NCBI GenBank assembly: GCA_043817075.1
Contig: JBDRHG010000014.1
Span: 21,989 to 85,988, forward strand
DNA: 64,000 bases
Direction of reading: 5' to 3'
Source of the DNA: an archaeon
GTDB lineage: Archaea > Nanobdellota > Nanobdellia > Woesearchaeales > JAADFO01
The notes beneath the pieces are model-generated. The model was not told where the DNA came from. It saw nothing but the letters and a program-made list of their open reading frames with translations, and did not search any database. Both the position numbers and the translations under genes were made by a program. How positions within the stretch are numbered: the stretch's first letter is position 1; each line of letters starts with the position of its first letter. Positions 1 through 64,000 of the stretch are shown in pieces.

Positions 1-123
1 GGATTTCTTATCCCCGAACGGCTGGGTATAGGACATGATGCCGTAGATCATCACCCAGACAAGGATCATCGCGAATAGCGGTGAGAAATGTTCCAGGAAT
101 CCGACGTCGAGCGGGCTTGCCAT
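1..123 (-). CDS. membrane protein, N-terminal part only (runs off left edge); third member of a tandem paralog set
   Basis: Reverse-strand ATG at 123-121 gives MASPLDVGFLEHFSPLFAMILVWVMIYGIMSYTQPFGDKKS, open to the window edge. Same N-terminal layout (FLE.., one TM, then ..G.. basic patch) as 175-765 and 815-1372. Absent from the ORF track because no stop lies inside the window. Confidence 0.4.
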   Translation of the reverse strand, partial: MASPLDVGFLEHFSPLFAMILVWVMIYGIMSYTQPFGDKKS

Positions 124-174
124 TGGACAGGATACTATTCAGGAAAGGAAAAAATGAAAAAGGAAAGATGCGGC

Positions 175-765
175 CTATTTGCCGCCGGTGAACACCTTCT
201 TGAGGTCCCCCCATATCTGCATCGGCTTCTTCTCCTTCTTCTCCCCGGCTATGAAGCCCACCAGGGCACCGAAGACCAGCAGGATGATGATGACCGAGAT
301 GGTCTCTGCTCCTAGGAAATCTGCTGACAGCCAACGGATGTTCCACCAGTCAGACGCGTTGCCAAAGATGATGAAGATGATGGCTATAGATACGAAGGTA
401 ATCCACGAAGAGAGCGCCTGACCCAGCAGATGCACTTCGCCGCCGAACAGACCGATCAGCAACAAGAGCATCACTACGGCCACAATCACGATCGAGACCG
501 TCGGGATTGCCCGGTTCATGATCTCGATGGGATCCAGCTCAGGGCTGGGATACCAGTTGGTGACGTGAGGTATCACCACCATGAGGCCGATGATGACGGC
601 CAAGGCAAGGTTCATATTCCTTTTTTCCTCACCTAAGATCTTTGACTTCGCCATCACTGCATAGACGATTGTAAAGATCAAGAGGAAAGGTAACAATACT
701 TCGCGAACTCCCCACGCGTCAAGGGTAATCATAAACTGTTCGAGGTTCAGCAATTCCAATGCCAT
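175..765 (-). CDS. hypothetical polytopic membrane protein (paralog of 815-1372)
   Basis: 196-aa ORF with several hydrophobic spans and GGAGG about 8 nt upstream of the ATG. The N-terminus VREVLLPFLLIFTIVYAVMAKSKILGEE aligns with VYDVVLPFLLVFTIMFAILEKTKILGTE of the neighbouring gene. Confidence 0.7.
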   Translation of the reverse strand: MALELLNLEQFMITLDAWGVREVLLPFLLIFTIVYAVMAKSKILGEEKRNMNLALAVIIGLMVVIPHVTNWYPSPELDPIEIMNRAIPTVSIVIVAVVMLLLLIGLFGGEVHLLGQALSSWITFVSIAIIFIIFGNASDWWNIRWLSADFLGAETISVIIILLVFGALVGFIAGEKKEKKPMQIWGDLKKVFTGGK

Positions 766-814
766 TAAAAATCAGCCTCCGGTCACCTTTTTTTCTCTCA
801 TAAACGTATACGGT

Positions 815-1372
815 TTATTTATCTGCTTTCTTGCTAGGGGCCTTACGGTCCCGTACGATGAATGCCATGATAAGGACGATGAACAGCACCAGGATGATAG
901 ACTGGAACCACGGTGCTGTGTAGTTACGTGCGAACCAATCGCCTATATCGTCGAGCCAACCTATCGCATTGAACACGATGAGGAGTAGCGCGATGCCGAT
1001 TGCGCCGGTCAATGCCAATCTGAGACCTCCGCCGATGAACACTTCTTCCCCTTCCTTGTACATCGACCCCATGAGCAGCAGGAATAGCGTGATCATGATG
1101 AGGATGAGCACCGCATTGGCCACCGTGGAGTTGATGATGGCCACTAGCCTGGTGGACGCGATCACGAGGAAGGCGGAGACGAAAGCCATCATCGAATTGA
1201 GGTTTTTCTTGGTGTATTGGACGCCTTCGACCGTCTCTGTCCCGAGAATCTTGGTCTTCTCCAAGATGGCGAACATGATAGTGAAGACTAGCAGAAAAGG
1301 CAGAACTACATCATACACACCGACTTCCTCCAGGAAATGAACGACTCCCCGGAATGAACTCTCCTCGGACAT
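815..1372 (-). CDS. hypothetical polytopic membrane protein (paralog of 175-765)
   Basis: 185-aa ORF with multiple TM spans and a TTTATATAAT box about 25-30 nt upstream. Shares the N-terminal motif with the adjacent gene. Confidence 0.7.
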   Translation of the reverse strand: MSEESSFRGVVHFLEEVGVYDVVLPFLLVFTIMFAILEKTKILGTETVEGVQYTKKNLNSMMAFVSAFLVIASTRLVAIINSTVANAVLILIMITLFLLLMGSMYKEGEEVFIGGGLRLALTGAIGIALLLIVFNAIGWLDDIGDWFARNYTAPWFQSIILVLFIVLIMAFIVRDRKAPSKKADK

Positions 1373-1453
1373 CGCTTGATTCTGGGATTTGTGATTATAT
1401 AAAGGTTTCGTTTTTTAAAAAAATTTTTAAATGCCCTGCCCTCTGCATGAAAA

Positions 1454-2056
1454 ATGCCGCCATCCACACACCAGTCGGTGAACCGCCGAATTTTCACCGG
1501 TCTCCGGAAACAAGCCCAGGCGCATGATTCAGCCAGGGAGAAGGTCATCAAAGCGTCCCGAGACGTCATCCATCTCTCTAAGCAGATAATCTCTGCCGTG
1601 CATCGACGGGACATCCCAGCAGCCCAGAAGAAAGAGAAAGACATCCGCAAGGCAGTCAAGACGATGCGTGCGCAAGCGAAAGGCCCATTGGCATCACAAG
1701 GAGCGATGAAGGCAGCGCACCAAGAATACGTCGAAGCACTCCTCTACCTCCGTTACGTCACCGATGGCGATCTTGCCACCCCCCAGCAGCTCGACGTGGA
1801 ATTCGACTCATACCTGCTCGGACTCTGCGACCTCTCAGGCGAACTGGTCCGTCGCGCAGTCAACCAAGGCCTCGACGGCAATTATGAAGAGGTCTATGCC
1901 ACCCACCGATTCGTCACCGCCATATATAATGAACTCCTGCAGTTCGATTTCTACGGGGGAGAGCTCCGGAAGAAATTCGACAGCATTAAATGGGACCTCA
2001 AACGAATGGATGAGATGGTCTTCGCCCTCAAGGTCCGCGGCATGAGAGGCAAGTGA
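1454..2056 (+). CDS. translin-family protein
   Basis: YLLGLCDLSGELVRRAV and LRKKFDSIKWDLKRMDEMVFALKVRG match the conserved translin motifs as I remember them. A TTTTTAAAT box lies about 25 nt upstream. Confidence 0.6.
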   Translation: MPPSTHQSVNRRIFTGLRKQAQAHDSAREKVIKASRDVIHLSKQIISAVHRRDIPAAQKKEKDIRKAVKTMRAQAKGPLASQGAMKAAHQEYVEALLYLRYVTDGDLATPQQLDVEFDSYLLGLCDLSGELVRRAVNQGLDGNYEEVYATHRFVTAIYNELLQFDFYGGELRKKFDSIKWDLKRMDEMVFALKVRGMRGK

Positions 2057-2060
2057 TAGG

Positions 2061-2309
2061 ATGGTATCCGGCAGCATCGATCAGGAGAAAATCCAATCAG
2101 AGGCCAAAGCCATCATGGACGAGTTCTTGAAAGCCATTGAGAGTCTCGAATACAAAGAAGGTGACGGCCTGCTCAGACGGAAGCGACAGGTCCGGGAGCG
2201 GAATGACAAGGGAAGCACCCTTGAAGACAACGAGTTCCGGCAGAGATTCCTCTCTAATGCCCCGTCTCACGACACTGTCTACCTCCTCGCTGAGAAGAAG
2301 AAGTGGTAA
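2061..2309 (+). CDS. GatC-like small protein (Glu-tRNA(Gln) amidotransferase C-subunit family fold)
   Basis: 82 aa. The C-terminal RERNDK...RFLSNAPSHDTVYLLAEKKKW resembles the GatC R-x-D ... NAP ... tail. Starts 4 nt after the translin-like gene. Confidence 0.4.
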   Translation: MVSGSIDQEKIQSEAKAIMDEFLKAIESLEYKEGDGLLRRKRQVRERNDKGSTLEDNEFRQRFLSNAPSHDTVYLLAEKKKW

Positions 2310-2312
2310 CCG

Positions 2313-2867
2313 ATGGCCTCACGTAAAGCCTCCAGACCCAAAGCTCAGGAAGGACGCGTCGGAGAGAGCATGTTCATTCTGCGTCTCGTCCGATGGGGTG
2401 ACCTGTTCTCCCTCCTCAACGCGGCGTGCGGAATGCTCGCCATCATGCTCTCGATCGGACGCCGTCTCGACATCGCCGTCGGGCTGCTGCTCGCCGCAGT
2501 GTTCTTCGACGCGATCGACGGTAAGGTGGCACGGTGGACCGGACCCGGCGTCCTCGGCAAGCATCTCGACAGCCTCGCAGACATGGTCTCCTTCGGGGTG
2601 GCACCGGCGATATTCGCCTATTCACTTTACCCTATCGGTATCGCACCGGTCATCTATGTCATCTTCGTCATGGCCGGGGCGTTGCGTCTCGCCAGGTTCA
2701 ATGCGGCCGGTGGAGGCGGCGCTTTCGCAGGCATGCCCATCACGGCGAACGGCATCATCGTGCCCTTCCTCTACGTCGTGGGTTTCGATGCACATCTCCT
2801 GCCGTTCTTCTTCGTCATACTTTCCTTCCTCATGGTGGCCCATTTCAGATTGAAGAAGATCGTCTAG
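2313..2867 (+). CDS. CDP-alcohol phosphatidyltransferase, archaetidylserine synthase-like
   Basis: Carries the CDP-alcohol transferase motif DAIDGKVARWTGPGVLGKHLDSLADMVSFG (D-x2-DG-x2-AR...G-x3-D-x3-D) and multiple TM spans. Adjacent to carS. Confidence 0.75.
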   Translation: MASRKASRPKAQEGRVGESMFILRLVRWGDLFSLLNAACGMLAIMLSIGRRLDIAVGLLLAAVFFDAIDGKVARWTGPGVLGKHLDSLADMVSFGVAPAIFAYSLYPIGIAPVIYVIFVMAGALRLARFNAAGGGGAFAGMPITANGIIVPFLYVVGFDAHLLPFFFVILSFLMVAHFRLKKIV

Positions 2868-2937
2868 TACAAAAGATCTTACATGAAAAAAAAGAATTAG
2901 ATATAGGAAAAAGAAATAGGAAAAAGAGGTCTAAGAT

Positions 2938-3489
2938 ATGGATCTGCTGACGCTGATCATGGGAACATTATACCTGCTATTGCCAGGGGCCGTGGCCAAC
3001 ACGATGCCTATCCTGTTCAAGCATAGCCTCAAGATGCTCGCGCTACCGGTCGACGGCGGTGCGAGGCTCCTGGGTCACCGCGTGTTCGGCAGCCACAAGA
3101 CATGGCGAGGGATACTCGTCGGAGTTGCGGGGGGCACGTTGATGGCAGGCGTACAAGGGCTTCTTCACGGCCAAGGCACGTTGGTTTCCATATCGCTCGT
3201 CGACTACAGCGCCATGCCTGTGCTCATCTTCGGTTTCCTCTTCTCGATAGGTATCATGGTCGGTGACCTCGTGGAGAGCATGATCAAACGCCAAGTAGGT
3301 AAAAAACCGGGCCAGCGATGGTTCCCTTTCGACCAGATAGACAGCGCCATCGGTGGACTCATCTTCATCCTCCCCATGTATCAGCCGCCGGTGGCAGTCA
3401 TCATCACCGGACTCGTGCTGTCAATTATCCTACATGTCGGATTCCGCCATATCGGATATTATCTTGGCATCAATAAGAAGAGATGGTGA
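2938..3489 (+). CDS. carS: CDP-archaeol synthase (DUF46/CarS family)
   Basis: PVDGGARLLGHRVFGSHKTWRGILVG and GDLVESMIKRQVGKKPG...FDQIDS fit the CarS family pattern. Membrane protein of about 180 aa. Confidence 0.7.
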   Translation: MDLLTLIMGTLYLLLPGAVANTMPILFKHSLKMLALPVDGGARLLGHRVFGSHKTWRGILVGVAGGTLMAGVQGLLHGQGTLVSISLVDYSAMPVLIFGFLFSIGIMVGDLVESMIKRQVGKKPGQRWFPFDQIDSAIGGLIFILPMYQPPVAVIITGLVLSIILHVGFRHIGYYLGINKKRW

Positions 3490-3571
3490 CCAAGTGGTTC
3501 GAGGAAAGAAGAGCAAAGGGGAAAAAATCACAAAGGCGGTCGCCAGTCTTCGCTCAGCGAGGCAGAAGGTC

Positions 3572-4462
3572 ATGAAGATGGACAAGACCCTCGCACAGAA
3601 GGTATGTCGCTGGAGAAAAGGCATCAGGGAATGTTTGCCGCCGGAACGGCGTCTGGAGGGTGATAAGTATCCTGCCCTCGCCATCTCGACTGCCGAGGCA
3701 CACAACCGTAAATTCATGCAGGCAGCGGGTATGATTGTCGTCATCATCCTCTTCATCATCCCATTCTTCACTCCGCTCGGCGAAATGTTCTCGAATCCGC
3801 AAGGATTAAAGGCGCTTTTACTCTCATTCGGCCATCTTTCCTGGGCAGGCCTCGTGCTCCTCCAGTTCCTTCAGGTGGTCATATCTGTCATACCTGGACA
3901 GTTCATCAGCATCGCCGGGAGCTACGTGTTCGGATTCTGGATCGGCCTGCTGCTCAACCTCACCGGAGTGATGCTGGGATCCGTATTCGTGTTCAAGCTC
4001 GCGCGCCGCCACGGAAAGAGACTCGTGTTGACCTTTGTCGACCCGGAGGAACTTATCCACCTCAACGCATTCTTTGAGGAACGAGGCCTCATGGCGCTCG
4101 GCATGGCAAGGGTCGTGCCATTCTTCCCGAATGACGCGGTCAGTTTCGTCGCAGGCCTGACCAAGATACCGACCTGGAAATTCTTCCTCGTCACCCTCAT
4201 CGGATTCGTGCCGCAATTCGTGCTGCTCGCCATCTTCGGAGGACGCCTGGGTGAAGGCATGTTCGACACCTTCACATTGTCGATCGCGATCGCGCTCACC
4301 CTATTAGGGATGTTCTATTTCTTCCGCGGAACGCTGAAGAGGGTATTGCTCAAGGAGATCCGCGAATTGGAGCAGGACTTCACCAAATTGGAGAGGGAGA
4401 TCAGGAAACTCTTCTCACGGAGTCCTGATGATAGTCCGAAGCCTAGAAACAGCACCGGATGA
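3572..4462 (+). CDS. TVP38/TMEM64 (SNARE-associated, DedA-like) membrane protein
   Basis: VIPGQFISIAGSYVFGFWIGLLLNLTGVMLGSVFVFKLARRHGKRLV is typical of the family. The ORF-track start at 3353 overlaps carS, so I chose the first ATG after the carS stop (3572). The start is uncertain. Confidence 0.65.
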   Translation: MKMDKTLAQKVCRWRKGIRECLPPERRLEGDKYPALAISTAEAHNRKFMQAAGMIVVIILFIIPFFTPLGEMFSNPQGLKALLLSFGHLSWAGLVLLQFLQVVISVIPGQFISIAGSYVFGFWIGLLLNLTGVMLGSVFVFKLARRHGKRLVLTFVDPEELIHLNAFFEERGLMALGMARVVPFFPNDAVSFVAGLTKIPTWKFFLVTLIGFVPQFVLLAIFGGRLGEGMFDTFTLSIAIALTLLGMFYFFRGTLKRVLLKEIRELEQDFTKLEREIRKLFSRSPDDSPKPRNSTG

Positions 4463-4985
4463 CCACAGCGACCAGAACATACCATCGGATGCGAAGAGCG
4501 CGTCCGCAGACAGGCCAGAAACGTACGCTCTTTCTCATCCGTTCTCCTTTCACATGTCTTCCCGCCTCGAGACTGCCAAGGACCAGGCCTTGGCAGAAGA
4601 TCGCGCAGAGGATCAGGAGCAATGGCTCGACGCTCGGAGCGATGAGCATAGTCCCTGACAGTCCGACCATGACCAGATGACGCTGGAGGAAACCAGGCGT
4701 GACCAGGCCTTTAGCAGGACGTGGAGGAGGTGCAAGAAGCCTATCCTTGTTCTGGACGCCGTTTGCGATCGCCAAGAATGCGAAGATGGCGAGAAGGAGG
4801 GATGCGACGAGATTTCCGAGCAAAAGGAGAGCGAGCGCGACGGCGAGCGGGAGAGCCCAAGACACCAGCAGGAAGTGCTTCCGTCCCGACACCATCTCCT
4901 CAGGGCTCAGGAAGGCCAGCAGCACACCCACTCCCAGACCGAGGTATCCGATGACCCCTGCTCCGACGACGCTCCACCAATCCAT
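4443..4985 (-). CDS. hypothetical membrane protein
   Basis: Hydrophobic ORF. Start placed at MDWWSVVGAG (internal Met of the 212-aa track ORF) because the upstream part is not membrane-like. No recognisable family. Confidence 0.45.
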   Translation of the reverse strand: MDWWSVVGAGVIGYLGLGVGVLLAFLSPEEMVSGRKHFLLVSWALPLAVALALLLLGNLVASLLLAIFAFLAIANGVQNKDRLLAPPPRPAKGLVTPGFLQRHLVMVGLSGTMLIAPSVEPLLLILCAIFCQGLVLGSLEAGRHVKGERMRKSVRFWPVCGRALRIRWYVLVAVVIRCCF

Positions 4986-5234
4986 AGTGGTGCATGGAGA
5001 GCTTCTCTTAATAAAAGTAATGATATGCTGCAGGTGGACCACACGAAAAGAGAAAAAACATAATCTATTGTTCCACAACATCAGACCACAATAGCGATAG
5101 GTTTATATACATTGTTTCTTTCACGAACCTCGCCACAACAGGGCAAATCATATGTTCAATAGGGGTGGCAGTCCAAGTCCAGACATCCGATAATGATACC
5201 CCAGAAAAATATGAATCTTCCAGGTGATCGCACC

Positions 5235-6014
5235 ATGGCACGCACACTCAACATCAAAGACCTCTCCGTGAGCACAGGAGGCAAGAACATCATCAGCGGT
5301 CTCTCCCTCGATGTGGAACAAGGGACAGTCCACGCCATCATGGGCCCAAACGGTTCGGGCAAGAGCACGCTCTCGTTCTCAATCATGGGCCATCCAGCAT
5401 ACAATGTGGACAAGGGTCAGATCCTCCTCGATGGAGAAGACATCAGCGATATGCCTGCCGACAAGCGGTCGAAGGCCGGCCTCTTCCTCTCGTTCCAATA
5501 TCCGAGCGAGGTCCCTGGCGTGACGTTGGCCAATTTCCTGCGTACCGCCATCAATGCGAGAAGAGAGAAGAGCGACAAGATCCCGATCCCCGAGTTCAAG
5601 AGATTGCTCGACGAGAAGATGGCACTCCTCAAGATGGACATGCGTTTCGCGGCGCGTTCCCTCAACCAGGGATTCTCGGGCGGCGAGAAGAAACGGAGCG
5701 AGATCCTGCAGATGTCGATGCTCTCCCCGGGCTTTGCCATACTCGACGAGACGGATTCCGGATTGGACATCGATTCACTCAAGATCGTGGCCGAAGGCAT
5801 CAATTCTCTCCGAGGACCTGACATCGGCATCCTGCTCATCACCCATTACCAACGTATCCTCCACTACATCAAGCCAGATATGGTCCATGTCATGATGGGC
5901 GGCAGGATCGTCGAGTCCGGCGGGTACGAGCTGGCCGAACGCCTGGAGAAAGAAGGTTATGGTTGGCTCGAGAACCGAGCGGATGAAGCCGACCGTAAGG
6001 AAATAGAGAAATAA
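5235..6014 (+). CDS. sufC: Fe-S cluster assembly ATPase SufC
   Basis: Walker [14 protein letters not shown] signature FSGGEKKR, and [10 protein letters not shown]. Start set at [12 protein letters not shown]. Confidence 0.9.
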
Positions 6015-6033
6015 TCCTGCATGGGGCGAGAGC

Positions 6034-7434
6034 ATGGGCAAGGAAAAGACACCGGTCAAGGACTATTCGAAGTACGGATTCTCCAAGCCTGACCAGAGCG
6101 TGTTCTCCACCGGCACCGGAATCAATGCAGATGTAGTCACGCAGATATCCAGGATGAAGGAGGAGCCGGGTTGGATGCTTGACATCAGGCTCAAGGCGCT
6201 CGCGCTCTTCGAGAGCAAACCCATGCCATCCTGGGGAGTCGACCTCTCCGCCATCGAGTTCGACAAGATCACTTATTATACCAGACCCCTGGACAAACAG
6301 GCCGCCTCGTGGGAAGAGCTCCCTGACAACATCAAGGACACCTTCGACCGGCTCGGCATACCCGAGGCGGAAAGGAAATTCCTCGCAGGTGTCGGTGCGC
6401 AATACGACTCAGAAGTCATCTACCACAAGACCAGAGAGGACCTCGAGAAGAGAGGCGTCATCTTCCTCGACATGGACTCCGCTGTCAGGGAGCATCCTGA
6501 GATCGTCAAGAAATATTTCTCTTCCATCATCCCTGCCTCGGACAATAAGTTCGCCGCGCTCAACACCGCCGCGTGGAGCGGAGGCTCCTTCGTCTACGTG
6601 CCCAAAGACGTGAAGGTCGACATCCCCCTCCAGGCATATTTCCGTATCAATGCCCAAAGCATGGGCCAGTTCGAACGCACCCTCATCATCGCAGAACCCG
6701 GTTCGTTCGTCCATTACATCGAAGGATGCACGGCGCCGACGTACAGCGCCGACTCATTGCATGCCGCGGTCGTAGAGGTCATCGCGCAGGAGGATTCGCG
6801 CATCCGCTACACGACCATCCAGAACTGGTCAGACAACATCTACAACCTCGTCACCAAACGCGCGATCGCGAAGAAGAACGCGACCGTCGAATGGATAGAC
6901 GGCAACCTGGGAAGCAAGGTGACGATGAAATACCCCGCCGTGTTCCTCATGGGAGAGGGCGCGAGGGCAGAGGTGCTCTCCATAGCCTTCGCAGGCAAAG
7001 GACAGATCCTGGACGCTGGGGCGAAGGCCGTGCACATGGCTCCGAAGACGAGCTCAATCATCACCAATAAATCGATCAGCCTGCAAGGGGGTAAGACCAT
7101 CTACCGCGGTCTGCTCGGAGTGCGCAAAGGGGCCAAAGGGAGCAAGTCGACGGTCAACTGCGATGCGCTCATCCTCGATCCCGAGAGCTCATCGGACACC
7201 ATACCCTACATAGAGATCAAAGAACAGGACGTGTCCATAGGACACGAGGCCACGGTCGGCAAGGTCAGCGAGGAGCAGCTCTTCTACCTGATGAGCAGAG
7301 GCTTGTCCCAGGAGGAAGCCATGACGCTTATCGTCGCCGGTTTTATCGAACCGTTCGTCAAGGAGCTGCCGCTCGAATACGCCATCGAGCTCAACAGATT
7401 GATAGAATTGGAGATGGAGGGCTCGGTAGGGTAG
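6034..7434 (+). CDS. sufB: Fe-S cluster assembly scaffold SufB
   Basis: 466 aa with typical SufB blocks ([41 protein letters not shown]). Follows sufC. Confidence 0.9.
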
Positions 7435-7441
7435 AAACAAC

Positions 7442-8722
7442 ATGGCGCCAGAGAAGAGCATCGGACCAGAGAAGATCGGCAAGGAGATTGAGAAGAATAG
7501 TAAAGATACTGAAGAGAGCCCGAATGCGAGAAACGCATACGATATGCGAAAGGCCTTGGCCGCCCGCGCGAATGCTTTACCCGATCCGACCCCACGCGAC
7601 GAGTTGTGGCGCTACACCCGAATCGACAAGATCGACATCGACGGATTGATGGACACACCGGACGGGACGTTTCCCGCAGCAGAGCCGCAGACGCTCTCCA
7701 TCGAAGATAGCAAAAAAATCTGCTCTGCAGTCATCAATATCGGCAAGACCATCGATATCGCATGGCAATCAGCGGAATTCACAGAGGCAGGTATCAGCAT
7801 CGGTGGTGACGCATGCGAAGAGGTCGGATGGAGCCTCAAAGATAGCGACGATAAGATCGCGCTCCGCACCGTGACAGAGGCCTTCGTCACCCACACCGCC
7901 ACTGTCGCCCCTGATACCCGTCTGGATAAACCAATCCTGTTCATCATCGATCCTCGGGCGGGACCGTTGTCCGTCTCGCTCGACATCGGTCAGGACTCAG
8001 CCATCAGCATCATCGAGGACATCACAGCCAATCCCGGCTCATGCGGACTCGCCTATCATCAAGAGATCAGATGCGGGGACCGCGCGACAGTCGACGTGAG
8101 CGTCATCCAGGACCTGGCACCTGAAAACAGCGTCATGATATCTAAGGTCGCGCGGGCCGGCAAGGACAGCGTCGTCCGCTGGTTCGCAGCCAACATCGGC
8201 GGCGGGTTCTCTAGGATGTGGATCGACACCCTGTTCGAAGGGAAAGGCGGCGAAGGACGGGTAGCGGCGCTCACTATCGGAGACGGAGACCAACAAGGAT
8301 ACATCCTTACCAATGCAATACACAAAGCACCATCCACCACATGCACCATCGACCATCGCAGCGTGCTCGCAGGAAAGTCGAAGGGATTGTTCCGCGGCAA
8401 CATCGCCATCCGCAAGGGCGCCCAGGGCACATCATCATTCCTCACCGATCATGTCCTGAAGATCTCTCCTGACGCCAGCTCCGACAGCATCCCAGCGCTG
8501 GAGATAGACGCCAACGAGGTCATCGCATCCCATGCATCAACGACCGAGAGGCTCGATGACGAGTCGATGTTCTACCTCATGTCCCGCGGCATCCCTCGTG
8601 ACCATGCCGAGGAGCTCGTCGTGCAGGGATTCATGGAACCGGTCATCATGGCCGCGACACACCAGAAAGTGGCCGACCATGTCCGACAGCGGCTCAAGGA
8701 AAAGGTTTTTAACCGGCGCTAA
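7442..8722 (+). CDS. sufD: Fe-S cluster assembly protein SufD
   Basis: SufB/D-family C-terminal block (HASTTERLDDESMFYLMSRGIP). Lies between sufB and sufS. Confidence 0.85.
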   Translation: MAPEKSIGPEKIGKEIEKNSKDTEESPNARNAYDMRKALAARANALPDPTPRDELWRYTRIDKIDIDGLMDTPDGTFPAAEPQTLSIEDSKKICSAVINIGKTIDIAWQSAEFTEAGISIGGDACEEVGWSLKDSDDKIALRTVTEAFVTHTATVAPDTRLDKPILFIIDPRAGPLSVSLDIGQDSAISIIEDITANPGSCGLAYHQEIRCGDRATVDVSVIQDLAPENSVMISKVARAGKDSVVRWFAANIGGGFSRMWIDTLFEGKGGEGRVAALTIGDGDQQGYILTNAIHKAPSTTCTIDHRSVLAGKSKGLFRGNIAIRKGAQGTSSFLTDHVLKISPDASSDSIPALEIDANEVIASHASTTERLDDESMFYLMSRGIPRDHAEELVVQGFMEPVIMAATHQKVADHVRQRLKEKVFNRR

Positions 8723-8741
8723 TTGCACCCGGACAACCCCG

Positions 8742-9959
8742 ATGAACGTCAAGAGAATCCGAAAGGACTTCCCCATCCTCAACCAGCGAGTCAACAACAG
8801 ACCGCTGGTCTACCTGGACAATGCTGCCACGAGCCAGAAACCGCTCCATGTCCTCAACACGATCCGTTCTTTCTATAAGCGGCATAACGCCAATGTGCAC
8901 CGCGGCATCCACACCCTGAGCCAAGAGGCGACGGAGATGCACGAGGAAGCACGGGAGAAGACACGCCGATTCATCAATGCAGGATCGTTCTCTGAGATCG
9001 TCTTCACACGCAACGCCACCGAAGGGATCAACCTCGTCGCCCAGACCTTCGGACGCAGCATGCTCAAACGCGGTGACGAGATATTGGCGACCGCCATGGA
9101 GCACCATTCCAATATCGTGCCATGGCAGATGCTCGAACCCGCAGGCATCAAGGTCAAGTACGCCGGGCTCACCAAGGACGGAGAGCTCGACATCGACAGC
9201 GTCAACGAGATGATGGGCCCGAAGACCAAATTGCTCACCGTGACCGAAGCGTCGAATGTTCTCGCCACCATCAACGACACCAAAGAGCTCGCCAAACTCG
9301 CCCATGACAACGGCGCACGCATCTTGGTCGACGCATGCCAGAGCGTGCCCCATATGCCGGTCGACGTCCGCGACATGGACGTGGATTTCCTGGTGTTCTC
9401 CGGGCACAAGATGTGCGGCCCCACAGGGATCGGGACGCTCTACGGCAAGCGTGAGCTGTTGGATGAGATGCCACCGTTCCTAGGGGGAGGGGACATGATA
9501 CGGGAGGTCAGCCTGGAAAGGACGACCTACAACGACATCCCTTACAAGTTCGAGGCCGGGACGCCGAATATCGCTGGCGCGATCGGTCTGGGTGCTGCGA
9601 TAGATTACCTCAAAGACATCGGTATGGAGGACATCCGTATGCATACCGAGACTTTGATGAGACACGCACTCGATCGCATCGCCGACGAAGATGACGTAAC
9701 GGTCTACGGGCCAGCCGATCCCCGCAAGCGAAGCGGAGTCCTCTCATTCTCTCTCGGAGGAGTGCACCCCCACGATATAGCGACCATCCTCGACCGACAG
9801 GGGATCGCGATACGCTCAGGACATCATTGCGCACAACCGCTCATCCACCTTCTTGGCTTGGGAGCGGTGTCCAGGGCTTCGTTCTATCTCTACAACACCA
9901 AGGAAGAGGTGGACAAGCTCATCGAATCCTTCGGGAAAGTCAGGGGTGTGTTCGCATGA
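8742..9959 (+). CDS. sufS: cysteine desulfurase SufS (class V aminotransferase)
   Basis: VYLDNAATSQKP, the PLP-lysine region FSGHKMCGPTGIG, and the active-site loop RSGHHCAQP. Start set at MNVKRIRKDFPIL; the track ORF start at 8532 overlaps sufD. Confidence 0.9.
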   Translation: MNVKRIRKDFPILNQRVNNRPLVYLDNAATSQKPLHVLNTIRSFYKRHNANVHRGIHTLSQEATEMHEEAREKTRRFINAGSFSEIVFTRNATEGINLVAQTFGRSMLKRGDEILATAMEHHSNIVPWQMLEPAGIKVKYAGLTKDGELDIDSVNEMMGPKTKLLTVTEASNVLATINDTKELAKLAHDNGARILVDACQSVPHMPVDVRDMDVDFLVFSGHKMCGPTGIGTLYGKRELLDEMPPFLGGGDMIREVSLERTTYNDIPYKFEAGTPNIAGAIGLGAAIDYLKDIGMEDIRMHTETLMRHALDRIADEDDVTVYGPADPRKRSGVLSFSLGGVHPHDIATILDRQGIAIRSGHHCAQPLIHLLGLGAVSRASFYLYNTKEEVDKLIESFGKVRGVFA

Positions 9960-10396
9960 CCGACCCGCTCTACCGCGAGATGCTGTTGGACCATTACAAA
10001 CATCAGAAGAACAGAGGACGCCTGACCGACCCCGACGGCACTGCGCACGACGCCAATCCCATGTGTGGTGATGTGGTCGACGTCGACGTCAAGATCAAGG
10101 ACGGCAAGATTGTTGAGATCGGCTTCGACGGCCATGGCTGCGCCATATGCATGGCATCAGCGTCTTTGCTCAGCGAAAAGATCAAAGGCGGGAAAGTGGA
10201 AGACGTGATGGCAATCAATCAGGATGATGTGCTTGGACTTCTCGGCATCGAGACTCTAGGACCCGCCCGGATTAAATGCGCCATGCTCCCGGCAAAGACA
10301 ATGAAGCTAGCTTGTATCGATCATCTCACAAAGAGCCATGAAGAAAACAGCACCACCCAGATGGATGAGGGACTGGACAATCAGGATACATCATGA
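9956..10396 (+). CDS. sufU: SufU/IscU-type Fe-S scaffold or sulfur acceptor
   Basis: NPMCGDVV, GHGCAICMASAS and ARIKCAMLP carry the three conserved Cys regions. The ATGA start overlaps the sufS stop. Confidence 0.8.
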   Translation: MTDPLYREMLLDHYKHQKNRGRLTDPDGTAHDANPMCGDVVDVDVKIKDGKIVEIGFDGHGCAICMASASLLSEKIKGGKVEDVMAINQDDVLGLLGIETLGPARIKCAMLPAKTMKLACIDHLTKSHEENSTTQMDEGLDNQDTS

Positions 10397-10476
10397 GAAA
10401 CAACCCCTAGCAAGAGAAGAGTTCTGCCGATGATTTCAATTCATATATTTCAATTCATATGTTAGGCACCACAGTC

Positions 10477-12051
10477 CTAATCAGCAGGAATATTTTGCAC
10501 TGAGAATACAGAGAGGAGTTTCTCTACGACTTTCGCGCGCGCGATAGGATGGAATCTCATGCTGGCTGCGCGCGCATGACCTCCGCCTTCGATGCCTGCA
10601 TGAGGCAACGCTCCCTTCAATGAGACCATGATGGCATTGGCGTCGAAATCGAGCTGCTTCGAGAAACGGAAGGTGACGATATCATCTCCTAAACCTAGAG
10701 CGACCACCGGCATCCCAGTCTCATCCTCCACGGCGTCGCGGACCATGGACACCACCTTCGACGGTGTCGGAAAGTCTGAACGCGAGACCATGCCATAGCT
10801 ATCCAAGGTCACGAGGAGATAATTCTCCCGTTCTGCGACCGTCTCATATTCACGGGCATCGGCGAGCAGCTGTTCTTTGCGACGCGAGAGGCGTTTGAAG
10901 ATGCTCTCCACCAACCGATCCATGGCCTCGTCTCCAGGCGAGAGCAGACGGTCCATGTAGGTACGGCCTTCGATGAATTTCAGCGTATGCGTCTCGAAAT
11001 CAAGGACATCGGCACGCATCGCCAGATGCGCTTCGTCGATCTCGGCGGACGCGAGCTTGACGATCGCATCCCGCTCCTCGCCTTCACAACGGTCGGCGAT
11101 CGCGGCGACGGCGGCGATAAGGACAAGACCTTCTGTCTTGTCATTGATGAAGCGCGCGAGCTCTGCGCAGAGCATGCCTGCGGAGATCGATGAATCGCCT
11201 CCGACGAGATGAGGATTGATATGGACCTTGACGAAGCTGTCGGCCGCGACTTTACCTTCTACGAGTTCGCCAGGATCGTGATGGTCGAGCACGATGATGT
11301 CGCAATCGACCGCATGCACCTTCTCCAGAGCCGGCAGGTCCTCGTCTGTCGACCCGTTGTCAGTGACGATTACGAGCGGCCGTTTTGAGCCGAATCTCAC
11401 TTCGTCATCCAGCATGAAAGCCACATCTTTCGACGCATCCTCATAGCTGTAGAACGGAGTGCGGCTCGGGGAGCGTTTGTAGAGCCGGAAGCCAGCACCC
11501 TTGTCATCATGCTGGTCGCAGATCATCGGGATGACGGCACGTTCGATCGCGACCGCGGCGCAGTAACCATCAGCGTCACCATGGTGGCGGACGATGATGG
11601 GCCGTCGGTCCATGACGGCGGTACGTATCATCCTCGCAGCACCGGCGAAACGTTCGCGCATCTTCTCGAGGATGCCGGACTTAGTGAGGAAAGGAGGAGA
11701 GAAGGGCTCTGCCCGAGAGGCCTTTCTTTCCTTGACCGCTGACTCGAGCTGCTTGGCCTGGTCATCGCCGAGCTGTGCATACTCCTTGAGCTCGCCCTCG
11801 AGAGAATTGTTGTACTCACGCACCAAGAATGTCGCTGAGATCGCCATGCCCTTCGCAAGCTCAGGATGTGCACGGTCACCCGCCTTGCCTGAGAAGCTCT
11901 TTGCCTGGATGGTGCTGGTGGCGTCACTGAGCGTGAACACCGTCGGCCCTTTTGTCTGACGGATGCCGGTGATGAGACAGGACGCTGACACGGTCTTGCC
12001 CAAATCCTCCGAGGATATGCTTCCTAATCCCTTGACCTGAGGAGACTCCAT
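10477..12051 (-). CDS. RecJ-like DHH/DHHA1 phosphoesterase with N-terminal OB fold
   Basis: DHH-family motifs VRHHGDADGY, VTDNG, VLDHHDP, and DHHA1 GGGHARAAS. The N-terminal roughly 110 aa look OB-fold-like. Confidence 0.75.
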   Translation of the reverse strand: MESPQVKGLGSISSEDLGKTVSASCLITGIRQTKGPTVFTLSDATSTIQAKSFSGKAGDRAHPELAKGMAISATFLVREYNNSLEGELKEYAQLGDDQAKQLESAVKERKASRAEPFSPPFLTKSGILEKMRERFAGAARMIRTAVMDRRPIIVRHHGDADGYCAAVAIERAVIPMICDQHDDKGAGFRLYKRSPSRTPFYSYEDASKDVAFMLDDEVRFGSKRPLVIVTDNGSTDEDLPALEKVHAVDCDIIVLDHHDPGELVEGKVAADSFVKVHINPHLVGGDSSISAGMLCAELARFINDKTEGLVLIAAVAAIADRCEGEERDAIVKLASAEIDEAHLAMRADVLDFETHTLKFIEGRTYMDRLLSPGDEAMDRLVESIFKRLSRRKEQLLADAREYETVAERENYLLVTLDSYGMVSRSDFPTPSKVVSMVRDAVEDETGMPVVALGLGDDIVTFRFSKQLDFDANAIMVSLKGALPHAGIEGGGHARAASMRFHPIARAKVVEKLLSVFSVQNIPAD

Positions 12052-12057
12052 ACTTGA

Positions 12058-12507
12058 TCACCCCTCCAATGCGCTGATCTTACCGATGCGTCTAATATGG
12101 CGTTCGCCGTCGGCGACCGGTGTAGAGAGGAATAGCTTGGCCAACGAGACACCCTCATCTTCGTTGATGACACGCGCGCCCAGGCAGAGGACATTGGCGC
12201 CGTTGTGCTCGCGGGCGACTTTTGCGGTGTACTCATCATGGACCACTGCAGCCCTGATACCTTTGAGCTTGTTCGCCGCCATCGACATGCCTATGCCTGT
12301 TCCGCAGAACAGCATGCCGACAGATTCCGGGTCTGCTGCGACTGCGACGCCTACCTTCTCCGCGAAGTCAGGATAGTCACACGATTCCTCGCTGTCTGTG
12401 CCATGGTCGATGACAGTCAAGCCGTCCTGTTCAAGGGCGGTCTTGACTGACTCTTTCAATTTGAAAGCTGCGTGGTCGGATCCGATGTGGATAGTCTTGT
12501 TCGTCAT
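12058..12507 (-). CDS. rpiB: ribose-5-phosphate isomerase B
   Basis: IGSDHAAFKLKE, CGTGIGMSMAANK and the ARVI region match RpiB/LacAB. 149 aa. Confidence 0.85.
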   Translation of the reverse strand: MTNKTIHIGSDHAAFKLKESVKTALEQDGLTVIDHGTDSEESCDYPDFAEKVGVAVAADPESVGMLFCGTGIGMSMAANKLKGIRAAVVHDEYTAKVAREHNGANVLCLGARVINEDEGVSLAKLFLSTPVADGERHIRRIGKISALEG

Positions 12508-12614
12508 GATGCATCAACCTTCGCTTCTTGATTTATTTTCCCCAATAACAATAGGTCAATTTTATTGATACCGATATTGATATTTTGATATTCTTAGCCG
12601 AGGCCAATAGCTTC

Positions 12615-12887
12615 TCAATCGAAACGCCAGGCCGGATGGCCCCAGGCCAGGAGCAGATCGACGCCTAGAGCCTTGGTCTCGACCGGTACGTCACAGCTGC
12701 CATAACAGGAGCCTAGCCAGAGCAACACTTCGGCGTCAGTCTCCTTCTCGATGGCTGCCTGGATCTCTTCGGCCGCGGGTTTGAGCCCGTCGGGAAGCTG
12801 AATAAGCACTTTCTTGGCACCGGTGGACTTGATCTCATCCACGGCACGGCCTATCTCCAGGTCATACTGCAAGTCTGCTGCATGCAT
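12615..12887 (-). pseudogene. dph2: dph2 (2-(3-amino-3-carboxypropyl)histidine synthase) N-terminal fragment, about 90 aa only
   Basis: DLEIGRAVDEIKSTGAKKVLIQLPDGLKPAAEEI...CYGSCDV...LGVDLLLAWGHP matches the first ~85 residues of archaeal Dph2, including the first conserved Cys region. It stops at WRFD*. The following 107 nt are AT-rich promoter-like DNA in front of rpiB, with no continuation in any frame. Confidence 0.55.
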
Positions 12888-12993
12888 AGGATGAAGGAGT
12901 CTCCGGACATTATAAATAGCTTGCGAAACCAGAGATGGAAGGCAACCAGCATGCGACGAAACCCATAAAAACAACTGGATCTTCCCAGAAATC

Positions 12994-13323
12994 ATGACAT
13001 GGGAAGTGCTCATCGACATCATCATCTTCGTAGGATCAGCGATACCGCTCTATCTGGCGGCAAACTTCCTCGGAGGAAAAGCTAGCCTCCTCAAGACGCT
13101 TCTCGTCGCATTCGTCACCGGCATCATCGTCGGGTTCATCCGCAGCCAATTCCAGTTCTTCGGAGGCATCATCGCATTCTTCCTCCTCATCTGGATCTAT
13201 CACGAGATGTTCCGGATCACCTGGCTCAAATCGTTCTTCGTCTGGCTGCTCCAGTTCCTCATCGTGCTGATGTTCTACCTGATCCTGGCATTCTTCCGTC
13301 TAGGGACCAGTTTCATATCATGA
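12994..13323 (+). CDS. hypothetical small membrane protein
   Basis: 109 aa with 3-4 hydrophobic spans. No recognisable family. Confidence 0.5.
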   Translation: MTWEVLIDIIIFVGSAIPLYLAANFLGGKASLLKTLLVAFVTGIIVGFIRSQFQFFGGIIAFFLLIWIYHEMFRITWLKSFFVWLLQFLIVLMFYLILAFFRLGTSFIS

Positions 13324-13379
13324 GAATGCAGAGGGATAATTGGGATCCGAAGTAGGATATCAATAACATATCTACCGTC

Positions 13380-13802
13380 CTATTTGATTCGCTCGAGGAC
13401 GATAGCAGGACAAATACGGGTGACGCCCGGCAATTCCTCGACGCGCTTGACGAAGACCTGCAGGTCGGCGGATGACCCGAACCAGCATTCGATCATCAGC
13501 ATATGGTCGCCTGTAGTGGAGAAGATGCTGAGAGGCTCTTCCATCGCTTTGAGCTGCTCTATGGTCGGAATATAGGCTGACGGCTCTGCATCCAGGCCGA
13601 TGAGGGTCCGCATCGAATAGCCGAGCTTACGGGGATCGATCTCGGCTGAGTACCGGATGATGACCCCATCGTCCTCGAGTTTGTGCATGCGTTTGCGGAT
13701 CGCGGTCTCCGTGACGTCGAAATCGCGGGCGAGCTGGCTATACGAGGCTCTGCTATCCCGCATTAAGCGGCGTACCAACTCTAAGTCTGAAATCCGAACC
13801 AT
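13380..13802 (-). CDS. Lrp/AsnC family transcriptional regulator
   Basis: N-terminal HTH (SYSQLARDFDVTETAIRKRMHKLEDDGVI) plus a C-terminal RAM/AsnC_trans_reg-like domain. 140 aa. Confidence 0.85.
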   Translation of the reverse strand: MVRISDLELVRRLMRDSRASYSQLARDFDVTETAIRKRMHKLEDDGVIIRYSAEIDPRKLGYSMRTLIGLDAEPSAYIPTIEQLKAMEEPLSIFSTTGDHMLMIECWFGSSADLQVFVKRVEELPGVTRICPAIVLERIK

Positions 13803-13945
13803 AAAGTTTATATATCTGAACTAATTTATATTCTTTTCGGAAGAATAGAGGGGGATTCTGAACATAGTACGTCAAAGATGTGCTGTCCATTCTTGATCAG
13901 CCATCCGGCATCGACACTAATAAACATGTCAAGGAGGCAAAGAAA

Positions 13946-14509
13946 ATGGTTGCAATCGGAGAGAAAATTCCAGATATCGAATTCGAAGCATTTTATGAGA
14001 ATGACACCAAGAAGATGAAGCTGTCTGACTTCAAGGGCAAATGGCTCGTGCTCGCCTTCTATCCGGCAGATTTCACTTTCGTCTGCCCCACTGAGCTCGA
14101 AGAGCTCGCGGACATGTATGAAGAGTTCAAGAAGACCGGCACCGAGATCGTCAGCGTCAGCACCGACACCGTCTTCGTCCATAAGGCCTGGCATGACAAT
14201 TCCAAGGCCATCGGCAAGATCACGTATCCCATGGCAGCCGACCCCACAGGCAAGCTCTGCCGAGCGTTCGGGACCTATCTCGAGGACGAGGGCCTGTCCC
14301 TGAGGGGCACATTCATCATCGACCCTGACGGCGGCCTGATGGCCATGGATATCCATGACAATAGCATCGGCAGGAGCGGTGGAGAGATCCTTCGCAAGCT
14401 CCAGGCGTCGCAGTTCGTCAAGCAGCATAAGGGCGAGGTCTGTCCGGCGAGCTGGAAACCGGGCGGCAAGACCCTCAAACCGGGCCTCGACCTGGTCGGC
14501 AAGATCTAG
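13946..14509 (+). CDS. 2-Cys peroxiredoxin (AhpC/Prx1 type)
   Basis: Peroxidatic Cys motif DFTFVCPTE and resolving Cys EVCPASW. AAGGAGG lies 8 nt upstream of the chosen ATG. Confidence 0.9.
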   Translation: MVAIGEKIPDIEFEAFYENDTKKMKLSDFKGKWLVLAFYPADFTFVCPTELEELADMYEEFKKTGTEIVSVSTDTVFVHKAWHDNSKAIGKITYPMAADPTGKLCRAFGTYLEDEGLSLRGTFIIDPDGGLMAMDIHDNSIGRSGGEILRKLQASQFVKQHKGEVCPASWKPGGKTLKPGLDLVGKI

Positions 14510-14563
14510 ATCGGCATACACCTACGAAAACAAAGCTACCACTCAACCCACGAGGTGAAAGAT

Positions 14564-15169
14564 ATGGCACAATTAGAACCATTACCGTATGATTATGATG
14601 CGTTGGAACCGCATATCGACGAAGAGACTATGAGGATCCACCACGACAAACACCACCAAGCATACTTCGACAAGTATCTCGCTGCGATCGAGGGCCACCC
14701 TGAACTCAAGGACGCCGACGCAGCTGGGCTGCTCAAGGACCTCCCCAAGGTCCCCGAAGCCATCCGTGCCGCGGTCCGCAACAACGGCGGTGGCTACGTC
14801 AACCACGCCTTCTTCTGGAAGGTGCTCAAGAAGGATATCCCTTTCGAAGGCGTGGTGGCTGATGCGATCACCGAGCAGCTCGGAGGTCTCGAGAGTTTCA
14901 AGGAGAAGTTCTCAGCGGCCGCCGCAGGCCAGTTCGGAAGCGGATGGGCATGGCTCGTCGTCGACGGATCAGGAAAGCTAGAGATCATGTCCACGCCAAA
15001 TCAGGACACGCCGCTATCAGAAGGCAAGTCCCCGCTCATCGCGCTGGATGTCTGGGAGCATGCATATTATCTCAAATACCAGAACAAGAGACCAGCCTAT
15101 ATCGAAGCATTTTTTAATGTCATCGACTGGACCGAGGTAAACGAGCTCTTCGTCGAGGCGACGAAGTAG
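14564..15169 (+). CDS. sod: Fe/Mn superoxide dismutase
   Basis: LPYDYDALEPHI, HHDKHH, GSGWAWL and DVWEHAYY are canonical Fe/Mn-SOD motifs. Confidence 0.9.
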   Translation: MAQLEPLPYDYDALEPHIDEETMRIHHDKHHQAYFDKYLAAIEGHPELKDADAAGLLKDLPKVPEAIRAAVRNNGGGYVNHAFFWKVLKKDIPFEGVVADAITEQLGGLESFKEKFSAAAAGQFGSGWAWLVVDGSGKLEIMSTPNQDTPLSEGKSPLIALDVWEHAYYLKYQNKRPAYIEAFFNVIDWTEVNELFVEATK

Positions 15170-15214
15170 CCCATAGACCAATGTTATCGACGCTACTACG
15201 CGAGGTGGAATAAA

Positions 15215-15718
15215 ATGGCAGCCATAAGCAAGAAGATGGAAACAGCGATCAGTCAGCAGATCAATGCGGAGCTCTACTCATCATACATGTATCTCTCCAT
15301 GTCCGCATACTTCGAGGCAAACAACCTCAAAGGCATGGCTATGTGGATGCGTAAACAGGCAGAAGAAGAGGTCGCGCATGCGATGAAGTTCTTCGATTAT
15401 GTCTTCTCAAGAGGAGGGACAGCCGACGTCGGAAAGGCAATCGAGAAACCCCCGGTCAAATGGGCTTCACCTTTGGCCGTTTTCGAGGCGGGCTACAAGC
15501 ATGAGAAGCTTGTGACATCCTTGATTGACAAACTGGTCGATCTCGCCGTCAAGGAGAAGGACCATGCTTCGCAGTCATTCCTCAGATGGTATGTCGACGA
15601 GCAGGTCGAAGAGGAAGACAATGCGCTCTCCGTCATCGAGAGGATCAAGATGGTCAAGGGATCGTCCCAAGGCATGCTCCTTATCGACAAAGAGCTCGGA
15701 GCGCGCGGTGCGCAGTGA
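15215..15718 (+). CDS. ferritin (non-haem)
   Basis: INAELYSSYMYLSMSAYF ... EEEVAHAMKFFDY ... EQVEEE carry the ferroxidase-centre residues. 167 aa. Confidence 0.85.
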   Translation: MAAISKKMETAISQQINAELYSSYMYLSMSAYFEANNLKGMAMWMRKQAEEEVAHAMKFFDYVFSRGGTADVGKAIEKPPVKWASPLAVFEAGYKHEKLVTSLIDKLVDLAVKEKDHASQSFLRWYVDEQVEEEDNALSVIERIKMVKGSSQGMLLIDKELGARGAQ

Positions 15719-15760
15719 TTATTTCTTTTCTCTTTTCTTTATCTCTTTTTTTAAATCTGT
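15719..15760 (+). terminator. oligo-T tract after the ferritin gene
   Basis: TTATTTCTTTTCTCTTTTCTTTATCTCTTTTTTTAAAT follows directly after the stop. Archaeal termination typically uses T-runs. Confidence 0.45.
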
Positions 15761-15973
15761 CTGGACGAACTTTGTCTAACCCATGCACATAGGAGCCCTT
15801 CAGCGGTCCGATCCGCTGAGAAGAATCCGCTTCGACCGGAAAATAACACCCATCATTCTTTTTCCTTTTCGTCTTTCCTGATTATACGGACAGTTGGGGG
15901 ACTAGCCGGATCATTTCCGGTTGCGCCGAGATAAACCAGTTGTTATGATCCCGCCAACTCATTATTGGTTGTG

Positions 15974-17128
15974 ATGGGGCTCACGTCAAGGATATGGCAA
16001 TGGTGGCATCTCGCCACAGGAAAAGATTATCAAGTAACTGAGAGAAATCGCGCGATAGCCCACCGACTCATATCAGAGATGGGAACAGACGCGATAAAAC
16101 AGGATCGTCGATCCCAAAAGACTCTCAAGGAGCGCATCAATACATCCATCAGCGATACAGAAGCGGCTATCCAGCTCTACCAGCTCCATGACGATGGAAA
16201 CCAACTCGAACAGGACATCTCGCATATCAAGGAGCAGATAAAGGTCGCCACCAAGGATACAGGCATTCTCAGGAAGGGCATGATGATCCCTGAAGCGAGG
16301 TCCGAGCAGTATGCTGATCGTCTTGTGGAAACGATACTACCGACCATGGTCGCAAAGGATGTGGGCCGCATCCGATCGGGAGAGAGACAAGACAACCGAT
16401 CCACATATGATTCCTTTGTCGGTCAGCTCACCTACAAGCAGCAAGACAGACTCGATCGTGCAGAACGTATGGCCATGAACAACCTGCTGAGACCTGATCA
16501 GAAGAGGTTGGAGGAGATATTAAATGACTCGGATATATCCTCATCCGGTATCCGTCACCATGTCAAGTCCATGGCCTCGCAATATGTCGATGATATCGCG
16601 GTCCAGACAAACCTCCATCCGAACGATAAAGGCGACACGGACGCATACATCTCGCTTTTCAGAAACAACAATCCCCATCGCGGGGAGCTGCGAGCGCTGC
16701 TCAGATGGTATGACACCATCAAATGGTCGTCAGGTAAGGGAAACAAAAAGAAGACACAGTCCATCGCGGATTATGTGAGTGAGCTCACCAGCACCCGATC
16801 CCCTGAGAAGAGCAGAGGATCGCTCGGCATCACCATGTATCTCGATGCGATACATCAATACGTGGTCGAAGGCAGGATACCGCCGCGGATCGCCCGTCGG
16901 CGTCGTGCCTATGATGCGCTCACGACCATCTACTCCGGCATCAGTGGTCCGACCGTAGGCAATGGAGGATCCGGATTCGTCGATCGCGTGCGTAAAAGCG
17001 CTCCATGGACATATCTGGCCGATGCGTTAGGGAAGAAACGACAGGGAACCGAATTCTACAGGGGAACCGATCAATCAATGCTCAACCGCGGGAGAATCTT
17101 GGACTCTGTCCGCTTGAGATGCTCTTGA
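15974..17128 (+). CDS. hypothetical soluble protein (no recognisable domain)
   Basis: Long ORF with normal composition, no TM spans and no motif I can name. Its 3' end overlaps the convergent HTH gene by 58 nt. Confidence 0.4.
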   Translation: MGLTSRIWQWWHLATGKDYQVTERNRAIAHRLISEMGTDAIKQDRRSQKTLKERINTSISDTEAAIQLYQLHDDGNQLEQDISHIKEQIKVATKDTGILRKGMMIPEARSEQYADRLVETILPTMVAKDVGRIRSGERQDNRSTYDSFVGQLTYKQQDRLDRAERMAMNNLLRPDQKRLEEILNDSDISSSGIRHHVKSMASQYVDDIAVQTNLHPNDKGDTDAYISLFRNNNPHRGELRALLRWYDTIKWSSGKGNKKKTQSIADYVSELTSTRSPEKSRGSLGITMYLDAIHQYVVEGRIPPRIARRRRAYDALTTIYSGISGPTVGNGGSGFVDRVRKSAPWTYLADALGKKRQGTEFYRGTDQSMLNRGRILDSVRLRCS

Positions 17129-17730
17129 AATGTCGCGATCGAGACACCAGACATCTTCGCGAGATGTGCCAGATGGATCTTTTTGGGGATGTCATAGTAT
17201 CCAAGTTCGACAGCAAGTCCGAACGCCCGTTTCTGGCGCGCCGTCACATCCGGCATGATGGCAGGGAAGCAGATATTATTGAGGGAGACCTCCTTGAGCT
17301 GACCGATCTCGCAATGGTCATAGCCCTTGGCCGAAACATCCTCGATAAAAGAAGACAAGACGTCACGTGAGAAACTCGCCACCTCCCATCGCTCGAGTCC
17401 CATCTTGTCGACATAGATCGGCTTCGAGTAGAACATACGCGGATTGAAGAGACTGTAGGGGCTGCGCTCAGAGGTCTTTCCGACGAAGAAGATGGTGTCC
17501 TTGTCGATCTCTAGATCCGACACACGCCGATCGGCCTTGAGGTCTTCGAGGAAAGCCTTGACCGCATCAGCATCCCCTTCTAGTGTATGACGCTCAGAAG
17601 TACAACTCGTCCGTCCCTCCTGCCAATTCCCCAAGGTCATCAGATGGGAAACCACACCGAAGCGGCGGCAAAGCTCTGCGATGATCGAGTCATGCCGTAT
17701 CTTTATCTTGACAACCCACATCTCATGCAT
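17071..17730 (-). CDS. HTH_10 (bacterio-opsin-activator-type) DNA-binding protein
   Basis: The C-terminal LTARQKRAFGLAVELGYYDIPKKIHLAHLAKMSGVSIATFQEHLKRTESKIL matches the Bat-type HTH_10 domain. Confidence 0.6.
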   Translation of the reverse strand: MHEMWVVKIKIRHDSIIAELCRRFGVVSHLMTLGNWQEGRTSCTSERHTLEGDADAVKAFLEDLKADRRVSDLEIDKDTIFFVGKTSERSPYSLFNPRMFYSKPIYVDKMGLERWEVASFSRDVLSSFIEDVSAKGYDHCEIGQLKEVSLNNICFPAIMPDVTARQKRAFGLAVELGYYDIPKKIHLAHLAKMSGVSIATFQEHLKRTESKILPRLSID

Positions 17731-17814
17731 GCTATACCCGATCCCTATAAAAAAGTTGTTCTATGGGTGACTGTCCACCGAAAAGATTAATAACGTCAGA
17801 GCGTGCCACCAATC

Positions 17815-18432
17815 ATGCTGACTGTCGCGCAGATGCGGGAACTTGAGGATCTCTCAGAGCAGAATGGTGTCTCGAGGGCACAGCTCATGCAGAACGCGGG
17901 CAGAGCAGCAGCGGACATGATCAAGGAACGCTATCCCGATGCATCCTCCTCGGCCTTGGTGGTCAGCTACCATGGCAACAATGGAGGCGACGGGTTCGTG
18001 GTCGCGAGGCATCTCGGCGCAGATGTGCTGTTCTTGGGGGACGAGAACAAGCTCAAGCCAGAGGCCAGGTCGGCATGGGATGCACTCGACAAGCGACGGA
18101 TCATCTCCGACATGGAGAAAGTCACATGGGACCGATACGCCCTGCTCGTCGATTCACTGCTCGGCACCGGCACAGCAGGGCCCCTTCAAGGAGTTCTCGC
18201 AGCGGCTGTGCAACGCATGAATAACCATCCGGCTCCGATCATATCTCTTGATGTCCCGACCGGCGTCGATCCTGACGCAGGCGATTCTTCCGGCGACACG
18301 ATCAAGGCCGATCTCATCATCACATTCCATGATACCAAACCAGGCCTCGTAGCCTTCAAGAATATCTGCACCATAGTTGATATCGGCATCCCTGCAGAGG
18401 CGATAGCGCAATGGCAACTGAAACAACAGTGA
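17815..18432 (+). CDS. nnrE: NAD(P)H-hydrate epimerase (YjeF N-terminal domain)
   Basis: LMQNAGRAAA, GNNGGDGFVVARHL and LLGTGT match the YjeF_N domain. Confidence 0.8.
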   Translation: MLTVAQMRELEDLSEQNGVSRAQLMQNAGRAAADMIKERYPDASSSALVVSYHGNNGGDGFVVARHLGADVLFLGDENKLKPEARSAWDALDKRRIISDMEKVTWDRYALLVDSLLGTGTAGPLQGVLAAAVQRMNNHPAPIISLDVPTGVDPDAGDSSGDTIKADLIITFHDTKPGLVAFKNICTIVDIGIPAEAIAQWQLKQQ

Positions 18433-19256
18433 TAAGGATAACGAAACAGCTTGTCAAGAAGGCTCTGCCTCTCCGCGACAGAGGTGCGCATAAGGGTGAC
18501 TTCGGCCGCGTGCTCATCATAGGCGGTTCTGAGGACTACGCCGGTGCCCCCATCATGGCGGCGTTAGGCATCGCCGCGCTCCGCGGAGGAGCTGACCTCG
18601 TCACCCTTTCCTGTCCGTCCAAGGTGTCATGGGCAGCCAATGCCCTCATCCCCGACCTCATCACAGTGAAACTGTCTGGGAAGGTTATCGGACCGACCCA
18701 TCTCGACAGGCTCCGCAGGCTCGCAGCACGGAGCGATGTCATTCTCATCGGACCAGGCATGGGAAGACATCCCGGAGGGTCTCGAGTCGTCAGCGCGTTA
18801 CTCCGACTGCCGAAACGCAAGGTCGTGGATGCGGATGCTATAAAACTTGCGAGATTGCAAGACGCAAGAGAGACGCTATTCACTCCTCACCTTAAAGAGT
18901 ATGCACTCCTGCTCGAGCGAAGCGGACTATCCAGACAGGACATCCCCAGGAAGCTCGGCACCAATACGATCCTCCTCAAAGGGAAAGAAGACAGCATCCT
19001 CTCCTTGACCGAACAGGCGACGTGTAGAGGGGGAAGTCCGGGCATGACGAAAGGCGGCACAGGAGATGTGCTGGCAGGTCTCTGTGCAGGACTGCTCGCA
19101 AGCAACGATTCTTGTTCCCTGTTCCATGCGGCATGCGCCGCCTCCTATCTCAACAAGCGTGCGGGTGAGATGCTGGAGAACACACGCGGCCAAGGCATGT
19201 TGGCTTCAGAGCTGCCTGCAATGGTTGCAAGAATCATAAAGAAGGAATTTTCTTGA
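18411..19256 (+). CDS. nnrD: ADP-dependent NAD(P)H-hydrate dehydratase (YjeF C-terminal, carbohydrate kinase fold)
   Basis: HKGDFGRVLIIGGSEDYAGAP and GMTKGGTGDVLAG. Overlaps nnrE by 22 nt. Confidence 0.8.
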   Translation: MATETTVIRITKQLVKKALPLRDRGAHKGDFGRVLIIGGSEDYAGAPIMAALGIAALRGGADLVTLSCPSKVSWAANALIPDLITVKLSGKVIGPTHLDRLRRLAARSDVILIGPGMGRHPGGSRVVSALLRLPKRKVVDADAIKLARLQDARETLFTPHLKEYALLLERSGLSRQDIPRKLGTNTILLKGKEDSILSLTEQATCRGGSPGMTKGGTGDVLAGLCAGLLASNDSCSLFHAACAASYLNKRAGEMLENTRGQGMLASELPAMVARIIKKEFS

Positions 19257-19269
19257 TGGACTAAAGTCC

Positions 19270-20082
19270 CTAGCGTACACAAGCCTTTTTCATCTTTATG
19301 ATGAACGACTCAAGCGCTTTCTTGTCCGAGGACTGTTGTCCCATCAGATCGATGATTGCCGAACCGCAGATGACGCCGTCGGCTCCGGCTGCTGTCATGG
19401 ACTTGGCATGTTCAGGTTTGCTGATGCCAAAACCCACACAAAGAGGTAGGTCGGTCTTCTTCCGTAGCCCCGTAAGCATACCTGCTATACCGGCAGACAA
19501 CTCAGTCCGCGCACCTGTCACACCGACGGCGGACACTATATAGATGAAACCGGTCGTGCTGTCGATGATACTCGACAAGCGGCGAGGCGTGGTGAGTTCA
19601 GTGACGATGAAGACCGTGTCCAATCCATTCGCTTTTGCGGCAGCGACGAACGCATCGGCCTCTTCGACCGGCATGTCAGGGATGAGCACAGAATTGACGC
19701 CGGCAGACGCGCAATCTTCACAGAAAGCGTCGATACCGCGTTGGTAGACCAGATTTGCGTAGACGAGGAGGCCGATTGGCACATCAGTGAGCTCGCGGAT
19801 GTCCGTAATCATGGAGAAACAATCCGCAACAGTGATTCCCGCGTCCAATGCAGCGGTATCCGCATGTTGTATGGTCGGACCGTCTGCTATCGGATCCGAG
19901 AACGGAAACCCCAACTCCAGCATGTCGGCTCCTGAATCGATCATCCGTCTGATCATATCGATACTTCTCTTCCGATCAGGGAATCCCAGGACAGCGAAGG
20001 GCATGAACGCTGCGCGATCAGCAGAACGTGCGAAGCCATCAGCATAGGTCTGTCGACCAGATTCAGTTCCCATGCTGCACAC
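19270..20082 (-). CDS. trpA: tryptophan synthase alpha chain
   Basis: [18 protein letters not shown] and GFGISKPEH. Last gene of the trp operon. Confidence 0.9.
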
Positions 20083-21256
20083 CTCCTTTCTCTTTGATGT
20101 CCATGACCGTCGCTACATCCTTGTCTCCTCTCCCAGAGAGATTGATGAGCAATACATCATGGTCCTTTGCGATCTTCAGAGCATGTGCCACTGCGTGGGC
20201 CGACTCCAGAGCAGGGATGATCCCTTCTCTCTTCGATAGGGTGTGGAACGCATCAAGAGCCTCAGCATCTGTGATCGATACATAGCTGGCACGCCCGGCC
20301 TGACGGAGCGCTGAATGTTCGGGACCCACAGCAGGATAGTCGAGGCCTGCAGAGACGGAATGAGTCTCGAGGATCTGGCCGTCGGTGTCTTGGAGGACGA
20401 AGGTCTTGGTGCCATGGAGTATGCCGACCCTGCCCAATTTCTTGTCCCCGAACCTTGCGGCATGCTGACCAGAGGGTATCCCATGGCCGCCTGCTTCCAC
20501 GCCGATCAGGTCCACATCTCCATCATCAAGGAATGCACGGAATATGCCGATCGCATTGCTTCCGCCACCGACACAGGCGACGATCGCATCAGGCAACCTA
20601 CCCTCCTGTTCCAAGATCTGGGCACGGGCCTCAACGCCGATGACGGATTGGAAATGGGCCACGATCTCAGGGTATGGAGCTGGACCGAGCACACTTCCGA
20701 GAAGATAATGGGTGTCTTTGACGTTGGTGGCAAAATCACGCAGGGCCTGGTTGATCGCATCCTTCAATGTGCATGATCCGGTGGTGACCGGTATCACCTT
20801 TGCGCCCAGCAGTTCCATGCGAAAGACGTTCATCTTCTGTCGTTCTATGTCGACAGAGCCCATATAGATCTCACAGTCGAGACCGAGCTTCGCCGCAGCA
20901 GTGGCTGTGGCCACACCATGCTGGCCAGCGCCAGTCTCAGCGATGATGCGTCGCTTACCCATCCTCTTGGCGAGCAACGCCTGACCGAGCGCGTTGTTGA
21001 TCTTATGCGCGCCGGTATGCGCCAAGTCCTCCCGTTTGAGATATATCTTACAGCCGGTCTCGGATGAAAGATTAGGACAGTAAGTCAATGCTGTAGTCCT
21101 GCCGACAAAATTGGTGAGGAGGGATTTGAGCTCCTGCTGGAATGATGGATCGTTCTTGCTTTCCTCGAACGCCCGGTCCAATTCTTCCATCGCCGGCATG
21201 AGCAGCTCAGGCACGAACTGTCCGCCGAAATCCCCAAAATAAGTCGATTTTTTCAT
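20063..21256 (-). CDS. trpB: tryptophan synthase beta chain
   Basis: [16 protein letters not shown] (PLP lysine), GAGQHG and GGGSNAIG. Confidence 0.92.
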
Positions 21257-21265
21257 TTTGATGCC

Positions 21266-22729
21266 TCAGACCGTGATACGATGCGTCGATTTATTCGGCA
21301 TCACTTTCAGATCAGCTTTTTTGGTGCTGTCCAGGAAAGTCTCCATGAACTCATAGATAAGGTTTCCGTCTTTTATCCCTGGGGAAATTTCAAGGGATGA
21401 GCTCACATCCACACCATATGGACTGAGCGTCAACACCTCATGCACATTGTCTGCTGATATTCCGCCTGCGATCATGATCCTCTTTCCTGGATGATCATGA
21501 ATAGCTTCCTGTAATATACCAAGAGGGACACGTTTGCCTGTCCCGCCAAAGGATTCGGAGGAAAATGCATCGAGCAATATGATGTCGGCCGTACACGACG
21601 CGATCCGATCCAAGTCGCCCTGATCCCTTATCCTTAGCCCTTTAATGACAGGTAAGCCTAGCCGGTCTTTGATATCAGCGATGTATGCTTCATCCTCGTC
21701 TCCGTGGAGCTGCACCATATCAAGACCAACGACCTTGGCTGTTCCCACAACGGTCGAGATCTCCGCGTCCACAAACACGCCCACGGTACGGCATGAAGGA
21801 ACAGCTTTATTCACGCCATCGATGATGCCTATCGCTCTCTCGGGACTGATGTTCCTGGGAGATTTTGCTTCGAACACGAATCCCATCATATCCGCTCCGG
21901 CCTTGGCTGCACAGAGACCTGCGGTCAAATCGGCGATGCCACAGATTTTGACGCGTGGCGAAGATAGGGAACTCAGACGCTGTCCGATGTCATCAGCAGC
22001 CATGATGGTCGTGCCGATGAGGAAAGCACCCGCGGCATCCGATAATGAACAGATGTCAGAACGAGAGTTCATGCCTGATTCAGATACGATGATGATGCCT
22101 GAAGGAACGAGCTTGGCCATCCTCGAAGTGTGCTCTAGGTCGACCTCGAAGGTCCTCAGGTCCCTGTTGTTGATGCCGACGATTTTGGAATCGGCCTCGA
22201 TCGCCCTATCCAGATCCTGCGTGTCATGGACCTCGACCAGGGAATCCATGCCAAGGGAAGCGGCTAATGCTGAAAGTTCGGTGATCTCTTTCGAACTGAG
22301 AACAGATGCGATGAGCAATACCGCATCGGCGCCTGCATCCCGTGCCTCGTACACCTGATAAGGATCGATGATGAAATCTTTCCGTAGGATGGGCAAGGCG
22401 GTGACCGTCCTTGCTTGCCTGAGCATGTCGAGGGATCCAGAGAAGAAAGGCCCATCTGTCACGACCGAGACCGCATCCGCATAGAGGTCGTATATCGCTG
22501 CGACTTTGGCAGCATCGAGATCCTGACGGATCACACCTTTTGAGGGGGAAGCCTTCTTGATCTCGCAGATGATGGCCGGGCGAGGCCGAGCCAGAGCAGC
22601 AGAGAAGGAACGAGTGGACGGCCGAATAGATTGCCTGAAGCTCTCCAACGGACGCTCACGTTTGATCGACACGAGATCTTCCCGCTTACGCGAGATTATG
22701 CGGTCTAGGATGGGGATCTGTTCAGTCAT
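21266..22729 (-). CDS. trpC: bifunctional indole-3-glycerol-phosphate synthase / phosphoribosylanthranilate isomerase
   Basis: The N-terminal half is IGPS (ICEIKKASPSKG, LRKDFIID, GINNRDL). The C-terminal half is PRAI (VKICGI..., GADMMGFVF, LLDAFS...GGTG). Confidence 0.88.
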   Translation of the reverse strand: MTEQIPILDRIISRKREDLVSIKRERPLESFRQSIRPSTRSFSAALARPRPAIICEIKKASPSKGVIRQDLDAAKVAAIYDLYADAVSVVTDGPFFSGSLDMLRQARTVTALPILRKDFIIDPYQVYEARDAGADAVLLIASVLSSKEITELSALAASLGMDSLVEVHDTQDLDRAIEADSKIVGINNRDLRTFEVDLEHTSRMAKLVPSGIIIVSESGMNSRSDICSLSDAAGAFLIGTTIMAADDIGQRLSSLSSPRVKICGIADLTAGLCAAKAGADMMGFVFEAKSPRNISPERAIGIIDGVNKAVPSCRTVGVFVDAEISTVVGTAKVVGLDMVQLHGDEDEAYIADIKDRLGLPVIKGLRIRDQGDLDRIASCTADIILLDAFSSESFGGTGKRVPLGILQEAIHDHPGKRIMIAGGISADNVHEVLTLSPYGVDVSSSLEISPGIKDGNLIYEFMETFLDSTKKADLKVMPNKSTHRITV

Positions 22730-23819
22730 CTGACATCACCTTTTGGGCGAAATCCGACAGCCGCTCCAGAGTGTCTTTGGCCTTGCCGCTGGCGATTGAC
22801 TCACGAGCAAGTGTGATTCCGTCTTGAATTGAGCCGGCCTTGCCAGCGGCAGCGATAGCGAATCCGGCATTGAGCAGTACGATGTCTGTCTTAGGTCCTA
22901 CCTCACCATCAAGGATACGTCTGATGATAGCCGCATTATGATCAGGATCGCCGCCCTTGATATCATCCAGGCTCGCCCGACGCATGCCGAAGGTCTCAGG
23001 AGCGACAGTAGACGTGGTGACCGTTCTGCCGCGCACTTCGCTGACTATGGTCTCACCGTGGATGGCGACCTCATCGAGGCCGTCGCCATGGACCACATAT
23101 GCGTGGGTCGTTCCCAGCTTGGCCAAGACTTGTGCGAGTTTGCCGGTGAGATCAGGAGAGAACACACCGAGGAGCTGGCGAGAGCAGAAAGCAGGATTGA
23201 CGAGCGGCCCGAGCACGTTGAACACTGTCCTGATGCCGAGCTCCTTTCGAGGCATTGCCACATGTTTCATCGCCTTGTGGAAGGCGGGCGCGAACATGAA
23301 TCCGATGCCAACGGACTCGATGCAACTCCGCACCTGCTCGGGGCTCAAGTCGACCCGGACACCCAATGCCTCGAGGACGTCTGCGCTACCCGACCTACTC
23401 GACACAGATCGGTTCCCGTGTTTTGCGACCGTCACACCAGCCCCGGCCGCCACGATCGCGACCGCAGTCGAGATGTTGAACGTGCCGCTCGTATCACCAC
23501 CAGTACCGCAAGTGTCCAAGGCATGGGTATCGCTGACAGATATGCGTTCACACTTGGCCCGCATTGTCTCGCAGAATCCGGTGATCTCATCGACTGTCTC
23601 ACCTTTCATGCGGAGAGCGACGAGGAGTCCGGCGATCTGCGCTGGGGTCCCGTGGCCATCCATGATGGCAGACATCACATCCCTGGCCTGTCTCTGAGTG
23701 AGGTCATGACCTTCAACGACCATACGGATGCTATCCTTCAGCAACCCAGTCTGCTGCTCGTTTCCGATCCTTCCGTCTGAAGGACCTGAAGGACCTGAAG
23801 GACCTGAAGTCATCAACAA
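22722..23819 (-). CDS. trpD: anthranilate phosphoribosyltransferase
   Basis: DTCGTGGD, KHGNRSVSSRSGSADVLEALG and NPA motifs. Confidence 0.9.
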   Translation of the reverse strand: MLMTSGPSGPSGPSDGRIGNEQQTGLLKDSIRMVVEGHDLTQRQARDVMSAIMDGHGTPAQIAGLLVALRMKGETVDEITGFCETMRAKCERISVSDTHALDTCGTGGDTSGTFNISTAVAIVAAGAGVTVAKHGNRSVSSRSGSADVLEALGVRVDLSPEQVRSCIESVGIGFMFAPAFHKAMKHVAMPRKELGIRTVFNVLGPLVNPAFCSRQLLGVFSPDLTGKLAQVLAKLGTTHAYVVHGDGLDEVAIHGETIVSEVRGRTVTTSTVAPETFGMRRASLDDIKGGDPDHNAAIIRRILDGEVGPKTDIVLLNAGFAIAAAGKAGSIQDGITLARESIASGKAKDTLERLSDFAQKVMSDD

Positions 23820-24436
23820 TCACCTCCTGTCAGATTGTTCTGCACCGCATCAAGAAGATTCTGGATGATCCGTCCACCTTGCGTAGTCAGGATGCTCTCC
23901 GGATGGAACTGCACCCCTTCGACCAGCGTCTTGCAGGACGGATGTCTCAGAGCCATGACCGTCCCATCCTTGGCACGGGCGCTCACCTCCAGGCATTCAG
24001 GGATCACCGCACCGCAAAGGGAGTGATAACGTCCGACATGAAGAGGAAGCGGCAGACCGGTGAACAGAGTTTTTCCGTCATGGCCGATGGGCGATGCCTT
24101 GCCGTGCACGATCTCGTCTGCGCGCGCGACCTTCCCGCCGAAAGCCTCAATGATGGCTTGATGTCCGAGGCATACCCCGAATATCGGTATCCGGCTGGCG
24201 AATGCCTTGATGAGTTCTATGCATACACCTGCATCCGACGGAGTCGATGGACCAGGACTGATGATTATGAGAGAAGGATTGAACTCTGAGACCAACCGTC
24301 CTAACTCATCGAGTGTGATGGAGTTTCGTACCACATGCACCTCGCAACCGCGCTGCTCGAATTCGTTGACGAGATTATAGGTGAAGGAATCGAAGTTGTC
24401 GACCATGAGCACCGGAAGAGCCATCTTAGGGTTCAT
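23813..24436 (-). CDS. trpG: anthranilate synthase component II (glutamine amidotransferase)
   Basis: Triad region GVCLGHQ and FHPES. About 200 aa. Confidence 0.9.
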   Translation of the reverse strand: MNPKMALPVLMVDNFDSFTYNLVNEFEQRGCEVHVVRNSITLDELGRLVSEFNPSLIIISPGPSTPSDAGVCIELIKAFASRIPIFGVCLGHQAIIEAFGGKVARADEIVHGKASPIGHDGKTLFTGLPLPLHVGRYHSLCGAVIPECLEVSARAKDGTVMALRHPSCKTLVEGVQFHPESILTTQGGRIIQNLLDAVQNNLTGGDC

Positions 24437-26031
24437 CGTTCTTCACCTCCAAGAGCGGCGAGACATGCTTTGGCCTTATGCGCGGTCTCGGCGTATTCTA
24501 ATTCCGGTACTGAGTCGAATACGACCCCTGCACCTGCACGGATGAATGCTCTATTACCTCTGAGGACCACTGAACGGATGATGAGTGCCGAGTCCATGTC
24601 GCCGCTCGGTGTGAGGTATGCGACGGCCCCGCCATAATAACCCCGCTTGGACTTTTCATTGCGCCGGAGAAGGTCCATGGCCATGATCTTCGGCGCGCCG
24701 GTCACCGTACCCATGTTCATCACCGCGGTGTAGACATGGAGCGCGTCGAATCCCTTCCGTACCTTGCTTGAGACATTAGACACAAGATGTTGGACATGAG
24801 AATATTTCTCCACAATGAGCGGTTCGTCGCAGACCGTCGTCCCCGGCACCGAGACCTTGGCCAGGTCGTTCCTCGCGAGGTCGACGAGCATCATGTGCTC
24901 GGCCACCTCTTTCTTGTCTATCTTGAGCTCGGCCTCATAGCGGCTGTCGAGATCGATGTTGAGCTCGCCATCGATGAGCCCCCTCGGTCGGGTGCCGGCG
25001 ATCGGTCTGATCTCGGCTGTCTTCTCAGCGTCGCGGCCATCACCGTTCTTGCCTTGGACGCGCACCGCCATCTCAGGGGATGATCCGATGAGATGATGGT
25101 CGCCGTTGCAGAAGAAGAACATGTACGGTGAGGGGTTGAGCCGGGAGAGGCGGATATATGTTCTGAAAGGATCGTCGTCATAGTCTGCGATGATGGTGCG
25201 GGACGGCACGATCTGGAAGACATCGCCGGCCTTGACATGCTCACGCATGTTAGTGACCGTCTGGATGTATTCATCTTCAGTGGTGTCGGACCGCAGCTGA
25301 TCGGTCCCCGAAGATGCCGCAGGGAACGGTTTCAGGGACGATGGAACGCCCTGCTCCAACGCCTTCCTGTAGGGAACAAAAAGTCTTTCGCATTCCTCAG
25401 ACGAGCGAACGATGCCCCTCCCTGACAATGATGCGGCTATGATATGCATCTCGTCCTTCTTGTGGTCGACCACGAACAGGTTGTCGGCGAAATAGAACAC
25501 ATAATCGGGTGTGCCGATGATGTCCTCCGCACTAGGCGACAAGGTCTCGAATTGATCGATGAAATCATAGGAGAAGATGCCGAACAGCCCGCCGTAAGGG
25601 ATGGTCGGCTTTCCCTCCGGCTTGAACATGAACGCGATGCGTCGGAGGATCTCCGTATGATTGATCGAGGTCAGACGTTCCATCTCATCAGCATGATCCG
25701 CCAGGCTCCGCGAGACAAGACGTCCTTTGAGACTGTCCCCATCCATCCGAATATCATCGACGAAGGAAAGCTCTTCCTGGATGGGACCGAGAAGCTTGCT
25801 GCCAAGCGGAGTGAGGGCCTCGATGAAGAATCGATCCCCATTCCCGACGATGCGTAGGCAAGGAGCATGAGTGCCTATCGAGTGCTCGCCGTATTTCGGG
25901 ACGATGTCCTTCGACTCGAGCAGGAAATGGTACTCGCTCCCTTTGGTCAATGCGCGGTAATAGTCGTCGATGCTCACAGGTCGCTTGACTGTCTTGACGA
26001 TAGGACGTAAAGAGATAGGGGTATCAGGCAC
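24433..26031 (-). CDS. trpE: anthranilate synthase component I
   Basis: Chorismate-binding blocks SPEMAVRV, GTRPRG, GAPKIMAM and GGAVAY. Confidence 0.9.
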   Translation of the reverse strand: MPDTPISLRPIVKTVKRPVSIDDYYRALTKGSEYHFLLESKDIVPKYGEHSIGTHAPCLRIVGNGDRFFIEALTPLGSKLLGPIQEELSFVDDIRMDGDSLKGRLVSRSLADHADEMERLTSINHTEILRRIAFMFKPEGKPTIPYGGLFGIFSYDFIDQFETLSPSAEDIIGTPDYVFYFADNLFVVDHKKDEMHIIAASLSGRGIVRSSEECERLFVPYRKALEQGVPSSLKPFPAASSGTDQLRSDTTEDEYIQTVTNMREHVKAGDVFQIVPSRTIIADYDDDPFRTYIRLSRLNPSPYMFFFCNGDHHLIGSSPEMAVRVQGKNGDGRDAEKTAEIRPIAGTRPRGLIDGELNIDLDSRYEAELKIDKKEVAEHMMLVDLARNDLAKVSVPGTTVCDEPLIVEKYSHVQHLVSNVSSKVRKGFDALHVYTAVMNMGTVTGAPKIMAMDLLRRNEKSKRGYYGGAVAYLTPSGDMDSALIIRSVVLRGNRAFIRAGAGVVFDSVPELEYAETAHKAKACLAALGGEER

Positions 26032-26941
26032 TCCGAGCCACCTCCATCGGATGGCTGGAGAGATCAGCCGAAAGGGTGATCAAGGGCCGTAAGTCATCGA
26101 CGAGAGCGCTCATCTCCGGAATGTTGAGCTGCTGATCGGCATCGCTCAACGCGACTGAAGGATCAGGATGGCATTCGACCATGATGCCATCCCCGCCGAC
26201 CGCCAGGATGGCTTTCGACAATGGTCCGATGAGGGATTTGATGCCGGACGCATGGCTTGGATCCCCGATGACCGGCAGATGTGTGAGCTGCTTGAGCAAC
26301 GGGATCGCCGAGATGTCGAGGGTGTTTCTGGTGCGGGTCTCGAATGTGCGGATACCACGTTCGCAGAGGATGATGTTGGGATTGCCGTGTGCCGCGACAT
26401 ACTCTGCTGCATGCATGAATTCATCGATGGTGGAGGAGAATCCCCGTTTCAGCAGGATCGGATTGCTGACCTCGCCGACTTTCTTGAGAAGAGCGAAGTT
26501 CTGCATGTTGCGTGACCCGATCTGCAGGATGTCAGCATGCTCGGCCACGAAAACGACCTGCTCAGGCTCCATCACTTCAGTGACCGTGACCATACCTGTG
26601 GCGCGGCCGACCCGTTCAAGGATGAGGATGCCTTCCTGGCCAAGCCCCTGGAAAGAATACGGCGAGGTCCGAGGCTTGAATGCTCCTCCTCTGAGGAATG
26701 AGACGCCCATTCCCTTGAGGGCCTGGGCTGCTGAGAGCATCTGGGATTCGGATTCGATAGCGCAAGGGCCGCCGATGATGATCGGCAGATCGCCGCCGAC
26801 GGTATTCCCTTTGATTGTGATGATAGTGTCCTCGGAACGGGAATCCCGGCTGACTGCGAGCGTCGCTGGCTTGGTCATCGTCTTTTGGTTGGTCGCGGCC
26901 TTCTCGGCCGTTTTTTCGATGGTGATGGTTTTTTGGTTCAT
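26024..26941 (-). CDS. 3-deoxy-7-phosphoheptulonate (DAHP) synthase, class I-beta (KDO8PS-like)
   Basis: IIGGPCAIES, FLRGGAFKPRTSPYSFQGLG and GDPSHA are typical of the family. Overlaps the trpE start by 8 nt. Start set at the ATG 8 nt after GGAGG; the track start is a TTG. Confidence 0.8.
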   Translation of the reverse strand: MNQKTITIEKTAEKAATNQKTMTKPATLAVSRDSRSEDTIITIKGNTVGGDLPIIIGGPCAIESESQMLSAAQALKGMGVSFLRGGAFKPRTSPYSFQGLGQEGILILERVGRATGMVTVTEVMEPEQVVFVAEHADILQIGSRNMQNFALLKKVGEVSNPILLKRGFSSTIDEFMHAAEYVAAHGNPNIILCERGIRTFETRTRNTLDISAIPLLKQLTHLPVIGDPSHASGIKSLIGPLSKAILAVGGDGIMVECHPDPSVALSDADQQLNIPEMSALVDDLRPLITLSADLSSHPMEVARSA

Positions 26942-27093
26942 TGTGTATGCCTCCAAGGATCGGTGCAGCAGTTTTGTGGGGTTATGGGAACAAAGAGAGA
27001 ATGGATTGGCATCTACCGCCAGATTCCGTTAACAGAAAAAGGAGCGTTTGGGAAGATGTCTGCCGATGCCATGTGATGCTGCTACCATTCATC

Positions 27094-27105
27094 AGCATAT
27101 AAATA
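27094..27105. promoter_or_regulatory. A/T palindromic TATA-like box in the divergent aro-trp / ACT-regulator intergenic region
   Basis: GCATATAAATAT is the only strong TATA-like element between the two divergent genes. It lies about 50 nt upstream of the ATG at 27157 and about 150 nt upstream of the DAHP synthase ATG. Confidence 0.4.
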
Positions 27106-27156
27106 TTGTGTCATAAAATAGAAAGATTAATAAAAAACGTCACACATATCAGGCAT

Positions 27157-27798
27157 ATGTCACATATGAGTCAATCATTCCTCGCATTCCTACGTGCACA
27201 CCCCGAGGTGGAGAAATGCAGCGCCCTGGGACTCATCAACCGACGGTCGTTGGCGAGGCACCTCATCGACCGAGGCGTGGCCGACGCCAAACAGCTCGAC
27301 GCGGTCATCGCCATGCTCAGACGCCATGAGTTCTCATGCTCTGAGGTGGACGAGAAAGACGGCCTTCTGCTCGATAAAGCCAGGCTCCAGATGAAGGACC
27401 GCATCCTCATCCTGGATTTCGAGAAAGAGAGGGCATTGCTCGAGAAGCTTGAGGGCGTCATCAGCACCACCCGCTATGAGAAAGGCGATACGCTCAAGCT
27501 CGTGGTCGGCACCGGCTCCATCAAATTGTTCATCGACCAGGAGAAGGAGAAGACCCTGGCCAGCATCACGCGATCATTTTCCCCCCTGCATCGCGAAGAT
27601 GACATAACCGAGATATCCCTGCAATTCCCCGAGGATGCCCGAGTCTCCAAAGGCATCCTCGCAGGGATCACTCGGGAGCTAGCCATAAATGACATCGTGA
27701 TAAACGAATTCCTCACCGCGACACCCGAGCTTCTCCTCTACGTCAAGAAGGAATATGTGCTCAAGACGTATGAGGTGCTGCGGCGGATGCAGCAATAG
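27157..27798 (+). CDS. ACT-domain protein, putative amino-acid-metabolism regulator (COG2150-like)
   Basis: The C-terminal segment ITEISLQFPEDARVSKGILAGITRELAINDIVINEFLTATPELLLYV looks like an ACT fold. Divergent from the aro-trp operon. The start could be 27157 or 27166. Confidence 0.5.
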   Translation: MSHMSQSFLAFLRAHPEVEKCSALGLINRRSLARHLIDRGVADAKQLDAVIAMLRRHEFSCSEVDEKDGLLLDKARLQMKDRILILDFEKERALLEKLEGVISTTRYEKGDTLKLVVGTGSIKLFIDQEKEKTLASITRSFSPLHREDDITEISLQFPEDARVSKGILAGITRELAINDIVINEFLTATPELLLYVKKEYVLKTYEVLRRMQQ

Positions 27799-28798
27799 CA
27801 GCAATAGCAGCAATAGTCCCCGATGCTCCAGAAGAAGGTAACCAGACCACCAGATGCTCCCGATATACAGAGTACGCATCATAGTCATGGTATTGGTCGA
27901 CGAAATCTTTCTTGAACGAATCCATAATCCGACGAAACGCCCTGTCGCTCTCCACATGAATCTCGATGGTGAGGTCGTACCGCCCCAAGAGCTCGAGGGC
28001 GTAAAGACAGGTATTGGTCCGATCGAAGAATTCGATGATCGACGGGATCGTGCTCAAATTCTTCAAGCTGAAATTGAGCTGGATAAATTGCAGGCCCAAC
28101 TTGGAGAAGTTCGGCGACGATGTGTACGAAAGGATGATGCCGTCCTGCTCCAGTTTCTTGATCCTGTATTTGACGACCTGAGGATCGATGTCCACTCGTC
28201 TGCCGATTTCCACAAGACTCATCCTCGCATCCTTCGATAGCAATTGCATGATCTGCGAATCGACAGCATCGACAGAATAGCTCCCCAGCTCATCCTGATA
28301 ATATGAATGCATAGATGACTCACCCCGATGGAGGAATTTGAGATTCAGCCTATGCGTGGTGAGCACCGTATGGATAGCCTTGTCCAAGATATGCTCGCCG
28401 AATCGACCAGAGAAATCCTGCCAGAATTCCCGAAATTCCCGAGCGGATCGCACCATGATGAGGAACAACGCATCATAGGGGCCTTCGCAGCTCCCGAGGT
28501 AGGCGCAACCAGGATTCACCCGAAGGTATTCAATGATCCCTTTCTCGATCTCCGGCGTGGTGTGATGGAATTTGATGAAGGTCTTGTAATAATAGAAACC
28601 AAGTTTCGCAGTGTCGAACACAGTGTAGAAACCATTGATGTACCCCTGCTTCAACAGCCGGTTCAGACGATAATTGACCGTCTCTTTCGACGCCCTGACC
28701 TTCTTGCCGATGGCTGTGGCAGACATCCTGGCGTTGATATCCAGTTCATACATGATTTTTCTATCGAGGAGGTCCAAGACCATACTTGATAATAACAT
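27761..28798 (-). CDS. tandem-duplicated Lrp/AsnC-type regulator (two HTH + effector-domain modules in one chain)
   Basis: Two HTH_AsnC-like segments: LLDRKIMYELDINARMSATAIGKKVRASKETVNYRLNRLLKQG and DSQIMQLLSKDARMSLVEIGRRVDIDPQVVKYRIKKLEQDG. Each is followed by an alpha/beta effector-like module. Confidence 0.7.
   Translation of the reverse strand: MLLSSMVLDLLDRKIMYELDINARMSATAIGKKVRASKETVNYRLNRLLKQGYINGFYTVFDTAKLGFYYYKTFIKFHHTTPEIEKGIIEYLRVNPGCAYLGSCEGPYDALFLIMVRSAREFREFWQDFSGRFGEHILDKAIHTVLTTHRLNLKFLHRGESSMHSYYQDELGSYSVDAVDSQIMQLLSKDARMSLVEIGRRVDIDPQVVKYRIKKLEQDGIILSYTSSPNFSKLGLQFIQLNFSLKNLSTIPSIIEFFDRTNTCLYALELLGRYDLTIEIHVESDRAFRRIMDSFKKDFVDQYHDYDAYSVYREHLVVWLPSSGASGTIAAIAAIAASAAAPHTS
27789..27815. 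repeat. 3 x 9-bp perfect tandem repeat (GCAGCAATA)
   Basis: Read directly. It spans the stop codon of 27157-27798 and encodes IAAIAAIAA in the tail of the convergent gene 27761-28798. Confidence 0.9.
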
Positions 28799-28877
28799 AG
28801 AAATCCTATAAAAAATTATCGTTTTTCTAAAAAAATGTCTAGAAATATTAATAGCTAAGTAAAACTACCACTACATC

Positions 28878-29393
28878 ATGGCAAAAAAAATCAAGGTCTA
28901 TCTCAGCGCCCGCATATCCCAGGATGCCCATGCGTGGAACGAGAGGGTGTGCAGCCACCTCAAGCCGCCCCTCAGCGTTTTCATGCCGCAGCAACACAAC
29001 CCTTGGAATGTCGCCCATGAGACATTCCAGATCGGCGTATATCAGATGGACCTGGAGGCCATGGAGGAATCCCACATGAGTCTGCTGCTTCCGCCCTATG
29101 GTCGGGACTGCGCATGGGAAGTCGGCTGGTACGTGCATGCGGACAAGCCGCTGGCCGTCTTCGTCGACGACCAGACCAGATGGCTGCGGGACTGGATGGT
29201 CAAGGGCGGGCTGAATTACATCATCACGACCAACCAACGGACCTACCGACGGCTCATGAGAGATCCCATCCTGCAAATCAAGCAAGTGCTGTTCATTGAG
29301 CACCTCGACCAGCTCGGAGGGGTGCTCCAACGGATTTGCCACGACCATTACCACAAGAAGAAAAAGGATGGCACAAGGAGGAAGAGAAGATGA
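28878..29393 (+). CDS. nucleoside 2-deoxyribosyltransferase-like protein
   Basis: KVYLSARIS at the N-terminus and YGRDCAWEVGWYVHADKPLAVFV resemble the family pattern (Y-x-AG ... D-x-G-T-x-x-E-x-G-x-A ... KP). Lys/Arg-rich tail. Confidence 0.5.
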   Translation: MAKKIKVYLSARISQDAHAWNERVCSHLKPPLSVFMPQQHNPWNVAHETFQIGVYQMDLEAMEESHMSLLLPPYGRDCAWEVGWYVHADKPLAVFVDDQTRWLRDWMVKGGLNYIITTNQRTYRRLMRDPILQIKQVLFIEHLDQLGGVLQRICHDHYHKKKKDGTRRKRR

Positions 29394-30112
29394 GGAAAAG
29401 GATTCTCATGCTTATCATCGCCCTGCAGTTCGGGCAACTGCTGACCCAGGACCCGATGAGAGAAGTCCAGGCGAAGAACCCAGAGCTCGTCACCCGGACG
29501 ACGCTGGGAAGCCTCATCAATGGGATGGAAGGGTCTTATATCTCAGCAGAAACCCCGTTCTATATGTACAGGCTGGGCATCGTTGATTCGGTGGAGAGCG
29601 CCACGCTGGGACGATTTTCCTATGCCGCGCAGGCCACCGGCGCCCTGTCTCCGGAGCCCACGCTCTTCACGCATGCGAACAAGCAAGAACTCGCACTGTA
29701 CTGGGATGCGTTTAGTCTGGGTTTAACCTATCAGGAAGAAGGCACAGGCGTCGAGAGCACGCTCAAGATCGGAAGCGCCTCACTAGCACTGAAAGCTTCA
29801 CAAAAACAAGGACTGCTTGAGATCAAGCTCCTGACGGACAGAAATCCCTGGTTTCTCTACCTACGCGGTAGGGCAACACGCGCATGGGATGAAACAACGA
29901 ATCCCTCGCGCACTGTCAACGCCGGGGCGCTTCTCGCCTACAACCTTGATGGGTATTTCTTCATCCTCTACGCAGAGACGTCTTGTAACAGAACCTGGAC
30001 TGTTGCCCCTGAGTTTCAGTACCACACCCCGCATTGGATGCTGGGGGGATCGATACTCGTTGACCAGAGCCGGGAGGCTTGCCCCATATTGACTATCAGA
30101 TACAAACAATGA
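29390..30112 (+). CDS. secreted hypothetical protein, beta-strand-rich
   Basis: The start ATGA overlaps the upstream stop. Signal-peptide-like MRKRILMLIIALQFGQLL is followed by alternating hydrophobic/polar stretches. No family recognised. Confidence 0.45.
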   Translation: MRKRILMLIIALQFGQLLTQDPMREVQAKNPELVTRTTLGSLINGMEGSYISAETPFYMYRLGIVDSVESATLGRFSYAAQATGALSPEPTLFTHANKQELALYWDAFSLGLTYQEEGTGVESTLKIGSASLALKASQKQGLLEIKLLTDRNPWFLYLRGRATRAWDETTNPSRTVNAGALLAYNLDGYFFILYAETSCNRTWTVAPEFQYHTPHWMLGGSILVDQSREACPILTIRYKQ

Positions 30113-30134
30113 CCGGAGATGGAGAGGTGAGCAC

Positions 30135-31067
30135 ATGAAAACCATGATCTACAACCTGCGTCCCTACAGCTGGGGTGACGTCGCCATGATAGGGATCGCA
30201 GCATCGGCCGTTGCGAACGGTACGTTGCGGTTTGGGATTCGGGAAGGCGAAGCCATCGCCTGCCTGCTGGCGCTCTGGTGCTTCTACCAACTGGCGCTCG
30301 AGCAGGGGCACGGCTACCAGGTGCGGGGACCTGTCCCGCAATACGCTGCAGCGGGCTTTCTTCTCCTGTCAATCGGCACATGTCTGATTACAGCGATCAA
30401 GGCGCTCATCCCTCTCACCGTGACGGTCCTGCTCACCCTACTCTACCTGGAAAAGAACCGAAGTGCGTTCGGAGCCTTGGTCTCTCCCGTGGTGCGCGGA
30501 ACGATTCAGGCGGGGTTCGTGGTGACCGCATCCGCGTTAGTGGGATTACCCAACGCGGGGAGAGTGCTGGTACTGGCCAGCGCTGCGTGCGCCATGCTCA
30601 TAGCCCGCGCGCTCACCGGAGATATTCGGGACATGAGGCACAACAGGCAAGCCGGAAAGATCACGGTCCCGGTTCGCTTTGGATATCGGACGAGCGCGTT
30701 GCTCGCCGAGGCATCGCTGCTCTCCGCCTCCTCGCTCATTATTGGAATAGCGGGTTTCGTTCCAGCGATACCGCTCCTGCTCATCGCTGCCATGTTGCCT
30801 CTGCTGCCGAACGGTTACGTCGCGCATCAGCTCATGGTATTGACGACCATGTTCACGCTCGCGGCGGTCGCATGCTCATTCGATGGATGTGAGGGGTGGG
30901 TTGTCATGCTCTACGCAGGAGTGTTCCTCAACCAAGTATTCTATCCGGTCCTAGCCAGGAAGTCCAATCCCTGTTTCGTCCAACCCAATGAACTGTCTTT
31001 CATTATGTGGAGACATGATGCGTCCGCAAGGGCCAGGCGACACTATCAACGACGACTGGATCCCTGA
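30135..31067 (+). CDS. UbiA-superfamily prenyltransferase-like membrane protein (divergent)
   Basis: About 8 TM spans. LRPYSW near the N-terminus, and GDIRDMRHNRQAGKITVPVRFG fits the second Asp-rich UbiA motif (D-x2-D-x3-[DN]...G-x-x-[ST]). The first Asp-rich motif is not recognisable. Confidence 0.5.
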   Translation: MKTMIYNLRPYSWGDVAMIGIAASAVANGTLRFGIREGEAIACLLALWCFYQLALEQGHGYQVRGPVPQYAAAGFLLLSIGTCLITAIKALIPLTVTVLLTLLYLEKNRSAFGALVSPVVRGTIQAGFVVTASALVGLPNAGRVLVLASAACAMLIARALTGDIRDMRHNRQAGKITVPVRFGYRTSALLAEASLLSASSLIIGIAGFVPAIPLLLIAAMLPLLPNGYVAHQLMVLTTMFTLAAVACSFDGCEGWVVMLYAGVFLNQVFYPVLARKSNPCFVQPNELSFIMWRHDASARARRHYQRRLDP

Positions 31068-31113
31068 CAGATGACTGGCTCCGCGAAAGCCATCAAGCGA
31101 CACATTAATAAGG

Positions 31114-31629
31114 ATGTCTTCGCAGTTCATTACCATGACCCGTATCCGTAAGGCGACGGCGCAGGACATCCCTGTGCTCCTGACCCTGTGGGAAGAATTC
31201 ATGGACGACCATGATGGCATCGTGATTAAGTCTGATCCGATGACAAAAGCACAGGTCGCAAGAAAGCCTGACGCCACAAGCGCCATGAGACGCTTCTTCT
31301 CATCGATCATCAGGTCACCGAACGGTCTCGCCCTCGTGGTAGAGGATGACGACGGCATAGGCGGGTATCTCTTGGCCGATATCCGACCCAACATCCCGGT
31401 GTTCGCCATCAAGCGGATCTGTTACATCAGCGATCTCTATATCAGAAAACCCCTGCGCCGACAGAGATGGGCCACCAAGATGAAAGAGATGGCACTCTCT
31501 TGGATGAAGAAGAAGGGAGTCAAGTATGTCGCGATCGGCCTGCACTCCCAGAACAAGAAAGCGTATGCAATCTACAAGGCCTGGGGATTCTCCGACCACC
31601 ATATCGAGATGAGAAAGCAGCTCAAGTAG
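31114..31629 (+). CDS. GNAT family N-acetyltransferase
   Basis: IRKATAQDIPVL, and LYIRKPLRRQRWATKM (motif A-like R-x-x-G/W-x-A/T) followed by the AYAIYKAWGF tail. Confidence 0.65.
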   Translation: MSSQFITMTRIRKATAQDIPVLLTLWEEFMDDHDGIVIKSDPMTKAQVARKPDATSAMRRFFSSIIRSPNGLALVVEDDDGIGGYLLADIRPNIPVFAIKRICYISDLYIRKPLRRQRWATKMKEMALSWMKKKGVKYVAIGLHSQNKKAYAIYKAWGFSDHHIEMRKQLK

Positions 31630-31668
31630 ACCAGCATCAATACAACATATAGCTCGCTTCTTCGCGCG

Positions 31669-33777
31669 TCAATCCTTTGGCTCTCGCTCCACCGACGATA
31701 TCAGAAGCTCTGCAGCCTCACCATCCTTCTTGACAGAAGACGATACGATACGCAACGCATACCCGAAGAGCGGGGCATCGAGCACAAAAGTCTCGAACTC
31801 ACCACCTTCGCCTGCGACATTGATGCCGAGCTTATCGCGGAGACCCACCAGACGGCCGAGATGATCATTTGTCAACGGAACGCCGAGCCAGGACGCATCA
31901 AGCCCTTCGGCCGCGACCTTAGTCATGACGAAACGGTATCCTTCCCGTAAGAGCGCCCGCATCTCCTGCTCCTGGTCCATATGCCAGAGCGGCGAGAACA
32001 CCTTGAGGTTGAGCTCATCACAGATGCGTTCTATGCGGGTGCGTTGATAGTTGGAGAACAGAGCACCGGTCACCACACCCTGGATGCCATGGCGTCGTTT
32101 CGCCTCGAGCAAAGCGGCCCGAAGATCAGAGAGCTCCTGTTCTTTCTCACCTTTTGTCGCATGCGTCATCAACGGGATGCCCATAGCGTCGGCCTGCATC
32201 CCTGCGAGATCGACGGCGGGCGTGTGGAACATGAAAGAATCCTTGTTCTCACTCTTGACGGTGATGAGGCAACGTACGTCGTAGTTGAGACGTTTCTGAA
32301 TATGAAGGGCATAGACTGAATCTTTACCCGAAGAGAAGAGCACGCCCAGAGGGAGCTGAGGAATATCTGCGAGGGATGCGAGGTACGAAGATTTCGACTT
32401 GAAGCCTGCCTTCTTCGAACGGGTCTCGATGAGTTTGCTCATGCCGCTGCTGTATTGCGCTGCTGAACGCTTGGCAGCACTGAGGCCTTCGGGAAGGTCG
32501 AGGGCGACCGCCGCGTCCCGGAGCAGCTGTTTTGGGGCGACCCCCAACTTCTCTTTCGAGGGGATGGAGAACATATGAGAGACCAACGCATGGTCAAGAT
32601 AAGGTAGACGCAATTCTATATGGTGGGACATGGAGATGACATCATCCCGGTAGAGATCGCGTTCATAGATCCGTCGAAGATTGGATAGCGAATCTTCATT
32701 GACCGCAGGGTATACCCGCATCCGGCCATAGCCTGCGAAAAGGTCGTCTGCACCGAGACCTGAGTACATGACCTTTACATTGTCGCGTTTCGCGGCCTGG
32801 AGCGCAAAATGCAGCGTCGAGGCCACTTCGACCTTGACTGGGTCCTGGCTGCTGATGAGCCGCATGATCCCTGGAATCGCGCGGGCGAGCTGGGCCTCGC
32901 TCACCATGATGACCTTTAGAGGGATGCCGATCTTGGCTGCCGCCTCTTTGGCCTGCCTGACGACAGCCTCTTTTCCTTTGGTGGCCGTCAGATAGCCGGT
33001 GATGTCAGCCCCATGAGCGGTCAGCAGATGCGCAATGAGGCTTGAGTCCAGGCCACCCGAGAAAAGGACGCCCATCTTGCGACCGCTGATCCGCTTCTTT
33101 ACCGCGTCATCGAGGAGACCGGCGATGCGAAGGATATCTGTTGAGTGGTGGGACCCTATAGGAAGAGAAAAGAAAGGCAGCGAGTAGAAAGCGGTCTTGC
33201 CGGTCTGCTGGGAGAAGACCAACGCTTTTCGGGGATTGAGCTCTTCAGGCAGTTCGCCATGACCGATGAGAGGGGTACGCTCAGAGGAGAACCTAAGACC
33301 TTCTTTTCCAGCGCTGAACCACAGGGGCTTTACCCCGAGCCGGTCCCGAGCGAGGAGGACATATTGAAACTTCCGATGATAGACGAAGAAAGAGAACACA
33401 CCATCGAGCTTGGAAAGGAGCGTATCGATCACAGATGCCCGCACCTGTTCAGCCTTCACCGAGCTGAAGGCTTCGACACAGAGGCCTGCGAGGAGCTCTG
33501 CGTCGTTCTCTGCTTGGATGCCATGCCGCTTCGCCAGTCTTTCCCAATTATATATCTCGCAATTGGCACCGACCACGATATCATCACGGACGATGGGTTG
33601 CTGGACGTGGGAGACGATGGCATGCAAACAATGACCGAGATACGCGTCCCCGCCGACGAATGTGCCGCTGCCGTCGAGACCACGATGCTTCAGCGCCGCG
33701 AGGCCACGTTCTAGATCAGTCCGACCATCGGACCGTTCTACATTTCCACCATCCACAATGCCGAAGATGCCGCACAT
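31669..33777 (-). CDS. asparagine synthase (glutamine-hydrolysing) fused to a C-terminal Dph6-type (MJ0570/ATP_bind_4) PP-loop domain
   Basis: Start MCGIFGI provides the Ntn Cys2. First PP-loop is VLFSGGLDSS in the AsnB synthetase domain. The second module GVLFSSGKDSVYAL ... GALFSNYQRTRIERIC ... FSPLWH ... GEGGEFETFVLDAPLF is the diphthine-ammonia ligase type domain. Confidence 0.8.
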   Translation of the reverse strand: MCGIFGIVDGGNVERSDGRTDLERGLAALKHRGLDGSGTFVGGDAYLGHCLHAIVSHVQQPIVRDDIVVGANCEIYNWERLAKRHGIQAENDAELLAGLCVEAFSSVKAEQVRASVIDTLLSKLDGVFSFFVYHRKFQYVLLARDRLGVKPLWFSAGKEGLRFSSERTPLIGHGELPEELNPRKALVFSQQTGKTAFYSLPFFSLPIGSHHSTDILRIAGLLDDAVKKRISGRKMGVLFSGGLDSSLIAHLLTAHGADITGYLTATKGKEAVVRQAKEAAAKIGIPLKVIMVSEAQLARAIPGIMRLISSQDPVKVEVASTLHFALQAAKRDNVKVMYSGLGADDLFAGYGRMRVYPAVNEDSLSNLRRIYERDLYRDDVISMSHHIELRLPYLDHALVSHMFSIPSKEKLGVAPKQLLRDAAVALDLPEGLSAAKRSAAQYSSGMSKLIETRSKKAGFKSKSSYLASLADIPQLPLGVLFSSGKDSVYALHIQKRLNYDVRCLITVKSENKDSFMFHTPAVDLAGMQADAMGIPLMTHATKGEKEQELSDLRAALLEAKRRHGIQGVVTGALFSNYQRTRIERICDELNLKVFSPLWHMDQEQEMRALLREGYRFVMTKVAAEGLDASWLGVPLTNDHLGRLVGLRDKLGINVAGEGGEFETFVLDAPLFGYALRIVSSSVKKDGEAAELLISSVEREPKD

Positions 33778-33903
33778 CCCTTGTGCAGAGGTCCTGGAGT
33801 ATATAAAGGTTGCAGCACGGAGACCCAGGAGAATGATATCAGACCGGATGTCGGGGCAGGACCCAGGCAACATTTAAATAGGCCTCGTCCTCACCGACCA
33901 TTG

Positions 33904-36621
33904 ATGAAAAAAGAGGTTTATCGTCAACCCCTTGAGGTGGTGCTGTCCCAAGTAGGTGTGTCTCCAGAGACCGGGCTCTCCAAGGACGAGGCCAAACGAC
34001 GTCTCATCTCCCACGGACCGAACATCTCGGTCCAAGAACAGCCTGTCTCCGCATGGAAGATCCTTCTCCGTCAGTTCAAGAGCTTCATCATCTATGTGCT
34101 TCTCTTCGCGGCCATCGCGTCGTACGCAATCCGCAGCCATGAGGAATTCTATGTCATCGCCGGCATCATCGTCTTCATCATCATGCTCAGCTTCTTTGAG
34201 GAATACAAGGCGACAAAAGAGATGGAAGCGCTGAGGAAACTCACACCACGCACCGCGCGAGTCATCCGAGACGGTGCCGAAGAAGAGATCCAGATCCAGG
34301 AACTCGTTCCTGGCGACGTCCTGATTCTTCGCCGAGGGGATGTGGCATCGGCCGATTGCAGGGTGATCAGCTCCAACAATCTCGGCGTGGACGAGTCCAT
34401 ACTCACCGGAGAGTCCATGCCTGTCGTAAAAGAAGCCAAGGACATATCCCTCAAAAAACCTATCTCCGAACAGAAAAACATGGTGTTCTCAAGCACACAT
34501 ATCACGAACGGGAACGCCGCATGCCTGGTCGTCGTGACCGGTAAGGAGACCGAGATCGGCGGTATATCGAGCCTGGTCAGCGGAGTCCACAGCGAGACAA
34601 CACCTTTACAGAAGCGACTCGACCGGCTCAGTAAACAGTTCTCTGTCGGCGTGCTCCTCATCTGCACATTACTCTTCCTGTTCGGCATCATACGCGGGCA
34701 GAGCTGGGAATCCGTGCTGCTCCTGGCCGTCGCGGTCGCCGTCTCCGGCATTCCAGAGAGCCTGCCAGCAGTCATCGGCGTTGCGCTGGCCATCGGCATG
34801 AAACGCATGGCAAAACAGGGAGCCATCATCAAAAGGCTGCCAGCGGTCGAGACGCTGGGAACCTGCACAGTCATCTGCACGGACAAGACCGGGACACTGA
34901 CGCAGAACCGGATGGTCATCGAACGGATTTTCACCATAGATGATGAGATCAACGTGACAGGCTCCGGCTTGACGCCGAAAGGGCTCTTCATGCGCGAGAA
35001 GGAGATGGTCGATCCCAAGAAGCACCAATCGCTATCGAAGATCCTTGAGATCGGCACGCTGTGCAACAATGCATCGATCATCAAGAGGTCGAAAGAGTGG
35101 CATGTGGACGGCGAGTCCACTGAAGGGGCGCTCATCGTCATGGCAAAGAAGGCCGGCATCGAACGCAACACCATGCACGAAAAATTCCCTCGGCTGCATG
35201 AACACCCGTTCGATCCTGACCGCAAATGCATGAGCTCGGTACATAAGGTCAAGAACAAGGCCATCGTCTACGCCAAGGGCGCACCAGAGATGTTGCTGAA
35301 GAAATCCACACATTACCTCGACGGCGGGACCGTACGGAAACTGACACCCCTCATCGTAAATAAGATCATCAACAAGACAGATGAATTCGCGTCATCCGGC
35401 CGTCGCGTGCTTGGGCTCGCCTACAAAGAGCATAAAGGGAAGACGTATGAGCTGCGTCATGTGGAATCATCCTTGGTGTTCGCGGGATTGGTGTCGATGA
35501 GGGACCCGCCATCGGTGTCGGCGTTCTCCGCGGTACGCATGTGCAAAGAGGCAGGCATCAAACCGATCATGATCACTGGCGATAATGTCGCGACAGCCAA
35601 GGCCATCGCTGAAGAGCTCGGGATATGGGAAGAGGGCAATGCGGTGCTCACAGGAAACCAGCTAGACCGCCTGTCGGACCAACGGTTCACGCATATCATC
35701 GAGCACGTGACGGTGTACGCGCGCACGACGCCCAAGCATAAGCTTCGCATCGTCCAGGCATTGCAGACTGTGGGCCACATCGTGGCGATGACCGGAGACG
35801 GCGTCAATGACGCTCCCGCGCTCAAGAAGGCTGACATCGGTGTCGCCATGGGAAAGGACAGCACTGAGGTAGCAAAGGAAGCGGCGGAGATGGTGATCAT
35901 GGACAATAATTTCGCCACCATCGTGGCCGCGGTGCGCGAAGGCCGCACCATATTCGAGAACATCAGGAAATTCCTCTACTACCTCCTAGCAGGCAACTTC
36001 TCCGAGGTCATCCTCATCTTCATCGCCGCATTGCTCGGCATCGTGCCTCCGCTGACGCCCCTCATGATCCTCTTCATCAATCTCGTCACCAGCGACATCC
36101 CTGCAATAGGGTTATGCATGGAGAAACCAAAAGAGCACATCATGCAGGAGAAACCGAGGAATCCACGCGAAGGCATCATGACAGAATATCTCTTCCTCAA
36201 GATCGCTGGAGTGGTCCCGATCATGGTGCTCGGCGCCATCAGCCTGTATCTATGGGAATTGGTCATCGTCGGCGGAGATCTCGCACGTGCGCAGACATTG
36301 GCCTTCGTCGCCATCATCGTGTTCGAGCTCTTCCACGTGTTCAATGCAAAAAGTTTCACGAAATCCGCCTTCTCGAAGGACCTAGGGGCCAACCCATATA
36401 TCTTCGTCGGCGTCGGCATCTCGATAGCGGCCACATTGCTGACCGTGTATTGGAGGCCTCTCGGTGCGTTGTTCGGCACCGTGCCGCTCTCGCTCGTGGA
36501 ATGGCTTTTTGTCCTCTTCATCGGAAGCATCGTGCTCCTGATCGTCGAGGTAGAGAAGACCATGGTCGCCACTGAGATCAAGGAGAGGGATAAGATGGAG
36601 ATCTATCCGACAAGAGGCTGA
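33904..36621 (+). CDS. P-type cation-transporting ATPase (type II, Ca2+/cation family)
   Basis: TGES, phosphorylation site ICTDKTGTLTQN, MITGDN and TGDGVNDAPALKKADIG, with 10 TM-like spans. Start set at MKKEVYRQPLE with a TTTAAATA box about 25 nt upstream. Confidence 0.9.
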   Translation: MKKEVYRQPLEVVLSQVGVSPETGLSKDEAKRRLISHGPNISVQEQPVSAWKILLRQFKSFIIYVLLFAAIASYAIRSHEEFYVIAGIIVFIIMLSFFEEYKATKEMEALRKLTPRTARVIRDGAEEEIQIQELVPGDVLILRRGDVASADCRVISSNNLGVDESILTGESMPVVKEAKDISLKKPISEQKNMVFSSTHITNGNAACLVVVTGKETEIGGISSLVSGVHSETTPLQKRLDRLSKQFSVGVLLICTLLFLFGIIRGQSWESVLLLAVAVAVSGIPESLPAVIGVALAIGMKRMAKQGAIIKRLPAVETLGTCTVICTDKTGTLTQNRMVIERIFTIDDEINVTGSGLTPKGLFMREKEMVDPKKHQSLSKILEIGTLCNNASIIKRSKEWHVDGESTEGALIVMAKKAGIERNTMHEKFPRLHEHPFDPDRKCMSSVHKVKNKAIVYAKGAPEMLLKKSTHYLDGGTVRKLTPLIVNKIINKTDEFASSGRRVLGLAYKEHKGKTYELRHVESSLVFAGLVSMRDPPSVSAFSAVRMCKEAGIKPIMITGDNVATAKAIAEELGIWEEGNAVLTGNQLDRLSDQRFTHIIEHVTVYARTTPKHKLRIVQALQTVGHIVAMTGDGVNDAPALKKADIGVAMGKDSTEVAKEAAEMVIMDNNFATIVAAVREGRTIFENIRKFLYYLLAGNFSEVILIFIAALLGIVPPLTPLMILFINLVTSDIPAIGLCMEKPKEHIMQEKPRNPREGIMTEYLFLKIAGVVPIMVLGAISLYLWELVIVGGDLARAQTLAFVAIIVFELFHVFNAKSFTKSAFSKDLGANPYIFVGVGISIAATLLTVYWRPLGALFGTVPLSLVEWLFVLFIGSIVLLIVEVEKTMVATEIKERDKMEIYPTRG

Positions 36622-36719
36622 CGAACAGGCCATCACTGTGGGCCGATAAATATAAAAGGACCTAATAGGCGGCGAGAAGGAGAGAAGAAAAAAAGAGAAA
36701 GAAAAAAAAGAGGCATACT

Positions 36720-38441
36720 ATGGAGAACATATTCTTCGACATCGGTATCATCATCATCATAGCGACCATTGTAGGTTTCATCGCCCGATTGCTCAAGCAG
36801 CCGCTCATCCCTTCATACATCATCGCCGGTGTCATCATCGGACCTCTCGTGCTCAAGCTCATCGATGACGCTGCGACAATCACCATCCTCTCAGAGATCG
36901 GCATCGCCTTCCTCCTGTTCGTCGTCGGCATCGAGTTCAATTTCAAGAAACTCCGCGACACCGGCATGTACTCTTCAGTGGGAAGTCTCATACGTATGGC
37001 CTTTCTCTTCGGCCTGGGCTATTTCGTCGCGATATCGCTCGGTGTGTTCTCCTCGATAGAAGCTGTCTATCTCGGCCTCATGATCGTGTTCTCGTCCACC
37101 ATGGTCGTGGTCAAGCTACTCGCCGACAAGGATGAGCTTGATACCCTGCACGGACGCATCATCATCGGCGTGTTGCTCATGGAGGACCTCGTAGCCATCC
37201 TGGCAATGAGCGCATTGACCACCTTGGACAACTTCTCGGCCCTGTTCTTCATCGGCGCGTTGTTCAAAGGTCTGCTTCTCTTCGGCGCGACCATCGCATT
37301 GGGTCGCTGGGTTTTCCCCACCATCTTCAAGCTGGCGGCAAAGAGCACCGAGATACTCTTCTTATGCTCCCTCACCGTCTGTTTCCTGTTCACATTCGCC
37401 GCCTCATCGATGGGCTTCTCGATAACTGTGGGAGCATTCCTCGCCGGCCTATCGCTTGCCAACCTGCCGTACAACCTTGAGATCGTGTCCAGGGTCAAGC
37501 CACTACGCGACTTCTTCTCGACCATCTTCTTCGTTACACTAGGCATGGAGATCGTGGGTCTGTCGCTTGACCGAATCGCGATCCCCCTCCTCGTGTTCAC
37601 CCTCTTCGTAGTGGCGCTCAAGCCGCTGGCCGTGATGCTGCTCGCACGAATGTTCGGTTATGGCAGAAGGACCGCGTTCTTGACCGGCATCACATTGGCG
37701 CAGACCAGCGAGTTCGCGCTCATCATCGCCGCGCAAGGGCATATGCTCGGACATATCAGCAAAGACATTTTCGTGATGGCCGTCCTGCTCTCCACCGCGA
37801 CGCTCACCGTGACATCATATCTGATCAAATACGACAACAACCTCTACTTCCTCCTCGCAAAAAGGCTCCGCATACTCGACAAGATAGGGAGCGACAAGCA
37901 CACATTGGAATACATGCCCGAGAAGCAGGACTATGACGTCATCCTGGTCGGATATGACCGTATAGCGTATTCGATCTCTCTCAAGCTCCAGAAGATGAAC
38001 AAGAAATACCTCGTCATCGATTTCAATCCTGACCTTATCAGGCGCCTCATCCATGAGAAGATCCCGTGCATCTATGGCGATGTGGGAGACATCGAGATCC
38101 TCAACAGGCTCAATTTCAAGAAGGCCGAGATCGTCATAAGCACCGCGCCCGAGGTCCAGGACAACAAGCTGCTCATCAACAAGGTCAAACATACCAATCC
38201 CAACATCGCTGTGTTCGTCACCGCAAATCGCATCGACGAGGCATTGGAGATGTACGATTTCGGCGCTGATTACGTCATCCTCCCCCATTTCCTCGGAGGC
38301 GATCATGTCTCCATATTGCTTGAGGACGTGACTTCAGACATCAACAAGCTTCTCCAGAACAAAATCAGCCATATCGAAGAGCTACGCGAGAGGAAGAAAC
38401 GCGGACATGAGCACCCTCACAAGCTGACCCATCACACCTGA
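36720..38441 (+). CDS. CPA2 (Kef-type) monovalent cation:proton antiporter with C-terminal RCK/TrkA-N domain
   Basis: About 12 TM Na_H exchanger-like core followed by a Rossmann-like VILVGYDRIAYSI domain. Confidence 0.8.
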   Translation: MENIFFDIGIIIIIATIVGFIARLLKQPLIPSYIIAGVIIGPLVLKLIDDAATITILSEIGIAFLLFVVGIEFNFKKLRDTGMYSSVGSLIRMAFLFGLGYFVAISLGVFSSIEAVYLGLMIVFSSTMVVVKLLADKDELDTLHGRIIIGVLLMEDLVAILAMSALTTLDNFSALFFIGALFKGLLLFGATIALGRWVFPTIFKLAAKSTEILFLCSLTVCFLFTFAASSMGFSITVGAFLAGLSLANLPYNLEIVSRVKPLRDFFSTIFFVTLGMEIVGLSLDRIAIPLLVFTLFVVALKPLAVMLLARMFGYGRRTAFLTGITLAQTSEFALIIAAQGHMLGHISKDIFVMAVLLSTATLTVTSYLIKYDNNLYFLLAKRLRILDKIGSDKHTLEYMPEKQDYDVILVGYDRIAYSISLKLQKMNKKYLVIDFNPDLIRRLIHEKIPCIYGDVGDIEILNRLNFKKAEIVISTAPEVQDNKLLINKVKHTNPNIAVFVTANRIDEALEMYDFGADYVILPHFLGGDHVSILLEDVTSDINKLLQNKISHIEELRERKKRGHEHPHKLTHHT

Positions 38442-38474
38442 GGATTCAAACCGCTTCCGATATTCTGACCAGGA

Positions 38475-39173
38475 CTATAGTCCCAGGTTTCTTGCCACCA
38501 TGATGATATCACGGACAGATATCTGACCATCGACGTCAACGTCTACGTCGGCCTCGAAGTCCTGACGTCCGAAATTACGGGCCACCAGGATGATGTCTTT
38601 GATCGTCACCCTGCCATCCCTATCAACGTCAAGACCGTCAGGTTCGTCATCGCCGCCGTCACTGCCGGCGTCGAAATCCCCGATGGCGATCGCCCAATCA
38701 TAGGTGTGCGGCGCCTTGAATTCGATGATGCCCGAAGGATCGTCGCCTCCGCAGTTCGTCCGCGTACCGTCGCAGTCCCAATCGTACCAGGCATTGTTGA
38801 AACCACCGATATGGACGCCGTTGAAACCCTTGCCGACATTGTTATCGATCCAGGTGTTGAACTCGTCCTGGCTGACAGGATCCTGACCCAGGGAGATGCC
38901 CGGCATCATCACCCACGCCGGGATGATGGGCCTTTCCCAGCCTCGGACCCAAAAATGCTTGCCTTTAGCAGTGAGAAGACCCATGGCGTCAGGATTAGGG
39001 CTGCAGATGACTGTTCCTGTGAGACCGTCGAGGTCGTTGTCGGCCGAGGTCGTCGTGAAGGTGTGAATGCCTTCTTCGGTGCACATGTAGCGGAGCTTCC
39101 ATGTCGTGCCTCCGTCGTAGAACAGATAAGGTGCGCGGTCGTCCGAGAAGGCCGCTCTCGCATCCAGCCCCAT
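38475..39173 (-). CDS. dockerin-containing protein lacking its signal peptide (5'-truncated relative to the fragment at 39212-39385)
   Basis: Two dockerin type-I repeats at the C-terminus (DVDRDGRVTIKDIILVARNFG and DVDVDGQISVRDIIMVARNLG). The N-terminus starts abruptly in an Ig-like region (YLFYDGGTTWKLRYMCTEEGIHTF) with no secretion signal. Confidence 0.6.
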   Translation of the reverse strand: MGLDARAAFSDDRAPYLFYDGGTTWKLRYMCTEEGIHTFTTTSADNDLDGLTGTVICSPNPDAMGLLTAKGKHFWVRGWERPIIPAWVMMPGISLGQDPVSQDEFNTWIDNNVGKGFNGVHIGGFNNAWYDWDCDGTRTNCGGDDPSGIIEFKAPHTYDWAIAIGDFDAGSDGGDDEPDGLDVDRDGRVTIKDIILVARNFGRQDFEADVDVDVDGQISVRDIIMVARNLGL

Positions 39174-39211
39174 CAGAAGTTATTTATATAGTGGATTCGT
39201 CTCAATACCCC

Positions 39212-39385
39212 ATGAGAAAAAGAGGTCCGCTCTGTGCAGTCATACTGGTTTTCGTGGCTCTTTTCGCTTCTACTGTCATGGCAGGGCCCAATGACAAGTC
39301 CACCACTATATGGTATCCATATGCCGAATGGTCGTTCTCCAATCCCTCCTGGGATGGAAATCTGTTCGATCTGACTATCCGCTGA
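39212..39385 (+). pseudogene. orphan signal-peptide fragment (57 aa), head-to-head with the dockerin gene
   Basis: MRKRGPLCAVILVFVALFASTVMAG is a signal peptide. It is followed by PNDKSTTIWYPYAEWSFSNPSWDGNLFDLTIR and a stop. A TTATTTATATAG box lies about 25 nt upstream. Confidence 0.4.
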
Positions 39386-39433
39386 GCATTGTAGCACGAA
39401 AGCCTTTTATAAAGAGTCCCGTCATCTACGGCG

Positions 39434-39727
39434 ATGATTGACCTAAATGAGCTGCGCAAGCGCGCCAGGGGACTGTCTCCGCTCGTCCAGATCGGTAAAC
39501 GCGGGATGACCGATTCCATGGCAAAAGAGATCAGACGCCAGCTCCAGTCGAAGAAGATCATCAAGGTCCGTATCCTCAAGAGTGCGGTGTCGGAACAGCC
39601 GAAATCCGTGCTGATCCAGGATATCGTCGTCCGATGCGAGGCCGTCCTCGTCGACCAGATCGGCCTCACACTCATTCTGCTGAAAAACAGCAAAGAAGTC
39701 AAGCCAAAGAGCAAGGATAAACAGTAA
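39434..39727 (+). CDS. YhbY/CRM-domain RNA-binding protein
   Basis: LVQIGKRGMTDSMAKEIRRQLQSKKIIKVRIL fits the CRS1_YhbY pattern (iGk.G.t..v..ei...L..hel.Kv.). Confidence 0.7.
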   Translation: MIDLNELRKRARGLSPLVQIGKRGMTDSMAKEIRRQLQSKKIIKVRILKSAVSEQPKSVLIQDIVVRCEAVLVDQIGLTLILLKNSKEVKPKSKDKQ

Positions 39728-39761
39728 GGTTTAAATATCGTCGTGGCAAGATTATCTCGGG

Positions 39762-41231
39762 ATGGTTTCTGGACAGCTCCTCGACGAGTTCGGCTTCACA
39801 GAGGAAGAAAGAGAATCAGGTATGTTCCACAAAGGGACATGGAACTTCGAGAAGACCGGCTTTCCGAAGCCGGACCGGTCTTGGCGTGTCATGCTCGAAG
39901 CATTCGGCCAGTCGATAGAAGAGCCGTATTTCTGGATGCTCAACCATATCCGTCAGACAGTGGGTTATAGTGAGATCGACAAGATCACCGACTTGTTCGC
40001 AGCAGCAGAGCAGAGCTCGTTCTTCGGGGCTGCGCAGTCCCGCCTAGGTATCCAACAGGACAAGGTGAGCCAGTTCCTGGCCACGGTCGGGAAGATGATC
40101 AAAGAGCTCTTCCAGCTCGTGCGGGAGCTCCGCATCATAGATGAGAGGCTAGGTTATTACGCGGACAGCTGGTCGGACAGCAAGAGCAGGGAATCTGCCG
40201 AGATCACACTCAAAGGCATATGGATCGACCTCGTCGAGCAGGGCGCCAAGAACCCTGCGTCTGTCTACGGCATGGCGCGAGAACTGCAGTTCGTCACCCT
40301 GCCAGACCTGTTCTTCTCCATCCATCCCCGGAATGCGGAACAGGTCGACGAATTCGTCAATAGGCTCGACGAATTCAACCGGAAGGTCCGCGAAGTCCTC
40401 AAACGCAAGCTCCGTTCGTTCATCGAGTGGAAACATGCCACGAACAAGGAGCTCAACACCCGACGGACATTCACCATCAAGTATCTCCGGCAGCACTACG
40501 ACATCATCCAGATGTACATGAACTGGGTCAAGCCATATCTCCATAATATCCAACGCCTGCAGATGGCTGAACGGAGCGGCAGCCCCGACCTGGTCAATGC
40601 ATTCGAAGGTGCTCTCGTCGAGATCGAACTGCTGGCCAAGAAACTGCCCATGAAGACGGACCTCGACAGTGAACCGCACCGCAACACCTCGGTGTACTCG
40701 GTGATGCTGGTCAATTTCAATTTCCGCACCCGTCCCCAGATGAGCTTCCAACAGGAAGGTTACCACAAAGGACCCATCCATGTCGGCAGACTGGATATGG
40801 ATATCCGCACCTATGCCTGGGACGGAGAGAAGATCGAGAAATACAAGAAGATGAAAGAGAAAGAGACGTTCGAACTCATGATGCACGTCGATGAGTCGGT
40901 ACGGACCGCGATGGACTCGATGGGTGAAGAGATGCTGAAATATCTCGAAGAGGCTGGCGAGGAGATGAAGAAGAAGGACGAGCCTGAGAAGAAGAAACCG
41001 AAAGGGTCCAGCGCATTGGAGCCCTTCATCGGCGTCGTCAAGGGATTCGGAGACCTTCTCGGTCCGCTCGCAGGCATGACCAGCAGCGCGGTGAAGGGAA
41101 AAAAGGTCTCGGGCAAGCAGAAATACAAGCTCGCCTACGAGAGCAAGGTGGCCGCGAGCGAAGCCAAGTCCAACGCCTTCATCCTATATCATTTCTTCAA
41201 GAAGGACCGTGGAATGCTGGAGTGGGGATGA
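39762..41231 (+). CDS. hypothetical 489-aa soluble protein with Lys-rich, amphipathic C-terminal tail
   Basis: Long ORF with normal composition. No NTPase or other motif I recognise. First gene of a tightly packed co-directional set. Confidence 0.6.
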   Translation: MVSGQLLDEFGFTEEERESGMFHKGTWNFEKTGFPKPDRSWRVMLEAFGQSIEEPYFWMLNHIRQTVGYSEIDKITDLFAAAEQSSFFGAAQSRLGIQQDKVSQFLATVGKMIKELFQLVRELRIIDERLGYYADSWSDSKSRESAEITLKGIWIDLVEQGAKNPASVYGMARELQFVTLPDLFFSIHPRNAEQVDEFVNRLDEFNRKVREVLKRKLRSFIEWKHATNKELNTRRTFTIKYLRQHYDIIQMYMNWVKPYLHNIQRLQMAERSGSPDLVNAFEGALVEIELLAKKLPMKTDLDSEPHRNTSVYSVMLVNFNFRTRPQMSFQQEGYHKGPIHVGRLDMDIRTYAWDGEKIEKYKKMKEKETFELMMHVDESVRTAMDSMGEEMLKYLEEAGEEMKKKDEPEKKKPKGSSALEPFIGVVKGFGDLLGPLAGMTSSAVKGKKVSGKQKYKLAYESKVAASEAKSNAFILYHFFKKDRGMLEWG

Positions 41232-41692
41232 TGGTAACACGCAAGGACCTCGAGGACCTGCCATTGGCCGAACGCATCTCTAAACTCCGCGATATGGAGA
41301 AGAAAGCGGAAAAAGAGATCGCTGAGGCAAAGCAATTACGGAGCGAGATCGAGGAAGAGATCGCCAGAGAACGGACGATCGAAGGCATCGAGGTCCCAAG
41401 ATCAGAGCCGGTCGATGTCGCAAAACTCTTCTTCTCGAGCGAAGGCCTCGAGGCAAAAGCGGTGCTTGAACAGGAGGCTGACAAGGATTTCCAGGCCGAA
41501 TACCTCAGCGTACTGGAGGGCGGAGAGTTGTCAGCGCCCGACGACCTCTATGTGACATCGGTCATCAACATCATCGACAAGCTCGATGACCTGCTCGACG
41601 GGATCAAATACCATCTACCGCAGGACAAGATGAGCGGCGCCACTGCGTCGGCGTCGGTAGCGGACCGCATCAGACGATACACAAGAGGATAG
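41228..41692 (+). CDS. hypothetical acidic coiled-coil protein
   Basis: The start ATGA overlaps the upstream stop. Heptad-like charged N-terminal half (KLRDMEKKAEKEIAEAKQLRSEIEEEIARE). Confidence 0.55.
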   Translation: MMVTRKDLEDLPLAERISKLRDMEKKAEKEIAEAKQLRSEIEEEIARERTIEGIEVPRSEPVDVAKLFFSSEGLEAKAVLEQEADKDFQAEYLSVLEGGELSAPDDLYVTSVINIIDKLDDLLDGIKYHLPQDKMSGATASASVADRIRRYTRG

Positions 41693-41713
41693 GCCAAGAA
41701 GACCGCAGGGACG

Positions 41714-42022
41714 ATGATGGCGGATCAGGACGGCATGAATGAGGCATTCAATCCTATTGGACTTGTCTATGGGCTCGCGTTCTGGGTCGGATTCATCATC
41801 TGCTTCATATCTCTACTGTTCTTCAGCCTCCATGCCGCCGCGGGGATCGTCGCGTGGCTTGCCGGCGCTGCGTTGATAGTGTTCTCGGCCAGCACGACCC
41901 TCAAACAGGTCAGGGAAGGCGGCCAAGGGGCGTTTCCCATCCTGAATCTCATACTCAAGATATTCTTCATGCTACTGGCGCTCGGCATCTTCGTGATCGG
42001 GCTCATGTCTTCGATTTCATGA
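41714..42022 (+). CDS. hypothetical small membrane protein (3 TM)
   Basis: 102 aa with three clear hydrophobic spans. Confidence 0.55.
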   Translation: MMADQDGMNEAFNPIGLVYGLAFWVGFIICFISLLFFSLHAAAGIVAWLAGAALIVFSASTTLKQVREGGQGAFPILNLILKIFFMLLALGIFVIGLMSSIS

Positions 42023-42088
42023 AGGGTCATCAACAGGATCCATCAGCGTCGGTAACATTTATATATCAGAGACACGGGAGAAAGACCC

Positions 42089-44329
42089 ATGGAATTCAAC
42101 AACGGACCATCGCTATATCATTCACGTGTGGATTCCTGGCCTAGCGCGCCTCTCGGCGTCGAGGAGCCCCCATTGCCACGGCAGGATTGGGAGGCTGGAG
42201 ACAATTCCGACAAGCTGTCTGTCAAGGATATCGGCATGAGCGTGCCTTTCGGCATCGCGGCCGGAAATGTCCAGGGGGTCGAAGCCAAGATCCGCTCAGG
42301 TGCAGGACATCTCGAGCTGCAATTCCCCGGCGCAGGCGGAGGCAACCGCCAGAGCCAAGTCCCAGGGATGTATGGCAAGGAACAGCGCCAGGCATTGCGC
42401 GAGATGAGCAAGGTCAATGATGTCGCATTCACCACCCACGCATCATTCTCGGTGATGGGCGTCACCGGCGCGGACCAGCAGGGGAACATGAATCTCTCCC
42501 AAGGCAAGCAGTCGTACGACGAGATCGTCCGCGCTATCGACTTCGCCAAGGACGTAGCCGACGGCGGCTCGGTCACGGTGCATGTGGGCGAGTTCGAACG
42601 ACCGCTGACGCATATCTATCCCGACGGCGTCATGATGGACGACAAAGGCGACCTCACCAGGAACTACTCCCGGGAACCCAAGACAGGTCGGCTGCAATTC
42701 CAGAAGCATCCCTTCGAAGCCCAGAAGGCCCAGTTCGGCCTCGTCGATGATAGGACTGGTCAGACATTCACAACAGTCCAGCTCGATCGTACCGTGGCAC
42801 AGCCCATTTGGCGCAAGGCCGACAAAGATTACACCGACATGATGGGACGGACAGTCAAGACCGGCGACTATATCGACTATGAGGAGAATCTTATCGACGA
42901 TCCCTACGCCATCAAATTCGAGATGGGCGATGAGGACAAGTTCGATGGCGCCCGGGTGCCTGAGATCAACGAACAGACCGGCCGCTTCGAGACCGAGATG
43001 AAATCGCTCGAGGACTTCGAACGAGAGGCAAAAGAGTACAACGACTATTTCCGTAGGGTACAAGGCCGCGATCCTACGCCGTACGAGCGCATGACCGGAA
43101 AAGAGATGTATATGAAGTCGACGCTGTGGACGCGGGCGGGGTACGCCTACGGATGGGCGCTCAATTTCTCATCAGACGTGCCCGAGCTCAAGACGAAATT
43201 GTCCAAACTCCACGAGCTCCGCGAATACTATAAGGAACTGGACGAAAATATCCCACAGGATGAGAAATGGAAGATTGTCAGACAGTCAGCGAAATACCGC
43301 ACCCACTGGCACGACCTCGTCCCTCCCGAATCCAAGAACCCTATGGAGCTCATCGACCAGGACATCGACGAGACCAGGAAGAGGCTCGAATACGCCTGGC
43401 AGTCAGGAAACACGCAGGAGCTTGAGGCCATCGACCAGTTCGAGACCATGCGTCATCTCAAGACGCCGGAGAAGTACTTCGAGAAGTACGGGACGGATTT
43501 CTACGCCATGGCAGGGATCAAGGCGGCAGATGCGAGCCAGAAGACAAAAAAGCCGGTGACGGTCACTTTGGAGCACATCTTCCCCGAACGATTCGGAGGT
43601 CATCCGCAAGAGCTCAAGTGGATCATCAACAAAGCGCGCGACCGCATGGTCGAGATGATGACGAGCCCAAAGATCGACGGTCATGTGTCCGAGGGACAAT
43701 GGTTCAAACAGGAAGGACAGGAGAACCGGGAATACGGCCCCTTCCTGCAAGGACAGAATCCGTATTTCCGTCAAGGCATGAGCAGGGAAGAGGCCAGGAA
43801 ACTGGCTGAACAGTCCATCAAGGCCACGATCGACACCGGCCACCTCAACATGTGGCGGAAATATTATGTCGACGACCCCAACAAGAGCGTCGACGAGAAC
43901 GAGAAACAATTCAATAGCTGGATGGTCGGGCAGATGGAGGATTTGGCCAAAGACGGCCTCATCGGCAACGTGCATCTCTCCGACAACTTCGGCTTCCATG
44001 ATACCCATCTCGCCCCAGGACAAGGGAATGCACCTGTCCGGGAAATCGTCAAGGCAATCAAGAAACACGGGTATAACGAACGTATCATCGTCGAGCCGGG
44101 GGCGGACGCCACGACCGGCAACTCTGACTTCCATGGATTGATGAAGACCTGGGAGCATTTCGGGGCCACCAACTACATGGGCCATTTCCCCGGTGTCGGA
44201 GCGCCGCCGCCTCAGTTCGCTGACGTTCACTACGGTTACTTCGGCCGGAGCTATCCGCCGAATTTCGTCTTCGGGGCTTATGCGCCGAGCAACGACTGGA
44301 CGCTATGGAGCGGCGTCCAGATGGAATGA
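42089..44329 (+). CDS. xylose-isomerase-like TIM-barrel (AP_endonuc_2 fold) protein with ~330-aa insertion
   Basis: The family strand motifs appear in order: GHLELQF, THASF, VTVHVGE, then after a long helical insertion VTLEH, IDTGHLNMW, VHLSDNFG..DTHL..GQG and IIVEPG. Confidence 0.6.
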   Translation: MEFNNGPSLYHSRVDSWPSAPLGVEEPPLPRQDWEAGDNSDKLSVKDIGMSVPFGIAAGNVQGVEAKIRSGAGHLELQFPGAGGGNRQSQVPGMYGKEQRQALREMSKVNDVAFTTHASFSVMGVTGADQQGNMNLSQGKQSYDEIVRAIDFAKDVADGGSVTVHVGEFERPLTHIYPDGVMMDDKGDLTRNYSREPKTGRLQFQKHPFEAQKAQFGLVDDRTGQTFTTVQLDRTVAQPIWRKADKDYTDMMGRTVKTGDYIDYEENLIDDPYAIKFEMGDEDKFDGARVPEINEQTGRFETEMKSLEDFEREAKEYNDYFRRVQGRDPTPYERMTGKEMYMKSTLWTRAGYAYGWALNFSSDVPELKTKLSKLHELREYYKELDENIPQDEKWKIVRQSAKYRTHWHDLVPPESKNPMELIDQDIDETRKRLEYAWQSGNTQELEAIDQFETMRHLKTPEKYFEKYGTDFYAMAGIKAADASQKTKKPVTVTLEHIFPERFGGHPQELKWIINKARDRMVEMMTSPKIDGHVSEGQWFKQEGQENREYGPFLQGQNPYFRQGMSREEARKLAEQSIKATIDTGHLNMWRKYYVDDPNKSVDENEKQFNSWMVGQMEDLAKDGLIGNVHLSDNFGFHDTHLAPGQGNAPVREIVKAIKKHGYNERIIVEPGADATTGNSDFHGLMKTWEHFGATNYMGHFPGVGAPPPQFADVHYGYFGRSYPPNFVFGAYAPSNDWTLWSGVQME

Positions 44330-44345
44330 TCACACAGGTGAAAAC

Positions 44346-45485
44346 ATGGGACATGTCGAATGGGAAAAGATAATTGACGTGAAGTATGTCGATGCGGGTT
44401 TTGATTTGGTAAACAATGATGGTCAGAAAGGAGTTAGATTCTCTTGGTCGCCTACTGGCCGAATCCAAACAGTTTTCCCCGGCATCATCATCACGGGAAG
44501 AGTGAAGAGCCACCTCTTTTCCTTGGTGGAGAATAAGATTTGTCATTGGTTCCCGATCGAAATTTGTCCGGAATTAAGATTGATCTCAGTGGAAGCCAAG
44601 AAAGCGGGTGCGGTCGCAATCATCAAAGATATTGAGTATCGAAAGAAGAGTGGCTACTACAAGAAACACGGTATCTTCCCTTTCCACATTGAGCTGAAGA
44701 GCTTCCTCCATGGCCATGTTGAAGAACCGAAATTCACCAAACAAATCAAGAAACTTCTGGTCGATAAAAACCTCATGGATGCGCAAGGAGCGCATGAGAT
44801 CCTCCACATCATGGGACGGCTTTTTGATGCACGGAAAGGACTGGATAGCAATCAAAACAGCGACCTCAGTCCAGTCAAGGAAAAACTCAGACTGTTGCTC
44901 GATACGTTTTCCGGGTACTATGACAGGCGGTATGGTTCGCCATTGAGGAAAAAATTCAATGGTCTGAAACACACGCTCTATCAGATTCAGCATATCTCCA
45001 CAAAAACTCCAAGTGAGACCGTTCATTATGTCATGGGTAAGTTCACCCTTCTGATGCACGAGTTCATTGATGAATGTTCACATGCAGGAGAGTATTGGGA
45101 TGAAGTGGCGAAATTCTGTGAACAATTCATTTCGTCGAGGGGAGCGGTCGCAATAAAGGCTACGTTCCCTCATTCCAGTTATAGGAACAGTATTCGCAAT
45201 GCAGAAAGGATTGGGAACGGCGAAATCACCTCTGAACCTTTCAAGCTGGAGATCCCAGATCCAGCGCATGCGAACGGTGATGAACTCAAACAATACTACA
45301 ACAAGGCCATCCCCGTCATCCAACAATATTTTAGGGAGAACCAGTACTTTCAATTATCAGGCAGGAAAGGGACTTATATCTTCCAGATGACGTCGCTGGG
45401 CTGCAAACTCGATGGTACCCTGCTGCAGCCAACAACATACGACACGATGGATATCGATATCCCGGAGAGAACTGATCTTAAGTAA
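44346..45485 (+). CDS. hypothetical protein, compositionally AT-shifted orphan
   Basis: 379-aa ORF from MGHVEWEKI; the track start at 44193 overlaps the previous gene. Visibly more A/T-rich than the flanks. No recognisable domain. Confidence 0.5.
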   Translation: MGHVEWEKIIDVKYVDAGFDLVNNDGQKGVRFSWSPTGRIQTVFPGIIITGRVKSHLFSLVENKICHWFPIEICPELRLISVEAKKAGAVAIIKDIEYRKKSGYYKKHGIFPFHIELKSFLHGHVEEPKFTKQIKKLLVDKNLMDAQGAHEILHIMGRLFDARKGLDSNQNSDLSPVKEKLRLLLDTFSGYYDRRYGSPLRKKFNGLKHTLYQIQHISTKTPSETVHYVMGKFTLLMHEFIDECSHAGEYWDEVAKFCEQFISSRGAVAIKATFPHSSYRNSIRNAERIGNGEITSEPFKLEIPDPAHANGDELKQYYNKAIPVIQQYFRENQYFQLSGRKGTYIFQMTSLGCKLDGTLLQPTTYDTMDIDIPERTDLK

Positions 45486-46104
45486 GCTCGAGATGCACAC
45501 TGTTCCCGTCCAGCCTCTTCCGCAGCTCCACTTCTGACACCACTTCCATGATGTCATCGTCGTGACGCGATCGGTCCGCGTGGATGATGGCGACGTCGAT
45601 GCCATCGATCTTGCCGGGATAGAGCGAGGCGCCCCCGAACGTGCGCCCTTCGAGCTTGAACGCATCGACCCTGATCGGCTTCCTTCCGGCCAGCAGCCGT
45701 TTGAACTCTTTGACATCGACCTTGACGTTGAGCGTGCCAGGAAAAGGAGAATAGCCCAATACGTCCTTGATCCGTGTCGCGTATCGCTGGATGTACCATG
45801 CTGCCTCGCCTATACCGATGACGGCCTTTCCTTTGATGTTGTCCGGCGCGGTGAACACTCCAGAGAGCCGCCGATGAGCGACCTGCAGCATGCTCAGTCC
45901 TTTTTCGGTCAGGGACACATCGACACCCTGATAGGACGGGTCGCGGGATATGAGACCCTTCCCCTCCAATTCTTTGAGAATACGTGATGCGCTCTGTTGG
46001 GATATTTTCAACTCTCCAGCGAGGGAGATCGTTGATAGCCTGGCACTAGAGAAGGCGGCGCCTTTTTCAGCCAATACAAGGAGGAACATTAATGTGTCGA
46101 CCAT
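45478..46104 (-). CDS. ribK: CTP-dependent riboflavin kinase with N-terminal winged-HTH (RbkR-like)
   Basis: N-terminal HTH (ISQQSASRILKELEGKGLI) plus a MJ0056-type kinase core (FPGTLNVKV, GGASLYPGKI, HADRSRH). Confidence 0.7.
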   Translation of the reverse strand: MVDTLMFLLVLAEKGAAFSSARLSTISLAGELKISQQSASRILKELEGKGLISRDPSYQGVDVSLTEKGLSMLQVAHRRLSGVFTAPDNIKGKAVIGIGEAAWYIQRYATRIKDVLGYSPFPGTLNVKVDVKEFKRLLAGRKPIRVDAFKLEGRTFGGASLYPGKIDGIDVAIIHADRSRHDDDIMEVVSEVELRKRLDGNSVHLELT

Positions 46105-46143
46105 AGCTACAAGGAAATGCGTAGCGCCTTAAAAAAGTTATGG

Positions 46144-47595
46144 TCAACGGAAGGGGAAGAACAGGCGCCGGAGCACCACGAGGACCGGGAAGACCTCGAG
46201 TCTACCTAATATCATATTGAGGATGAGGATGATCTTTGCCAAAGCGGGCAGGGCAGCCACACTGGTGGTGGAAAGGCCGACCGTCGAGAGGGATGATGCT
46301 GAGAGGAAGACCGCATCCTTAACCTCGAGCCCGCCTAGCAAGAAGATGAACGTGGAGAGGAAAAGGAATATCATGAAGGTCACACCGAATGCCTGCACGA
46401 GAAGCAGCTCTTCCTCCTCCAATACGTCTTTCTTGATCCGGATAGGAGTGACTGCAGACGACGGACGAGAGATCTTCTTGAGCACCCAGCTGACACCCGT
46501 CAGAGAGATGATGAAACGATAGATTTTGAGGCCGCCGGCGGTCGAACCGATCGAACCTCCTATGATCATGAAAATCACCATCAGGAACAAAGGGATCAGC
46601 GGATACGCTGCGATGTCGACATAGGAGAAACCAGTGGTGGTAAACGCCGAGATGAAATGGAAAAGCAGCTCCCAGAACTTAGGGTAAAAGATCGTCGCTA
46701 TGATGAGACCGATGGACAGCAAGGAGAACATGAACTGCAGCTCGACATTGGAGGCCAACGTCTTCCAGCGCCCACGGAGCATGTCGTTGTGCGCAACGAA
46801 TGAGATGCTGCCGAGCAACATGAGCACGCAGAGGATGGTGAGCACGACAGGAGAGTCGTAGAAGAAATATTGCATGGAGAAACCACCGGTCGAGATGGAC
46901 ACAAAAGACATGCCTAATGCGTCAAGGAACGGCAATCCCGCCAAGAGAAGCGCGATAACACCAATGAGCGTATAGAATGAATAGATGCAGAGGAGAGTGA
47001 GAGCGGTACGCTCGATAGTGGGGGCGATCCTCTCGGTGTGACCTTGTGAGCGGTAGAGCGAGGACAGCGTCGATATGCTCCGTTCTTGCACTTCAGGACG
47101 GTCCTGACCGCTCCGCCATTTCGTGAGCAGAAAGACGAAGAGGATGACGATGCCAAGGCCTCCAATCCACTGTGTCATGGCGCGCCATACGAGAAGGCTC
47201 TCAGGAAGGAAATCGATGTTCGGGAGGATGGAAAGGCCAGTGGTCGTATACCCTGAGACCGATTCGAGCAAGGCATCAAGGAGACGCTGTGAGAAGGGTC
47301 CGCTCAGATAGGGCATATAAGAGATGCTGCTGATGAACGAGAGCAGCACGAAGAAGATGACGGTGAGCAGGATCGACTCGAAAAATGTCAGCGGCCCTTT
47401 CTCCTGAGGCCGTTCTGTGATCTTCGAGAAAAGGCCTACGAGGAGGCAGAGGCATCCGATGACGATCGAGAGAAACATCACCACCAGGAAAGGCGCGATC
47501 GCCTCACCGAGAGTTATTGCGACAGCGACAGGAATCAGACGGAATACCGTGGATATGAGCAGAAGGTACCCGAGGTAGGTCACGACCCGATTCAT
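46144..47595 (-). CDS. trkH: Trk-type K+ transporter membrane subunit
   Basis: 483 aa with many TM spans and repeated selectivity-filter-like segments (TTTGLS, ISTGGFS, TTTGFS, LSTVGLS). Confidence 0.8.
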   Translation of the reverse strand: MNRVVTYLGYLLLISTVFRLIPVAVAITLGEAIAPFLVVMFLSIVIGCLCLLVGLFSKITERPQEKGPLTFFESILLTVIFFVLLSFISSISYMPYLSGPFSQRLLDALLESVSGYTTTGLSILPNIDFLPESLLVWRAMTQWIGGLGIVILFVFLLTKWRSGQDRPEVQERSISTLSSLYRSQGHTERIAPTIERTALTLLCIYSFYTLIGVIALLLAGLPFLDALGMSFVSISTGGFSMQYFFYDSPVVLTILCVLMLLGSISFVAHNDMLRGRWKTLASNVELQFMFSLLSIGLIIATIFYPKFWELLFHFISAFTTTGFSYVDIAAYPLIPLFLMVIFMIIGGSIGSTAGGLKIYRFIISLTGVSWVLKKISRPSSAVTPIRIKKDVLEEEELLLVQAFGVTFMIFLFLSTFIFLLGGLEVKDAVFLSASSLSTVGLSTTSVAALPALAKIILILNMILGRLEVFPVLVVLRRLFFPFR

Positions 47596-47599
47596 TTTT

Positions 47600-48244
47600 T
47601 CAGGAGCCTGCGATCAGTTTTCTCAATTTATCGACGTGACCGCTCTTGGCGAGCACGATGAGGACATCTCCTTTCTCCAACGTCGTGCTTGACTCGGGGA
47701 TGATCAGGTCACCGTTGCGATAGATGGTGCCGATCACGGCATCCTTGATGATGGCTGGTTTACCGATGAGCTTGCTGTCCTCATCTAAAGTGATCTCAAA
47801 GACTTGGATATTACCACTGCCAAGCGTCGCGATGACGCGTTCGCCGGTGGACGACAACAGTTGTCGCAGACGGGTCACCGTGATGCCCACTACAGGAACC
47901 AGATCAGTCACTTTCAGTTTGGTGAAAAGCTCCTCGTTCTCTGGATTGTTGACACGCGCCACGACCTTGGTGATCTCAAGGCTTTTTGCGATCTCGCAGA
48001 CCATCAGATTGGTCTTGTCGTCATTGGTAACCGCTGCGACGGCATCAGCCTTCTCTATCCCGGCGTCCTTGAGGATCTGCATCTGCGTGGCGTCGCCGTG
48101 GATGATCAAGGCATCAGTTGAATTCGACAGCTCTTTGGCATGAGCCTCATCGGACTCGATGAGACTGACGATATGCTTCTCTGAGGAGAGCATGTTGGCG
48201 AATGCCTTTCCGACCTCTCCTCCTCCGATGACGATGATTCGCAT
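47600..48244 (-). CDS. trkA: Trk system NAD-binding subunit
   Basis: MRIIVIGGGEVGKAF Rossmann motif plus a TrkA-C domain. Lies 4 nt upstream of trkH. Confidence 0.85.
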   Translation of the reverse strand: MRIIVIGGGEVGKAFANMLSSEKHIVSLIESDEAHAKELSNSTDALIIHGDATQMQILKDAGIEKADAVAAVTNDDKTNLMVCEIAKSLEITKVVARVNNPENEELFTKLKVTDLVPVVGITVTRLRQLLSSTGERVIATLGSGNIQVFEITLDEDSKLIGKPAIIKDAVIGTIYRNGDLIIPESSTTLEKGDVLIVLAKSGHVDKLRKLIAGS

Positions 48245-48324
48245 GATGATGACCTCGTATTCTGAAATCTTACAGCTAGCGCTTGCATATAAAGCTTGCG
48301 CACGGCTTTATAATAAACAAGAAA

Positions 48325-48677
48325 AAAAGGGTTTCTCGGGCCTAAGCAACTCCGTTGCTTTAGGGCCCCGGGAAAAACAGAAAAAAACAGAAAAGTAGGA
48401 CTACCATAACAATTCTTTCGCCAATTGGAAGCGAAATACGTTTCGCCTACGGCTCAAGCGTACAAAATAAAGAAAAGTAGGACTACCATAACAATTCTCT
48501 CGCCAATTGGAAGCGAAATACGTTTCGCCTACGGCTCAAGCGTACAAAATAAAGAAAAGTAGGACTACCGTGATTCTCACCGGCTTTTTAACAAACCCGA
48601 AGAAACCCTGTTTCTTGGGCCCAAGCAACTCCGTTGCTTTAGGGCCCCGGGAAAAACAGGAAAAAAAGAGAGAAAAG
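48325..48677. repeat. composite repeat block 3' of tRNA-Pro: GGGCC-hairpin module, two perfect-tandem 82-bp units, third partial unit plus second hairpin module
   Basis: 82-bp units at 48391-48472 and 48473-48554 differ at one base. Each starts AAAAGTAGGACTACC, mimicking the tRNA 3' end AAAAGTGGGGCTACC at 48673. The hairpin module GGGCC[CT]AAGCAACTCCGTTGCTTTAGGGCCCC occurs at 48338-48369 and 48617-48649. Confidence 0.85.
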
Positions 48678-48793
48678 TGGGGCTACCGTGATTTGAACAC
48701 GGGTCGCCAGCTGTCCGTCTCATCGTGGCCGCCTAGCGGCGGCATCTCGACGAACCCCGAGCTGGAGTGATAGCCAAGCTACACTATAGCCCC
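48678..48793 (-). tRNA. tRNA-Pro-like gene with ~42-nt intron in the anticodon loop (anticodon read as GGG; loop UCGGGGA)
   Basis: Acceptor GGGGCUA/UAGCCCC, T arm CCGUG-UUCAAAU-CACGG, anticodon stem CCAGC/GCUGG. The insert, about 48713-48754, folds into a relaxed bulge-helix-bulge. Isotype and exact splice sites were hand-derived, and C at position 33 is unusual. Confidence 0.7.
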
Positions 48794-48937
48794 GTAAGTG
48801 CACGGTGAAAGAGACCCTATTTAAAAGCTTTATGGCAGGGCGAGACGATGACTGCGAGCAGAATTGGAGCCTTGGACAGGTAAATATATATATGCAGATT
48901 ACCAGGAAGTGACCAAGAAGGTCGGAGGCTGATATTC

Positions 48938-50536
48938 ATGAGGAAAAGAGGTCTAGCGAAAACGTGGAAATGGTTCATCGGCGCCGTGATCGCGGCGGTC
49001 ATCATCATGGTGATCTTAGGAACAATAGGGATACTGTTCTTCAAATTCACTGAAAAAAGTAGCGGAAGGCTTCTCTCAGATTCCGGGATGTACTCAAAGA
49101 ATGATATGATGACAGAAGGATTCTACGGCGGCATGCCTCCGCCGGGAATGGAGCCTCCCAACGACGAACCGTATGATACCACTTTCTTCGAGAACTACGG
49201 CGTCAATCCATTCATCGCGACCGAGGATGAGGCCTTCTCGACCTTCGGCATGGATGTCGACACCGCAGCGTACACCATCGTGCGACGCTGGATCGAGGAC
49301 GGAAACATGCCTGACAAGGACTCGGTCCGTACAGAAGAGTTCATCAACTATTTCGAACAGGATTACCCTACGCCTGACGATACCTTCGACATCAATCTCG
49401 AGGGAGCAGAATCGCACTTCGGCCAGCCCAACTATCACCTTTTGCGGGTCGGCATCAAGGCAAGAGAGGTATCGTTCGCCGACAGGAAACCAGCGAATAT
49501 GGTCTTCGTGGTCGATGTTTCTGGCTCGATGGATAGAGAAGACCGCCTCGAGGCGGTCAAGAAGAGCCTCAGGATGTTGGCCGATCAGCTCAAACCCGAC
49601 GACAAGATTGGACTGGTCATCTACGGAAGCACCGGCAAGAAGATCTCTGACCTGACCTCCGACAAGAACAGCATCATGAATGCCATCGAAGAGCTCGTGT
49701 CCGGCGGTTCGACCAATGCCGAGCAAGGCTTGACCATCGCATATGACATGATGAGGGAAGGCTTCGAGCCTGGTAAGATCAATCGCGTCATCCTCTGCAG
49801 CGATGGCGTGGCCAATGTCGGCCGCACCGGAGCGGACTCCATCCTCACCCAGATCAAGAAAGATGCTGATAAAGGGATCACATTGACCTCGCTCGGATTC
49901 GGCATGGGCAATTACAACGACGTCATGATGGAGAAGCTCGCCAACCACGGCGATGGTAACTACTATTACATCGACACCGACGAGGAGGCCCAACGTCTCT
50001 TCTCTGACGGGGCAACCAGCATGCTGCAGGTCGTGGCATCGGACGCCAAGATCCAGGTCGAATTCAACCCGGATACGGTCGACCGCTTCCGCTTGCTCGG
50101 CTATGAGAACCGGCGCTTGGAGAAAAAGGATTTCGAGGACGACACAGTAGATGCAGGCGAAGTGGGTGCTGGCCAGACCGTGACCGCACTCTACGAATTA
50201 CGCATCAAGGACGACGCGGTCAATGATGCCAGCCAGAAGATCGCGGACGTGCACGTCAGGTACCTCGATATCGACACCAAGGAGATCAAGCAGCAGGAGA
50301 CATCGGTGAATGTAGGTGATATGGCAAGTCCTTTCGACAGCGCTAGCGGCCGGTTCCGGTTCACCGCTGCGGTGGCCGAGTTCGCCGAGATCCTCAAAGA
50401 GAGCTACTGGGCCAAAGACAGCACGCTCGAGGATGTGCTCGGTGTCGCGCAGGACGCGATCAAGGACATTGATAAGGACGACAAGGACACGGAGTTCGTC
50501 ACGCTCGTCAAGAAGGCGATGAAGATAGAGGATTGA
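48938..50536 (+). CDS. von Willebrand factor type A domain protein, N-terminal membrane anchor
   Basis: TM at the N-terminus and the MIDAS motif VFVVDVSGSM in a vWA domain. The C-terminal region resembles bacterial YfbK-type proteins. Confidence 0.8.
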   Translation: MRKRGLAKTWKWFIGAVIAAVIIMVILGTIGILFFKFTEKSSGRLLSDSGMYSKNDMMTEGFYGGMPPPGMEPPNDEPYDTTFFENYGVNPFIATEDEAFSTFGMDVDTAAYTIVRRWIEDGNMPDKDSVRTEEFINYFEQDYPTPDDTFDINLEGAESHFGQPNYHLLRVGIKAREVSFADRKPANMVFVVDVSGSMDREDRLEAVKKSLRMLADQLKPDDKIGLVIYGSTGKKISDLTSDKNSIMNAIEELVSGGSTNAEQGLTIAYDMMREGFEPGKINRVILCSDGVANVGRTGADSILTQIKKDADKGITLTSLGFGMGNYNDVMMEKLANHGDGNYYYIDTDEEAQRLFSDGATSMLQVVASDAKIQVEFNPDTVDRFRLLGYENRRLEKKDFEDDTVDAGEVGAGQTVTALYELRIKDDAVNDASQKIADVHVRYLDIDTKEIKQQETSVNVGDMASPFDSASGRFRFTAAVAEFAEILKESYWAKDSTLEDVLGVAQDAIKDIDKDDKDTEFVTLVKKAMKIED

Positions 50537-50570
50537 TTATTTCTTTTATTTTTTATTTCATCTCTCTTAG

Positions 50571-50793
50571 GAAGAAAAGAAAATGGGGCGACCAGGACAA
50601 TTCTTTCGCCAATTGGAACCGATGTACGTTTCACCTAACGGCTCAAGCGTACAAAAAAAAAGCGACCGTGATGCCCACTGGCTTTTTAGCAAACCCGAAG
50701 AAACTATGTTTCTTGGGCCCAAGCAACTCCGTTGCTTTGGGAACCCGGAAAAAACAAAACTTAGCAAAACCACCACACATGAAGAAAAGAAAA
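50571..50793. repeat. copy of the tRNA-associated repeat element, bounded by a 28-bp duplication of the tRNA-Phe 3' end
   Basis: GAAGAAAAGAAAATGGGGCGACC[A/G]GGA occurs at 50571-50598 and again at 50781-50808, where it is the real tRNA 3' end. Between them are the same modules as at 48473-48660. Confidence 0.85.
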
Positions 50794-50924
50794 TGGGGCG
50801 ACCGGGATTTGAACCCGGGACACCTAGATATCTGATAATCATAGGCCCGCAGGCCCATTCATATCCAGGCAGTGACGCCGTGGCATCTTCAGTCTAGTGC
50901 TCTCCCAGACTGAGCTACCGCCCC
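50794..50924 (-). tRNA. tRNA-Phe(GAA) with 57-nt intron at 37/38
   Basis: GGGGCGG-UA-GCUC..GAGC-A-CUAGA-CUGAAGA ... UCUAG-GUGUC-CCGGG-UUCAAAU-CCCGG-UCGCCCC-A. The intron is about 50830-50886. CUGA (positions 32-35) pairs with UCAG in the intron, flanked by 3-nt bulges AGA and AUA (BHB). Confidence 0.85.
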
Positions 50925-50977
50925 AATTCCATGAGGAACAGAGTTCCTCGGGTGCCAGCAATTCATTGCTGAGCACT

Positions 50978-51025
50978 TTCGCCAATTGGAAGCGAAGTGG
51001 GTTTCGCTACGCTCAAGCCCACGAT
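50978..51025. repeat. third, diverged copy of the TTCGCCAATTGG... module, on the 5' side of tRNA-Phe
   Basis: TTCGCCAATTGGAAGCGAAGTGGGTTTCGCTACGCTCAAGCCCAC aligns with 48417-48466 and 50605-50655. Confidence 0.75.
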
Positions 51026-51076
51026 ATATAAAGGATGGCTGGACAGAAGTCCAGATCCATTTAAAAAGATGCCGGT

Positions 51077-51442
51077 CTATTCGACCTCTTCCTCTACATT
51101 TTCAGGCTCTTCAGGAGCCTCGGCAGGTGCAGAGTCTCCAGATGCCGAACCGACCACTTCCAACGTACCATAACGTCCCGCTGACAGCTGCAATTTGCCC
51201 TGCCAGTCGTTCACATAACCATTGGTGATCTTGAGCCGGTCGCCGACATTGACCTTTTCGATCTCTTCATTCCAAAGCGTGAGATCCATCTCGCCAGTCT
51301 CGTCCTTGACCTTCGCGGTGCAAACTTTGCCCGGATTCCCGAATTTCTGGAACTCTCGTGGCTCACTCTTCTCCACGACATCGACTTCAACTTCCACTTT
51401 ACCCTGTTTGGGCTGCAAATCCTTAATAGCCAATACATCCAC
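51077..51442 (-). CDS. OB-fold single-stranded DNA-binding protein (short SSB/RPA-like) with acidic tail
   Basis: 121 aa. The OB-like core (GKVCTAKVKDETGEMDLTLWNEE...GDRLKITNGYV) is followed by an acidic tail APEEPENVEEEVE. Confidence 0.55.
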   Translation of the reverse strand: MDVLAIKDLQPKQGKVEVEVDVVEKSEPREFQKFGNPGKVCTAKVKDETGEMDLTLWNEEIEKVNVGDRLKITNGYVNDWQGKLQLSAGRYGTLEVVGSASGDSAPAEAPEEPENVEEEVE

Positions 51443-51456
51443 CTCCTAGTTCACAA

Positions 51457-52923
51457 TTACTCGGTCCATTCCCGCAGTTTCGCGGGAAGATCATCGATCT
51501 TGATACGCTCCTGTTCTGTCGTGTCCCTGTTCCGTACTGTGACGGACCCATCCTCCAAAGTATCGAAGTCCACGGTGACGCAGAACGGAATACCTGATTC
51601 ATCGGCACGGGCATAGCGGCGCCCGATGCTTCCGGATCGATCGTACATGGCAGGCAGGACCGCCTGCACTTTTTCGAAGATTTCCCTGGCCTTCTCGTCC
51701 AGCTTATTGACCAGAGGGAGCACCGCGGCCTTGACCGGCGCGATGCGAGGATGGAGACGCAACACGACATTACCGCGCTCCTTGTCATCATCATAGGCGT
51801 CGTACATGAACGACAAGAATGCACGTTCGATCCCTTGGGAGGGTTCGGCCGCACAGTAGGGGACGACCTTCTGCTTCGTCTCCTCGTCGAACACAGAAAG
51901 ATCGACCTTGGACTCCTTGATATGCTGAGAAAGATCGAATTGGCCACGGTCGGCGTTGCCATGGATCTCCTTCCAGCCGAAGGGGAACTTGTACTCTATA
52001 TCGACGCAGGCCGACGCGTAATGGGCGAGCTCGTCCTTGAGATGTTCCCGGAGCCTGAGATGCTCGGGCTTGATGCCGAGATCGAGGAAGAATCGATAGA
52101 ACGCGGCGACCCAGTAGGCGTGCCAAGCGGTCTTGAAGATCTTGCTCTCGACCAGACCAGCTATCGTCGATCTACCGTGGTCGGACTTGTTCTCCTGATC
52201 CTTGGCCGTGAGCACGTTGACCTCCAGATCCTTGATCCCGTCATAGAGCGGGCAATCCTGGAGGCGGTCGGGATGAGCGAAGAACTCGATCTCGAACTGC
52301 TCGAATTCGCGTGAACGGAAGAGGAAGTCACGCGGAGATATCTCGTTTCGGAAGGCCTTGCCTACCTGCGCGATGCCGAAAGGTAATTTCTTACGAGAAG
52401 AGTCGAGGACCTGCTTGAAGTCAGAGAAGATGAGCTGCGCTGTCTCGGGTCGGAGGTAGGCCTCATTGGCGTCGCCCTTGGACGGCCCGACATTGGTCGT
52501 GAACATAAGGTTGAAGTCCTGGATGTCTTCCTTGATGTCGGCGAGCTTGTTCTCGCGGATGATTTTGATCATCTCTTCACGGCTCATACCGTCGGTCTTG
52601 ATATCGAGCTTGTCCTCGATCAGATGGTCTGCACGGACCTTCTCCTTGCCTTTACCGACCTCGATGAGCGCGTCAGAGAAGGATGCTGCATGGCCGGACG
52701 CAACCCAGACCCGAGGATGACTGATGATAGCGCCATCTATACCGACGACGAACTCATTGGACTGGACAAATCGTTGCCAGAGCTCACGTTTGATGGCATT
52801 CTTGACCTCCACACCCAACGGACCGAAGTCGAAGAAGCCTGCGAGACCGTTATATATCTCGCTGGTGCGGTAGACGAAGCCCTTCTTCTTGCAGAAGGAG
52901 GCCATCTCATCGATGGAAATCAT
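51457..52923 (-). CDS. glyS: glycine--tRNA ligase (archaeal/eukaryal alpha2 type)
   Basis: FFDFGPLGVE, LRPETAQ, and the class II motif 2 GKAFRNEISPR. Start set at MISIDEMASFCKKKGF. Confidence 0.85.
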   Translation of the reverse strand: MISIDEMASFCKKKGFVYRTSEIYNGLAGFFDFGPLGVEVKNAIKRELWQRFVQSNEFVVGIDGAIISHPRVWVASGHAASFSDALIEVGKGKEKVRADHLIEDKLDIKTDGMSREEMIKIIRENKLADIKEDIQDFNLMFTTNVGPSKGDANEAYLRPETAQLIFSDFKQVLDSSRKKLPFGIAQVGKAFRNEISPRDFLFRSREFEQFEIEFFAHPDRLQDCPLYDGIKDLEVNVLTAKDQENKSDHGRSTIAGLVESKIFKTAWHAYWVAAFYRFFLDLGIKPEHLRLREHLKDELAHYASACVDIEYKFPFGWKEIHGNADRGQFDLSQHIKESKVDLSVFDEETKQKVVPYCAAEPSQGIERAFLSFMYDAYDDDKERGNVVLRLHPRIAPVKAAVLPLVNKLDEKAREIFEKVQAVLPAMYDRSGSIGRRYARADESGIPFCVTVDFDTLEDGSVTVRNRDTTEQERIKIDDLPAKLREWTE

Positions 52924-53006
52924 GGTGTAAGAGGTGTTTCCCGGGCATTTATTAATGTATTGGTAGACTAATCGAAATGCTGCCGGACCGGTCAGGTAAC
53001 CGGTCT

Positions 53007-54224
53007 TTAAGCCTGCAGCCACGCCACCTGGTCCTTGTCGAGGTCGAGCTCAAGCGCCATGGCCGCTGAAGAGGTCTTGTCATGACGGAAGATATACTGT
53101 AGGAACGGGACGGTCGCGCTGACGGCCTCGCGCTGGGAAGTGTGAGTATGCGAGGCGACGACAGCTCCGATGGTTTTCCGCCTGGCATTCTTCTGGTTGG
53201 CTATCCATATCTTGAGAAGCCGTCCGGTGCGTTGGTATGTTACCTGCGCAGGATTCTTCTCGTCCTTTGCCAGCGCCACACCTACGCTTGAAAGCGCGCT
53301 CACGTAGACGAGGAATCGCCAATGCTGCCAGCGACGGATCCGGCCACGGAACACGTCAGCCGAAGATAGCGAACGATATGCTCGGTCTAGATCGGCCGGA
53401 GAGGAATATTCTCTCGGTATGTTCCAGTCCATCCAGAGGATGGCCTCATCGAGGTCGATCTCAAGATTGAGGAATGCGTCTCTCGCGATCTCTGCCTTGG
53501 TGGTCTTGAACACCCGCACCAATGCATGGGTAATCTCAGCCTCCCGGTCCCTGGTCGATATCGAATCGATAGCTTCCTTGTCGAGGCTGCCGTTGGCCGA
53601 GACAGCGCTCTGAAGATCATTGATAGCCGCACGTGCGTCGCCGCCGCATCTCCGCGCCACGGTCTTCAGCGACATCTCCTCATAGGATATCTTCTCTCCA
53701 TCGCAGATCCGTTTGAGGATGGCAAAGACGTCGAGGTATCCCATGGGGGAGAACTCGATGGATTCGGCCTTCTTCTTTAAGGCCTTGAATTTGGGATCGT
53801 CGATCGCATTGGTGGTCATGATGATTGGATGAAGCGTAGTATCGAGGAGCGCGGCCAATGCGGGGATGCCGCCCCGGTCCTTCTGTCCAGAAAGTCCGTC
53901 GATCTCATCGACCAGGATGACTTTACCTTTAGCGAACAGGGATGCCTGGCCTGCGGCGGAACCGACGATGGATTGTATCCCTTCCTTGTTACGGAAGTCA
54001 GAAGCGTTGACCTCCATCACCTCAAGGTCCATATCGTTCGCGAGAGCGTGGACGGCGGCGCTCTTGCCGGTCCCGGTCGGTCCCACGAGCACCGCGGCTC
54101 GGACTGACCTCTGCTTATACGTCGCGAGCAAGCTCTTGAGCTGGCGCATCGCGTTGTCCTGGCCAATGATCTCCGAAGCGGTCTTAGGCCGGTACTGCTC
54201 TGTCCAGGGGACTGCTGTTGCCAT
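53007..54224 (-). CDS. rfcL: replication factor C large subunit
   Basis: PWTEQYRPKT, Walker A GPTGTGKS and Walker B ILVDEIDGL. Start set at MATAVPW. Confidence 0.85.
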   Translation of the reverse strand: MATAVPWTEQYRPKTASEIIGQDNAMRQLKSLLATYKQRSVRAAVLVGPTGTGKSAAVHALANDMDLEVMEVNASDFRNKEGIQSIVGSAAGQASLFAKGKVILVDEIDGLSGQKDRGGIPALAALLDTTLHPIIMTTNAIDDPKFKALKKKAESIEFSPMGYLDVFAILKRICDGEKISYEEMSLKTVARRCGGDARAAINDLQSAVSANGSLDKEAIDSISTRDREAEITHALVRVFKTTKAEIARDAFLNLEIDLDEAILWMDWNIPREYSSPADLDRAYRSLSSADVFRGRIRRWQHWRFLVYVSALSSVGVALAKDEKNPAQVTYQRTGRLLKIWIANQKNARRKTIGAVVASHTHTSQREAVSATVPFLQYIFRHDKTSSAAMALELDLDKDQVAWLQA

Positions 54225-54329
54225 GAGAATCTCAGGAATCGGGAACGTGAGCGCTGGTATAAAAGGTTTGTGCAGGGATGTCCAGTGGCATAGCAACGTT
54301 TTAAATAGGGGGGATCCACCCATCCGTGC

Positions 54330-54842
54330 ATGGCAGCGGACGGAATCTGGACACCGATCTTCGTCGCGGCGATCTTCATTCTCCCTGCATGGATCGCCAA
54401 CCTCTCATTCACTTTGGTTGGAGTCGTAGTCAAGCGGTTCGGACTGTGGGACGCCCCTCTCGACAAGGGATTAAAGCTTTGGGACGGAAGGCCATTGCTC
54501 GGCACGCATGTGACCATATGGGGTCTTGTCGACAGCTTCATCGCCGGTACAGTCGTAGGCGTTATGCAGGGCAGGCCTATGGCAGGTTTTCTCATGGGCA
54601 TCGGTGCCTATGCAGGGAATGCGCTCGGCAGTTTCCTCAAGAGACGGGTCGCGATGAAGGAAGGGAGATTCTTCCCCGTGCTCGACCATATCGACTATCT
54701 GATAGGTGCCATACCTCTGGCCATGCTGATCGAGCCAGCCTCCATGATGACCATCGCCTTGGCGATCGCGCTCACCCTGGTATTGCACCCGCTGGCATGC
54801 GTTGTCGGCTATCTGCTCAAGTTCAAGAGTGAACCGTTGTGA
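54330..54842 (+). CDS. second CarS-family (DUF46, CDP-archaeol synthase-like) membrane protein
   Basis: DAPLDKGLKLWDGRPLLGTHVTIWGLV and GNALGSFLKRRVAMKEG...LDHIDY align with the motifs of carS at 2938-3489. Confidence 0.65.
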   Translation: MAADGIWTPIFVAAIFILPAWIANLSFTLVGVVVKRFGLWDAPLDKGLKLWDGRPLLGTHVTIWGLVDSFIAGTVVGVMQGRPMAGFLMGIGAYAGNALGSFLKRRVAMKEGRFFPVLDHIDYLIGAIPLAMLIEPASMMTIALAIALTLVLHPLACVVGYLLKFKSEPL

Positions 54843-56338
54843 GAAAAAAGAGGAAGAGCAAGACATCCACTGAGGGCGCGTCAGCCAATCGGCCACTGCG
54901 CGCGTATATCATCACCTCGATCATCATGGCGACCCTCATCGCGATCGCGTACTGGTCGTTCCCTGCCAGGATGGCCATGAAGTTCTTCTCCAGCATCCTC
55001 GCACCGGCCGCATCTTTCGCCAAACTGTACATGCTGCTGGCGTTCGTGATGATATCATGCTTGGTGCTCATCTTGGGATGGCGGCCCAGCAAGAGACTCG
55101 GGACGAGGGCCGCTTGGACGATGCTCTTTGCGATAGCAGGTGTGTCCGCCCTCGGGATGATATCCCATGTCTGGCTCGTCCAAGAGATGGACATCCCCTT
55201 TTTCGATTATTCCTACATGGTCCGCGAAGGCGAAGGGACCTCGACATCGTTCAATCATATACATACGCTCAAGCCCATAATACAATACATAGGATGGCTT
55301 GTCCCGGGAGGGCTCGGTGAGACCTATGACCACGGCATCGGAGCGGATGGTCTGATTCCGACGTGGATTATCGCGCCTACAGCCATCCTCTACCTGATGA
55401 TTATCCTCAGTTATATCATCGTCCTCCTCGCAAGGGAAGAGTCATGGAGGAAGGAAGGACTCCTGCACAGGATTCCGCTCCTGATTATCGTGGCGTTCAT
55501 GGTCACCAAATCTCTCATCGACGGTGGGATATTTACGTATGAGTCGCTCATAGGCATACCTATCCTAGCATGGCTCAGCTTCGCGAGGACTCCTCGTCTC
55601 GGTTGGAAAAAGGCCACGATAAGCGCGCTCATACTCTTCGTCTATTCGAGCGCCATCGTCGCTCTCATCAGCAAGTTCGTATTCCCTGTCGATTTACCGA
55701 TCAAGATCCTTTATTTCATCGCACCGGGCGCATCCCTGATCGGCCTGGTCGCGTTCATGTATTGGTTCCCTCATGCAATCGCGAAGAAAAGGACCGCCAG
55801 CATGGTGTTCTCGTTCGTGTTCATTGTATTGGTGCTCTTGATGACCCTTCAAGGATTGAAGATGTATCACGATATCACCTTCCTTTTCCGTGACGTCTCT
55901 GCTGGTCAGACAGTCCGTATGGTCAGCGACCATGAGATCGAAGGCATGACCGCGATCTATGATGATGACATCAAGTATTTGTATGAGACGACCATGACAA
56001 AGGACATCACACGCGGAGAGTTGGTGGACCACTACCGCCTCAATCCCTCCAGGTATCCTGTCGACGTGATCGGGGAGGATTGCGTAAGAGATTCGGTGAA
56101 GAGGGTGGGCTTGTCGATCCGTATCGTGGAGGCGAGTGAAGATGTGAAACGAGGCGTCCTCGGTCCGTCACCCAATGAACAGTTCCTCAACGTGACATAT
56201 TTTGAATTTTGCGATCCAGCCATATGCGATCATTACCTGATTGTCGAGAGACACGGCTGTCTCCCTGCGGAAAAGCATATCCTTGGAAGTTTCCTATCCG
56301 CGATCGGCTACAAACAGTACATCATGATCAGTTCGTAG
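54839..56338 (+). CDS. hypothetical polytopic membrane protein with C-terminal soluble Cys-containing domain (paralog A)
   Basis: The GTGA start overlaps the stop of the carS-like gene. About 9-10 TM spans. Shares motifs with the next gene: HIH[TS]LKPII, TYDHG, KSLIDGG[IL]FTYE, GPSPNE. Confidence 0.65.
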   Translation: MRKKRKSKTSTEGASANRPLRAYIITSIIMATLIAIAYWSFPARMAMKFFSSILAPAASFAKLYMLLAFVMISCLVLILGWRPSKRLGTRAAWTMLFAIAGVSALGMISHVWLVQEMDIPFFDYSYMVREGEGTSTSFNHIHTLKPIIQYIGWLVPGGLGETYDHGIGADGLIPTWIIAPTAILYLMIILSYIIVLLAREESWRKEGLLHRIPLLIIVAFMVTKSLIDGGIFTYESLIGIPILAWLSFARTPRLGWKKATISALILFVYSSAIVALISKFVFPVDLPIKILYFIAPGASLIGLVAFMYWFPHAIAKKRTASMVFSFVFIVLVLLMTLQGLKMYHDITFLFRDVSAGQTVRMVSDHEIEGMTAIYDDDIKYLYETTMTKDITRGELVDHYRLNPSRYPVDVIGEDCVRDSVKRVGLSIRIVEASEDVKRGVLGPSPNEQFLNVTYFEFCDPAICDHYLIVERHGCLPAEKHILGSFLSAIGYKQYIMISS

Positions 56339-56350
56339 GTCTTAGACAAG

Positions 56351-57823
56351 ATGAGAAAATCAAAACATCCCCATCAACAATACCTCATCACCATCGGCGT
56401 GATGATCGCGCTCATGGTGTTGGCCGCGTCCTCTTTGCCTATCGCGATGGCGCTCAAATTCCTCACGTCGATCTTCGCGCCTGCTTTCTCTTTCGTCAAG
56501 GCCTATATGCTGTGTGGATTCATCGCATTATCCTGTGCCGTACTGCTGATCAACTGGAGACCGAGTCCGAAGCTCGTACGCCGGGCCAATATAAAATTCC
56601 TAGTGATGATCGGCTCCGTGCTCTTGCTGGGCATCGCATCGCATATCGCTGTCGTGTCCACGTTGGACCTCCCGGCGTTCTCCCATCTCGACGTGGTCAA
56701 GGATGGCCACATATCGTCGTCGAAGATAAACCACATCCACTCCCTCAAACCCATCATCCATCTCCTCGGATCAATCATGCCCGGCGGGCTATCTGACACC
56801 TATGACCATGGGGGACCTTTCGTCGGCCTCGTGCCAAATGTGATCATCATCCCTGCAGCGCTGTTTTTCGTGGTCGCTTTCCTCGCATACTTCCTGGTGC
56901 TCATGGCAAAGGAGAAGATGTGGAAGAAGGAGGGTCGACTGTATCTCTTGCCGTTGTTCATCATCGTATCGTTCACCGTGCTCAAGTCGCTGATCGACGG
57001 TGGACTGTTCACCTATGAGATGCTCCTCGGCGGGCCCATCCTTGTCTGGCTCACCCTATCCAGAAAACCGGTGATGCGATGGCGTAAGACTGCCGCTTGG
57101 ACTGCGGGAGTGCTCCTCGGAGCCATGATCATCGATGCCATCATCAGCGAGTTGATCTACCCTGTCGATGTCCCGAGCAAGCTCTACTATTTCGTGGCTC
57201 CCGGTATTGTGCTGATGGCGTCATTCCTCGCCATCTACCTCATTCCACGGTTCACTGCGGAGCACAAGCGGATAGGATTGATAATCACACCAATCATCTA
57301 TATCTTGATCCTCATCGTGACCATACAAGGGATGTCAACATTCTATGAGATCAAGTTCCTGACAAGGGAGATACCTGGAGGCTCCAACATCAGGTTCGTC
57401 ACCGACCTGCCTGTAGACGGATTGACAAAGGTTTATCAGGATGGAACCAGATATGTATATGACACAAAGTTGGATAGCGGATACCGCTTTTCCGATCTCA
57501 TCCAGCGTTACGACCTGAACCCTTCATGGTATCCAATCGATATCGTCGATGTGGATTGCGGATCAGAGGACACAAACCAGTTCATCATGAAACTTCATAT
57601 CATCAAGGCTACGGATTCGGCGATGAAAGGAAAACCCGGACCATCACCAAATGAGGACTATATCTGGATTCACAAGATTACAGGATGCGAAGAGAAAGGG
57701 TGCGACCAAGAACTCACGCTGCAATCGAAGGGTTGCACGTCTTCCCCACGTAACATGATGGCAAGCTTCCTGACCTATGTCGGTTACGATTGGTTCGTCA
57801 TCCTCGACACAGGCATCAAGTGA
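56351..57823 (+). CDS. hypothetical polytopic membrane protein with C-terminal soluble Cys-containing domain (paralog B)
   Basis: Lies 12 nt after paralog A. Collinear similarity over the full length, including the motifs listed for paralog A. Confidence 0.65.
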   Translation: MRKSKHPHQQYLITIGVMIALMVLAASSLPIAMALKFLTSIFAPAFSFVKAYMLCGFIALSCAVLLINWRPSPKLVRRANIKFLVMIGSVLLLGIASHIAVVSTLDLPAFSHLDVVKDGHISSSKINHIHSLKPIIHLLGSIMPGGLSDTYDHGGPFVGLVPNVIIIPAALFFVVAFLAYFLVLMAKEKMWKKEGRLYLLPLFIIVSFTVLKSLIDGGLFTYEMLLGGPILVWLTLSRKPVMRWRKTAAWTAGVLLGAMIIDAIISELIYPVDVPSKLYYFVAPGIVLMASFLAIYLIPRFTAEHKRIGLIITPIIYILILIVTIQGMSTFYEIKFLTREIPGGSNIRFVTDLPVDGLTKVYQDGTRYVYDTKLDSGYRFSDLIQRYDLNPSWYPIDIVDVDCGSEDTNQFIMKLHIIKATDSAMKGKPGPSPNEDYIWIHKITGCEEKGCDQELTLQSKGCTSSPRNMMASFLTYVGYDWFVILDTGIK

Positions 57824-59267
57824 CCCGTCGGACTTCCATGACGTCGACGTCCTCCTTGACCGGAGAGATGTCAGAAACCGCGACGATGAGGTCGCCCCTG
57901 CGAAGCAGGCCTTTCTCTTTCAAGAGTTTCATGGCGTCCTCTGTCATCTCCTCGATGGTGTTCTCGTAGTTGGAGACGAAGGGTGTGACGCCCCAGATGA
58001 CAGCTGATTTCCTGCGGACGCCTTCATCAGGGACAAAGGAGTAGATCGGCGCGGTGGGCCGGTTTTTGGATACGAGACGGGACAGCTTTCCGGTATTGGT
58101 GAACACCAGGATGGCCTTGGCGCAGAGGCTCTCGGCGCTGATGCATGCATCCCTCGTGATCTCGTGCTTGACGCTCTTGACCTTGCCGTTCGTCTCGAGG
58201 TTCGGGACGGTCTCCCGCTCGACACGCAAGGCGATTCGCACCATGGTCTCGACCGAGGCGATCGGATATTTCCCTTTCGTGGTCTCGGCCGATAGCATGA
58301 GGCAGTCGGCGCCTTCGAACACCGCATTGGCCACGTCGGTGACCTCCGCCCTAGTGGGGCGGGGATGATGCACCATGGACTCGAGGAGATGGGTGGCGAC
58401 GATGACTGGCTTGGCATGCTTGATGCATTTCTTGGTGATGCTGCGCTGCACGATCGGGACGTCTTCGAGGGGGATTTCCACACCGAGGTCGCCGCGGGCG
58501 ATCATGATGCCGCTCGATGCCTCGATGATCTCATTGATGTTCTTGATGCCTTCAATATCCTCGATCTTCGATATGATGCGGGCATGCGCCTTTCTCTCCT
58601 TGAGGTGTTTGCGTAGCTGCACGACATCATCCTTGCTGCGCACGAAAGACATGGCGATGAAATCGACATCATGCTTGATGCCGAAATCGACATCGACGAG
58701 GTCCTTCTTGGTCAACGTCGGGGTGTTGATGTGGACGCCCGGGAGGTTGATGGCCTTACGGGAACCCAGCACGCCAGCGTTCTCCACACGGCAGGTGATC
58801 TGGTTGTTCGAGATGTCGGTGATCTCCGCACGGATGAGACCGTCGTCGATGAGTATGAAATCTCCGACCTTAACATCGTGGATGAGGTTCTCGTAATTGA
58901 CACTGGTCTGTATGACGCCTTCTCCCCCGATCTCTTTAGCCGACCCGACGCTGATGCGCAGCTTATCGCCCTCTTTGAGGTTGACATCCTCGGTTATCTT
59001 GCTGGTGCGGATCTCAGAACCTTGGGTATCAAGAAGGATTGCGATATTGCTGTCCTTCTCCTCGTTGATCTTGCGGACATTGTCGATGATCTCTTTGGCG
59101 GACTTGTGGGTCGCATGGGACATGTTGATGCGCACAACGCTCATCCCTGCGGCGGCCAGTTTCTCCAGCTGTTCTTTCGAACTGGTCACAGGTCCTATAG
59201 TCGCGATGATCTTCGTCTTCCGGGAAGGTTTGTCGGATGGCATTGTGGCATTGTTCATGGGGGACAC
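57816..59267 (-). CDS. pyk: pyruvate kinase
   Basis: [36 protein letters not shown] and [12 protein letters not shown]. Confidence 0.9.
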
Positions 59268-59541
59268 CTCGAGAATGATCGATGCGCGCAGCTCACAGGA
59301 TAAGCAGAATGACGACGGCCTTTACGGCCTTGATGGCTGCTGCGCGCGGCATGTGAAGAGTGATGCAACTCCCATATAAAAAGGTTTGTGCAATCATCCT
59401 ATTAGAGTAGTGAAATAGGTGGTTTCAAAAGGGACATTACTCACCTTTATGTCGCATTATGGATTTAAAGTACATAAGATATAAATATGGCTGCAAGTTC
59501 CATAACAAGTAGTCCCTAATGGTAACTTAGAGGTGAAGCTC

Positions 59542-59886
59542 ATGAAAAACAAAAACCATCGATGTCCAGTTGAGGCCACACTCTCTGTGATCGGCGGCAA
59601 ATGGAAGACAGTCATACTCTGGCATCTACAAGACAAGACCCTGCGTTTCGGCGAACTCAAGAGGCTCATCCCCGGCATCTCACAGAAAATGTTGACGCAA
59701 CAGCTGCGTGAGATGGAAGCGGACCTCCTAATCAACCGTAAAGTATATCCTCAGGTCCCTCCGAAAGTCGAGTACTCCCTGGCGATCCATGGCAAGAGCC
59801 TCAAACCCATCCTCGACGTGATGTCTGATTGGGGCAAGAAGCACATGGAGAAGGTCGGCGAATCCGTACCGGAAGAGAATTGCTGA
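59542..59886 (+). CDS. HxlR family transcriptional regulator
   Basis: [22 protein letters not shown]...[25 protein letters not shown]...[15 protein letters not shown]. Confidence 0.85.
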
Positions 59887-59930
59887 CTCCGGTCGACCGA
59901 AGCCATCTTTTTCTTCTCTTCCTGTTTCAA

Positions 59931-59950
59931 TGAGCTGTTAGGTTAACGTC
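59931..59950. repeat. left terminal inverted repeat
   Basis: TGAGCTGTTAGGTTAACGTC, preceded by the target duplication TGTTTCAA. Confidence 0.8.
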
Positions 59951-60017
59951 ATCTTCTACCGATTTATTTTCAATAATATTTTTATAGTCGGGCCCCGTAC
60001 TCGAATTCGGAACTCAG

Positions 60018-60692
60018 ATGAAAGCCGACGAATTTCGGAAAAATGTACTTGTGGTATTGCCAAAACAGTACCGTCTCCTCTTGGGATGCTATTTAAAGAA
60101 TCCTCAGGCTTCGTACAAAGAGATTATCAATGATACTGGCATGAGTGCAGCTATCATTGCACATGCGAAGCATGATTGCATGAACTTGGGGTTCATGACA
60201 AATGGGTCGGGATGTAATGTCACGCCCACAGGTAATTTATTTTTAAAGTTACAATCTGACTCAAAAGAGGAGTGGGAGGCACTTCATGATAATGCACTCA
60301 AGATAGACTTGTTCCGAGAATTACATAGTGGTCTTGGCTCTAAGCCTAAGCGACATGAAATCTTCGGTGTCTTGAGGGCTAAAGCTCCAGAAAATTATGC
60401 AAAACGAATCATTCAACGAATTGTGAGACGATATTATCAGTATGTTATAGGTATAAAAGTCATGCCTAAGGGCCGCTCATTAAAACCTAACGAGATAGGG
60501 AATCAAACGACCATCAACATTGTCAAGTGGACAAATGATTGTGATGTATGGAGTTTTCTCGTTAAGAAATATCATCTATCAGGAGATGAACTCAAGCACA
60601 TCATTGAAGCATTTCCAAAGTTGGCAAAGAAGGAAATTGATGAAGAGATGCTTAATGAGCATATAAAAAAAAAATATGGGGAGCTGGTGTAG
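60018..60692 (+). CDS. hypothetical protein (possible N-terminal wHTH), transposon cargo
   Basis: 224-aa AT-rich ORF. No recognisable catalytic motif. The last 15 nt overlap the 5' end of tRNA-Thr. Confidence 0.5.
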   Translation: MKADEFRKNVLVVLPKQYRLLLGCYLKNPQASYKEIINDTGMSAAIIAHAKHDCMNLGFMTNGSGCNVTPTGNLFLKLQSDSKEEWEALHDNALKIDLFRELHSGLGSKPKRHEIFGVLRAKAPENYAKRIIQRIVRRYYQYVIGIKVMPKGRSLKPNEIGNQTTINIVKWTNDCDVWSFLVKKYHLSGDELKHIIEAFPKLAKKEIDEEMLNEHIKKKYGELV

Positions 60693-60748
60693 TGATAGCA
60701 TCCCGGCCTTGTGAGCCGGTGATCCGGGATCAAATCCCGGGCTCCCCA
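60678..60748 (+). tRNA. tRNA-Thr(UGU), atypical D and T loops
   Basis: GGGGAGC/GCUCCCC acceptor, anticodon arm CCGGC-CUUGUGA-GCCGG, T arm CCGGG-AUCAAAU-CCCGG. The D loop AGUGAUA lacks the usual GG, and position 54 is A. Confidence 0.75.
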
Positions 60749-60754
60749 TTTTTT

Positions 60755-60828
60755 GGGCTGGTCGTCTAATCTGGAAAGGACAGGTACCTACTGAGTGTCG
60801 AATCCGGGTTCAAATCCCGGCCAGCCCA
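60755..60828 (+). tRNA. type-I tRNA with anticodon ACU (Arg-UCU-like body)
   Basis: GGGCUGG/CCAGCCC acceptor, D arm GUCU-AAUCUGGAAA-GGAC, anticodon arm GGUAC-CUACUGA-GUGUC, 4-nt variable loop, T arm CCGGG-UUCAAAU-CCCGG. Followed by a TTTTTT run. Confidence 0.7.
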
Positions 60829-60998
60829 CCGTTTTTTAATATAAAATGCCAGTGACAGTGGAACCCAGATAAATGCCTAAGAAGCATTTAGTGGCTGTCA
60901 CCAACAAAAACATGTACGATAACTTAGTTTATATAGAATGGGTATAATTTGTAACGAATTGGTATAATATCTAATGTTTTGATATTTGAACTGTATTT

Positions 60999-61160
60999 TT
61001 AGTCTTTCTCAATGATGAGTTTCTCATCATGAATTTCTGCTTCGAGTTCTTGTCCTGTTTTCCACCCTAACTTCTCTATGAGTTTGTTTGGTATGACAAT
61101 CCAGTGTTTCTGGTATGCTTTGCCTTTGTATTCGCTGTGTTTTTGGCTTTGGAGCTTCAT
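60999..61160 (-). CDS. AbrB/SpoVT-type (swapped-hairpin) small DNA-binding protein, 53 aa
   Basis: Hand translation: MKLQSQKHSEYKGKAYQKHWIVIPNKLIEKLGWKTGQELEAEIHDEKLIIEKD*. The segment IVIPNKLIEKLGWKTGQELEAEI..EKLII fits the AbrB-domain pattern. Below the ORF-track length cutoff. Confidence 0.6.
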   Translation of the reverse strand: MKLQSQKHSEYKGKAYQKHWIVIPNKLIEKLGWKTGQELEAEIHDEKLIIEKD

Positions 61161-61165
61161 AATGT

Positions 61166-61270
61166 CTTTGGGTACCTTATTCCTTTAAATAGTTTTTGGT
61201 ACCCGAAACTATGTTTTAGGTACACAATATTTGGGTACCAAAATACTTATATAGTTTATTGGGTACCCAA
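61166..61270. promoter_or_regulatory. array of five GGTAC[CA] palindrome-centred motifs between the divergent AbrB-like and transposase genes
   Basis: TTTGGGTACCTTA (61171), TTTTGGTACCCGAAA (61198), TTTAGGTACACAA (61219), TTTGGGTACCAAAA (61234), TATTGGGTACCCAAA (61262). All lie within about 100 bp, and the last ends 8 nt before the transposase ATG. Confidence 0.55.
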
Positions 61271-61275
61271 ACTGT

Positions 61276-62184
61276 ATGAGTCAGCAAATAAGATGTATCC
61301 ACTGCAAAGCCACCAACTACACCAAGAAAGGCTTTCGCAAGACCGAGAACCGAGGAAAAATCCAGAAATACCAATGTACAGAGTGTGGTCAGTACTTCAC
61401 CAATGATGAAGGTTTCTACCGTATGCGAAACTGCGAGAAGATTGTCACGATGAGCGTTGATATGTACCTATCAAATCTGTCCTCTCGTAAGATGAGGAAT
61501 CAGTTAAAGCGACATATGGATACGAAGATAAGTCACGTCTCCGTCCTTGATTGGGTGCGTAAATACGTTCTGAAAGTCCAGCACTACATTGAGAAGTTCA
61601 CGCCGAAACTGTCCGGTAAGTTCTATGTGGACGAAACGGATATTCCGAGGGGTTGCAACACGAAAAAGAAGGGCGGTGACAAGTTCTGGTGTTGCGTCGA
61701 TTGGGAAACCAGATACATCAACGCCACCATGTACAGTCCGAAGAATCAAAGCGTAGCGGAAGCCACGAGGTTTCTTAAAAAGACTGTTAAGCATGGTAAA
61801 CCGAAATTCATCCAGACTGATGCGGCAAAGTTTTACCCTAAAGCCATGAGACGATGTTTCTCCACGAACACAACTAAGGGATTCACTATTGGCGGAGAGA
61901 AGCGAATAGGTGTTGAACACCGTATTAACAACGTCAGCAAGACCAAGAAGCATAACGTAAGAATAGAAACTGTGTTCTCAAAGATTAAAGATCGTGTGGA
62001 TGACTTCCGAGGAATCAAAGCCCTATGGAGTGCCCCAATACTTCTCGCAGGAATAGTCTTGCAACATAACTTTATCGAGGCCCACACCACGACAGGAGCA
62101 ATACCTTCAGAACTCGCAGGAATAGGTTATCAAACAGGAGAAAACAGATGGTTGGAACTTATTAGAGTTTCCGCTTATTCTTAA
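61276..62184 (+). CDS. DDE transposase with N-terminal zinc ribbon (IS6/IS240-like)
   Basis: Zinc ribbon CIHCKATNY...YQCTECGQYF. DDE candidates are FYVDETDI, FIQTDAAKFYPKA and NVRIETVFSKIKDR, with a LQHNFIEAH tail. The pattern is that of DDE_Tnp_IS240 as I recall it. Confidence 0.7.
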   Translation: MSQQIRCIHCKATNYTKKGFRKTENRGKIQKYQCTECGQYFTNDEGFYRMRNCEKIVTMSVDMYLSNLSSRKMRNQLKRHMDTKISHVSVLDWVRKYVLKVQHYIEKFTPKLSGKFYVDETDIPRGCNTKKKGGDKFWCCVDWETRYINATMYSPKNQSVAEATRFLKKTVKHGKPKFIQTDAAKFYPKAMRRCFSTNTTKGFTIGGEKRIGVEHRINNVSKTKKHNVRIETVFSKIKDRVDDFRGIKALWSAPILLAGIVLQHNFIEAHTTTGAIPSELAGIGYQTGENRWLELIRVSAYS

Positions 62185-62698
62185 TTTTTTTAGCGAGAAT
62201 AATGGATTTTCTCGCATTAAAAATTATGTGAACAATCATAAACAACAACGTCGATAACGCAATTATACTTAGAACAAGTATCACCAATGAGAATGATGCA
62301 AAAGAAAAACTAATTGAAAAATACACAGAAACGGCCAGATTAAAAATCATCAGATAAATAAAAAAAGTTTTGCAAAGAAATGGAAATGCCTTCGCTTTAC
62401 TCAGCCGATTAATCAAAGTTTTATCGGAAGTACTAATATTTCCACCATCCTTAAAACCATAAGAAATGATTAAATCATCACGAATTTTAATGTAAATGAT
62501 CGACACAAGGATAGACACAAATAATAAAATTCCATATGACAAAGAAGGCCACTTATTCGATAGAATCCACCCATACACAAATATCGGAGCATACACCCCA
62601 ATACCTCTAACAATCTTCTCAAAGTTAAGCAAATCAAGTATATCCATAGCTAACGCCAATACATATACATCGACCATATTTAAAGATTTGTTCTCCAT
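62162..62698 (-). CDS. hypothetical membrane protein, transposon cargo
   Basis: 178-aa very AT-rich ORF with 4-5 TM spans. Its 3' end overlaps the transposase 3' end by 23 nt. Confidence 0.5.
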   Translation of the reverse strand: MENKSLNMVDVYVLALAMDILDLLNFEKIVRGIGVYAPIFVYGWILSNKWPSLSYGILLFVSILVSIIYIKIRDDLIISYGFKDGGNISTSDKTLINRLSKAKAFPFLCKTFFIYLMIFNLAVSVYFSISFSFASFSLVILVLSIIALSTLLFMIVHIIFNARKSIILAKKIKNKRKL

Positions 62699-62734
62699 TC
62701 ACCAAAAACTATTACAATAAACGCCATCTCAGGT

Positions 62735-62754
62735 GACGTTTACTTAACAGCTCA
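62735..62754. repeat. right terminal inverted repeat
   Basis: GACGTTTACTTAACAGCTCA, followed by the target duplication TGTTTCAA. Confidence 0.8.
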
Positions 62755-62819
62755 TGTTTCAATAACCTTTAAATACCCTCTCCTGTTATCGTCCTCGCTA
62801 TGGCGCCGCAAAAAGAGAT

Positions 62820-64000
62820 GCCCAAAAGGTATGATCCGCTAGAGGCAGAACCACGCTGGCAGAAGCGATGGGAAGAAGAAGGGACATACCGATTCGATCC
62901 CGAATCCGACAAGCCAATATTCTCTATAGATACTCCCCCGCCGACGGTATCTGGCAAGATGCATATAGGCCATGCATTCTCATATTCACACCATGATTTC
63001 ATCGCGCGCTACAAGCGCATGCAGGGCCATAACCTGTTCTTCCCATTCGGCACCGACGACAACGGTCTGCCTACCGAGCGTCTCATCGAGAAGATGAAGA
63101 AGGTCCAAGCGAGCAAGATGGACCGAGAGGAGTTCCGCTCGTTGTGCGAAGACACATTGGAGAAGGAACTGCGGCCCAAATACATCGCGGACTGGAAGCG
63201 AATCGGCATGAGCGCGGATTGGTCGATATTCTACACCACGATCAGCAATCATTCCAGGACCATCTCGCAAAGGATGTTCCTCGAGCTTGCCAAGAAGGAA
63301 CGCGTCATCAGGAAATTCTCCCCGATCACCTTCTGCCCACACTGCAAGACCGCAATCGCCCAAGTCGAGATGGAAGACCAAGAGAAATCCACGACCCTCA
63401 ATTACATCAGAGGGAAGATGGATGGCGGAGACTTCATCATCTATGCAACGACGAGGCCCGAGCTCCATCCCGCCTGCATCGGCATATCGCTAAATCAGGA
63501 AGGCGACTATGTCCGGGTCAAACGCCCCGATGGGCAACATTGGATCATCGCCAAGGACGCCGTCGAGAAGATGCAGGACGAGTTCCCGATGGAGATCGTC
63601 AGCGAGATGAAAGGCAGCGAGCTCGTCGGCAAGTCCGTGGAGATCGCCTACGCCGCAAACCCGATCAGGATCAGCCACGACCAGTCGGCGGACACCGCAT
63701 ACGGGACCGGCATCGTCTACTATTGCTCGTACGGCGGACTCGATTGCGTAGAATGGCTCGACCGGCATCCCGACATTGAACCCATCCACATCATGGACCT
63801 CTCGGGGACGTACACCGCACCCAACAAGTATGCAGGGATGACCTCTGATGAAGCGCGGAAAGCGGTGTTAGAGGACCTCGAGAAAGACGGCCACCTCGTC
63901 AAGAAAGAGCAGCACAAGCACAGCACCAATGTGCATGAACGCTGCGGCACCCCGGTGGAGTATGTCGCACTCAAGCAATGGTTCATCAAGTATCTGGATC
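62820..64000 (+). CDS. valS: valine--tRNA ligase, N-terminal ~393 aa (runs off right edge)
   Basis: Hand translation from the ATG at 62820: MAPQKEMPKRYDPLEAEPRWQKRWEEEGTYRF...IDTPPPTVSGKMHIGHAFSYSHHDFIARYKRMQG...FPFGTDDNGLPTE. Has the class I HIGH motif and a ValRS-type N-terminus. Absent from the ORF track because there is no stop in the window. Confidence 0.8.

Follow-up and report, generated by a model that had tools for sequence, protein, structure and literature searches.

The carS2-F1-F2 locus represents, in this genome, a conserved membrane module of two components, one of which, here called F, is duplicated. It lies in a 64,000-nucleotide stretch of the Woesearchaeales contig JBDRHG010000014.1 (assembly GCA_043817075.1), referred to below as the window. 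Across genomes its core consists of two genes, F and a CarS-like gene, and most occurrences are in CPR bacteria and DPANN-type archaea; the second F gene of the window is a lineage-specific duplication rather than a constant third part. F itself looks like a new protein family, and because its pairing with a CarS-like gene is conserved in 19 of 23 distinct contexts in both archaea and CPR bacteria, the unit looks like a real, undescribed membrane-lipid system. A first-pass annotation had proposed a three-gene unit, to be traced across Thermoplasmata, serving an undescribed membrane-lipid or lipid-carrier pathway. The genes are indeed a unit and the large proteins fall outside any described family (by Pfam, NCBIfam and fold search), and the recurrent pairing makes the proposed pathway a fair reading; the core, however, has two genes rather than three, and it is no peculiarity of Thermoplasmata.

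The module is read from the plus strand. carS2 (54330..54842) encodes a 170-residue, five-TM CarS-like protein of the F-paired type, as judged from the ORF list, PF01864 and the solved structure 5GUF; F1 (54839..56338, GTG start) encodes 499 residues and F2 (56351..57823) 490. As first annotated, the TGA stop of carS2 overlaps the GTG start of F1 in a plus-strand GTGA (54839..54842; the junction reads ...CCG TTG TGA, with GTG-A overlapping), which indicates translational coupling, and the F2 ATG follows the F1 stop after 12 nt. F1 and F2 are the collinear paralogs they had been taken for (38% identity over 485 residues with 0 gaps, E=7e-133) and are mutual closest relatives. This E-value, together with the repeated occurrence of the gene pair in other contexts, places the locus pattern far beyond chance. 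Pfam also finds the canonical lipid cluster that had been placed at 2313-4462, in which a CDP-OH_P_transf gene (2313-2867) and a VTT/DedA protein (3353-4462) flank carS1 (2938..3489, plus strand; PF01864 2.3e-27, PF01148 1.2e-07). This canonical CarS paralog, outside the module and used here as a comparator, is 28% identical to carS2. A search of the whole window found no pilin gene, no GT-C-like gene and no AP domain.

Sequence searches with F1 and F2 gave no match in Pfam or NCBIfam, F1 had none in the PDB, and no homology of F to characterised enzymes was found. The F family comprises at least 240 sequence clusters or representatives, and its HMM recovers F1 and F2 over their full lengths (E=7e-130 and E=6e-135). 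Its architecture agrees with the earlier estimate of 9-10 spans and a Cys-containing domain: nine TM helices lead into a C-terminal alpha/beta domain, some 150 residues long, that carries Cys415/458/463/474. In F1 this domain spans approximately residues 350-499 (55886..56335, plus strand), as placed by model secondary structure, Cys conservation and charge-based topology; Cys415-Cys474 is 95% conserved and Cys458/Cys463 about 50%, and the domain is predicted to bear disulfides. An AF2 model of F1 is confident (pLDDT 89.2, pTM 0.89); the fold check that the annotation had called for, run with Foldseek, matched no solved fold, with nothing in the PDB at E<=0.001 (best E=0.16, TM <=0.17) and no match in BFVD.

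The annotated motifs HIH[TS]LKPII, TYDHG, KSLIDGG[IL]FTYE and GPSPNE occur in both window proteins, but only their cores H-x-H-x-x-K, D-x-G and K-x3-D-G-G are common across the family, and GPSPNE is restricted to the F1/F2 pair. Conserved family positions are S59, K62, H140-x-H142-x-x-K145, D164-x-G166 and K224-x3-D228-G-G; F1 carries them all (S59, K62, H140, H142, K145, D164, G166, K224, D228, G229, G230, together with P174, C415 and C474), and F2 likewise keeps every family-conserved residue. Among 41 sequences, K145, G229 and G230 are invariant and H140, H142, K224 and D228 are conserved in at least 90%; the residues of K-x3-D-G-G are retained in all nine members tabulated. On the F1 gene, the signature motif H140-I-H142-T-L-K145 (55256..55273, plus strand) maps to the large outside loop 3, and K224-S-L-I-D228-G229-G230 (55508..55528, plus strand) to the outer end of TM5. 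In the first outside loop, where GT-C enzymes carry a catalytic acidic residue, F conserves G/S/K (F-A-x-G-x-S-x-x-K) but no Asp or Glu; its conserved Asp residues are those of loop 3 and the end of TM5. Family-wide K/R density is 0.16-0.30 at the N-terminus and in even loops and 0-0.07 in odd loops. This pattern places F in the membrane N-in, with nine TM helices and C-out, so that all its motifs and the Cys-paired domain are predicted to face outward. The closest relatives of F1/F2 have an extra C-terminal NPP/alkaline-phosphatase-type domain (PF01663, 1.6e-21; present in P0055, P0056 and P0058), outside by the same topology; Pfam finds no AP-superfamily domain in F1, F2 or most other members. 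At a threshold of 0.01, Pfam matches among the 41 members were Phosphodiest (3), Sulfatase (2), Orf78 (1) and MASE6 (1).

Synteny extends to other genomes, bacterial as well as archaeal, which decisively answers the refuting condition of the first-pass annotation, that the genes be syntenic nowhere else. The order is CarS→F at archaeal-type loci (the window, L001, L002-4, L008/9 and L012) and F→CarS in 13/13 CPR/Patescibacteria genomes, whose loci are phylogenetically related and do not represent 13 independent events; one Woesearchaeota MAG locus has the pair convergent. Stop/start overlaps recur at L002 (ATGGTAA), L008 (ATGGTGGTAA) and L001. Four F contexts (L005, L006, the P0066 contig and L027) have no adjacent CarS-like gene, and no F-CarS fusion protein was found in the search. 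The family is concentrated in CPR, which accounts for 44 of 150 representatives (Saccharibacteria, Nomurabacteria, Paceibacteria, CPR3), and occurs also in Woesearchaeota and Altiarchaeota MAGs.

Neighbours of the module point to surface structures and lipid flipping. In CPR a type IV pilin-like gene is usually found upstream of F (pilin-like genes occur in 11/13 CPR loci), and a DedA/VTT gene is present in 3/13; the DedA beside the module matches the Und-P transporter UptA best, at 42 bits against a curated cutoff of 250. LPG_synthase_TM is also among the neighbours. Archaeal contexts are rich in glycan genes, including an ABC2 exporter and glycosyltransferases, and no archaeal locus, that of the window included, has an adjacent pilin-like gene. 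PTPS_related membrane proteins of 800 residues, a family we take to belong to the Pfam GT-C clan, adjoin F at L002, L006 and L012.

The second CarS-like gene at 54330 had been annotated correctly as such: CarS2 matches the PF01864 CarS-like profile over its whole length (1.3e-24, 87.6 bits, cutoff 22) and aligns end to end with CarS of A. pernix (PDB 5GUF; 4.8e-18, residues 9-169), sharing its size and five-TM layout. It scores 112.8 bits against the NCBIfam CarS equivalog NF003114, under the cutoff of 148; carS1 also falls below (117.8 bits), so this cutoff discriminates poorly here. Active-site residues were compared through the motifs S-x-x-K-R-R, D-x-x-D, P-x-D and A-N. As in CarS and CdsA (TmCdsA, PDB 4Q2E/4Q2G), CarS2 retains the nucleotide- and phosphate-binding residues S101, K104, R105, R106, D119, D122, D45 and N24; F-paired CarS-like proteins as a group keep S-x-x-K-R-R and D-x-x-D, and N24, D45, S101, K104, R105, D119 and D122 are common to them despite their divergence. 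Most residues of the catalytic site, whose loss would have weakened the annotated role, are thus present in CarS2, but not the metal-ligand Asp. Of the TmCdsA metal-binding dyad Asp219/Asp249 (PMC7018664), the second has its equivalent in D122, whereas the first is replaced by Asn97 (codon AAT, 54618..54620, plus strand), which aligns with the "GD" Asp of canonical CarS; a profile alignment to 4Q2G likewise sets CarS GD on TmCdsA FGD. Comparing groups, this position is D in 51/51 canonical CarS versus H11/N3/S1/D3 in 18 F-paired proteins, and counted over 19 F partners the Asp is replaced in 16. The F-paired signature combines GD Asp→H/N/S/C with loss of R64, Q120H, N157C and Y21W, positions of which R64, Q120 and N157 are canonical in CarS; carS1 retains the GD Asp and a TWRG motif. 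The status of CarS2 as a dedicated CDP-activating enzyme, which the first-pass annotation had assumed, is therefore not secure. In a neighbour-joining tree CarS2 clusters with other F-paired proteins; its clade contains four of these, one being of Saccharibacteria origin. The L008 and L012 partners resemble ordinary CarS more, by tree and by residues, and F may thus pair with the housekeeping enzyme in some lineages.

The carS2-F pair can tentatively be envisioned as a two-sided lipid-phosphate machine, in which lipid would be (re)activated with CTP on the inner side while F does its chemistry on the outer, a reading to which we give somewhat less than an even chance. The two proteins would act on the same lipid phosphate from opposite membrane faces, since the F motifs lie outside by K/R topology and the CarS nucleotide and active site is on the cytoplasmic face (PMC9385802, a review of CarS structure). 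Inside, the CarS-like subunit would use CTP to activate or re-phosphorylate a membrane lipid, for which archaetidic or phosphatidic acid, or a polyprenol or polyprenyl phosphate, are candidates. Outside, the His/His/Asp/Lys cluster of F, probably a metal and phosphate site, would consume or generate a lipid-linked phospho-compound, so that a surface component is modified or built; the spent lipid would be recharged by the CarS-like partner. That component would differ by lineage: probably a pilin-like protein in the case of CPR and, at archaeal loci with GT-C-like, glycosyltransferase and ABC-exporter neighbours, a polymer of glycan type. We infer the catalytic role of F solely from its conserved polar residues. 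The reading is favoured by the pairing, the codon overlaps, the distinct partner signature, the outside phosphoester (NPP-type) domain and the neighbours, and also by the separate canonical carS1 in the head-group cluster of the window: since carS1 fills the housekeeping role, CarS2 would not be a redundant CDP-archaeol synthase. Against it stand the dyad Asp missing in the partner, the four unpaired contexts, the more ordinary CarS partners at L008 and L012, the relatedness of the CPR loci, the lack of accessory genes in the window and the lack of a fusion.

A specific sub-case, carrier-lipid recycling, is unlikely in itself. Here the CarS-like protein would phosphorylate polyprenols with CTP, or else activate polyprenyl phosphate, and F would process polyprenyl-(pyro)phosphate at the outer face, the two keeping the Und-P/Dol-P pool charged, with DedA where present. 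The module spans the bacterial/archaeal lipid divide, and polyprenyl phosphates are a class common to both domains; glycan genes are abundant around archaeal F, and the neighbouring DedA matches UptA best, though far under the curated cutoff and in few CPR loci. Dolichol kinase belongs to the same superfamily as CdsA/CarS. It (SEC59/DOLK) is likewise polytopic, with a cytoplasm-facing CTP site, and recharges a carrier spent across the membrane (PMC13586052, PMC11542857); a Gracilibacterium, one of the CPR bacteria, is moreover reported to make peptidoglycan although it has neither the MEP nor the mevalonate pathway (PMC6851277). DOLK is nevertheless much larger (about 15 TM) and has the motif DxxAxxxGxxxGx8KKTxEG, while CarS2 and the other partners score as CarS rather than dolichol-kinase type, with no kinase-specific signature definable; archaea and bacteria already have proteins homologous to the catalytic domain of dolichol kinase (PMC11542857), and no link was found between F and pyrophosphatase families. 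Salvage of exogenous lipids is a distinctly doubtful alternative, in which F would capture or process host or environmental lipids outside, a phosphodiesterase domain in the fused forms stripping head groups, and the CarS-like protein would re-activate phosphatidic or archaetidic acid inside for head-group rebuilding. The NPP-type domain family includes lysophospholipase-D-type enzymes, and PF01663 is the domain matched in F relatives. The concentration of F in CPR, with its presence in Woesearchaeota and Altiarchaeota MAGs, fits salvage, as do the reported lack of membrane-lipid synthesis in CPR bacteria (PMC6851277) and the natural substrate type of CarS/CdsA, archaetidic or phosphatidic acid (PMC9385802). 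However, the window organism, with its tryptophan biosynthesis and its canonical lipid cluster, does not resemble a reduced symbiont; the AP domain is missing in F1, F2 and most other members, and the tight linkage to pilin-like and glycan genes would be left unexplained.

More improbable still is a pseudoenzyme: the CarS-like partner would bind lipid within a complex with F, as a catalytically inactive or regulatory subunit, and F would have a role independent of CTP, for example as a pilus- or envelope-assembly factor or a transporter. The partner could be non-catalytic because the dyad Asp is missing and Asp→Asn at this position inactivates S. mitis CdsA (PMC7018664); moreover, the large hydrophobic surface at the rear of CarS has been proposed to bind other proteins (PMC9385802). 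Yet eukaryotic CDS enzymes have Gly there and are active (PMC7018664), the replacing His, Asn, Cys and Ser can ligate metals, and the strict retention of the other invariant active-site residues (all eight found in CarS2) across very divergent partners argues for retained nucleotide and phosphate binding. It is very improbable that F1 and F2 are GT-C-type lipid-linked glycosyltransferases with a CDP-activated or polyprenol-linked donor, the resemblance suggested by the first-pass annotation. That resemblance goes no further than size and topology (polytopic, N-in, large outside loops, outside C-terminal domain), and PTPS_related proteins lie beside F at three loci; the confident model, though, has no structural match to GT-C or another solved fold, the 50 listed of the 254 Foldseek matches in the PDB at E<=10 include no GT-C enzyme, and 0/41 F members match a GT-C family in Pfam, with none in NCBIfam. 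Since distinct GT-C-like genes sit next to F, these in fact suggest that F supplies a different activity.

The logic of the two-sided reading would resemble that of an outer-face phosphotransferase with a lipid-recycling kinase, reportedly encoded as gene pairs in eptC-dgkA of C. jejuni and the mcr-3-dgkA cassette. In such pairs the outward enzyme uses a phospholipid head group and the small inner-face neighbour re-phosphorylates the lipid by-product. Some F proteins have an alkaline-phosphatase-superfamily domain, as do EptA-type enzymes; the F core, however, is unrelated to the 5-TM anchor of EptA/LtaS and most members have no such domain, and the F partner is of the CTP-transferase superfamily rather than DgkA. 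The CPR gene order, pilin-like gene first and then F as a large polytopic protein with a domain outside the membrane, recalls P. aeruginosa, where the genes for the pilin-modifying membrane enzymes TfpO/PilO and TfpW (a GT-C enzyme) directly follow those for pilins; F, however, resembles neither O-antigen-ligase-type nor GT-C enzymes in sequence or fold, and the archaeal modules have no adjacent pilin-like gene. CarS2 differs from CarS in being encoded with F and not with head-group enzymes. E. coli YnbB, which presumably retains the standard catalytic residues, is CdsA-type and is not known to have an F-like partner. It is nonetheless a CdsA paralog dedicated to the glycolipid MPIase, and so a precedent for a second CDP-lipid synthase paralog serving one envelope glycolipid instead of bulk phospholipid (PMC7018664).

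Upstream of the module, a TATA-box-like element read from the sequence (TTTAAATA, 54300..54307, plus strand) lies 23-30 nt 5' of the carS2 ATG, within a short divergent region common to carS2 and an RFC gene. Such an element may act as an archaeal promoter, from which the transcript would start with little or no leader.

Three genes on the forward strand make up the unit considered here: carS2, a second CarS-like gene (54330-54842, 170 aa), and two genes for large membrane proteins 3' of it, F1 (54839-56338, 499 aa, GTG start) and F2 (56351-57823, 490 aa). The ORFs are present exactly as the first-pass annotation had them, with the carS2 stop overlapping the F1 start (GTGA) and 12 nt between F1 and F2. 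Its description of F1 and F2 as collinear paralogs holds as well (no gaps, 38% identity, E=7e-133), all four motifs it quoted are found in them, and the window's first lipid cluster does consist of a CDP-alcohol phosphatidyltransferase gene, the canonical paralog carS1 and a VTT/DedA-domain gene. By sequence, CarS2 is a member of the CarS-like Pfam family (PF01864, E=1.3e-24); its alignment with the A. pernix CarS structure (5GUF, 4.8e-18) is full-length, and its identity to the carS1 product is only 28%. A TTTAAATA element 23-30 nt 5' of the carS2 ATG would suit an archaeal promoter. On the opposite strand, the longest ORF of an RFC large-subunit homolog (53007-54323, -) starts only 6 nt from that ATG; since conserved RFC sequence begins about 34 codons into this ORF (MATAVPWTEQYRPK), the true spacer between the divergent genes probably measures about 100 nt.

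F1 and F2 define a family, here called F, that stands apart from those catalogued so far. Neither protein matches any Pfam (2025 copy) or NCBIfam (2026) family or any PDB sequence, and F is not of the LtaS/EptA type. An exhaustive HMMER search with a profile of the two paralogs recovers 240 cluster representatives at E<=1e-3 and 73 at E<=1e-10, mostly proteins of 450-510 aa matching end to end; a genome scan with alignment A1 found nothing, and metagenome scans with alignments A8 and A9 were both empty. Across a 41-sequence alignment (A3; F1 numbering), K145, G166, G229 and G230 are invariant, and G57, S59, K62, H140, H142, P174, K224, D228, C415, C474 and G490 nearly so, from which the signatures F-A-x-G-x-S-x-x-K, H-x-H-x-x-K, D-x-G and K-x3-D-G-G follow.

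An AlphaFold2 model built on these 41 sequences is confident (pLDDT 89.2, pTM 0.89), a two-sequence alignment having given an unusable one (pLDDT 42). In line with the roughly 9-10 spans and soluble C-terminal part proposed earlier, it shows nine TM helices and then an alpha/beta domain spanning the last 150 or so residues; loop 3, which is long, contains a beta-hairpin and a short helix. No resemblance to a solved fold emerged: Foldseek against the PDB gave a best E of 0.16 and TM of at most 0.17 among the 50 of 254 matches listed, BFVD contained no relative of the model, and the F profile retrieved no PDB sequence. Membership in the GT-C enzymes, whose size and topology the first-pass annotation found similar, is rejected on fold, and none of the 41 members matches a GT-C family. 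Candidate identities as prepilin-peptidase-like or PLD/PAP2-like proteins were likewise rejected, their motifs not fitting and the fold being unmatched. None of the 41 matches a known transporter family either, nor, a fused domain described below aside, any other.

Lysine and arginine density across the 41 sequences is 0.16-0.30 at the N-terminus and in loops 2, 4, 6 and 8 and 0-0.07 in loops 1, 3, 5 and 7, a contrast that argues for an N-in, C-out arrangement of the nine helices and so places all conserved motifs and the C-terminal domain outside. In this domain, the Cys415/Cys474 pair is 95% conserved and a second pair, Cys458/Cys463, about 50%. At the outer membrane surface, a cluster of two His, two Asp, two Lys and one Ser looks like a metal and phosphate site.

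The closest relatives of the F1/F2 pair are longer proteins, P0055 (909 aa), P0056 (880 aa) and P0058 (882 aa), which carry, C-terminal to the F module, a PF01663 Phosphodiest domain of the NPP/alkaline-phosphatase (AP) superfamily (E down to 1.6e-21); the first is named “alkaline phosphatase family protein [archaeon]” at NCBI. Given the topology of F, this fused domain would also lie outside. Against PDB sequences, it gave solely non-significant ENPP-type matches.

F1 and F2 are most closely related to one another, with every conserved residue kept in both, and a separate, older tandem F-F pair (27% identity) occurs at a bacterial locus, L027 (8001-10909). The second F gene thus arose by lineage-specific duplication and is no fixed third component; the two products may form a hetero-oligomer. 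RuBisCO large-subunit and DsrE/DsrH-like genes lie on the same bacterial contig.

What does recur is the pairing of F with a CarS-like gene, a conserved module that is often translationally coupled. The two closest relatives of CarS2, P0003 and P0004 (loci L001 and L002-L004), share 46% identity with it, and each has an overlapping F gene directly 3'. More distant F members show the same CarS-to-F order (L008/L009, L012) or the reverse (L007), and a genome scan with a subfamily alignment added 13 loci, all in CPR/Patescibacteria MAGs (Saccharibacteria, CPR3, Nomurabacteria, Paceibacteria). A same-strand CarS-like gene lies directly 3' of F in all 13 by our own HMMs, overlapping it or separated by at most about 30 nt in HMM-envelope coordinates, these loci being mutually related and not 13 independent events. 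The two genes are convergent and overlapping in a Woesearchaeota MAG, and one F member comes from an Altiarchaeota MAG. Synteny extends well beyond the window, F adjoining a CarS-like gene in 19 of 23 distinct contexts, in three arrangements and in both prokaryotic domains; the four contexts lacking one are L005, L006 (a fused F-AP form), the P0066 contig and the tandem pair at L027. That the pair also occurs in reversed and convergent order is an argument that adjacency itself has been selected. Fusions of F to CarS were sought, and none was seen among about 170 family sequences.

The CarS-like partners also differ from canonical CarS, as a comparison of 18 paired proteins with 51 canonical ones indicates (CarS2 numbering; residue roles taken from a CdsA review [PMC7018664] and alignment). 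N24, D45, G58, S101, K104, R105 and D119 are kept in all compared proteins, and R106 and D122 in nearly all. The Asp of the “GD” motif, present in 51/51 canonical sequences, is replaced in most of the paired set (H in 11, N in 3, S in 1; D kept in 3); the Woesearchaeota partner has Cys there, and CarS2 has Asn97 (codon AAT, 54618-54620). In a profile alignment to TmCdsA (4Q2G), the “GD” Asp falls on chain residue 240, the Asp of FGD, and the second Asp of L-D-Q-L-D in CarS falls on chain residue 270; with a 21-residue tag offset, these would be Asp219 and Asp249, the dyad that holds the catalytic Mg/K centre (PMC7018664). Asp-to-Asn substitution at the Asp219-equivalent position abolishes activity of S. 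mitis CdsA, yet eukaryotic CDS enzymes are active despite Gly there (PMC7018664), so that the substitution in the partners is suggestive of changed chemistry and not proof of inactivity. Other changes in the paired group are loss of R64, Q120 to H (16/18), N157 to C (15/18) and Y21 to W (17/18). The earlier assignment of CarS2 as a dedicated CDP-activating enzyme is accordingly uncertain: the conserved S101, K104, R105 and D119 are retained, and the Asp219 equivalent is not. Because one defining catalytic feature of CarS/CdsA fails and the gene is not encoded with head-group enzymes, we do not file CarS2 as a CDP-archaeol synthase. A neighbour-joining tree, weak evidence for proteins so short, groups CarS2, P0003, P0004 and a Saccharibacteria partner in one clade and places the L008 and L012 partners among ordinary CarS.

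The genes around the module are suggestive of surface structures, the flipping of lipids and phosphoester chemistry. A type IV pilin-like gene adjoins the module in 11 of the 13 CPR loci (L013-L021, L023, L024; for example L013 4433-4996), 5' of F in 10 and 3' in one, with two tandem copies each in L018 and L019; its product has a G|FTLIEL signal and GspG-like similarity, along with a DPCG motif, two Cys pairs and, at the C-terminus, a conserved GSF, and the family is CPR-specific and always beside the F/CarS-like pair. A DedA/VTT gene lies directly 3' of the CarS-like gene in three CPR loci (L017 6804-7331, L018 6825-7352, L019 6803-7336), its best NCBIfam match being the undecaprenyl-phosphate transporter UptA, far under cutoff. 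A NUDIX gene lies just 5' of the module in Saccharibacteria (L013 3713-4162) and at the Woesearchaeota locus (L026 7307-7969), and the substrate of this hydrolase might be an intermediate linked to a nucleoside diphosphate. Large membrane proteins (about 800 aa) with distant matches to PF10131 (PTPS_related), similar to one another at 26-27% identity (E down to 2e-47), adjoin the module in L002 (2750-5212, 12786-15245) and L012 (1066-3417) and, in the case of L006, the fused form (11337-13808). L002 forms part of a large cluster that also includes an ABC2 exporter and glycosyltransferases, and L005 has a divergent LPG_synthase_TM gene; a 300-aa protein at L008, considered as a relative of the latter, has no similarity to it. 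The window itself holds none of the recurrent CPR or archaeal accessory partners, PTPS_related and AP included. At 2938-4462 (+), a VTT/DedA-family gene lies directly 3' of canonical carS1, so CarS-DedA adjacency recurs in otherwise unrelated contexts, here and in the three CPR modules.

The CTP-type nucleotide site of CarS faces the cytoplasm (PMC9385802), and the conserved polar site of F faces outward. The CarS-like subunit and F could share one lipid phosphate, each working on it from its own side of the membrane: inside, the CarS-like subunit would activate or re-phosphorylate a lipid with CTP; outside, F would consume or produce a lipid-linked phospho-compound while modifying a surface component. 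Taken as a whole, such a two-sided lipid-phosphate machine is the favoured but tentative reading, with a probability a little short of even. That the module spans the lipid divide, and that it occurs beside glycan and DedA genes, makes a polyprenyl-phosphate carrier an attractive substrate for it. The enzyme family is known to use glycerolipids (archaetidic or phosphatidic acid), and such a substrate would suit lipid salvage in CPR and DPANN lineages. Possibly, the CarS-like partner is instead a non-catalytic subunit.

A bolder version of the two-sided machine has it moved between archaea and CPR bacteria as a cross-domain lipid-handling system, either capturing external or host lipid for re-activation with CTP or exporting CTP-activated lipid for F to attach a lipid or phospho-group outside to pilin-like and other surface proteins, in either case, F would be an outward-facing membrane enzyme of a new class and a new fold. 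This version we consider unlikely.

The nearest functional analogies include gene pairs of an outer-face phosphotransferase and a lipid kinase, and pilin-modifying enzymes encoded 3' of pilin genes. They also include the dedicated CdsA paralog YnbB of E. coli (PMC7018664) and dolichol kinase (PMC13586052, PMC11542857). A literature search on CarS in CPR/Patescibacteria, PF01864 and Saccharibacteria lipids found no description of the module, in our judgement a new system centred on a new protein family, its function inferred from context only.

CarS is regarded as marking membrane-lipid synthesis in archaea. In the present case, a divergent protein of the CarS type makes up half of a conserved gene pair that is also present in all 13 CPR/Patescibacteria genomes recovered, bacteria reported unable to make membrane lipids (PMC6851277); if the bolder reading is right, an “archaeal” lipid-activating enzyme would serve a conserved purpose in bacteria unable to make lipids of their own. 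Its partner F is without family assignment, structural relative or literature, yet has a sharply conserved outward-facing site. Should the pair handle lipids across the membrane, it would bear on how CPR and DPANN symbionts obtain, recycle or use membrane and carrier lipids, and on pilus and surface modification in these ultra-small cells. Given its genes for tryptophan synthesis and other biosynthetic functions, the window organism is not obviously a reduced symbiont. For annotation, “second carS” genes should not be taken as redundant CDP-archaeol synthases.

Other features of the window include a probable intron-containing archaeal tRNA at 50794-50924 (-), called by Rfam (131 nt, 53 bits) and not by ARAGORN, and two tRNAs 5 nt apart at 60677-60830 (+), for which ARAGORN gives Thr(TGT) and a Ser with the unusual anticodon ACT, which may be a mis-call. 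Two paralogous membrane proteins, each about 190 aa long and encoded in tandem (175-765 and 815-1372, -), share a conserved N-terminal segment …V-L-L-P-F-L-L-x-F-T-I…K-I-L-G. A 734-aa protein (31669-33873, -) joins a glutamine amidotransferase and asparagine-synthase module to a Diphthami_syn_2 (diphthamide synthase-type) domain.

What the first reader, a model, noticed from the sequence alone, without database searches (positions are those of the whole stretch)
59923..62762. IS-type transposon with clean TIRs and 8-bp target duplication that carries two tRNA genes as cargo
- The left end (59931-59950) is TGAGCTGTTAGGTTAACGTC. The reverse complement of the right end (62735-62754) is TGAGCTGTTAAGTAAACGTC. 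They match at 18 of 20 positions, and the first 10 are perfect.
- Directly outside both ends sits the same 8-mer, TGTTTCAA, in direct orientation. This is the classic transposition footprint.
- The interior is visibly AT-rich against the mid-50s % GC flanks.
- Deleting the element plus one TGTTTCAA joins the hxlR 3' flank to a TTTAAATA box about 45 nt upstream of valS.
- The cargo is a wHTH-like ORF, tRNA-Thr(UGU), a second tRNA, an AbrB-like gene, a zinc-ribbon DDE transposase and a small membrane protein. The transposase looks IS6/IS240-like, and that family is known for 8-bp duplications.
- tRNA passengers are common in viruses, but I do not know of them as cargo of a simple TIR-bounded insertion element.
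- UGU (ACA codons) and a UCU-like tRNA body (AGA codons) are what an AT-rich element would need in a GC-rich host.
Basis: partly seen in the sequence, partly recalled or inferred. Interest (0 to 1): 0.85.

Follow-up and report, generated by a model that had tools for sequence, protein, structure and literature searches.

The report
IS6-like archaeal transposon carrying tRNAs
A 2.8-kb jumping gene from a large, apparently undescribed family of cargo-carrying IS6-like transposons of DPANN archaea has landed between two host genes, and its cargo unusually includes two tRNA genes that belong to a small recurring module (protein, tRNA-like RNA, hairpin) of unknown function.

Summary
Window 59931-62754 is a 2,824-bp element with 18/20 terminal inverted repeats and a perfect 8-bp target duplication (TGTTTCAA). 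It is 39% GC in a 54% GC host. It encodes a zinc-ribbon DDE transposase of IS6/IS240 type.

It is not a one-off. I delimited 75 related elements, almost all from DPANN archaea. They share the terminus TGAGCTGTtAAGT and perfect 8-bp duplications, and they are 1.7-6.8 kb long, so all carry cargo. About two thirds share a core in which a ~53-aa AbrB-like gene lies divergent from the transposase across a ~115-bp region with four GGTACC sites.

tRNA cargo is rare: two of the 75, plus a degenerate tRNA-like element in a third found separately. tRNAs are no denser in cargo than in flanking DNA.

ACA usage is equal in host and element, and the second tRNA reads ACU, not UCU, and has no class II Ser arm.

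The tRNAs follow a 224-aa winged-helix-like protein. Its remote homologs in seven other loci are also followed by structured RNA: a tRNA-like element in five or six and a hairpin in all. The function of this module is unknown.

Verdict: a real transposon, a new variant of a known kind, moderately interesting.

The parts
59923..59930 (.). Left copy of the 8-bp target-site duplication, TGTTTCAA
   Evidence: Only two copies of this 8-mer exist in the window.
59931..59953 (+). Left terminal inverted repeat (IRL), TGAGCTGTTAGGTTAACGTCATC
   Evidence: 18/20, and 20/23 when extended. It matches the family consensus TGAGCTGTtAAGTtaaCg built from 150 ends.
60018..60692 (+). Cargo gene ORF224 (NCBI MFH1591107.1), a winged-helix-like protein and the first gene inside IRL. 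Its last 15 nt overlap tRNA-Thr.
   Evidence: No Pfam or NCBIfam hit. Ten remote homologs at 22-30% identity. Three of the ten family members hit HTH_24 weakly. The AF2 model built on the alignment has pLDDT 80, and its Foldseek hits are all weak MarR-type matches.
60678..60748 (+). Cargo tRNA-Thr(UGU), canonical cloverleaf, anticodon loop CUUGUGA, A73, no encoded CCA, followed by T6
   Evidence: ARAGORN. Rfam RF00005, 59.7 bits.
60755..60828 (+). Cargo tRNA with anticodon ACU (called 'Ser' by ARAGORN). It has a class I body with a short variable arm, A34, G37, and two G.U pairs in the anticodon stem. It occupies the position held by the tRNA-like element in related modules.
   Evidence: ARAGORN. 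Rfam, 47.1 bits, with alignment. True DPANN tRNA-Ser genes in the loci are 84-86 nt with long arms.
60852..60901 (+). Hairpin with arms GTGACAGT/GCTGTCAC and a 34-nt loop, preceded by the AT-rich box AATATAAAA. This is the third component of the ORF224 module.
   Evidence: An equivalent hairpin sits at the same relative position in all 8 ORF224-family loci, and the arm sequences are unrelated.
60999..61160 (-). AbrB/SpoVT (MazE-fold) small DNA-binding protein, 53 aa. It is a core gene of the family and the probable repressor of both divergent promoters.
   Evidence: Pfam PF04014, 30.6 bits. TIGR01439 AbrB, weak. Present in 52 of 75 elements and divergent from the transposase in 51.
61161..61275 (.). 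Divergent 115-bp control region. Four GGTACC sites (61171, 61198, 61234, 61262) bracket two TATA-like boxes: TTTAAATA at 61184-61191 for the AbrB gene and TTATATA at 61247-61253 for the transposase.
   Evidence: Four of the window's eight GGTACC sites lie here. An intergenic length of about 113-118 bp is typical of the family, and GGTACC occurs 2-6 times in 22 of the 51 elements with the divergent arrangement.
61276..62184 (+). Transposase (NCBI MFH1591109.1), 302 aa. N-terminal CxxC...CxxC zinc ribbon plus an IS6/IS240-type DDE domain. Candidate catalytic residues are D119, D182, E231 and K238.
   Evidence: Pfam DDE_Tnp_IS240, 39.4 bits. NCBIfam IS6, 74 bits across the full profile, and IS1, 34 bits. 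722 homologs. Invariant residues.
62162..62698 (-). Cargo gene for a 178-aa predicted membrane protein with no detectable family
   Evidence: 4-5 hydrophobic segments; no family. No homolog in 39 other elements.
62732..62754 (-). Right terminal inverted repeat (IRR); reverse complement TGAGCTGTTAAGTAAACGTCACC
62755..62762 (.). Right copy of the 8-bp target-site duplication, TGTTTCAA, 5 bp upstream of the valS TATA box

Best explanation
Window 59931-62754 is an intact, recently inserted member of a DPANN-wide family of IS6-like transposons that always carry cargo ('transporter IS').

Inferred mechanism:
- A zinc-ribbon DDE transposase recognises the ~20-bp ends (TGAGCTGTtAAGT, with CTGTT at positions 5-9 as in IS26).
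- It inserts with an 8-bp staggered cut, probably by the IS6-type copy-in/cointegrate route.
- A divergently encoded AbrB-fold protein probably represses its own promoter and the transposase promoter by binding four GGTACC sites that bracket both TATA boxes.

In this copy the cargo is a membrane protein plus a three-part module:
- a winged-helix-like protein (ORF224);
- tRNA-Thr(UGU) and an atypical ACU tRNA;
- a hairpin RNA.

The module recurs in other mobile-element contexts, with a tRNA-like element in most. Most of those tRNA-like elements are too degenerate to decode. The tRNA part of the module therefore most likely works as structured RNA, for example an RNase P/Z processing or stabilising signal for the co-transcribed unit, or another non-decoding role. 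It probably does not act as a codon-supply device. The window's two copies could still be charged.

Shown: ends, duplication, family membership, core architecture, recurrence of the module.
Inferred: transposition pathway, AbrB repression, RNA role.
For: The element:
- TIR 18/20 plus a unique 8-bp DR. No shuffle comes close.
- GC drops by 15 points.
- The transposase hits DDE_Tnp_IS240 above gathering and NCBIfam IS6 across the full profile. It keeps every residue that is invariant across the 30-sequence family alignment.

The family:
- A motif-free search for a perfect 8-bp DR plus at least 13/16 TIR spanning the transposase gene recovered 40 elements with the same terminus.
- With metagenome loci the total is 75 elements, 1,749-6,788 bp, median 2,946 bp.
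- AbrB-like gene in 52 of 75, divergent in 51. The intergenic region is ~115 bp, with GGTACC repeated in 22.
- In the window, four GGTACC sites bracket the two TATA boxes.

The module:
- ORF224 homologs were found by full HMMER.
- L156 is a complete 2,274-bp element with TSD CGTTTTTG and a transposase 59% identical to the window's. It has the same layout: IRL, ORF224 homolog, tRNA-like element, hairpin.
- A tRNA-like element lies directly downstream in 5 of 8 loci, against 5 of 400 control segments.
- A hairpin with a 33-40 nt loop in seven loci (19-34 nt in L164, depending on the arms chosen) and unrelated, compensating arms is present in all 8. G.T pairs in the L156 and L163 arms indicate RNA on the coding strand.
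Against: - No empty site and no second copy could be found. The host has no relative closer than 67% ValRS identity, and the exact transposase is on one contig only. Mobility is therefore inferred from structure and from the family, not from a before/after comparison.
- The tRNA-like elements outside the window fail Rfam at E<=0.1. They rest on relaxed ARAGORN calls and on inspection.
- Only 8 module loci exist, and two of them (L157, L158) lack a tRNA-like element.
- A T6 run between the two window tRNAs could terminate transcription.
- There are no expression data.
- NCBIfam IS6 scores below its equivalog cutoff (74 against 125).
Confidence: 0.75

Rival explanations
1. Codon supply. The AT-rich element brings tRNAs for codons that are rare in the GC-rich host, so that its own genes are translated well.
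For: - AGU, the perfect match for an ACU anticodon, is the host's rarest Ser codon: 3.7 per 1000 codons against 14.5 in element genes.
- The GC3 gap is 0.69 against 0.44.
- The GC difference between element and host is at the top of the family range.
Against: - ACA usage is the same in host and element, 9.8 against 10.5 per 1000, so tRNA-Thr(UGU) supplies nothing scarce.
- The AGU signal rests on 11 codons, and AGU is normally read by a GCU tRNA.
- The ACU tRNA lacks the long variable arm of the tRNA-Ser genes found in the DPANN loci.
- It has A34. From my own knowledge, untested here, archaea do not normally use A34 and SerRS relies on the long arm.
- L027 carries a similar pair although its element and host differ by only 5 GC points.
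- tRNA density in cargo is not above that in flanks.
Confidence: 0.12
2. Neutral hitchhikers. The tRNA genes were swept up with neighbouring DNA when the cargo was captured, have no role for the element, and are decaying.
For: - Only 2 of 75 delimited elements carry Rfam- or ARAGORN-grade tRNAs.
- Cargo tRNA density is 0.14 per 10 kb against 0.21-0.45 in flanks.
- The second tRNA has several non-canonical features.
- The tRNA-like elements in related modules are degenerate.
Against: - The tRNA-like element keeps its position and strand directly after ORF224 homologs that are only 22-30% identical, in 5 of 8 loci against a 1.25% background.
- Its acceptor stem and T-arm stay intact. That argues for retention by selection.
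- tRNA-Thr scores 59.7 bits and shows no decay.
- The window and L027 both pair a Thr(UGU) tRNA with a short-arm NCU tRNA. By my rough estimate, chance would give this in about 1 in 1000 cases.
Confidence: 0.2
3. Anti-defence decoys or replacements. The mobile element carries tRNA or tRNA-like RNAs that resist or soak up host tRNA-cleaving toxins, as some phage tRNAs do.
For: - The module occurs in virus- or plasmid-like islands as well as in transposons.
- Other cargo in the family is defence-related: DNA methylase and a nuclease in 9 of 40 elements.
- The anticodon loops are unusual: G37 after U36, A34, and C33 in L027.
Against: - No anticodon nuclease was identified in the host window.
- Anticodon types are not consistent across module loci.
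- G37 after U36 also appears in a chromosomal DPANN tRNA-Thr (L091).
- The evidence is purely circumstantial.
Confidence: 0.08
4. Not a transposon. The tRNAs are native host genes, or the region is an integrated virus or plasmid remnant, and the inverted and direct repeats are coincidental.
For: Single copy with no empty site available. ORF224 relatives do occur in virus-like islands.
Against: - About 5e-5 such TIR-plus-DR pairs are expected per window, and none occur in shuffles.
- 75 related elements have the same ends and 8-bp duplications at different sites.
- There is no integrase and no internal TIR.
- Low GC extends over the whole 2.8 kb.
- The host tRNA confirmed in the window carries an intron and the cargo tRNAs do not.
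Confidence: 0.02

Closest known systems
IS6 (IS26/IS240) family of insertion sequences
   Same: - DDE transposase matching DDE_Tnp_IS240 and the full NCBIfam IS6 profile.
- 8-bp target duplication.
- Short TIRs with the CTGTT motif at positions 5-9, as in the family logo described by Varani et al. 2021 (PMC7986276).
- The nearest annotated relatives are bacterial IS6/IS240 transposases.
   Different: - Only about 26% identity to annotated IS6 transposases, and below the NCBIfam equivalog cutoff.
- The tip is TG(A)G rather than GG, and there is no 'caaa' motif.
- An IS1/IS1595-like N-terminal zinc ribbon.
- Length is 1.7-6.8 kb rather than 700-890 bp.
- There is a second core gene (AbrB-like) and always cargo.
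- Host range is DPANN, which the archaeal clades listed in PMC7986276 do not cover.
ISDsp3, the only IS6-family 'tIS' (IS with a passenger gene) listed by Varani et al. 2021
   Same: An IS6-type element with a passenger gene inside its inverted repeats (PMC7986276).
   Different: ISDsp3 is a single bacterial case with one hypothetical gene. Here a whole family of at least 75 elements carries variable multi-gene cargo, including R-M genes, tRNAs and RNA elements.
Tn3-family transposons with toxin-antitoxin genes inside the transposition module (PMC7157771; title and abstract only, seen)
   Same: A small antitoxin-fold (AbrB/MazE-type) DNA-binding gene sits next to the transposase as part of the conserved core rather than as cargo.
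   Different: There is no toxin partner here. The transposase family is different. I infer the role to be promoter repression through GGTACC sites, not addiction.
tRNA genes carried by viruses and other large mobile elements
   Same: Intron-less tRNA genes with their own T-run terminators, carried on a mobile element whose base composition differs from the host's.
   Different: The carrier is a 2.8-kb TIR-bounded DDE transposon, not a virus, plasmid or island. Codon-usage matching is not seen. One tRNA is non-canonical, and related copies have degenerated into tRNA-like elements.
tRNA-like processing elements (tRNA-punctuated transcripts; the mascRNA type). This is a resemblance recalled from my own knowledge, offered as a lead.
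   Same: An intact acceptor stem plus T-arm with a variable or degenerate middle, placed directly after a coding region and before another structured RNA. The window's second tRNA gives a weak sub-threshold hit to the mascRNA model (22.6 bits).
   Different: No processing was shown. The window copies are full canonical-scoring tRNAs. The organisms and context (archaeal mobile elements) are different.

Membership tests
IS6 family | DDE transposase of IS6/IS240 type | tested here: met
   Pfam PF13610, 39.4 bits against a cutoff of 27. NCBIfam NF033587 aligns over profile positions 1-201 of 202 but scores 74 against the 125 equivalog cutoff. This makes it a divergent relative.
IS6 family | 8-bp direct target repeats | tested here: met
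   Perfect 8-bp DR in the window and in 75 related elements.
IS6 family | Short (15-20 bp) terminal IRs with a GG tip and cTGTt and caaa motifs (PMC7986276) | tested here: inconclusive
   The ~20-bp IRs have CTGTT at positions 5-9 and G at position 2, but the tip is TG and there is no caaa motif.
IS6 family | Simple organisation of about 700-890 bp with a single transposase ORF | tested here: not met
   Elements are 1,749-6,788 bp with a second core gene and cargo.
IS6 family | Transposition through replicative cointegrates | not testable with these tools
   This needs genetics or biochemistry.
Transporter IS (tIS) | Passenger genes unrelated to transposition lie inside the IS ends and move with the element | tested here: met
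   The TSD flanks the whole 2,824 bp and there is no internal TIR. Cargo varies between family members.
Canonical tRNA (first gene, Thr-UGU) | Cloverleaf scoring above the Rfam tRNA gathering score, with a 7-nt anticodon loop and U33 | tested here: met
   59.7 bits against 29. Loop CUUGUGA.
tRNA-Ser (second gene, as labelled by ARAGORN) | Class II body with a long variable arm | tested here: not met
   74-76 nt with a 4-5 nt variable region. tRNA-Ser genes in the DPANN loci are 84-86 nt. The anticodon ACU has A34.
Type II toxin-antitoxin (MazEF/VapBC type) | An antitoxin gene paired with an adjacent toxin gene | tested here: not met
   The AbrB/MazE-fold gene is present, but no toxin ORF lies next to it in the window. 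Its conserved partner across the family is the transposase.
Winged-helix (MarR-like) DNA-binding proteins (ORF224) | A recognisable wHTH domain by profile or fold | tested here: inconclusive
   The window protein has no Pfam hit. Three of the 10 family members hit HTH_24 weakly. The model has pLDDT 80, but its Foldseek hits to MarR-type chains are all at E>=0.14.

The most novel reading that the evidence does not exclude
DPANN mobile elements share a previously unrecognised three-part module: a winged-helix protein, a tRNA-derived RNA and a hairpin RNA. In it, tRNA genes have been recruited for a non-decoding job such as RNA processing or stabilisation, a toxin decoy, or a ribonucleoprotein with ORF224. 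An undescribed family of cargo-carrying IS6-like transposons moves this module between lineages. A bolder variant is that the short-arm NCU tRNAs (ACU here, GCU in L027) are charged with something other than Ser and recode AGY codons.
Probability: 0.2. Interest if true: 0.8.

Novelty: new variant of a known kind. Interest (0 to 1): 0.6.

Why it matters
- IS6 elements are regarded as minimal ~0.8-kb insertion sequences that move other genes only as pseudo-compound transposons. Here a whole archaeal branch has instead become a unit transposon, with a built-in AbrB-type regulator and interchangeable cargo (R-M genes, membrane proteins, RNA genes).
- That gives a concrete vehicle for gene flow among DPANN archaea. 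These organisms have tiny genomes and are thought to depend on exchange with hosts and neighbours.
- The 15-point GC mismatch in this copy points to a recent transfer between lineages.
- I found no earlier description of tRNA genes inside a simple TIR-bounded DDE element.
- The linked module of protein, tRNA-like RNA and hairpin is a small testable system that may show a way in which tRNA genes are put to other uses on mobile elements.

Tried and rejected
- Exact look-ups of the transposase found no recorded gene positions, so the source contig could not be extended.
- Empty-site test: the host ValRS has no relative above 67% identity.
- Phage database and IMG/VR: no transposase relatives and no exact copies of either tRNA's 3' half.
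- PDB sequence search with the transposase profile: nothing.
- The single-sequence AF2 model of ORF224 was unusable at pLDDT 39. The alignment-based model was good, but Foldseek gave only weak hits.
- A shared 'tRNA pair convergent with AbrB' module in the window and L027 was rejected. L027's 103-aa ORF shows no AbrB signal and no similarity.
- G37 after U36 as a special mark of cargo tRNAs was dropped, because a chromosomal DPANN tRNA-Thr (L091) also shows it.
- Rfam on the ORF224-homolog loci found nothing.
- The ORF224 alignment is too divergent for a collection scan.
- A second TIR-plus-DR candidate at 22410-25253 was judged to be chance. Both ends lie inside long ORFs of one operon, there is no GC shift and there is no transposase.

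Full report
**1. The observation**

- Left end, 59931-59950: TGAGCTGTTAGGTTAACGTC. Reverse complement of 62735-62754: TGAGCTGTTAAGTAAACGTC. They match at 18/20, with the first ten perfect, and at 20/23 when extended.
- TGTTTCAA abuts both ends. It occurs nowhere else in the window on either strand.
- The interior is 39.4% GC against 54.2% outside.
- About 5e-5 such TIR-plus-DR configurations are expected per window analytically. In 30 block-shuffled windows, no 8-bp direct-repeat pair had even 15/20 inverted ends.
- ARAGORN and Rfam agree on two tRNA genes: 60678-60748 (Thr, UGU, 59.7 bits) and 60755-60828 (47.1 bits).
- Pfam places ORF 61276-62184 in DDE_Tnp_IS240 and ORF 60999-61160(-) in the MazE/AbrB fold, both above the gathering score.
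- The 178-aa ORF at 62162-62698(-) has 4-5 hydrophobic segments.

There are two corrections.
- The second tRNA's anticodon is ACU (loop CUACUGA), not UCU-like.
- The valS TATA box (62768-62775) is 5 bp from the duplication and 32 nt from the ATG at 62800.

**2. It belongs to a large family**

- The transposase has 722 detectable homologs, the best at 60-71% identity. Where they are named, they come from Woese-, Nano-, Aenigmat- and Pacearchaeota.
- I fetched 72 loci from species-representative genomes and 80 from metagenomes.
- I first ran a search with no sequence motif. It asked for a perfect 8-bp direct repeat spanning the transposase gene with at least 13/16 inverted ends. This recovered 40 elements that all start TGAGCTGT(T/A)AAGT.
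- With the metagenome loci the total is 75 delimited elements of 1,749-6,788 bp, median 2,946 bp.
- The consensus terminus from 150 ends is TGAGCTGTtAAGTtaaCg.cA..T.
- Target duplications have an AT-rich centre, with a bias to C at position 1 and G at position 8.
- The transposase gene is only 0.9 kb, so every member carries additional DNA.

**3. Core and cargo**

- ORF clustering shows the transposase in all elements and a ~53-aa AbrB-like gene in most.
- By tblastn, 52 of 75 elements have the AbrB-like gene. In 51 it is divergent from the transposase, across an intergenic region that is typically 113-118 bp.
- In the window this region holds four of the window's eight GGTACC sites. They fall in two pairs that bracket the two TATA-like boxes.
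- 22 of the 51 elements repeat GGTACC in the same place.
- I infer that the AbrB-fold protein represses both promoters.
- It is not a toxin-antitoxin pair, because no toxin gene accompanies it.
- The rest is variable cargo. An N6/N4 DNA methylase cluster occurs in 9 of 40 elements. In L027 it is paired with a PD-(D/E)XK-like gene.

**4. Relation to IS6**

Varani et al. 2021 (PMC7986276) define IS6 by these features:
- an average length of about 800 bp;
- 8-bp duplications;
- 15-20-bp IRs with a GG tip and cTGTt and caaa motifs;
- a single known member with a passenger gene (ISDsp3).

This family compares as follows:
- It shares the 8-bp duplication, the CTGTT motif in the same register, and the catalytic domain.
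- NCBIfam IS6 aligns across the full profile but scores 74 against a cutoff of 125. IS1 scores 34 bits, and an IS1/IS1595 zinc-domain hit is weak.
- The closest annotated proteins are bacterial IS6/IS240 transposases at about 26% identity.
- It differs in tip sequence, in having a zinc ribbon, in size, in having a second core gene, and in obligate cargo.
- I found no paper describing it.
- Candidate catalytic residues D119, D182 and E231, plus K238, follow from invariance and spacing. This is an inference.

**5. The host**

- The ValRS fragment next to the insertion has no relative above 67% identity. Its next hits, at 44-58%, are mostly Woese-, Nano-, Alti-, Undin- and Aenigmatarchaeota.
- The host is therefore an uncultured archaeon with DPANN-like affinities and unusually high GC. 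NCBI labels it 'MAG: archaeon'. The protein accessions are MFH1591107.1 and MFH1591109.1.
- No close genome exists for an empty-site test.
- Family elements are usually somewhat AT-richer than their flanks, 32% against 37.5% on average. The 15-point gap here is at the top of the range.
- Together with the perfect duplication and the intact transposase, this indicates a recent arrival from a lower-GC lineage.

**6. How special is tRNA cargo?**

- Among the 75 elements, only the window and L027 have tRNAs inside their ends.
- tRNA density is 0.14 per 10 kb of cargo, against 0.21-0.45 per 10 kb of flanking DNA. The family is not enriched for tRNAs.
- The window and L027 elements share no DNA similarity outside the transposase gene and the termini.
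- Both nevertheless pair a Thr(UGU) tRNA with a short-arm tRNA whose anticodon is NCU: ACU here, and GCU with C33 in L027.
- The two NCU tRNAs are each other's best match among 35 tRNAs, at 70% identity.
- True tRNA-Ser genes in these genomes are 84-86 nt with long arms. The NCU tRNAs are therefore not canonical Ser tRNAs.
- From my own knowledge, not tested here, A34 is also unusual for archaea.

**7. Codon supply is not supported**

| Codon | Host genes (per 1000) | Element genes (per 1000) |
|---|---|---|
| ACA | 9.8 | 10.5 |
| AGU | 3.7 | 14.5 (11 codons) |
| AGA | 6.7 | 11.8 |

- No UCU tRNA is present to read AGA.

**8. The tRNAs belong to a recurring module**

- The 224-aa ORF upstream looked like an ORFan in the word-indexed search. 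Exhaustive HMMER then found ten remote homologs at 22-30% identity.
- Three of the ten family members hit HTH_24 weakly.
- An alignment-based AF2 model reaches pLDDT 80. Its Foldseek hits are weak MarR-type matches.
- The contexts of seven homologs were retrieved.
- L156 is a complete 2,274-bp family element with TSD CGTTTTTG and a transposase 59% identical to the window's. Its layout is IRL, ORF224 homolog, tRNA-like(CGU), hairpin, transposase.
- L158 shows the same layout beside a more distant IS6-like transposase at 33% identity.
- The other loci are virus- or plasmid-like islands of small ORFs.
- At an ARAGORN threshold that gives 5 hits in 400 control segments, 5 of 8 loci have a tRNA-like element directly downstream on the same strand. 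A sixth, L162, shows an acceptor stem and T-arm by inspection.
- None of these passes Rfam, so they are degenerate.
- All eight loci then have an AT-rich box and a hairpin with 7-13-bp arms of unrelated sequence. The loop is 33-40 nt in seven loci, and 19 or 34 nt in L164 depending on which arms are chosen. G.T pairs in the L156 and L163 arms imply RNA on the coding strand.
- The window's hairpin is at 60852-60901.
- In the window the ACU tRNA occupies the position of the tRNA-like element. tRNA-Thr sits between it and the ORF and overlaps the ORF's last 15 nt.
- An HMM of the family finds no further member in the 154 loci fetched through the transposase. The module is therefore rare cargo.

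**9. Interpretation**

- The transposon identity is secure.
- For the tRNAs, the recurrence of a tRNA-shaped element after a fast-evolving protein gene argues against pure hitch-hiking. The retained parts are the ones recognised by RNase P, RNase Z and the CCA-adding enzyme, while the decoding arm has been lost.
- The same pattern argues against codon supply. It points to a structural or processing role, or some other non-decoding role.
- Which role it is cannot be decided here.

**10. Caveats**

- The module rests on eight loci.
- There are no expression data.

**11. Verdict**

This is a real mobile element and a new variant of a known kind: an IS6-like unit transposon family in DPANN archaea. 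Its tRNA-containing cargo module is unusual and partly characterised. Interest is moderate to high for mobile-element and archaeal specialists.

Noticed in passing
window 61171-61267: Four GGTACC palindromes, spaced 27, 36 and 28 bp apart, bracket the two divergent TATA boxes between the AbrB-like gene and the transposase. The same motif is repeated in 22 of 51 related elements, within an intergenic region of nearly constant ~115-bp length.
   Followed up: partly
window 60783-60788: A fifth GGTACC, one of only eight in the 64-kb window, lies in the anticodon stem of the second cargo tRNA. It could be chance or a binding site for the AbrB-like protein.
   Followed up: no
window 22410-25253: A second pair of 16/20 inverted ends with an 8-bp direct repeat (TGACCGTC). 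Both ends lie inside long ORFs of one operon, there is no GC shift and there is no transposase. I judged it to be chance.
   Followed up: yes
window 50794-50924 (-) and 48677-48793 (-): Host tRNA-Phe(GAA) carries a ~57-nt intron (Rfam 53 bits). A tRNA-Pro(GGG) with a 42-nt intron is called by ARAGORN only. The cargo tRNAs have no introns.
   Followed up: partly
L027 3398-7047: A second tRNA-bearing family element. Its cargo is a PD-(D/E)XK-like gene, an N6/N4 DNA methylase, a zinc-ribbon protein, a short-arm tRNA(GCU) with C33, and tRNA-Thr(UGU). A methylase cluster occurs in 9 of 40 elements, so restriction-modification is common cargo.
   Followed up: partly
L073 416, 461, 848: The locus of the closest transposase relative (71% identity) has three left-end-like termini in the same orientation within 450 bp. 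This suggests nested or tandem insertion remnants, or alternative ends.
   Followed up: no
L156 2346-2362: Directly after the right target duplication lies TGAATGAACTGTCAAAA. It resembles the variant terminus TGAACTGTCAAA seen in L050, so a second element may abut this one.
   Followed up: no
L090 3500-3664; L091 3482-3616: Two family elements are inserted within 50-80 bp of chromosomal tRNA genes (Leu-UAG and Thr-GGU). This may reflect insertion near tRNA genes and offers a possible route to capturing them.
   Followed up: no
L158 ~860-905; L163 ~2880-2950; L157 ~5715-5800: Some ORF224-family loci have an extra long hairpin between the ORF and the later RNA elements. Its arms resemble GATGGGG...CGTCCCC. 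The window has tRNA-Thr in that position.
   Followed up: no
75 related elements (loci L001-L154): Target duplications show an AT-rich centre with C favoured at position 1 and G at position 8. This indicates a weakly palindromic target preference.
   Followed up: partly
L123 3441-3756: A cluster of three tRNA genes (Gly-UCC, Arg-CCU, Leu-CAA) lies 1.3 kb upstream of a family transposase, in a locus where no ends could be delimited. It is undecided whether this is cargo or chromosome.
   Followed up: partly
window 60722-60748 and 60802-60828: The 3' halves (T-arm plus acceptor strand) of the two cargo tRNAs are 85% identical over 27 nt. This suggests a shared origin or homogenisation.
   Followed up: no

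Follow-up and report, generated by a model that had tools for sequence, protein, structure and literature searches.

A transposon-borne archaeal tRNA gene with anticodon ACU, a candidate serine-to-arginine mistranslator

Analysis of a 64,000-nucleotide stretch of DNA (the window) from a Woesearchaeota-type (DPANN) archaeon showed that a tRNA gene with the anticodon ACU, tRNA(ACU), is a passenger of a 2.8-kb (2824 bp) IS6-like transposon. It is a structurally intact class-I canonical tRNA gene, and it is an extra mobile tRNA that lies outside the normal decoding set of the cell. Our best reading, held tentatively and with somewhat less than even confidence, is that tRNA(ACU) is a weakly expressed tRNA of dual identity that would be charged with arginine and would read only the serine codon AGU. 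On balance we regard it as neither a housekeeping tRNA nor a change of the genetic code. The host genome is a metagenome-assembled draft of 26 contigs and is ~90% complete.

The transposon and its cargo

The features of the transposon are as follows (positions in the window):

59923–59930, no strand: left target-site duplication TGTTTCAA, 8 bp; the same 8-mer lies at 62755–62762, just outside both inverted repeats
59931–59953, + strand: left terminal inverted repeat TGAGCTGTTAGGTTAACGTCATC, matching the reverse complement of 62732–62754 at 20 of 23 positions
60018–60692, + strand: ORF224, an orphan passenger with its stop codon within the tRNA(UGU) gene
60678–60748, + strand: tRNA(UGU), cargo tRNA (ARAGORN; Rfam 59.7 bits)
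60749–60754, + strand: T6 run separating the two tRNAs, similar to archaeal terminators
60755–60828, + strand: tRNA(ACU), 74 nt, with A34 at 60790, C35 at 60791, and U36 at 60792
60832–60837, + strand: T6 run 3 nt past tRNA(ACU), a likely terminator as read from the sequence
60999–61160, − strand: predicted 53-aa small DNA-binding protein of AbrB/MazE fold (PF04014 MazE_antitoxin, 30.6 bits against a cut-off of 24.7; PHROG antitoxin-like matches)
61171–61267, no strand: array of four palindromes centred on GGTACC, flanked by the AbrB-like gene and the transposase gene
61276–62184, + strand: transposase with an N-terminal CxxC...CxxC zinc ribbon and a DDE_Tnp_IS240 (IS6-family) domain (PF13610, 39.4 bits against 27)
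62162–62698, − strand: ORF178, a hydrophobic passenger ORF with no Pfam, PHROGs, or PADLOC family match
62732–62754, − strand: right terminal inverted repeat, pairing with the left repeat
62755–62762, no strand: right target-site duplication TGTTTCAA, the copy of 59923–59930

The terminal repeats, the 8-bp duplication, and the IS240-type DDE transposase around tRNA(ACU) bear out the claim of a preliminary description of this DNA that the tRNA is cargo of a mobile element. The transposon has a GC content of 41%, compared with 52% for the host, and is flanked by an hxlR-type regulator gene on one side and a class-I aminoacyl-tRNA synthetase gene on the other. That synthetase gene is a host gene outside the target duplication; within the element, searches with Pfam, PADLOC, and PHROGs found no dedicated synthetase paralogue. 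The transposon is present once in the host genome and no further copies of it were found; no tRNA pair lies upstream of the orthologous synthetase gene in a genome of the same genus (G001) or of the same family (G003).

Upstream of the tRNA pair, ORF224 has a TTTTTATA box ~35 nt before its ATG. It had no match in Pfam, PHROGs, or PADLOC; searches of 5.8 billion proteins and of 400 genomes of the order yielded no homologue, and its AlphaFold model, with a pLDDT of 38.6, was unusable. The AbrB/MazE-fold gene is convergent with the tRNA pair and lies 170 nt downstream of it. The array of palindromes beside that gene is a presumed operator; five of the eight GGTACC sites in the window lie within the element (density in the genome, 0.11 per kb), and the hexamer also occurs in the anticodon stem of tRNA(ACU), at 60783–60788.

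Of 401 genomes of the order, 69 had homologues of the transposase with 58–71% identity, and many Woesearchaeota metagenome contigs had them as well. The same consensus for the terminal repeats flanks 67 distinct related elements; their median length is 3.2 kb, and therefore nearly all of them carry passengers. Cargo tRNAs are rare in the family, being present in this element and in two of the 67 other bounded elements. Those two carry three tRNAs: an Arg(CCU)-like body has the anticodon GCU, a Gly-like body has UGU, and a Ser-like class-II body, in genome G122, has AAC; thus all five cargo tRNAs of the three elements have mismatched body and anticodon. The relative in genome G221 has the target duplication TCATTTCT on both sides, and its counterpart of tRNA(ACU) has G34, and C33 in place of the universal U33.

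Only one copy of tRNA(ACU) itself is known. A pattern for its anticodon arm with any base at position 34 had no exact match in genome contigs or viral contigs, and a pattern for class-I tRNAs (A20, U33-R34-C35-U36) gave 10 matches in the 401 genomes, about as many as a reversed control, the only tRNA among them being that of the window. BLASTP found no similarity between ORF224 and the ORF upstream of the G122 cargo tRNA or between the AbrB-like protein and the small ORF beside the G221 tRNAs; a conserved protein-plus-tRNA cassette was therefore not demonstrated.

The DDE_Tnp_IS240 transposase, short terminal repeats, 8-bp duplication, and N-terminal zinc finger, the last as in longer IS6 clades, are those of the IS6 family (PMC7986276, PMC6807381). 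Classical IS6 elements are about 0.7–0.9 kb long and contain only a transposase, with one member in ISfinder having a passenger gene (IS6/tIS; PMC7986276, PMC6807381), whereas this transposon spans 2824 bp with four other genes or RNAs; tRNA passengers are absent from the descriptions in the IS6-family review (PMC7986276, PMC6807381). That insertion sequences can carry tRNA genes matters for the tRNA annotation of metagenome genomes: such element-borne tRNAs should be kept out of counts of the host decoding set and out of inferences about code change.

Structure, identity, and origin of tRNA(ACU)

The preliminary description had reported a cloverleaf with an ACU anticodon and no long variable arm, and this anatomy was correct. 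ARAGORN called a tRNA with anticodon ACT at 60755–60830, and Rfam model RF00005 matched end to end over 60755–60828 (model positions 1–71), scoring 47.1 bits where the gathering score is 29 (E 6e-7), the lowest score of all full-length tRNA matches in the host genome. The acceptor stem GGGCUGG/CCAGCCC has seven of seven Watson-Crick pairs and is followed by U8 and C9. The D stem GUCU/GGAC has 4 bp, one of them U-G, and the D loop AAUCUGGAAA (..UGGAAA) contains G18, G19, and A20. The anticodon stem GGUAC/GUGUC has 5 bp, two of them G-U, and closes the loop CUACUGA (C32, U33, A34, C35, U36, G37, A38). The variable loop is GAAU, 4 nt, with an A15-U48 Levitt pair; the T stem is CCGGG/CCCGG, the T loop UUCAAAU, and the discriminator A73. 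The geometry is the canonical 7/5 of acceptor and T stem. All 21 stem pairs are intact, as are the universal nucleotides (U8, A14, G18G19, A21, U33, a purine at 37, G53, U54-U55-C56, A58, and C61), so that the suggestion of a dead tRNA is not borne out. In nearest-neighbour folding, the minimum-energy structure was a rod of −32.8 kcal/mol, compared with −25.0 for the cloverleaf; the same behaviour was seen with several bona fide tRNAs of the host.

Outside animal mitochondria, tRNAs owe their serine identity to the variable arm and G73 (PMC9976931). The host Ser(GCU) and Ser(UGA) tRNAs have G73 and variable arms of 14–16 nt; because tRNA(ACU) has a 4-nt variable loop and A73, it cannot be a normal tRNA-Ser, in line with the preliminary description, which had noted the missing arm. 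For arginine, identity rests on A20, C35, U or G at 36, and A or G at 73, a set for which there is no experimental determination in archaea (PMC9976931, Table 1). By the rule from bacteria and eukaryotes of C35 with G36 or U36 and A or G at 73, tRNA(ACU) qualifies; the nucleotides that fit arginine are A20, C32, C35, G37, A38, and A73. The Rfam alignment placed an A at position 20, and among the host tRNAs compared an A after G18G19 was found only in four Arg tRNAs, one Met tRNA, and tRNA(ACU). The anticodon itself is neither NCG nor YCU, and its codon, AGU, is a serine and not an arginine codon.

The preliminary description likened the body to that of tRNA-Arg(UCU). The arginine nucleotides that it named (A20, C35, U36) stood, A73 being a further one; the likeness to Arg(UCU) did not, the core being identical at 42 of 53 positions to the CGN-reading Arg(CCG/GCG) tRNAs and at 32 of 53 to the host Arg(UCU). 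The best body matches in 400 genomes of the order were Arg(CCG), Arg(GCG), and Gly(GCC), the last with 37–39 of 53 positions, and in overall similarity the body is almost as close to the minihelix of the host Ala(GGC) as to Arg. Judged by sequence, tRNA(ACU) would join one identity set to the anticodon of another amino acid, with Gly(GCC) and Ala(GGC) bodies nearly as similar as the arginine bodies.

The partner tRNA(UGU), 6 nt upstream, has the anticodon for the threonine codon ACA on a Glu/Gly(UCC)-like body, the nearest bodies being Gly(UCC), Pro, and Glu. It has a D loop without G18G19, the T loop AUCAAAU (A54), G37, and A73. The cargo tandem aligned as a whole with the chromosomal Glu(CUC)-Arg(CCG) tandem of genome G233, tRNA(UGU) aligning with Glu(CUC). 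In the acceptor stem, tRNA(ACU) and the G233 Arg(CCG) share six of seven pairs, and the seventh is compensated; the loop CUACUGA differs from CUCCGGA of Arg(CCG) only at positions 34 and 36. For the two tRNAs together, five of the six anticodon positions have changed, whereas the other eight loop positions are the same. We infer that a chromosomal tandem of the Glu-Arg(CCG) type was the ancestor of the two cargo tRNAs. Their anticodons would later have been swapped, to UGU and ACU, with C32, U33, G37, and A38 remaining as in the parents. A simple U34-to-A change, as first proposed, is unsupported, the likeliest parents differing at both 34 and 36 and the only comparable cargo tRNA, that of G221, having G34.

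Predicted decoding and expression

Archaea do not use A34 tRNAs according to the literature (PMC11066159; bioRxiv 10.64898/2026.05.15.725136), and ANN tRNAs number 3 among 10,517 archaeal tRNAs in GtRNAdb, all of them in four-fold boxes (bioRxiv 10.64898/2026.05.15.725136). The preliminary description had said the same, but too broadly: in a related woesearchaeal genus (g28), chromosomal Thr(AGU) and Leu(AAG) tRNAs are conserved. No TadA was detectable in G221, the one near-complete member of that genus tested, and the genus bears on why anticodons starting with A are otherwise avoided.

The chromosomal set of the host includes a long-arm Ser(GCU), Arg tRNAs with UCU, CCU, UCG, and GCG, and an intron-bearing Thr(UGU) (C18:15203–15296). 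TadA was not found in the ~90%-complete host assembly, in which the best score with the TadA model was 88 bits against a cut-off of 150. The host has two CDA-fold deaminases, and both were rejected as TadA: one, the protein with that best score, is guanine-deaminase-like (PDB 1wkq, 137 bits, compared with 80 for TadA) and the other dCMP-deaminase-like. Because no TadA-type enzyme was found, A34 is most likely unmodified and would pair essentially with AGU only; a TadA gene could be absent from the assembly through its incompleteness. On an archaeal tRNA, an unmodified ACU decodes AGU and not AGC in vivo (PMC11066159).

A20, C35, U36, and A73 fit arginyl-tRNA synthetase, and with neither a long variable arm nor G73 the molecule would be excluded as a substrate of seryl-tRNA synthetase; therefore tRNA(ACU), if charged, would be expected to bring arginine to AGU. 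No TATA box was found at the −40 to −28 distance from tRNA(ACU) that is usual in the host, and a T6 run lies directly upstream; such T runs typically follow host tRNA genes. Lacking its own promoter and preceded by T6, tRNA(ACU) would depend on read-through of the ORF224-tRNA(UGU) transcript as its sole route of expression. The element may thus tolerate or exploit tRNA(ACU) as a restrained Ser-to-Arg mistranslator.

AGU is the rarest serine codon of the host, AGT occurring at 3.6 per 1000 codons in host genes compared with 15.6 in the ORFs of the element. Three of the four AGT codons of the transposase fall in invariant serine columns. Because AGU means serine at these positions, we concluded that the genetic code has not changed, and recoding in that sense, which had been offered as one explanation, was discarded. 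The same codons count against the reading as a restrained mistranslator, because arginine at AGU would strike three invariant serines of the element's own transposase. Also counting against it are the two G-U pairs in the anticodon stem together with the lowest Rfam score, the lack of a TATA box at the usual distance with T6 directly upstream, and the presence of G37 and not A37, which is atypical for a reader of codons starting with A. The near-equal closeness of the body to Gly(GCC) and to the host Ala(GGC) minihelix weighs against it too, as does the single known copy.

Extended to its relatives, this reading would be that an IS6-like clade in Woesearchaeota spreads purpose-built dual-identity tRNAs (Arg bodies with ACU or GCU, a Ser body with AAC) for restrained, codon-specific mistranslation, of Ser-AGU to Arg and Val-GUU to Ser. 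A34 would confine the damage to one rare codon, and the convergent AbrB-type regulator and transcription by read-through only would hold the dose low. We consider this wider proposal rather unlikely; if true, a mistranslation device would for the first time be known on a mobile element, and for the first time in archaea. tRNA(ACU) itself can be tested cheaply as a candidate natural mistranslator from outside bacteria and eukaryotes, and is a candidate case of a mistranslation trait that spreads horizontally. Archaeal A34 tRNA genes are almost unknown, and none has been reported in a split codon box.

Alternative explanations and known systems

The main rival to the restrained mistranslator, possible though doubtful in our judgment, is an inert passenger. 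The pair would have been captured with flanking DNA and would no longer take part in translation, whether through lack of transcription, lack of charging, or rejection at the ribosome; the anticodon would have drifted, the intact cloverleaf reflecting recent change or cost-free folding. Much about tRNA(ACU) fits this explanation: it has no promoter of its own and T6 directly upstream, the lowest Rfam score in the genome, a weak anticodon stem, a rod 7.8 kcal/mol below the cloverleaf, and a G37 unsuited to ANN codons. So do the loss of G18G19 and U54 from tRNA(UGU), C33 in the G221 counterpart, the rarity of tRNA cargo (two of 67 other elements), and the single copy with an orphan ORF as neighbour. 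It is opposed by the retention of all 21 stem pairs and the universal tertiary nucleotides, including the covarying A15-U48. The changes relative to G233 cluster in the two anticodons and spare the rest of the loops, unlike neutral decay, and the five cargo tRNAs of three elements have body-anticodon mismatches instead of random lesions.

Less probable, and in our view improbable, is a tRNA-like element with a role outside translation. The cloverleaves would serve the transposon by marking the ORF224 transcript for RNase P/RNase Z processing or stabilising it, by giving the AbrB-like protein a regulatory or roadblock site, or by acting as decoys against tRNA-targeting defences; the anticodon would be free or deliberately non-cognate. 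The ORF224 stop codon within tRNA(UGU), so that the pair ends the ORF224 transcription unit, and the convergent AbrB/MazE-fold gene are consistent with such a role, and for irregular tRNAs near toxin-antitoxin or transposon genes a partly non-translational function has been suggested (PMC5389517). The anticodon stem also contains GGTACC, the hexamer of the operator array, but without the T-rich and A-rich flanks of the operator consensus; for this reason we consider the site a probable coincidence (chance about 2%) and did not adopt it as an operator. Moreover, no antisense match to tRNA(ACU) of >8 nt was present elsewhere in the element, no defence family was matched in it, and processing signals need neither an intact anticodon arm nor A20.

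A codon-supplement tRNA inserting serine, by which an AT-rich element imports its own decoder for a codon rare in the host and common in its genes, is very unlikely. The AGT frequencies and the invariant serines of the transposase agree with it, as do the G34-to-A34 shifts in the related genus (Thr AGU, Leu AAG) and the harmlessness of Ser-tRNA(ACU) in E. coli (bioRxiv 10.64898/2026.05.15.725136). Serine identity, however, needs the arm and G73 outside animal mitochondria (PMC9976931); the host Ser tRNAs have both and tRNA(ACU) has neither, and AGU is already read through wobble by the host Ser(GCU).

A sequence or assembly variant, with U or G as the true base 34, which would make the gene an unremarkable cargo Arg(UCU) or give it the GCU anticodon seen in G221, is hardly credible: the genome is a metagenome-assembled draft in 26 contigs, and a Thr(UGU) plus Arg(UCU) pair is a classic mobile-element tRNA set (phage T4), but consensus errors are rare, and the oddity does not hang on one base, because position 36 would still differ from the CGN-type relatives and G37 would stay.

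Phages and other mobile elements, such as phage T4 with its tRNA cluster, carry tRNAs for codon supplementation or escape from anticodon nucleases; in these tRNAs, found in viruses or large elements, body and anticodon match. The present pair resembles such sets in adding extra tRNAs, UGU among them, on a carrier more AT-rich than the host, but the carrier is a 2.8-kb insertion sequence and both tRNAs are identity-mismatched. One anticodon change reportedly made the E. coli tRNA-Arg(UCU) a working tRNA-Thr(UGU) (the experiment of Saks et al., Science, 1998). The cargo tRNAs likewise have the body of one family with the anticodon of another, and UGU and NCU are the pair linked in that experiment. 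In such recruitment the new anticodon also switches charging and decoding stays correct, whereas for tRNA(ACU) the predicted arginine charging and the serine codon disagree.

The nearest precedents for a restrained mistranslator are tRNAProA, tRNAProN, and tRNAProT, with ProRSx, of Streptomyces and Kitasatospora, natural dual-identity mistranslating tRNAs with the A34 anticodons AGC, AUU, and AGU (PMC10404621; review PMC11415595). Like tRNA(ACU), they are supernumerary and have A34, which narrows decoding to a U-ending codon; they also put one amino acid's body and identity together with another's anticodon, as tRNA(ACU) would judging by its sequence. They are bacterial and chromosomal, usually beside a dedicated synthetase paralogue, and their mistranslation is demonstrated; tRNA(ACU) is archaeal and transposon-borne, with an Arg-type body, a Ser anticodon, and no dedicated synthetase, and its mistranslation is a prediction. 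Allo-tRNAs and irregular tRNAs share with it the anticodon-identity mismatch and a location near mobile or addiction-type genes, and some are suspected of acting outside translation (PMC5389517, PMC7609411). Allo-tRNAs are bacterial, with 8/4 or 9/3 acceptor/T-stem geometry and Ser identity, in contrast to the 7/5 geometry and Arg-type identity set of tRNA(ACU); the G122 cargo tRNA (AAC on a Ser-like body) is their closer functional analogue.

A34 tRNAs are otherwise represented by tRNA-Arg(ACG), modified to I34 by TadA in bacteria or ADAT in eukaryotes, and by rare unmodified cases such as Mycoplasma Thr-AGU (PMC3711424, PMC11066159). tRNA(ACU) shares with tRNA-Arg(ACG) an Arg-type body, A34-C35, and G37, its anticodon differing only at position 36. 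Unlike the I34 tRNAs, it has no TadA equivalent detected in its host, and its anticodon belongs to a split (2+2) box, where reading by I34, or relaxed reading by A34, would spill over to codons of another amino acid. Four other A34 calls by ARAGORN, 88–98 nt long (Val-AAC in L023, Pro-AGG in L248, Ser-ACT in L273, and Phe-AAA in L278), were rejected as intron-containing tRNAs misread without the intron mode.

The tRNA(ACU) gene and the transposon that carries it

On the + strand, ARAGORN called Thr(UGU) at 60677-60749 and, next to it, an 'ACT' tRNA at 60755-60830. The second gene, tRNA(ACU), matched the Rfam tRNA model end to end at 60755-60828 with 47.1 bits (gathering score 29), the lowest score among the full-length tRNA matches of the host genome. 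Together with direct reading of the sequence, these matches confirmed the cloverleaf with an ACU anticodon given in the preliminary description. The full set of universal tertiary nucleotides was present. The minimum-energy fold was a rod (-32.8 kcal/mol, vs. -25.0 kcal/mol for the cloverleaf), a behaviour shared by several undoubted host tRNAs.

Parts of tRNA(ACU) (60755-60828, + strand), as read from the sequence
Acceptor stem: GGGCUGG/CCAGCCC, 7 bp
D stem: 4 bp, including one U-G pair
D loop: AAUCUGGAAA
Anticodon stem: 5 bp, including two G-U pairs
Anticodon loop: C32-U33-A34-C35-U36-G37-A38
Variable loop: GAAU, 4 nt, with an A15-U48 Levitt pair
T loop: UUCAAAU; discriminator: A73

The host genome (1.5 Mb in 26 contigs, ~90% complete) had 31 Rfam tRNA matches, many of them intron-bearing; none of its other tRNAs had A34. 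Because it has Ser tRNAs, Arg tRNAs (UCU, CCU, UCG, and GCG), and a canonical Thr(UGU) of its own (C18:15203-15296 on another contig, with an intron, a GCCUCC... acceptor, and U73), both cargo tRNAs are supernumerary.

The GC content of ~53% fell to 41% at 60-62 kb, and the tRNA pair was contained within a 2824-bp IS6-like transposon.

Features of the element (59931-62754)
59931-59953 and 62732-62754: terminal inverted repeats, 23 nt, 20/23 matching
60678-60748, + strand: cargo tRNA(UGU), the partner of tRNA(ACU)
Transposase: 302 aa, N-terminal CxxC...CxxC motif and DDE_Tnp_IS240 (IS6-family) domain
ORF224: orphan, 224 aa, upstream of the tRNA pair, stop codon inside the first cargo tRNA
AbrB/MazE-fold protein: 53 aa, convergent with the tRNAs (PF04014)
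Hydrophobic ORF: 178 aa

The 8-mer TGTTTCAA was repeated immediately outside both ends of the element, which was single-copy in the host genome. Its neighbours were a gene of hxlR type and one for a class-I aminoacyl-tRNA synthetase. A search of the element for a separate antisense copy of tRNA(ACU) found none. The orthologous synthetase gene had no upstream tRNA pair in a genome of the same genus (G001) or one of the same family (G003). A TTTAAATA box (62767-62775) lay 5 nt downstream of the insertion and preceded the ATG of the synthetase gene by ~25 nt; thus, the BRE region of that gene may have been replaced by the transposon.

Related elements and the bodies of their cargo tRNAs

Of 401 genomes sampled from the order, 69 contained transposase homologues (58-71% identity), as did many metagenome contigs from groundwater and sediment; the relatives named in public records were Woesearchaeota/Nanoarchaeota MAGs. 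By means of a common inverted-repeat consensus, 67 distinct elements were bounded (loci L065-L228). Their median length of 3.2 kb (range 1.3-6.8 kb) indicates that nearly all carry passengers, and this routine carriage sets the Woesearchaeota clade apart from the classical IS6 family, which in ISfinder measures ~0.8 kb and has one passenger-carrying member (PMC7986276). Only 2 of the 67, in genomes G221 and G122, contained tRNA genes.

Other elements with tRNA cargo
L076:4846-8493: G221 element, 8-bp target duplication TCATTTCT, with a tRNA pair and a restriction-modification pair (N6/N4 DNA methyltransferase; PD-(D/E)XK nuclease-like ORF)
G221 cargo tRNA(GCU): 74 nt, class I, without long arm, C33; nearest bodies, the Arg(CCU) of its own genus
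G221 cargo tRNA(UGU): Gly(UCC)-like body without G18G19
L075:6114-8734: G122 element
L075:7559-7646, - strand: G122 cargo tRNA, class II, Ser-like (long variable arm, G73), anticodon AAC (Val GUU)

In all five cargo tRNAs of the three elements, body and anticodon belonged to different families; A34 was present in two of them. Because SerRS ignores the anticodon, the G122 tRNA(AAC) is an even cleaner mistranslation candidate than tRNA(ACU). No closer copy of the host element occurred in the collections searched, leaving tRNA(ACU) known from one copy. Its G221 analogue, tRNA(GCU), has G at position 34, not U, and a structure-aware search of 401 genomes for class-I tRNAs with A20 and U33-R34-C35-U36 gave no further real example.

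In a BLAST search of 400 genomes from the order with the tandem as query, the best matches of tRNA(ACU) were Arg(CCG) of G085 (81% over 63 nt) and of G233, Arg(GCG) of G006, and Gly(GCC) of G003, G154, and G198. Core identity, counted without the acceptor stem and anticodon loop, was 42/53 to Arg(CCG) and Arg(GCG), 37-39/53 to Gly(GCC), 32/53 to host Arg(UCU), and 29/53 to host Arg(CCU), with no clean separation of Gly(GCC) from Arg by overall similarity. The loops of tRNA(ACU) (CUACUGA) and Arg(CCG) (CUCCGGA) differed only at positions 34 and 36, and six of seven acceptor pairs equalled those of the G233 Arg(CCG), the seventh being compensated. Apart from tRNA(ACU), the only members of the host set compared that had A20 (the A after G18G19) were the four Arg tRNAs and a single Met tRNA. 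A20, C35, U/G36, and A/G73 are the main Arg identity elements, the archaeal set being extrapolated from bacteria and eukaryotes rather than measured (PMC9976931). These comparisons support a body that appears Arg-like, and of the CGN-reading type rather than the tRNA-Arg(UCU) type to which it was compared earlier. The acceptor/T-arm half was that of host Ala(GGC) except for G3:C70 in place of G3:U70.

In G233, a Glu(CUC)-5 nt-Arg(CCG) tandem on the chromosome (L235:1471-1624) aligned with both cargo tRNAs simultaneously, and a tandem of this type is a plausible model for the source of the cargo. The two tandems were ~68% identical over both genes. The partner tRNA(UGU) had a Glu/Gly(UCC)-like body. 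Like Glu tRNAs, it retained G37-A38; its 7-nt D loop had no G18G19, position 54 of the T loop was A, and the discriminator was A73. The GCC.../U73 acceptor signature that marks host Thr tRNAs was missing, so its charging is also uncertain.

A34 and the meaning of AGU

Archaea are held to be without A34 tRNA genes and TadA/ADAT (PMC11066159), and the three ANN anticodons in a survey of 10,517 archaeal tRNAs were confined to four-fold boxes (bioRxiv 10.64898/2026.05.15.725136). Although the premise of the preliminary description agrees with this literature, the rule is not absolute in the clade. Chromosomal, Thr-bodied tRNA-Thr(AGU) was found in all six sampled species of the Woesearchaeal genus of G221, and tRNA-Leu(AAG) in four of the six.

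A34 tRNA genes of the G221 genus
L259:26-99 (- strand) and L268:152-235 (+ strand): in G221
L288-L292, L298, L299, and L304: in five related species

Neither Thr(GGU) nor Leu(GAG) was seen among the 37 tRNA matches of G221, and this genome (99% complete) had no match to a TadA-like gene. The two tRNAs are conserved archaeal A34 tRNAs and apparently unmodified.

The host had two CDA-fold genes. The first scored 137 bits with guanine/guanosine deaminases vs. 80 bits with TadA, and 88 on the NCBIfam TadA model (cut-off 150); the second was a ComEB-type dCMP deaminase. Inosine at position 34 of tRNA(ACU) is therefore unlikely, as judged from a ~90%-complete genome. By sequence scores, the first gene (G000:C14:88841-89161, ~3 kb past the window end) is the closest TadA relative in the genome. 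In vivo, an archaeal tRNA body with an unmodified ACU anticodon was found to read AGU (9.4%) and did not read AGC (PMC11066159).

AGT was the rarest host Ser codon, at 3.6 per 1000 in 685 long ORFs; in three element ORFs it reached 15.6 per 1000 (11 codons), 4.3 times the host frequency. The transposase gene has four AGT codons, of which three (S86, S154, and S252) fell in columns that were Ser in 12/12 homologues, so AGU means Ser for the element. An Arg-inserting tRNA(ACU) would therefore be no code change, contrary to the AGU recoding suggested earlier, and Arg insertion would harm the element's own transposase unless tRNA(ACU) were scarce.

Expression and possible roles

A BRE/TATA box, with a consensus around TTTATAAA, preceded many host tRNA genes at about -40 to -28, and T runs came after many of the host genes. 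Upstream of cargo tRNA(UGU) there was only an A-rich stretch (-19 to -7), and tRNA(ACU) had the other cargo tRNA and a T6 run on its 5' side and a further T6 run on its 3' side. A TTTTTATA box lay upstream of ORF224; read-through of an ORF224-tRNA-tRNA transcript would be the likeliest route of expression, as we infer from this arrangement. The ORF224 stop codon (60690-60692) lies 13 nt within the tRNA(UGU) gene, and an RNase P cut at the 5' end of that tRNA would strip the mRNA of its stop codon.

We conclude that tRNA(ACU) is a real, intact, supernumerary, transposon-carried class-I tRNA that joins an Arg-type identity set to a Ser(AGU) anticodon. Tentatively, we favor a weakly expressed, ArgRS-charged, AGU-only reader, a restrained dual-identity tRNA. 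Streptomyces tRNAProX likewise has dual identity with A34 anticodons; there it was shown experimentally (PMC10404621). A useful decoder is argued against by the lack of a promoter of its own, G37, the weak anticodon stem, the degenerate partner, C33 in the G221 analogue, and the single copy. That the gene is an inert passenger, the main rival reading, is somewhat less likely. Mere decay fits poorly with changes from the G233 tandem at five of six anticodon positions and none of the eight remaining loop positions, with the fully paired stems, and with the same mismatch type in every cargo tRNA of three elements.

A non-translational tRNA-like element is improbable. It is very unlikely that tRNA(ACU) supplements Ser insertion; host Ser(GCU) and Ser(UGA) both have a long variable arm and G73. 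A base error at position 34 is hardly credible.

Eight GGTACC sites occur in the 64-kb window, five of them inside the transposon: four in an array between the AbrB and transposase genes (61171-61267) and one in tRNA(ACU) (60783-60788). The latter forms the 5' strand of the anticodon stem at the price of two Watson-Crick pairs, and it may be due to chance because its flanks are unlike the array consensus.
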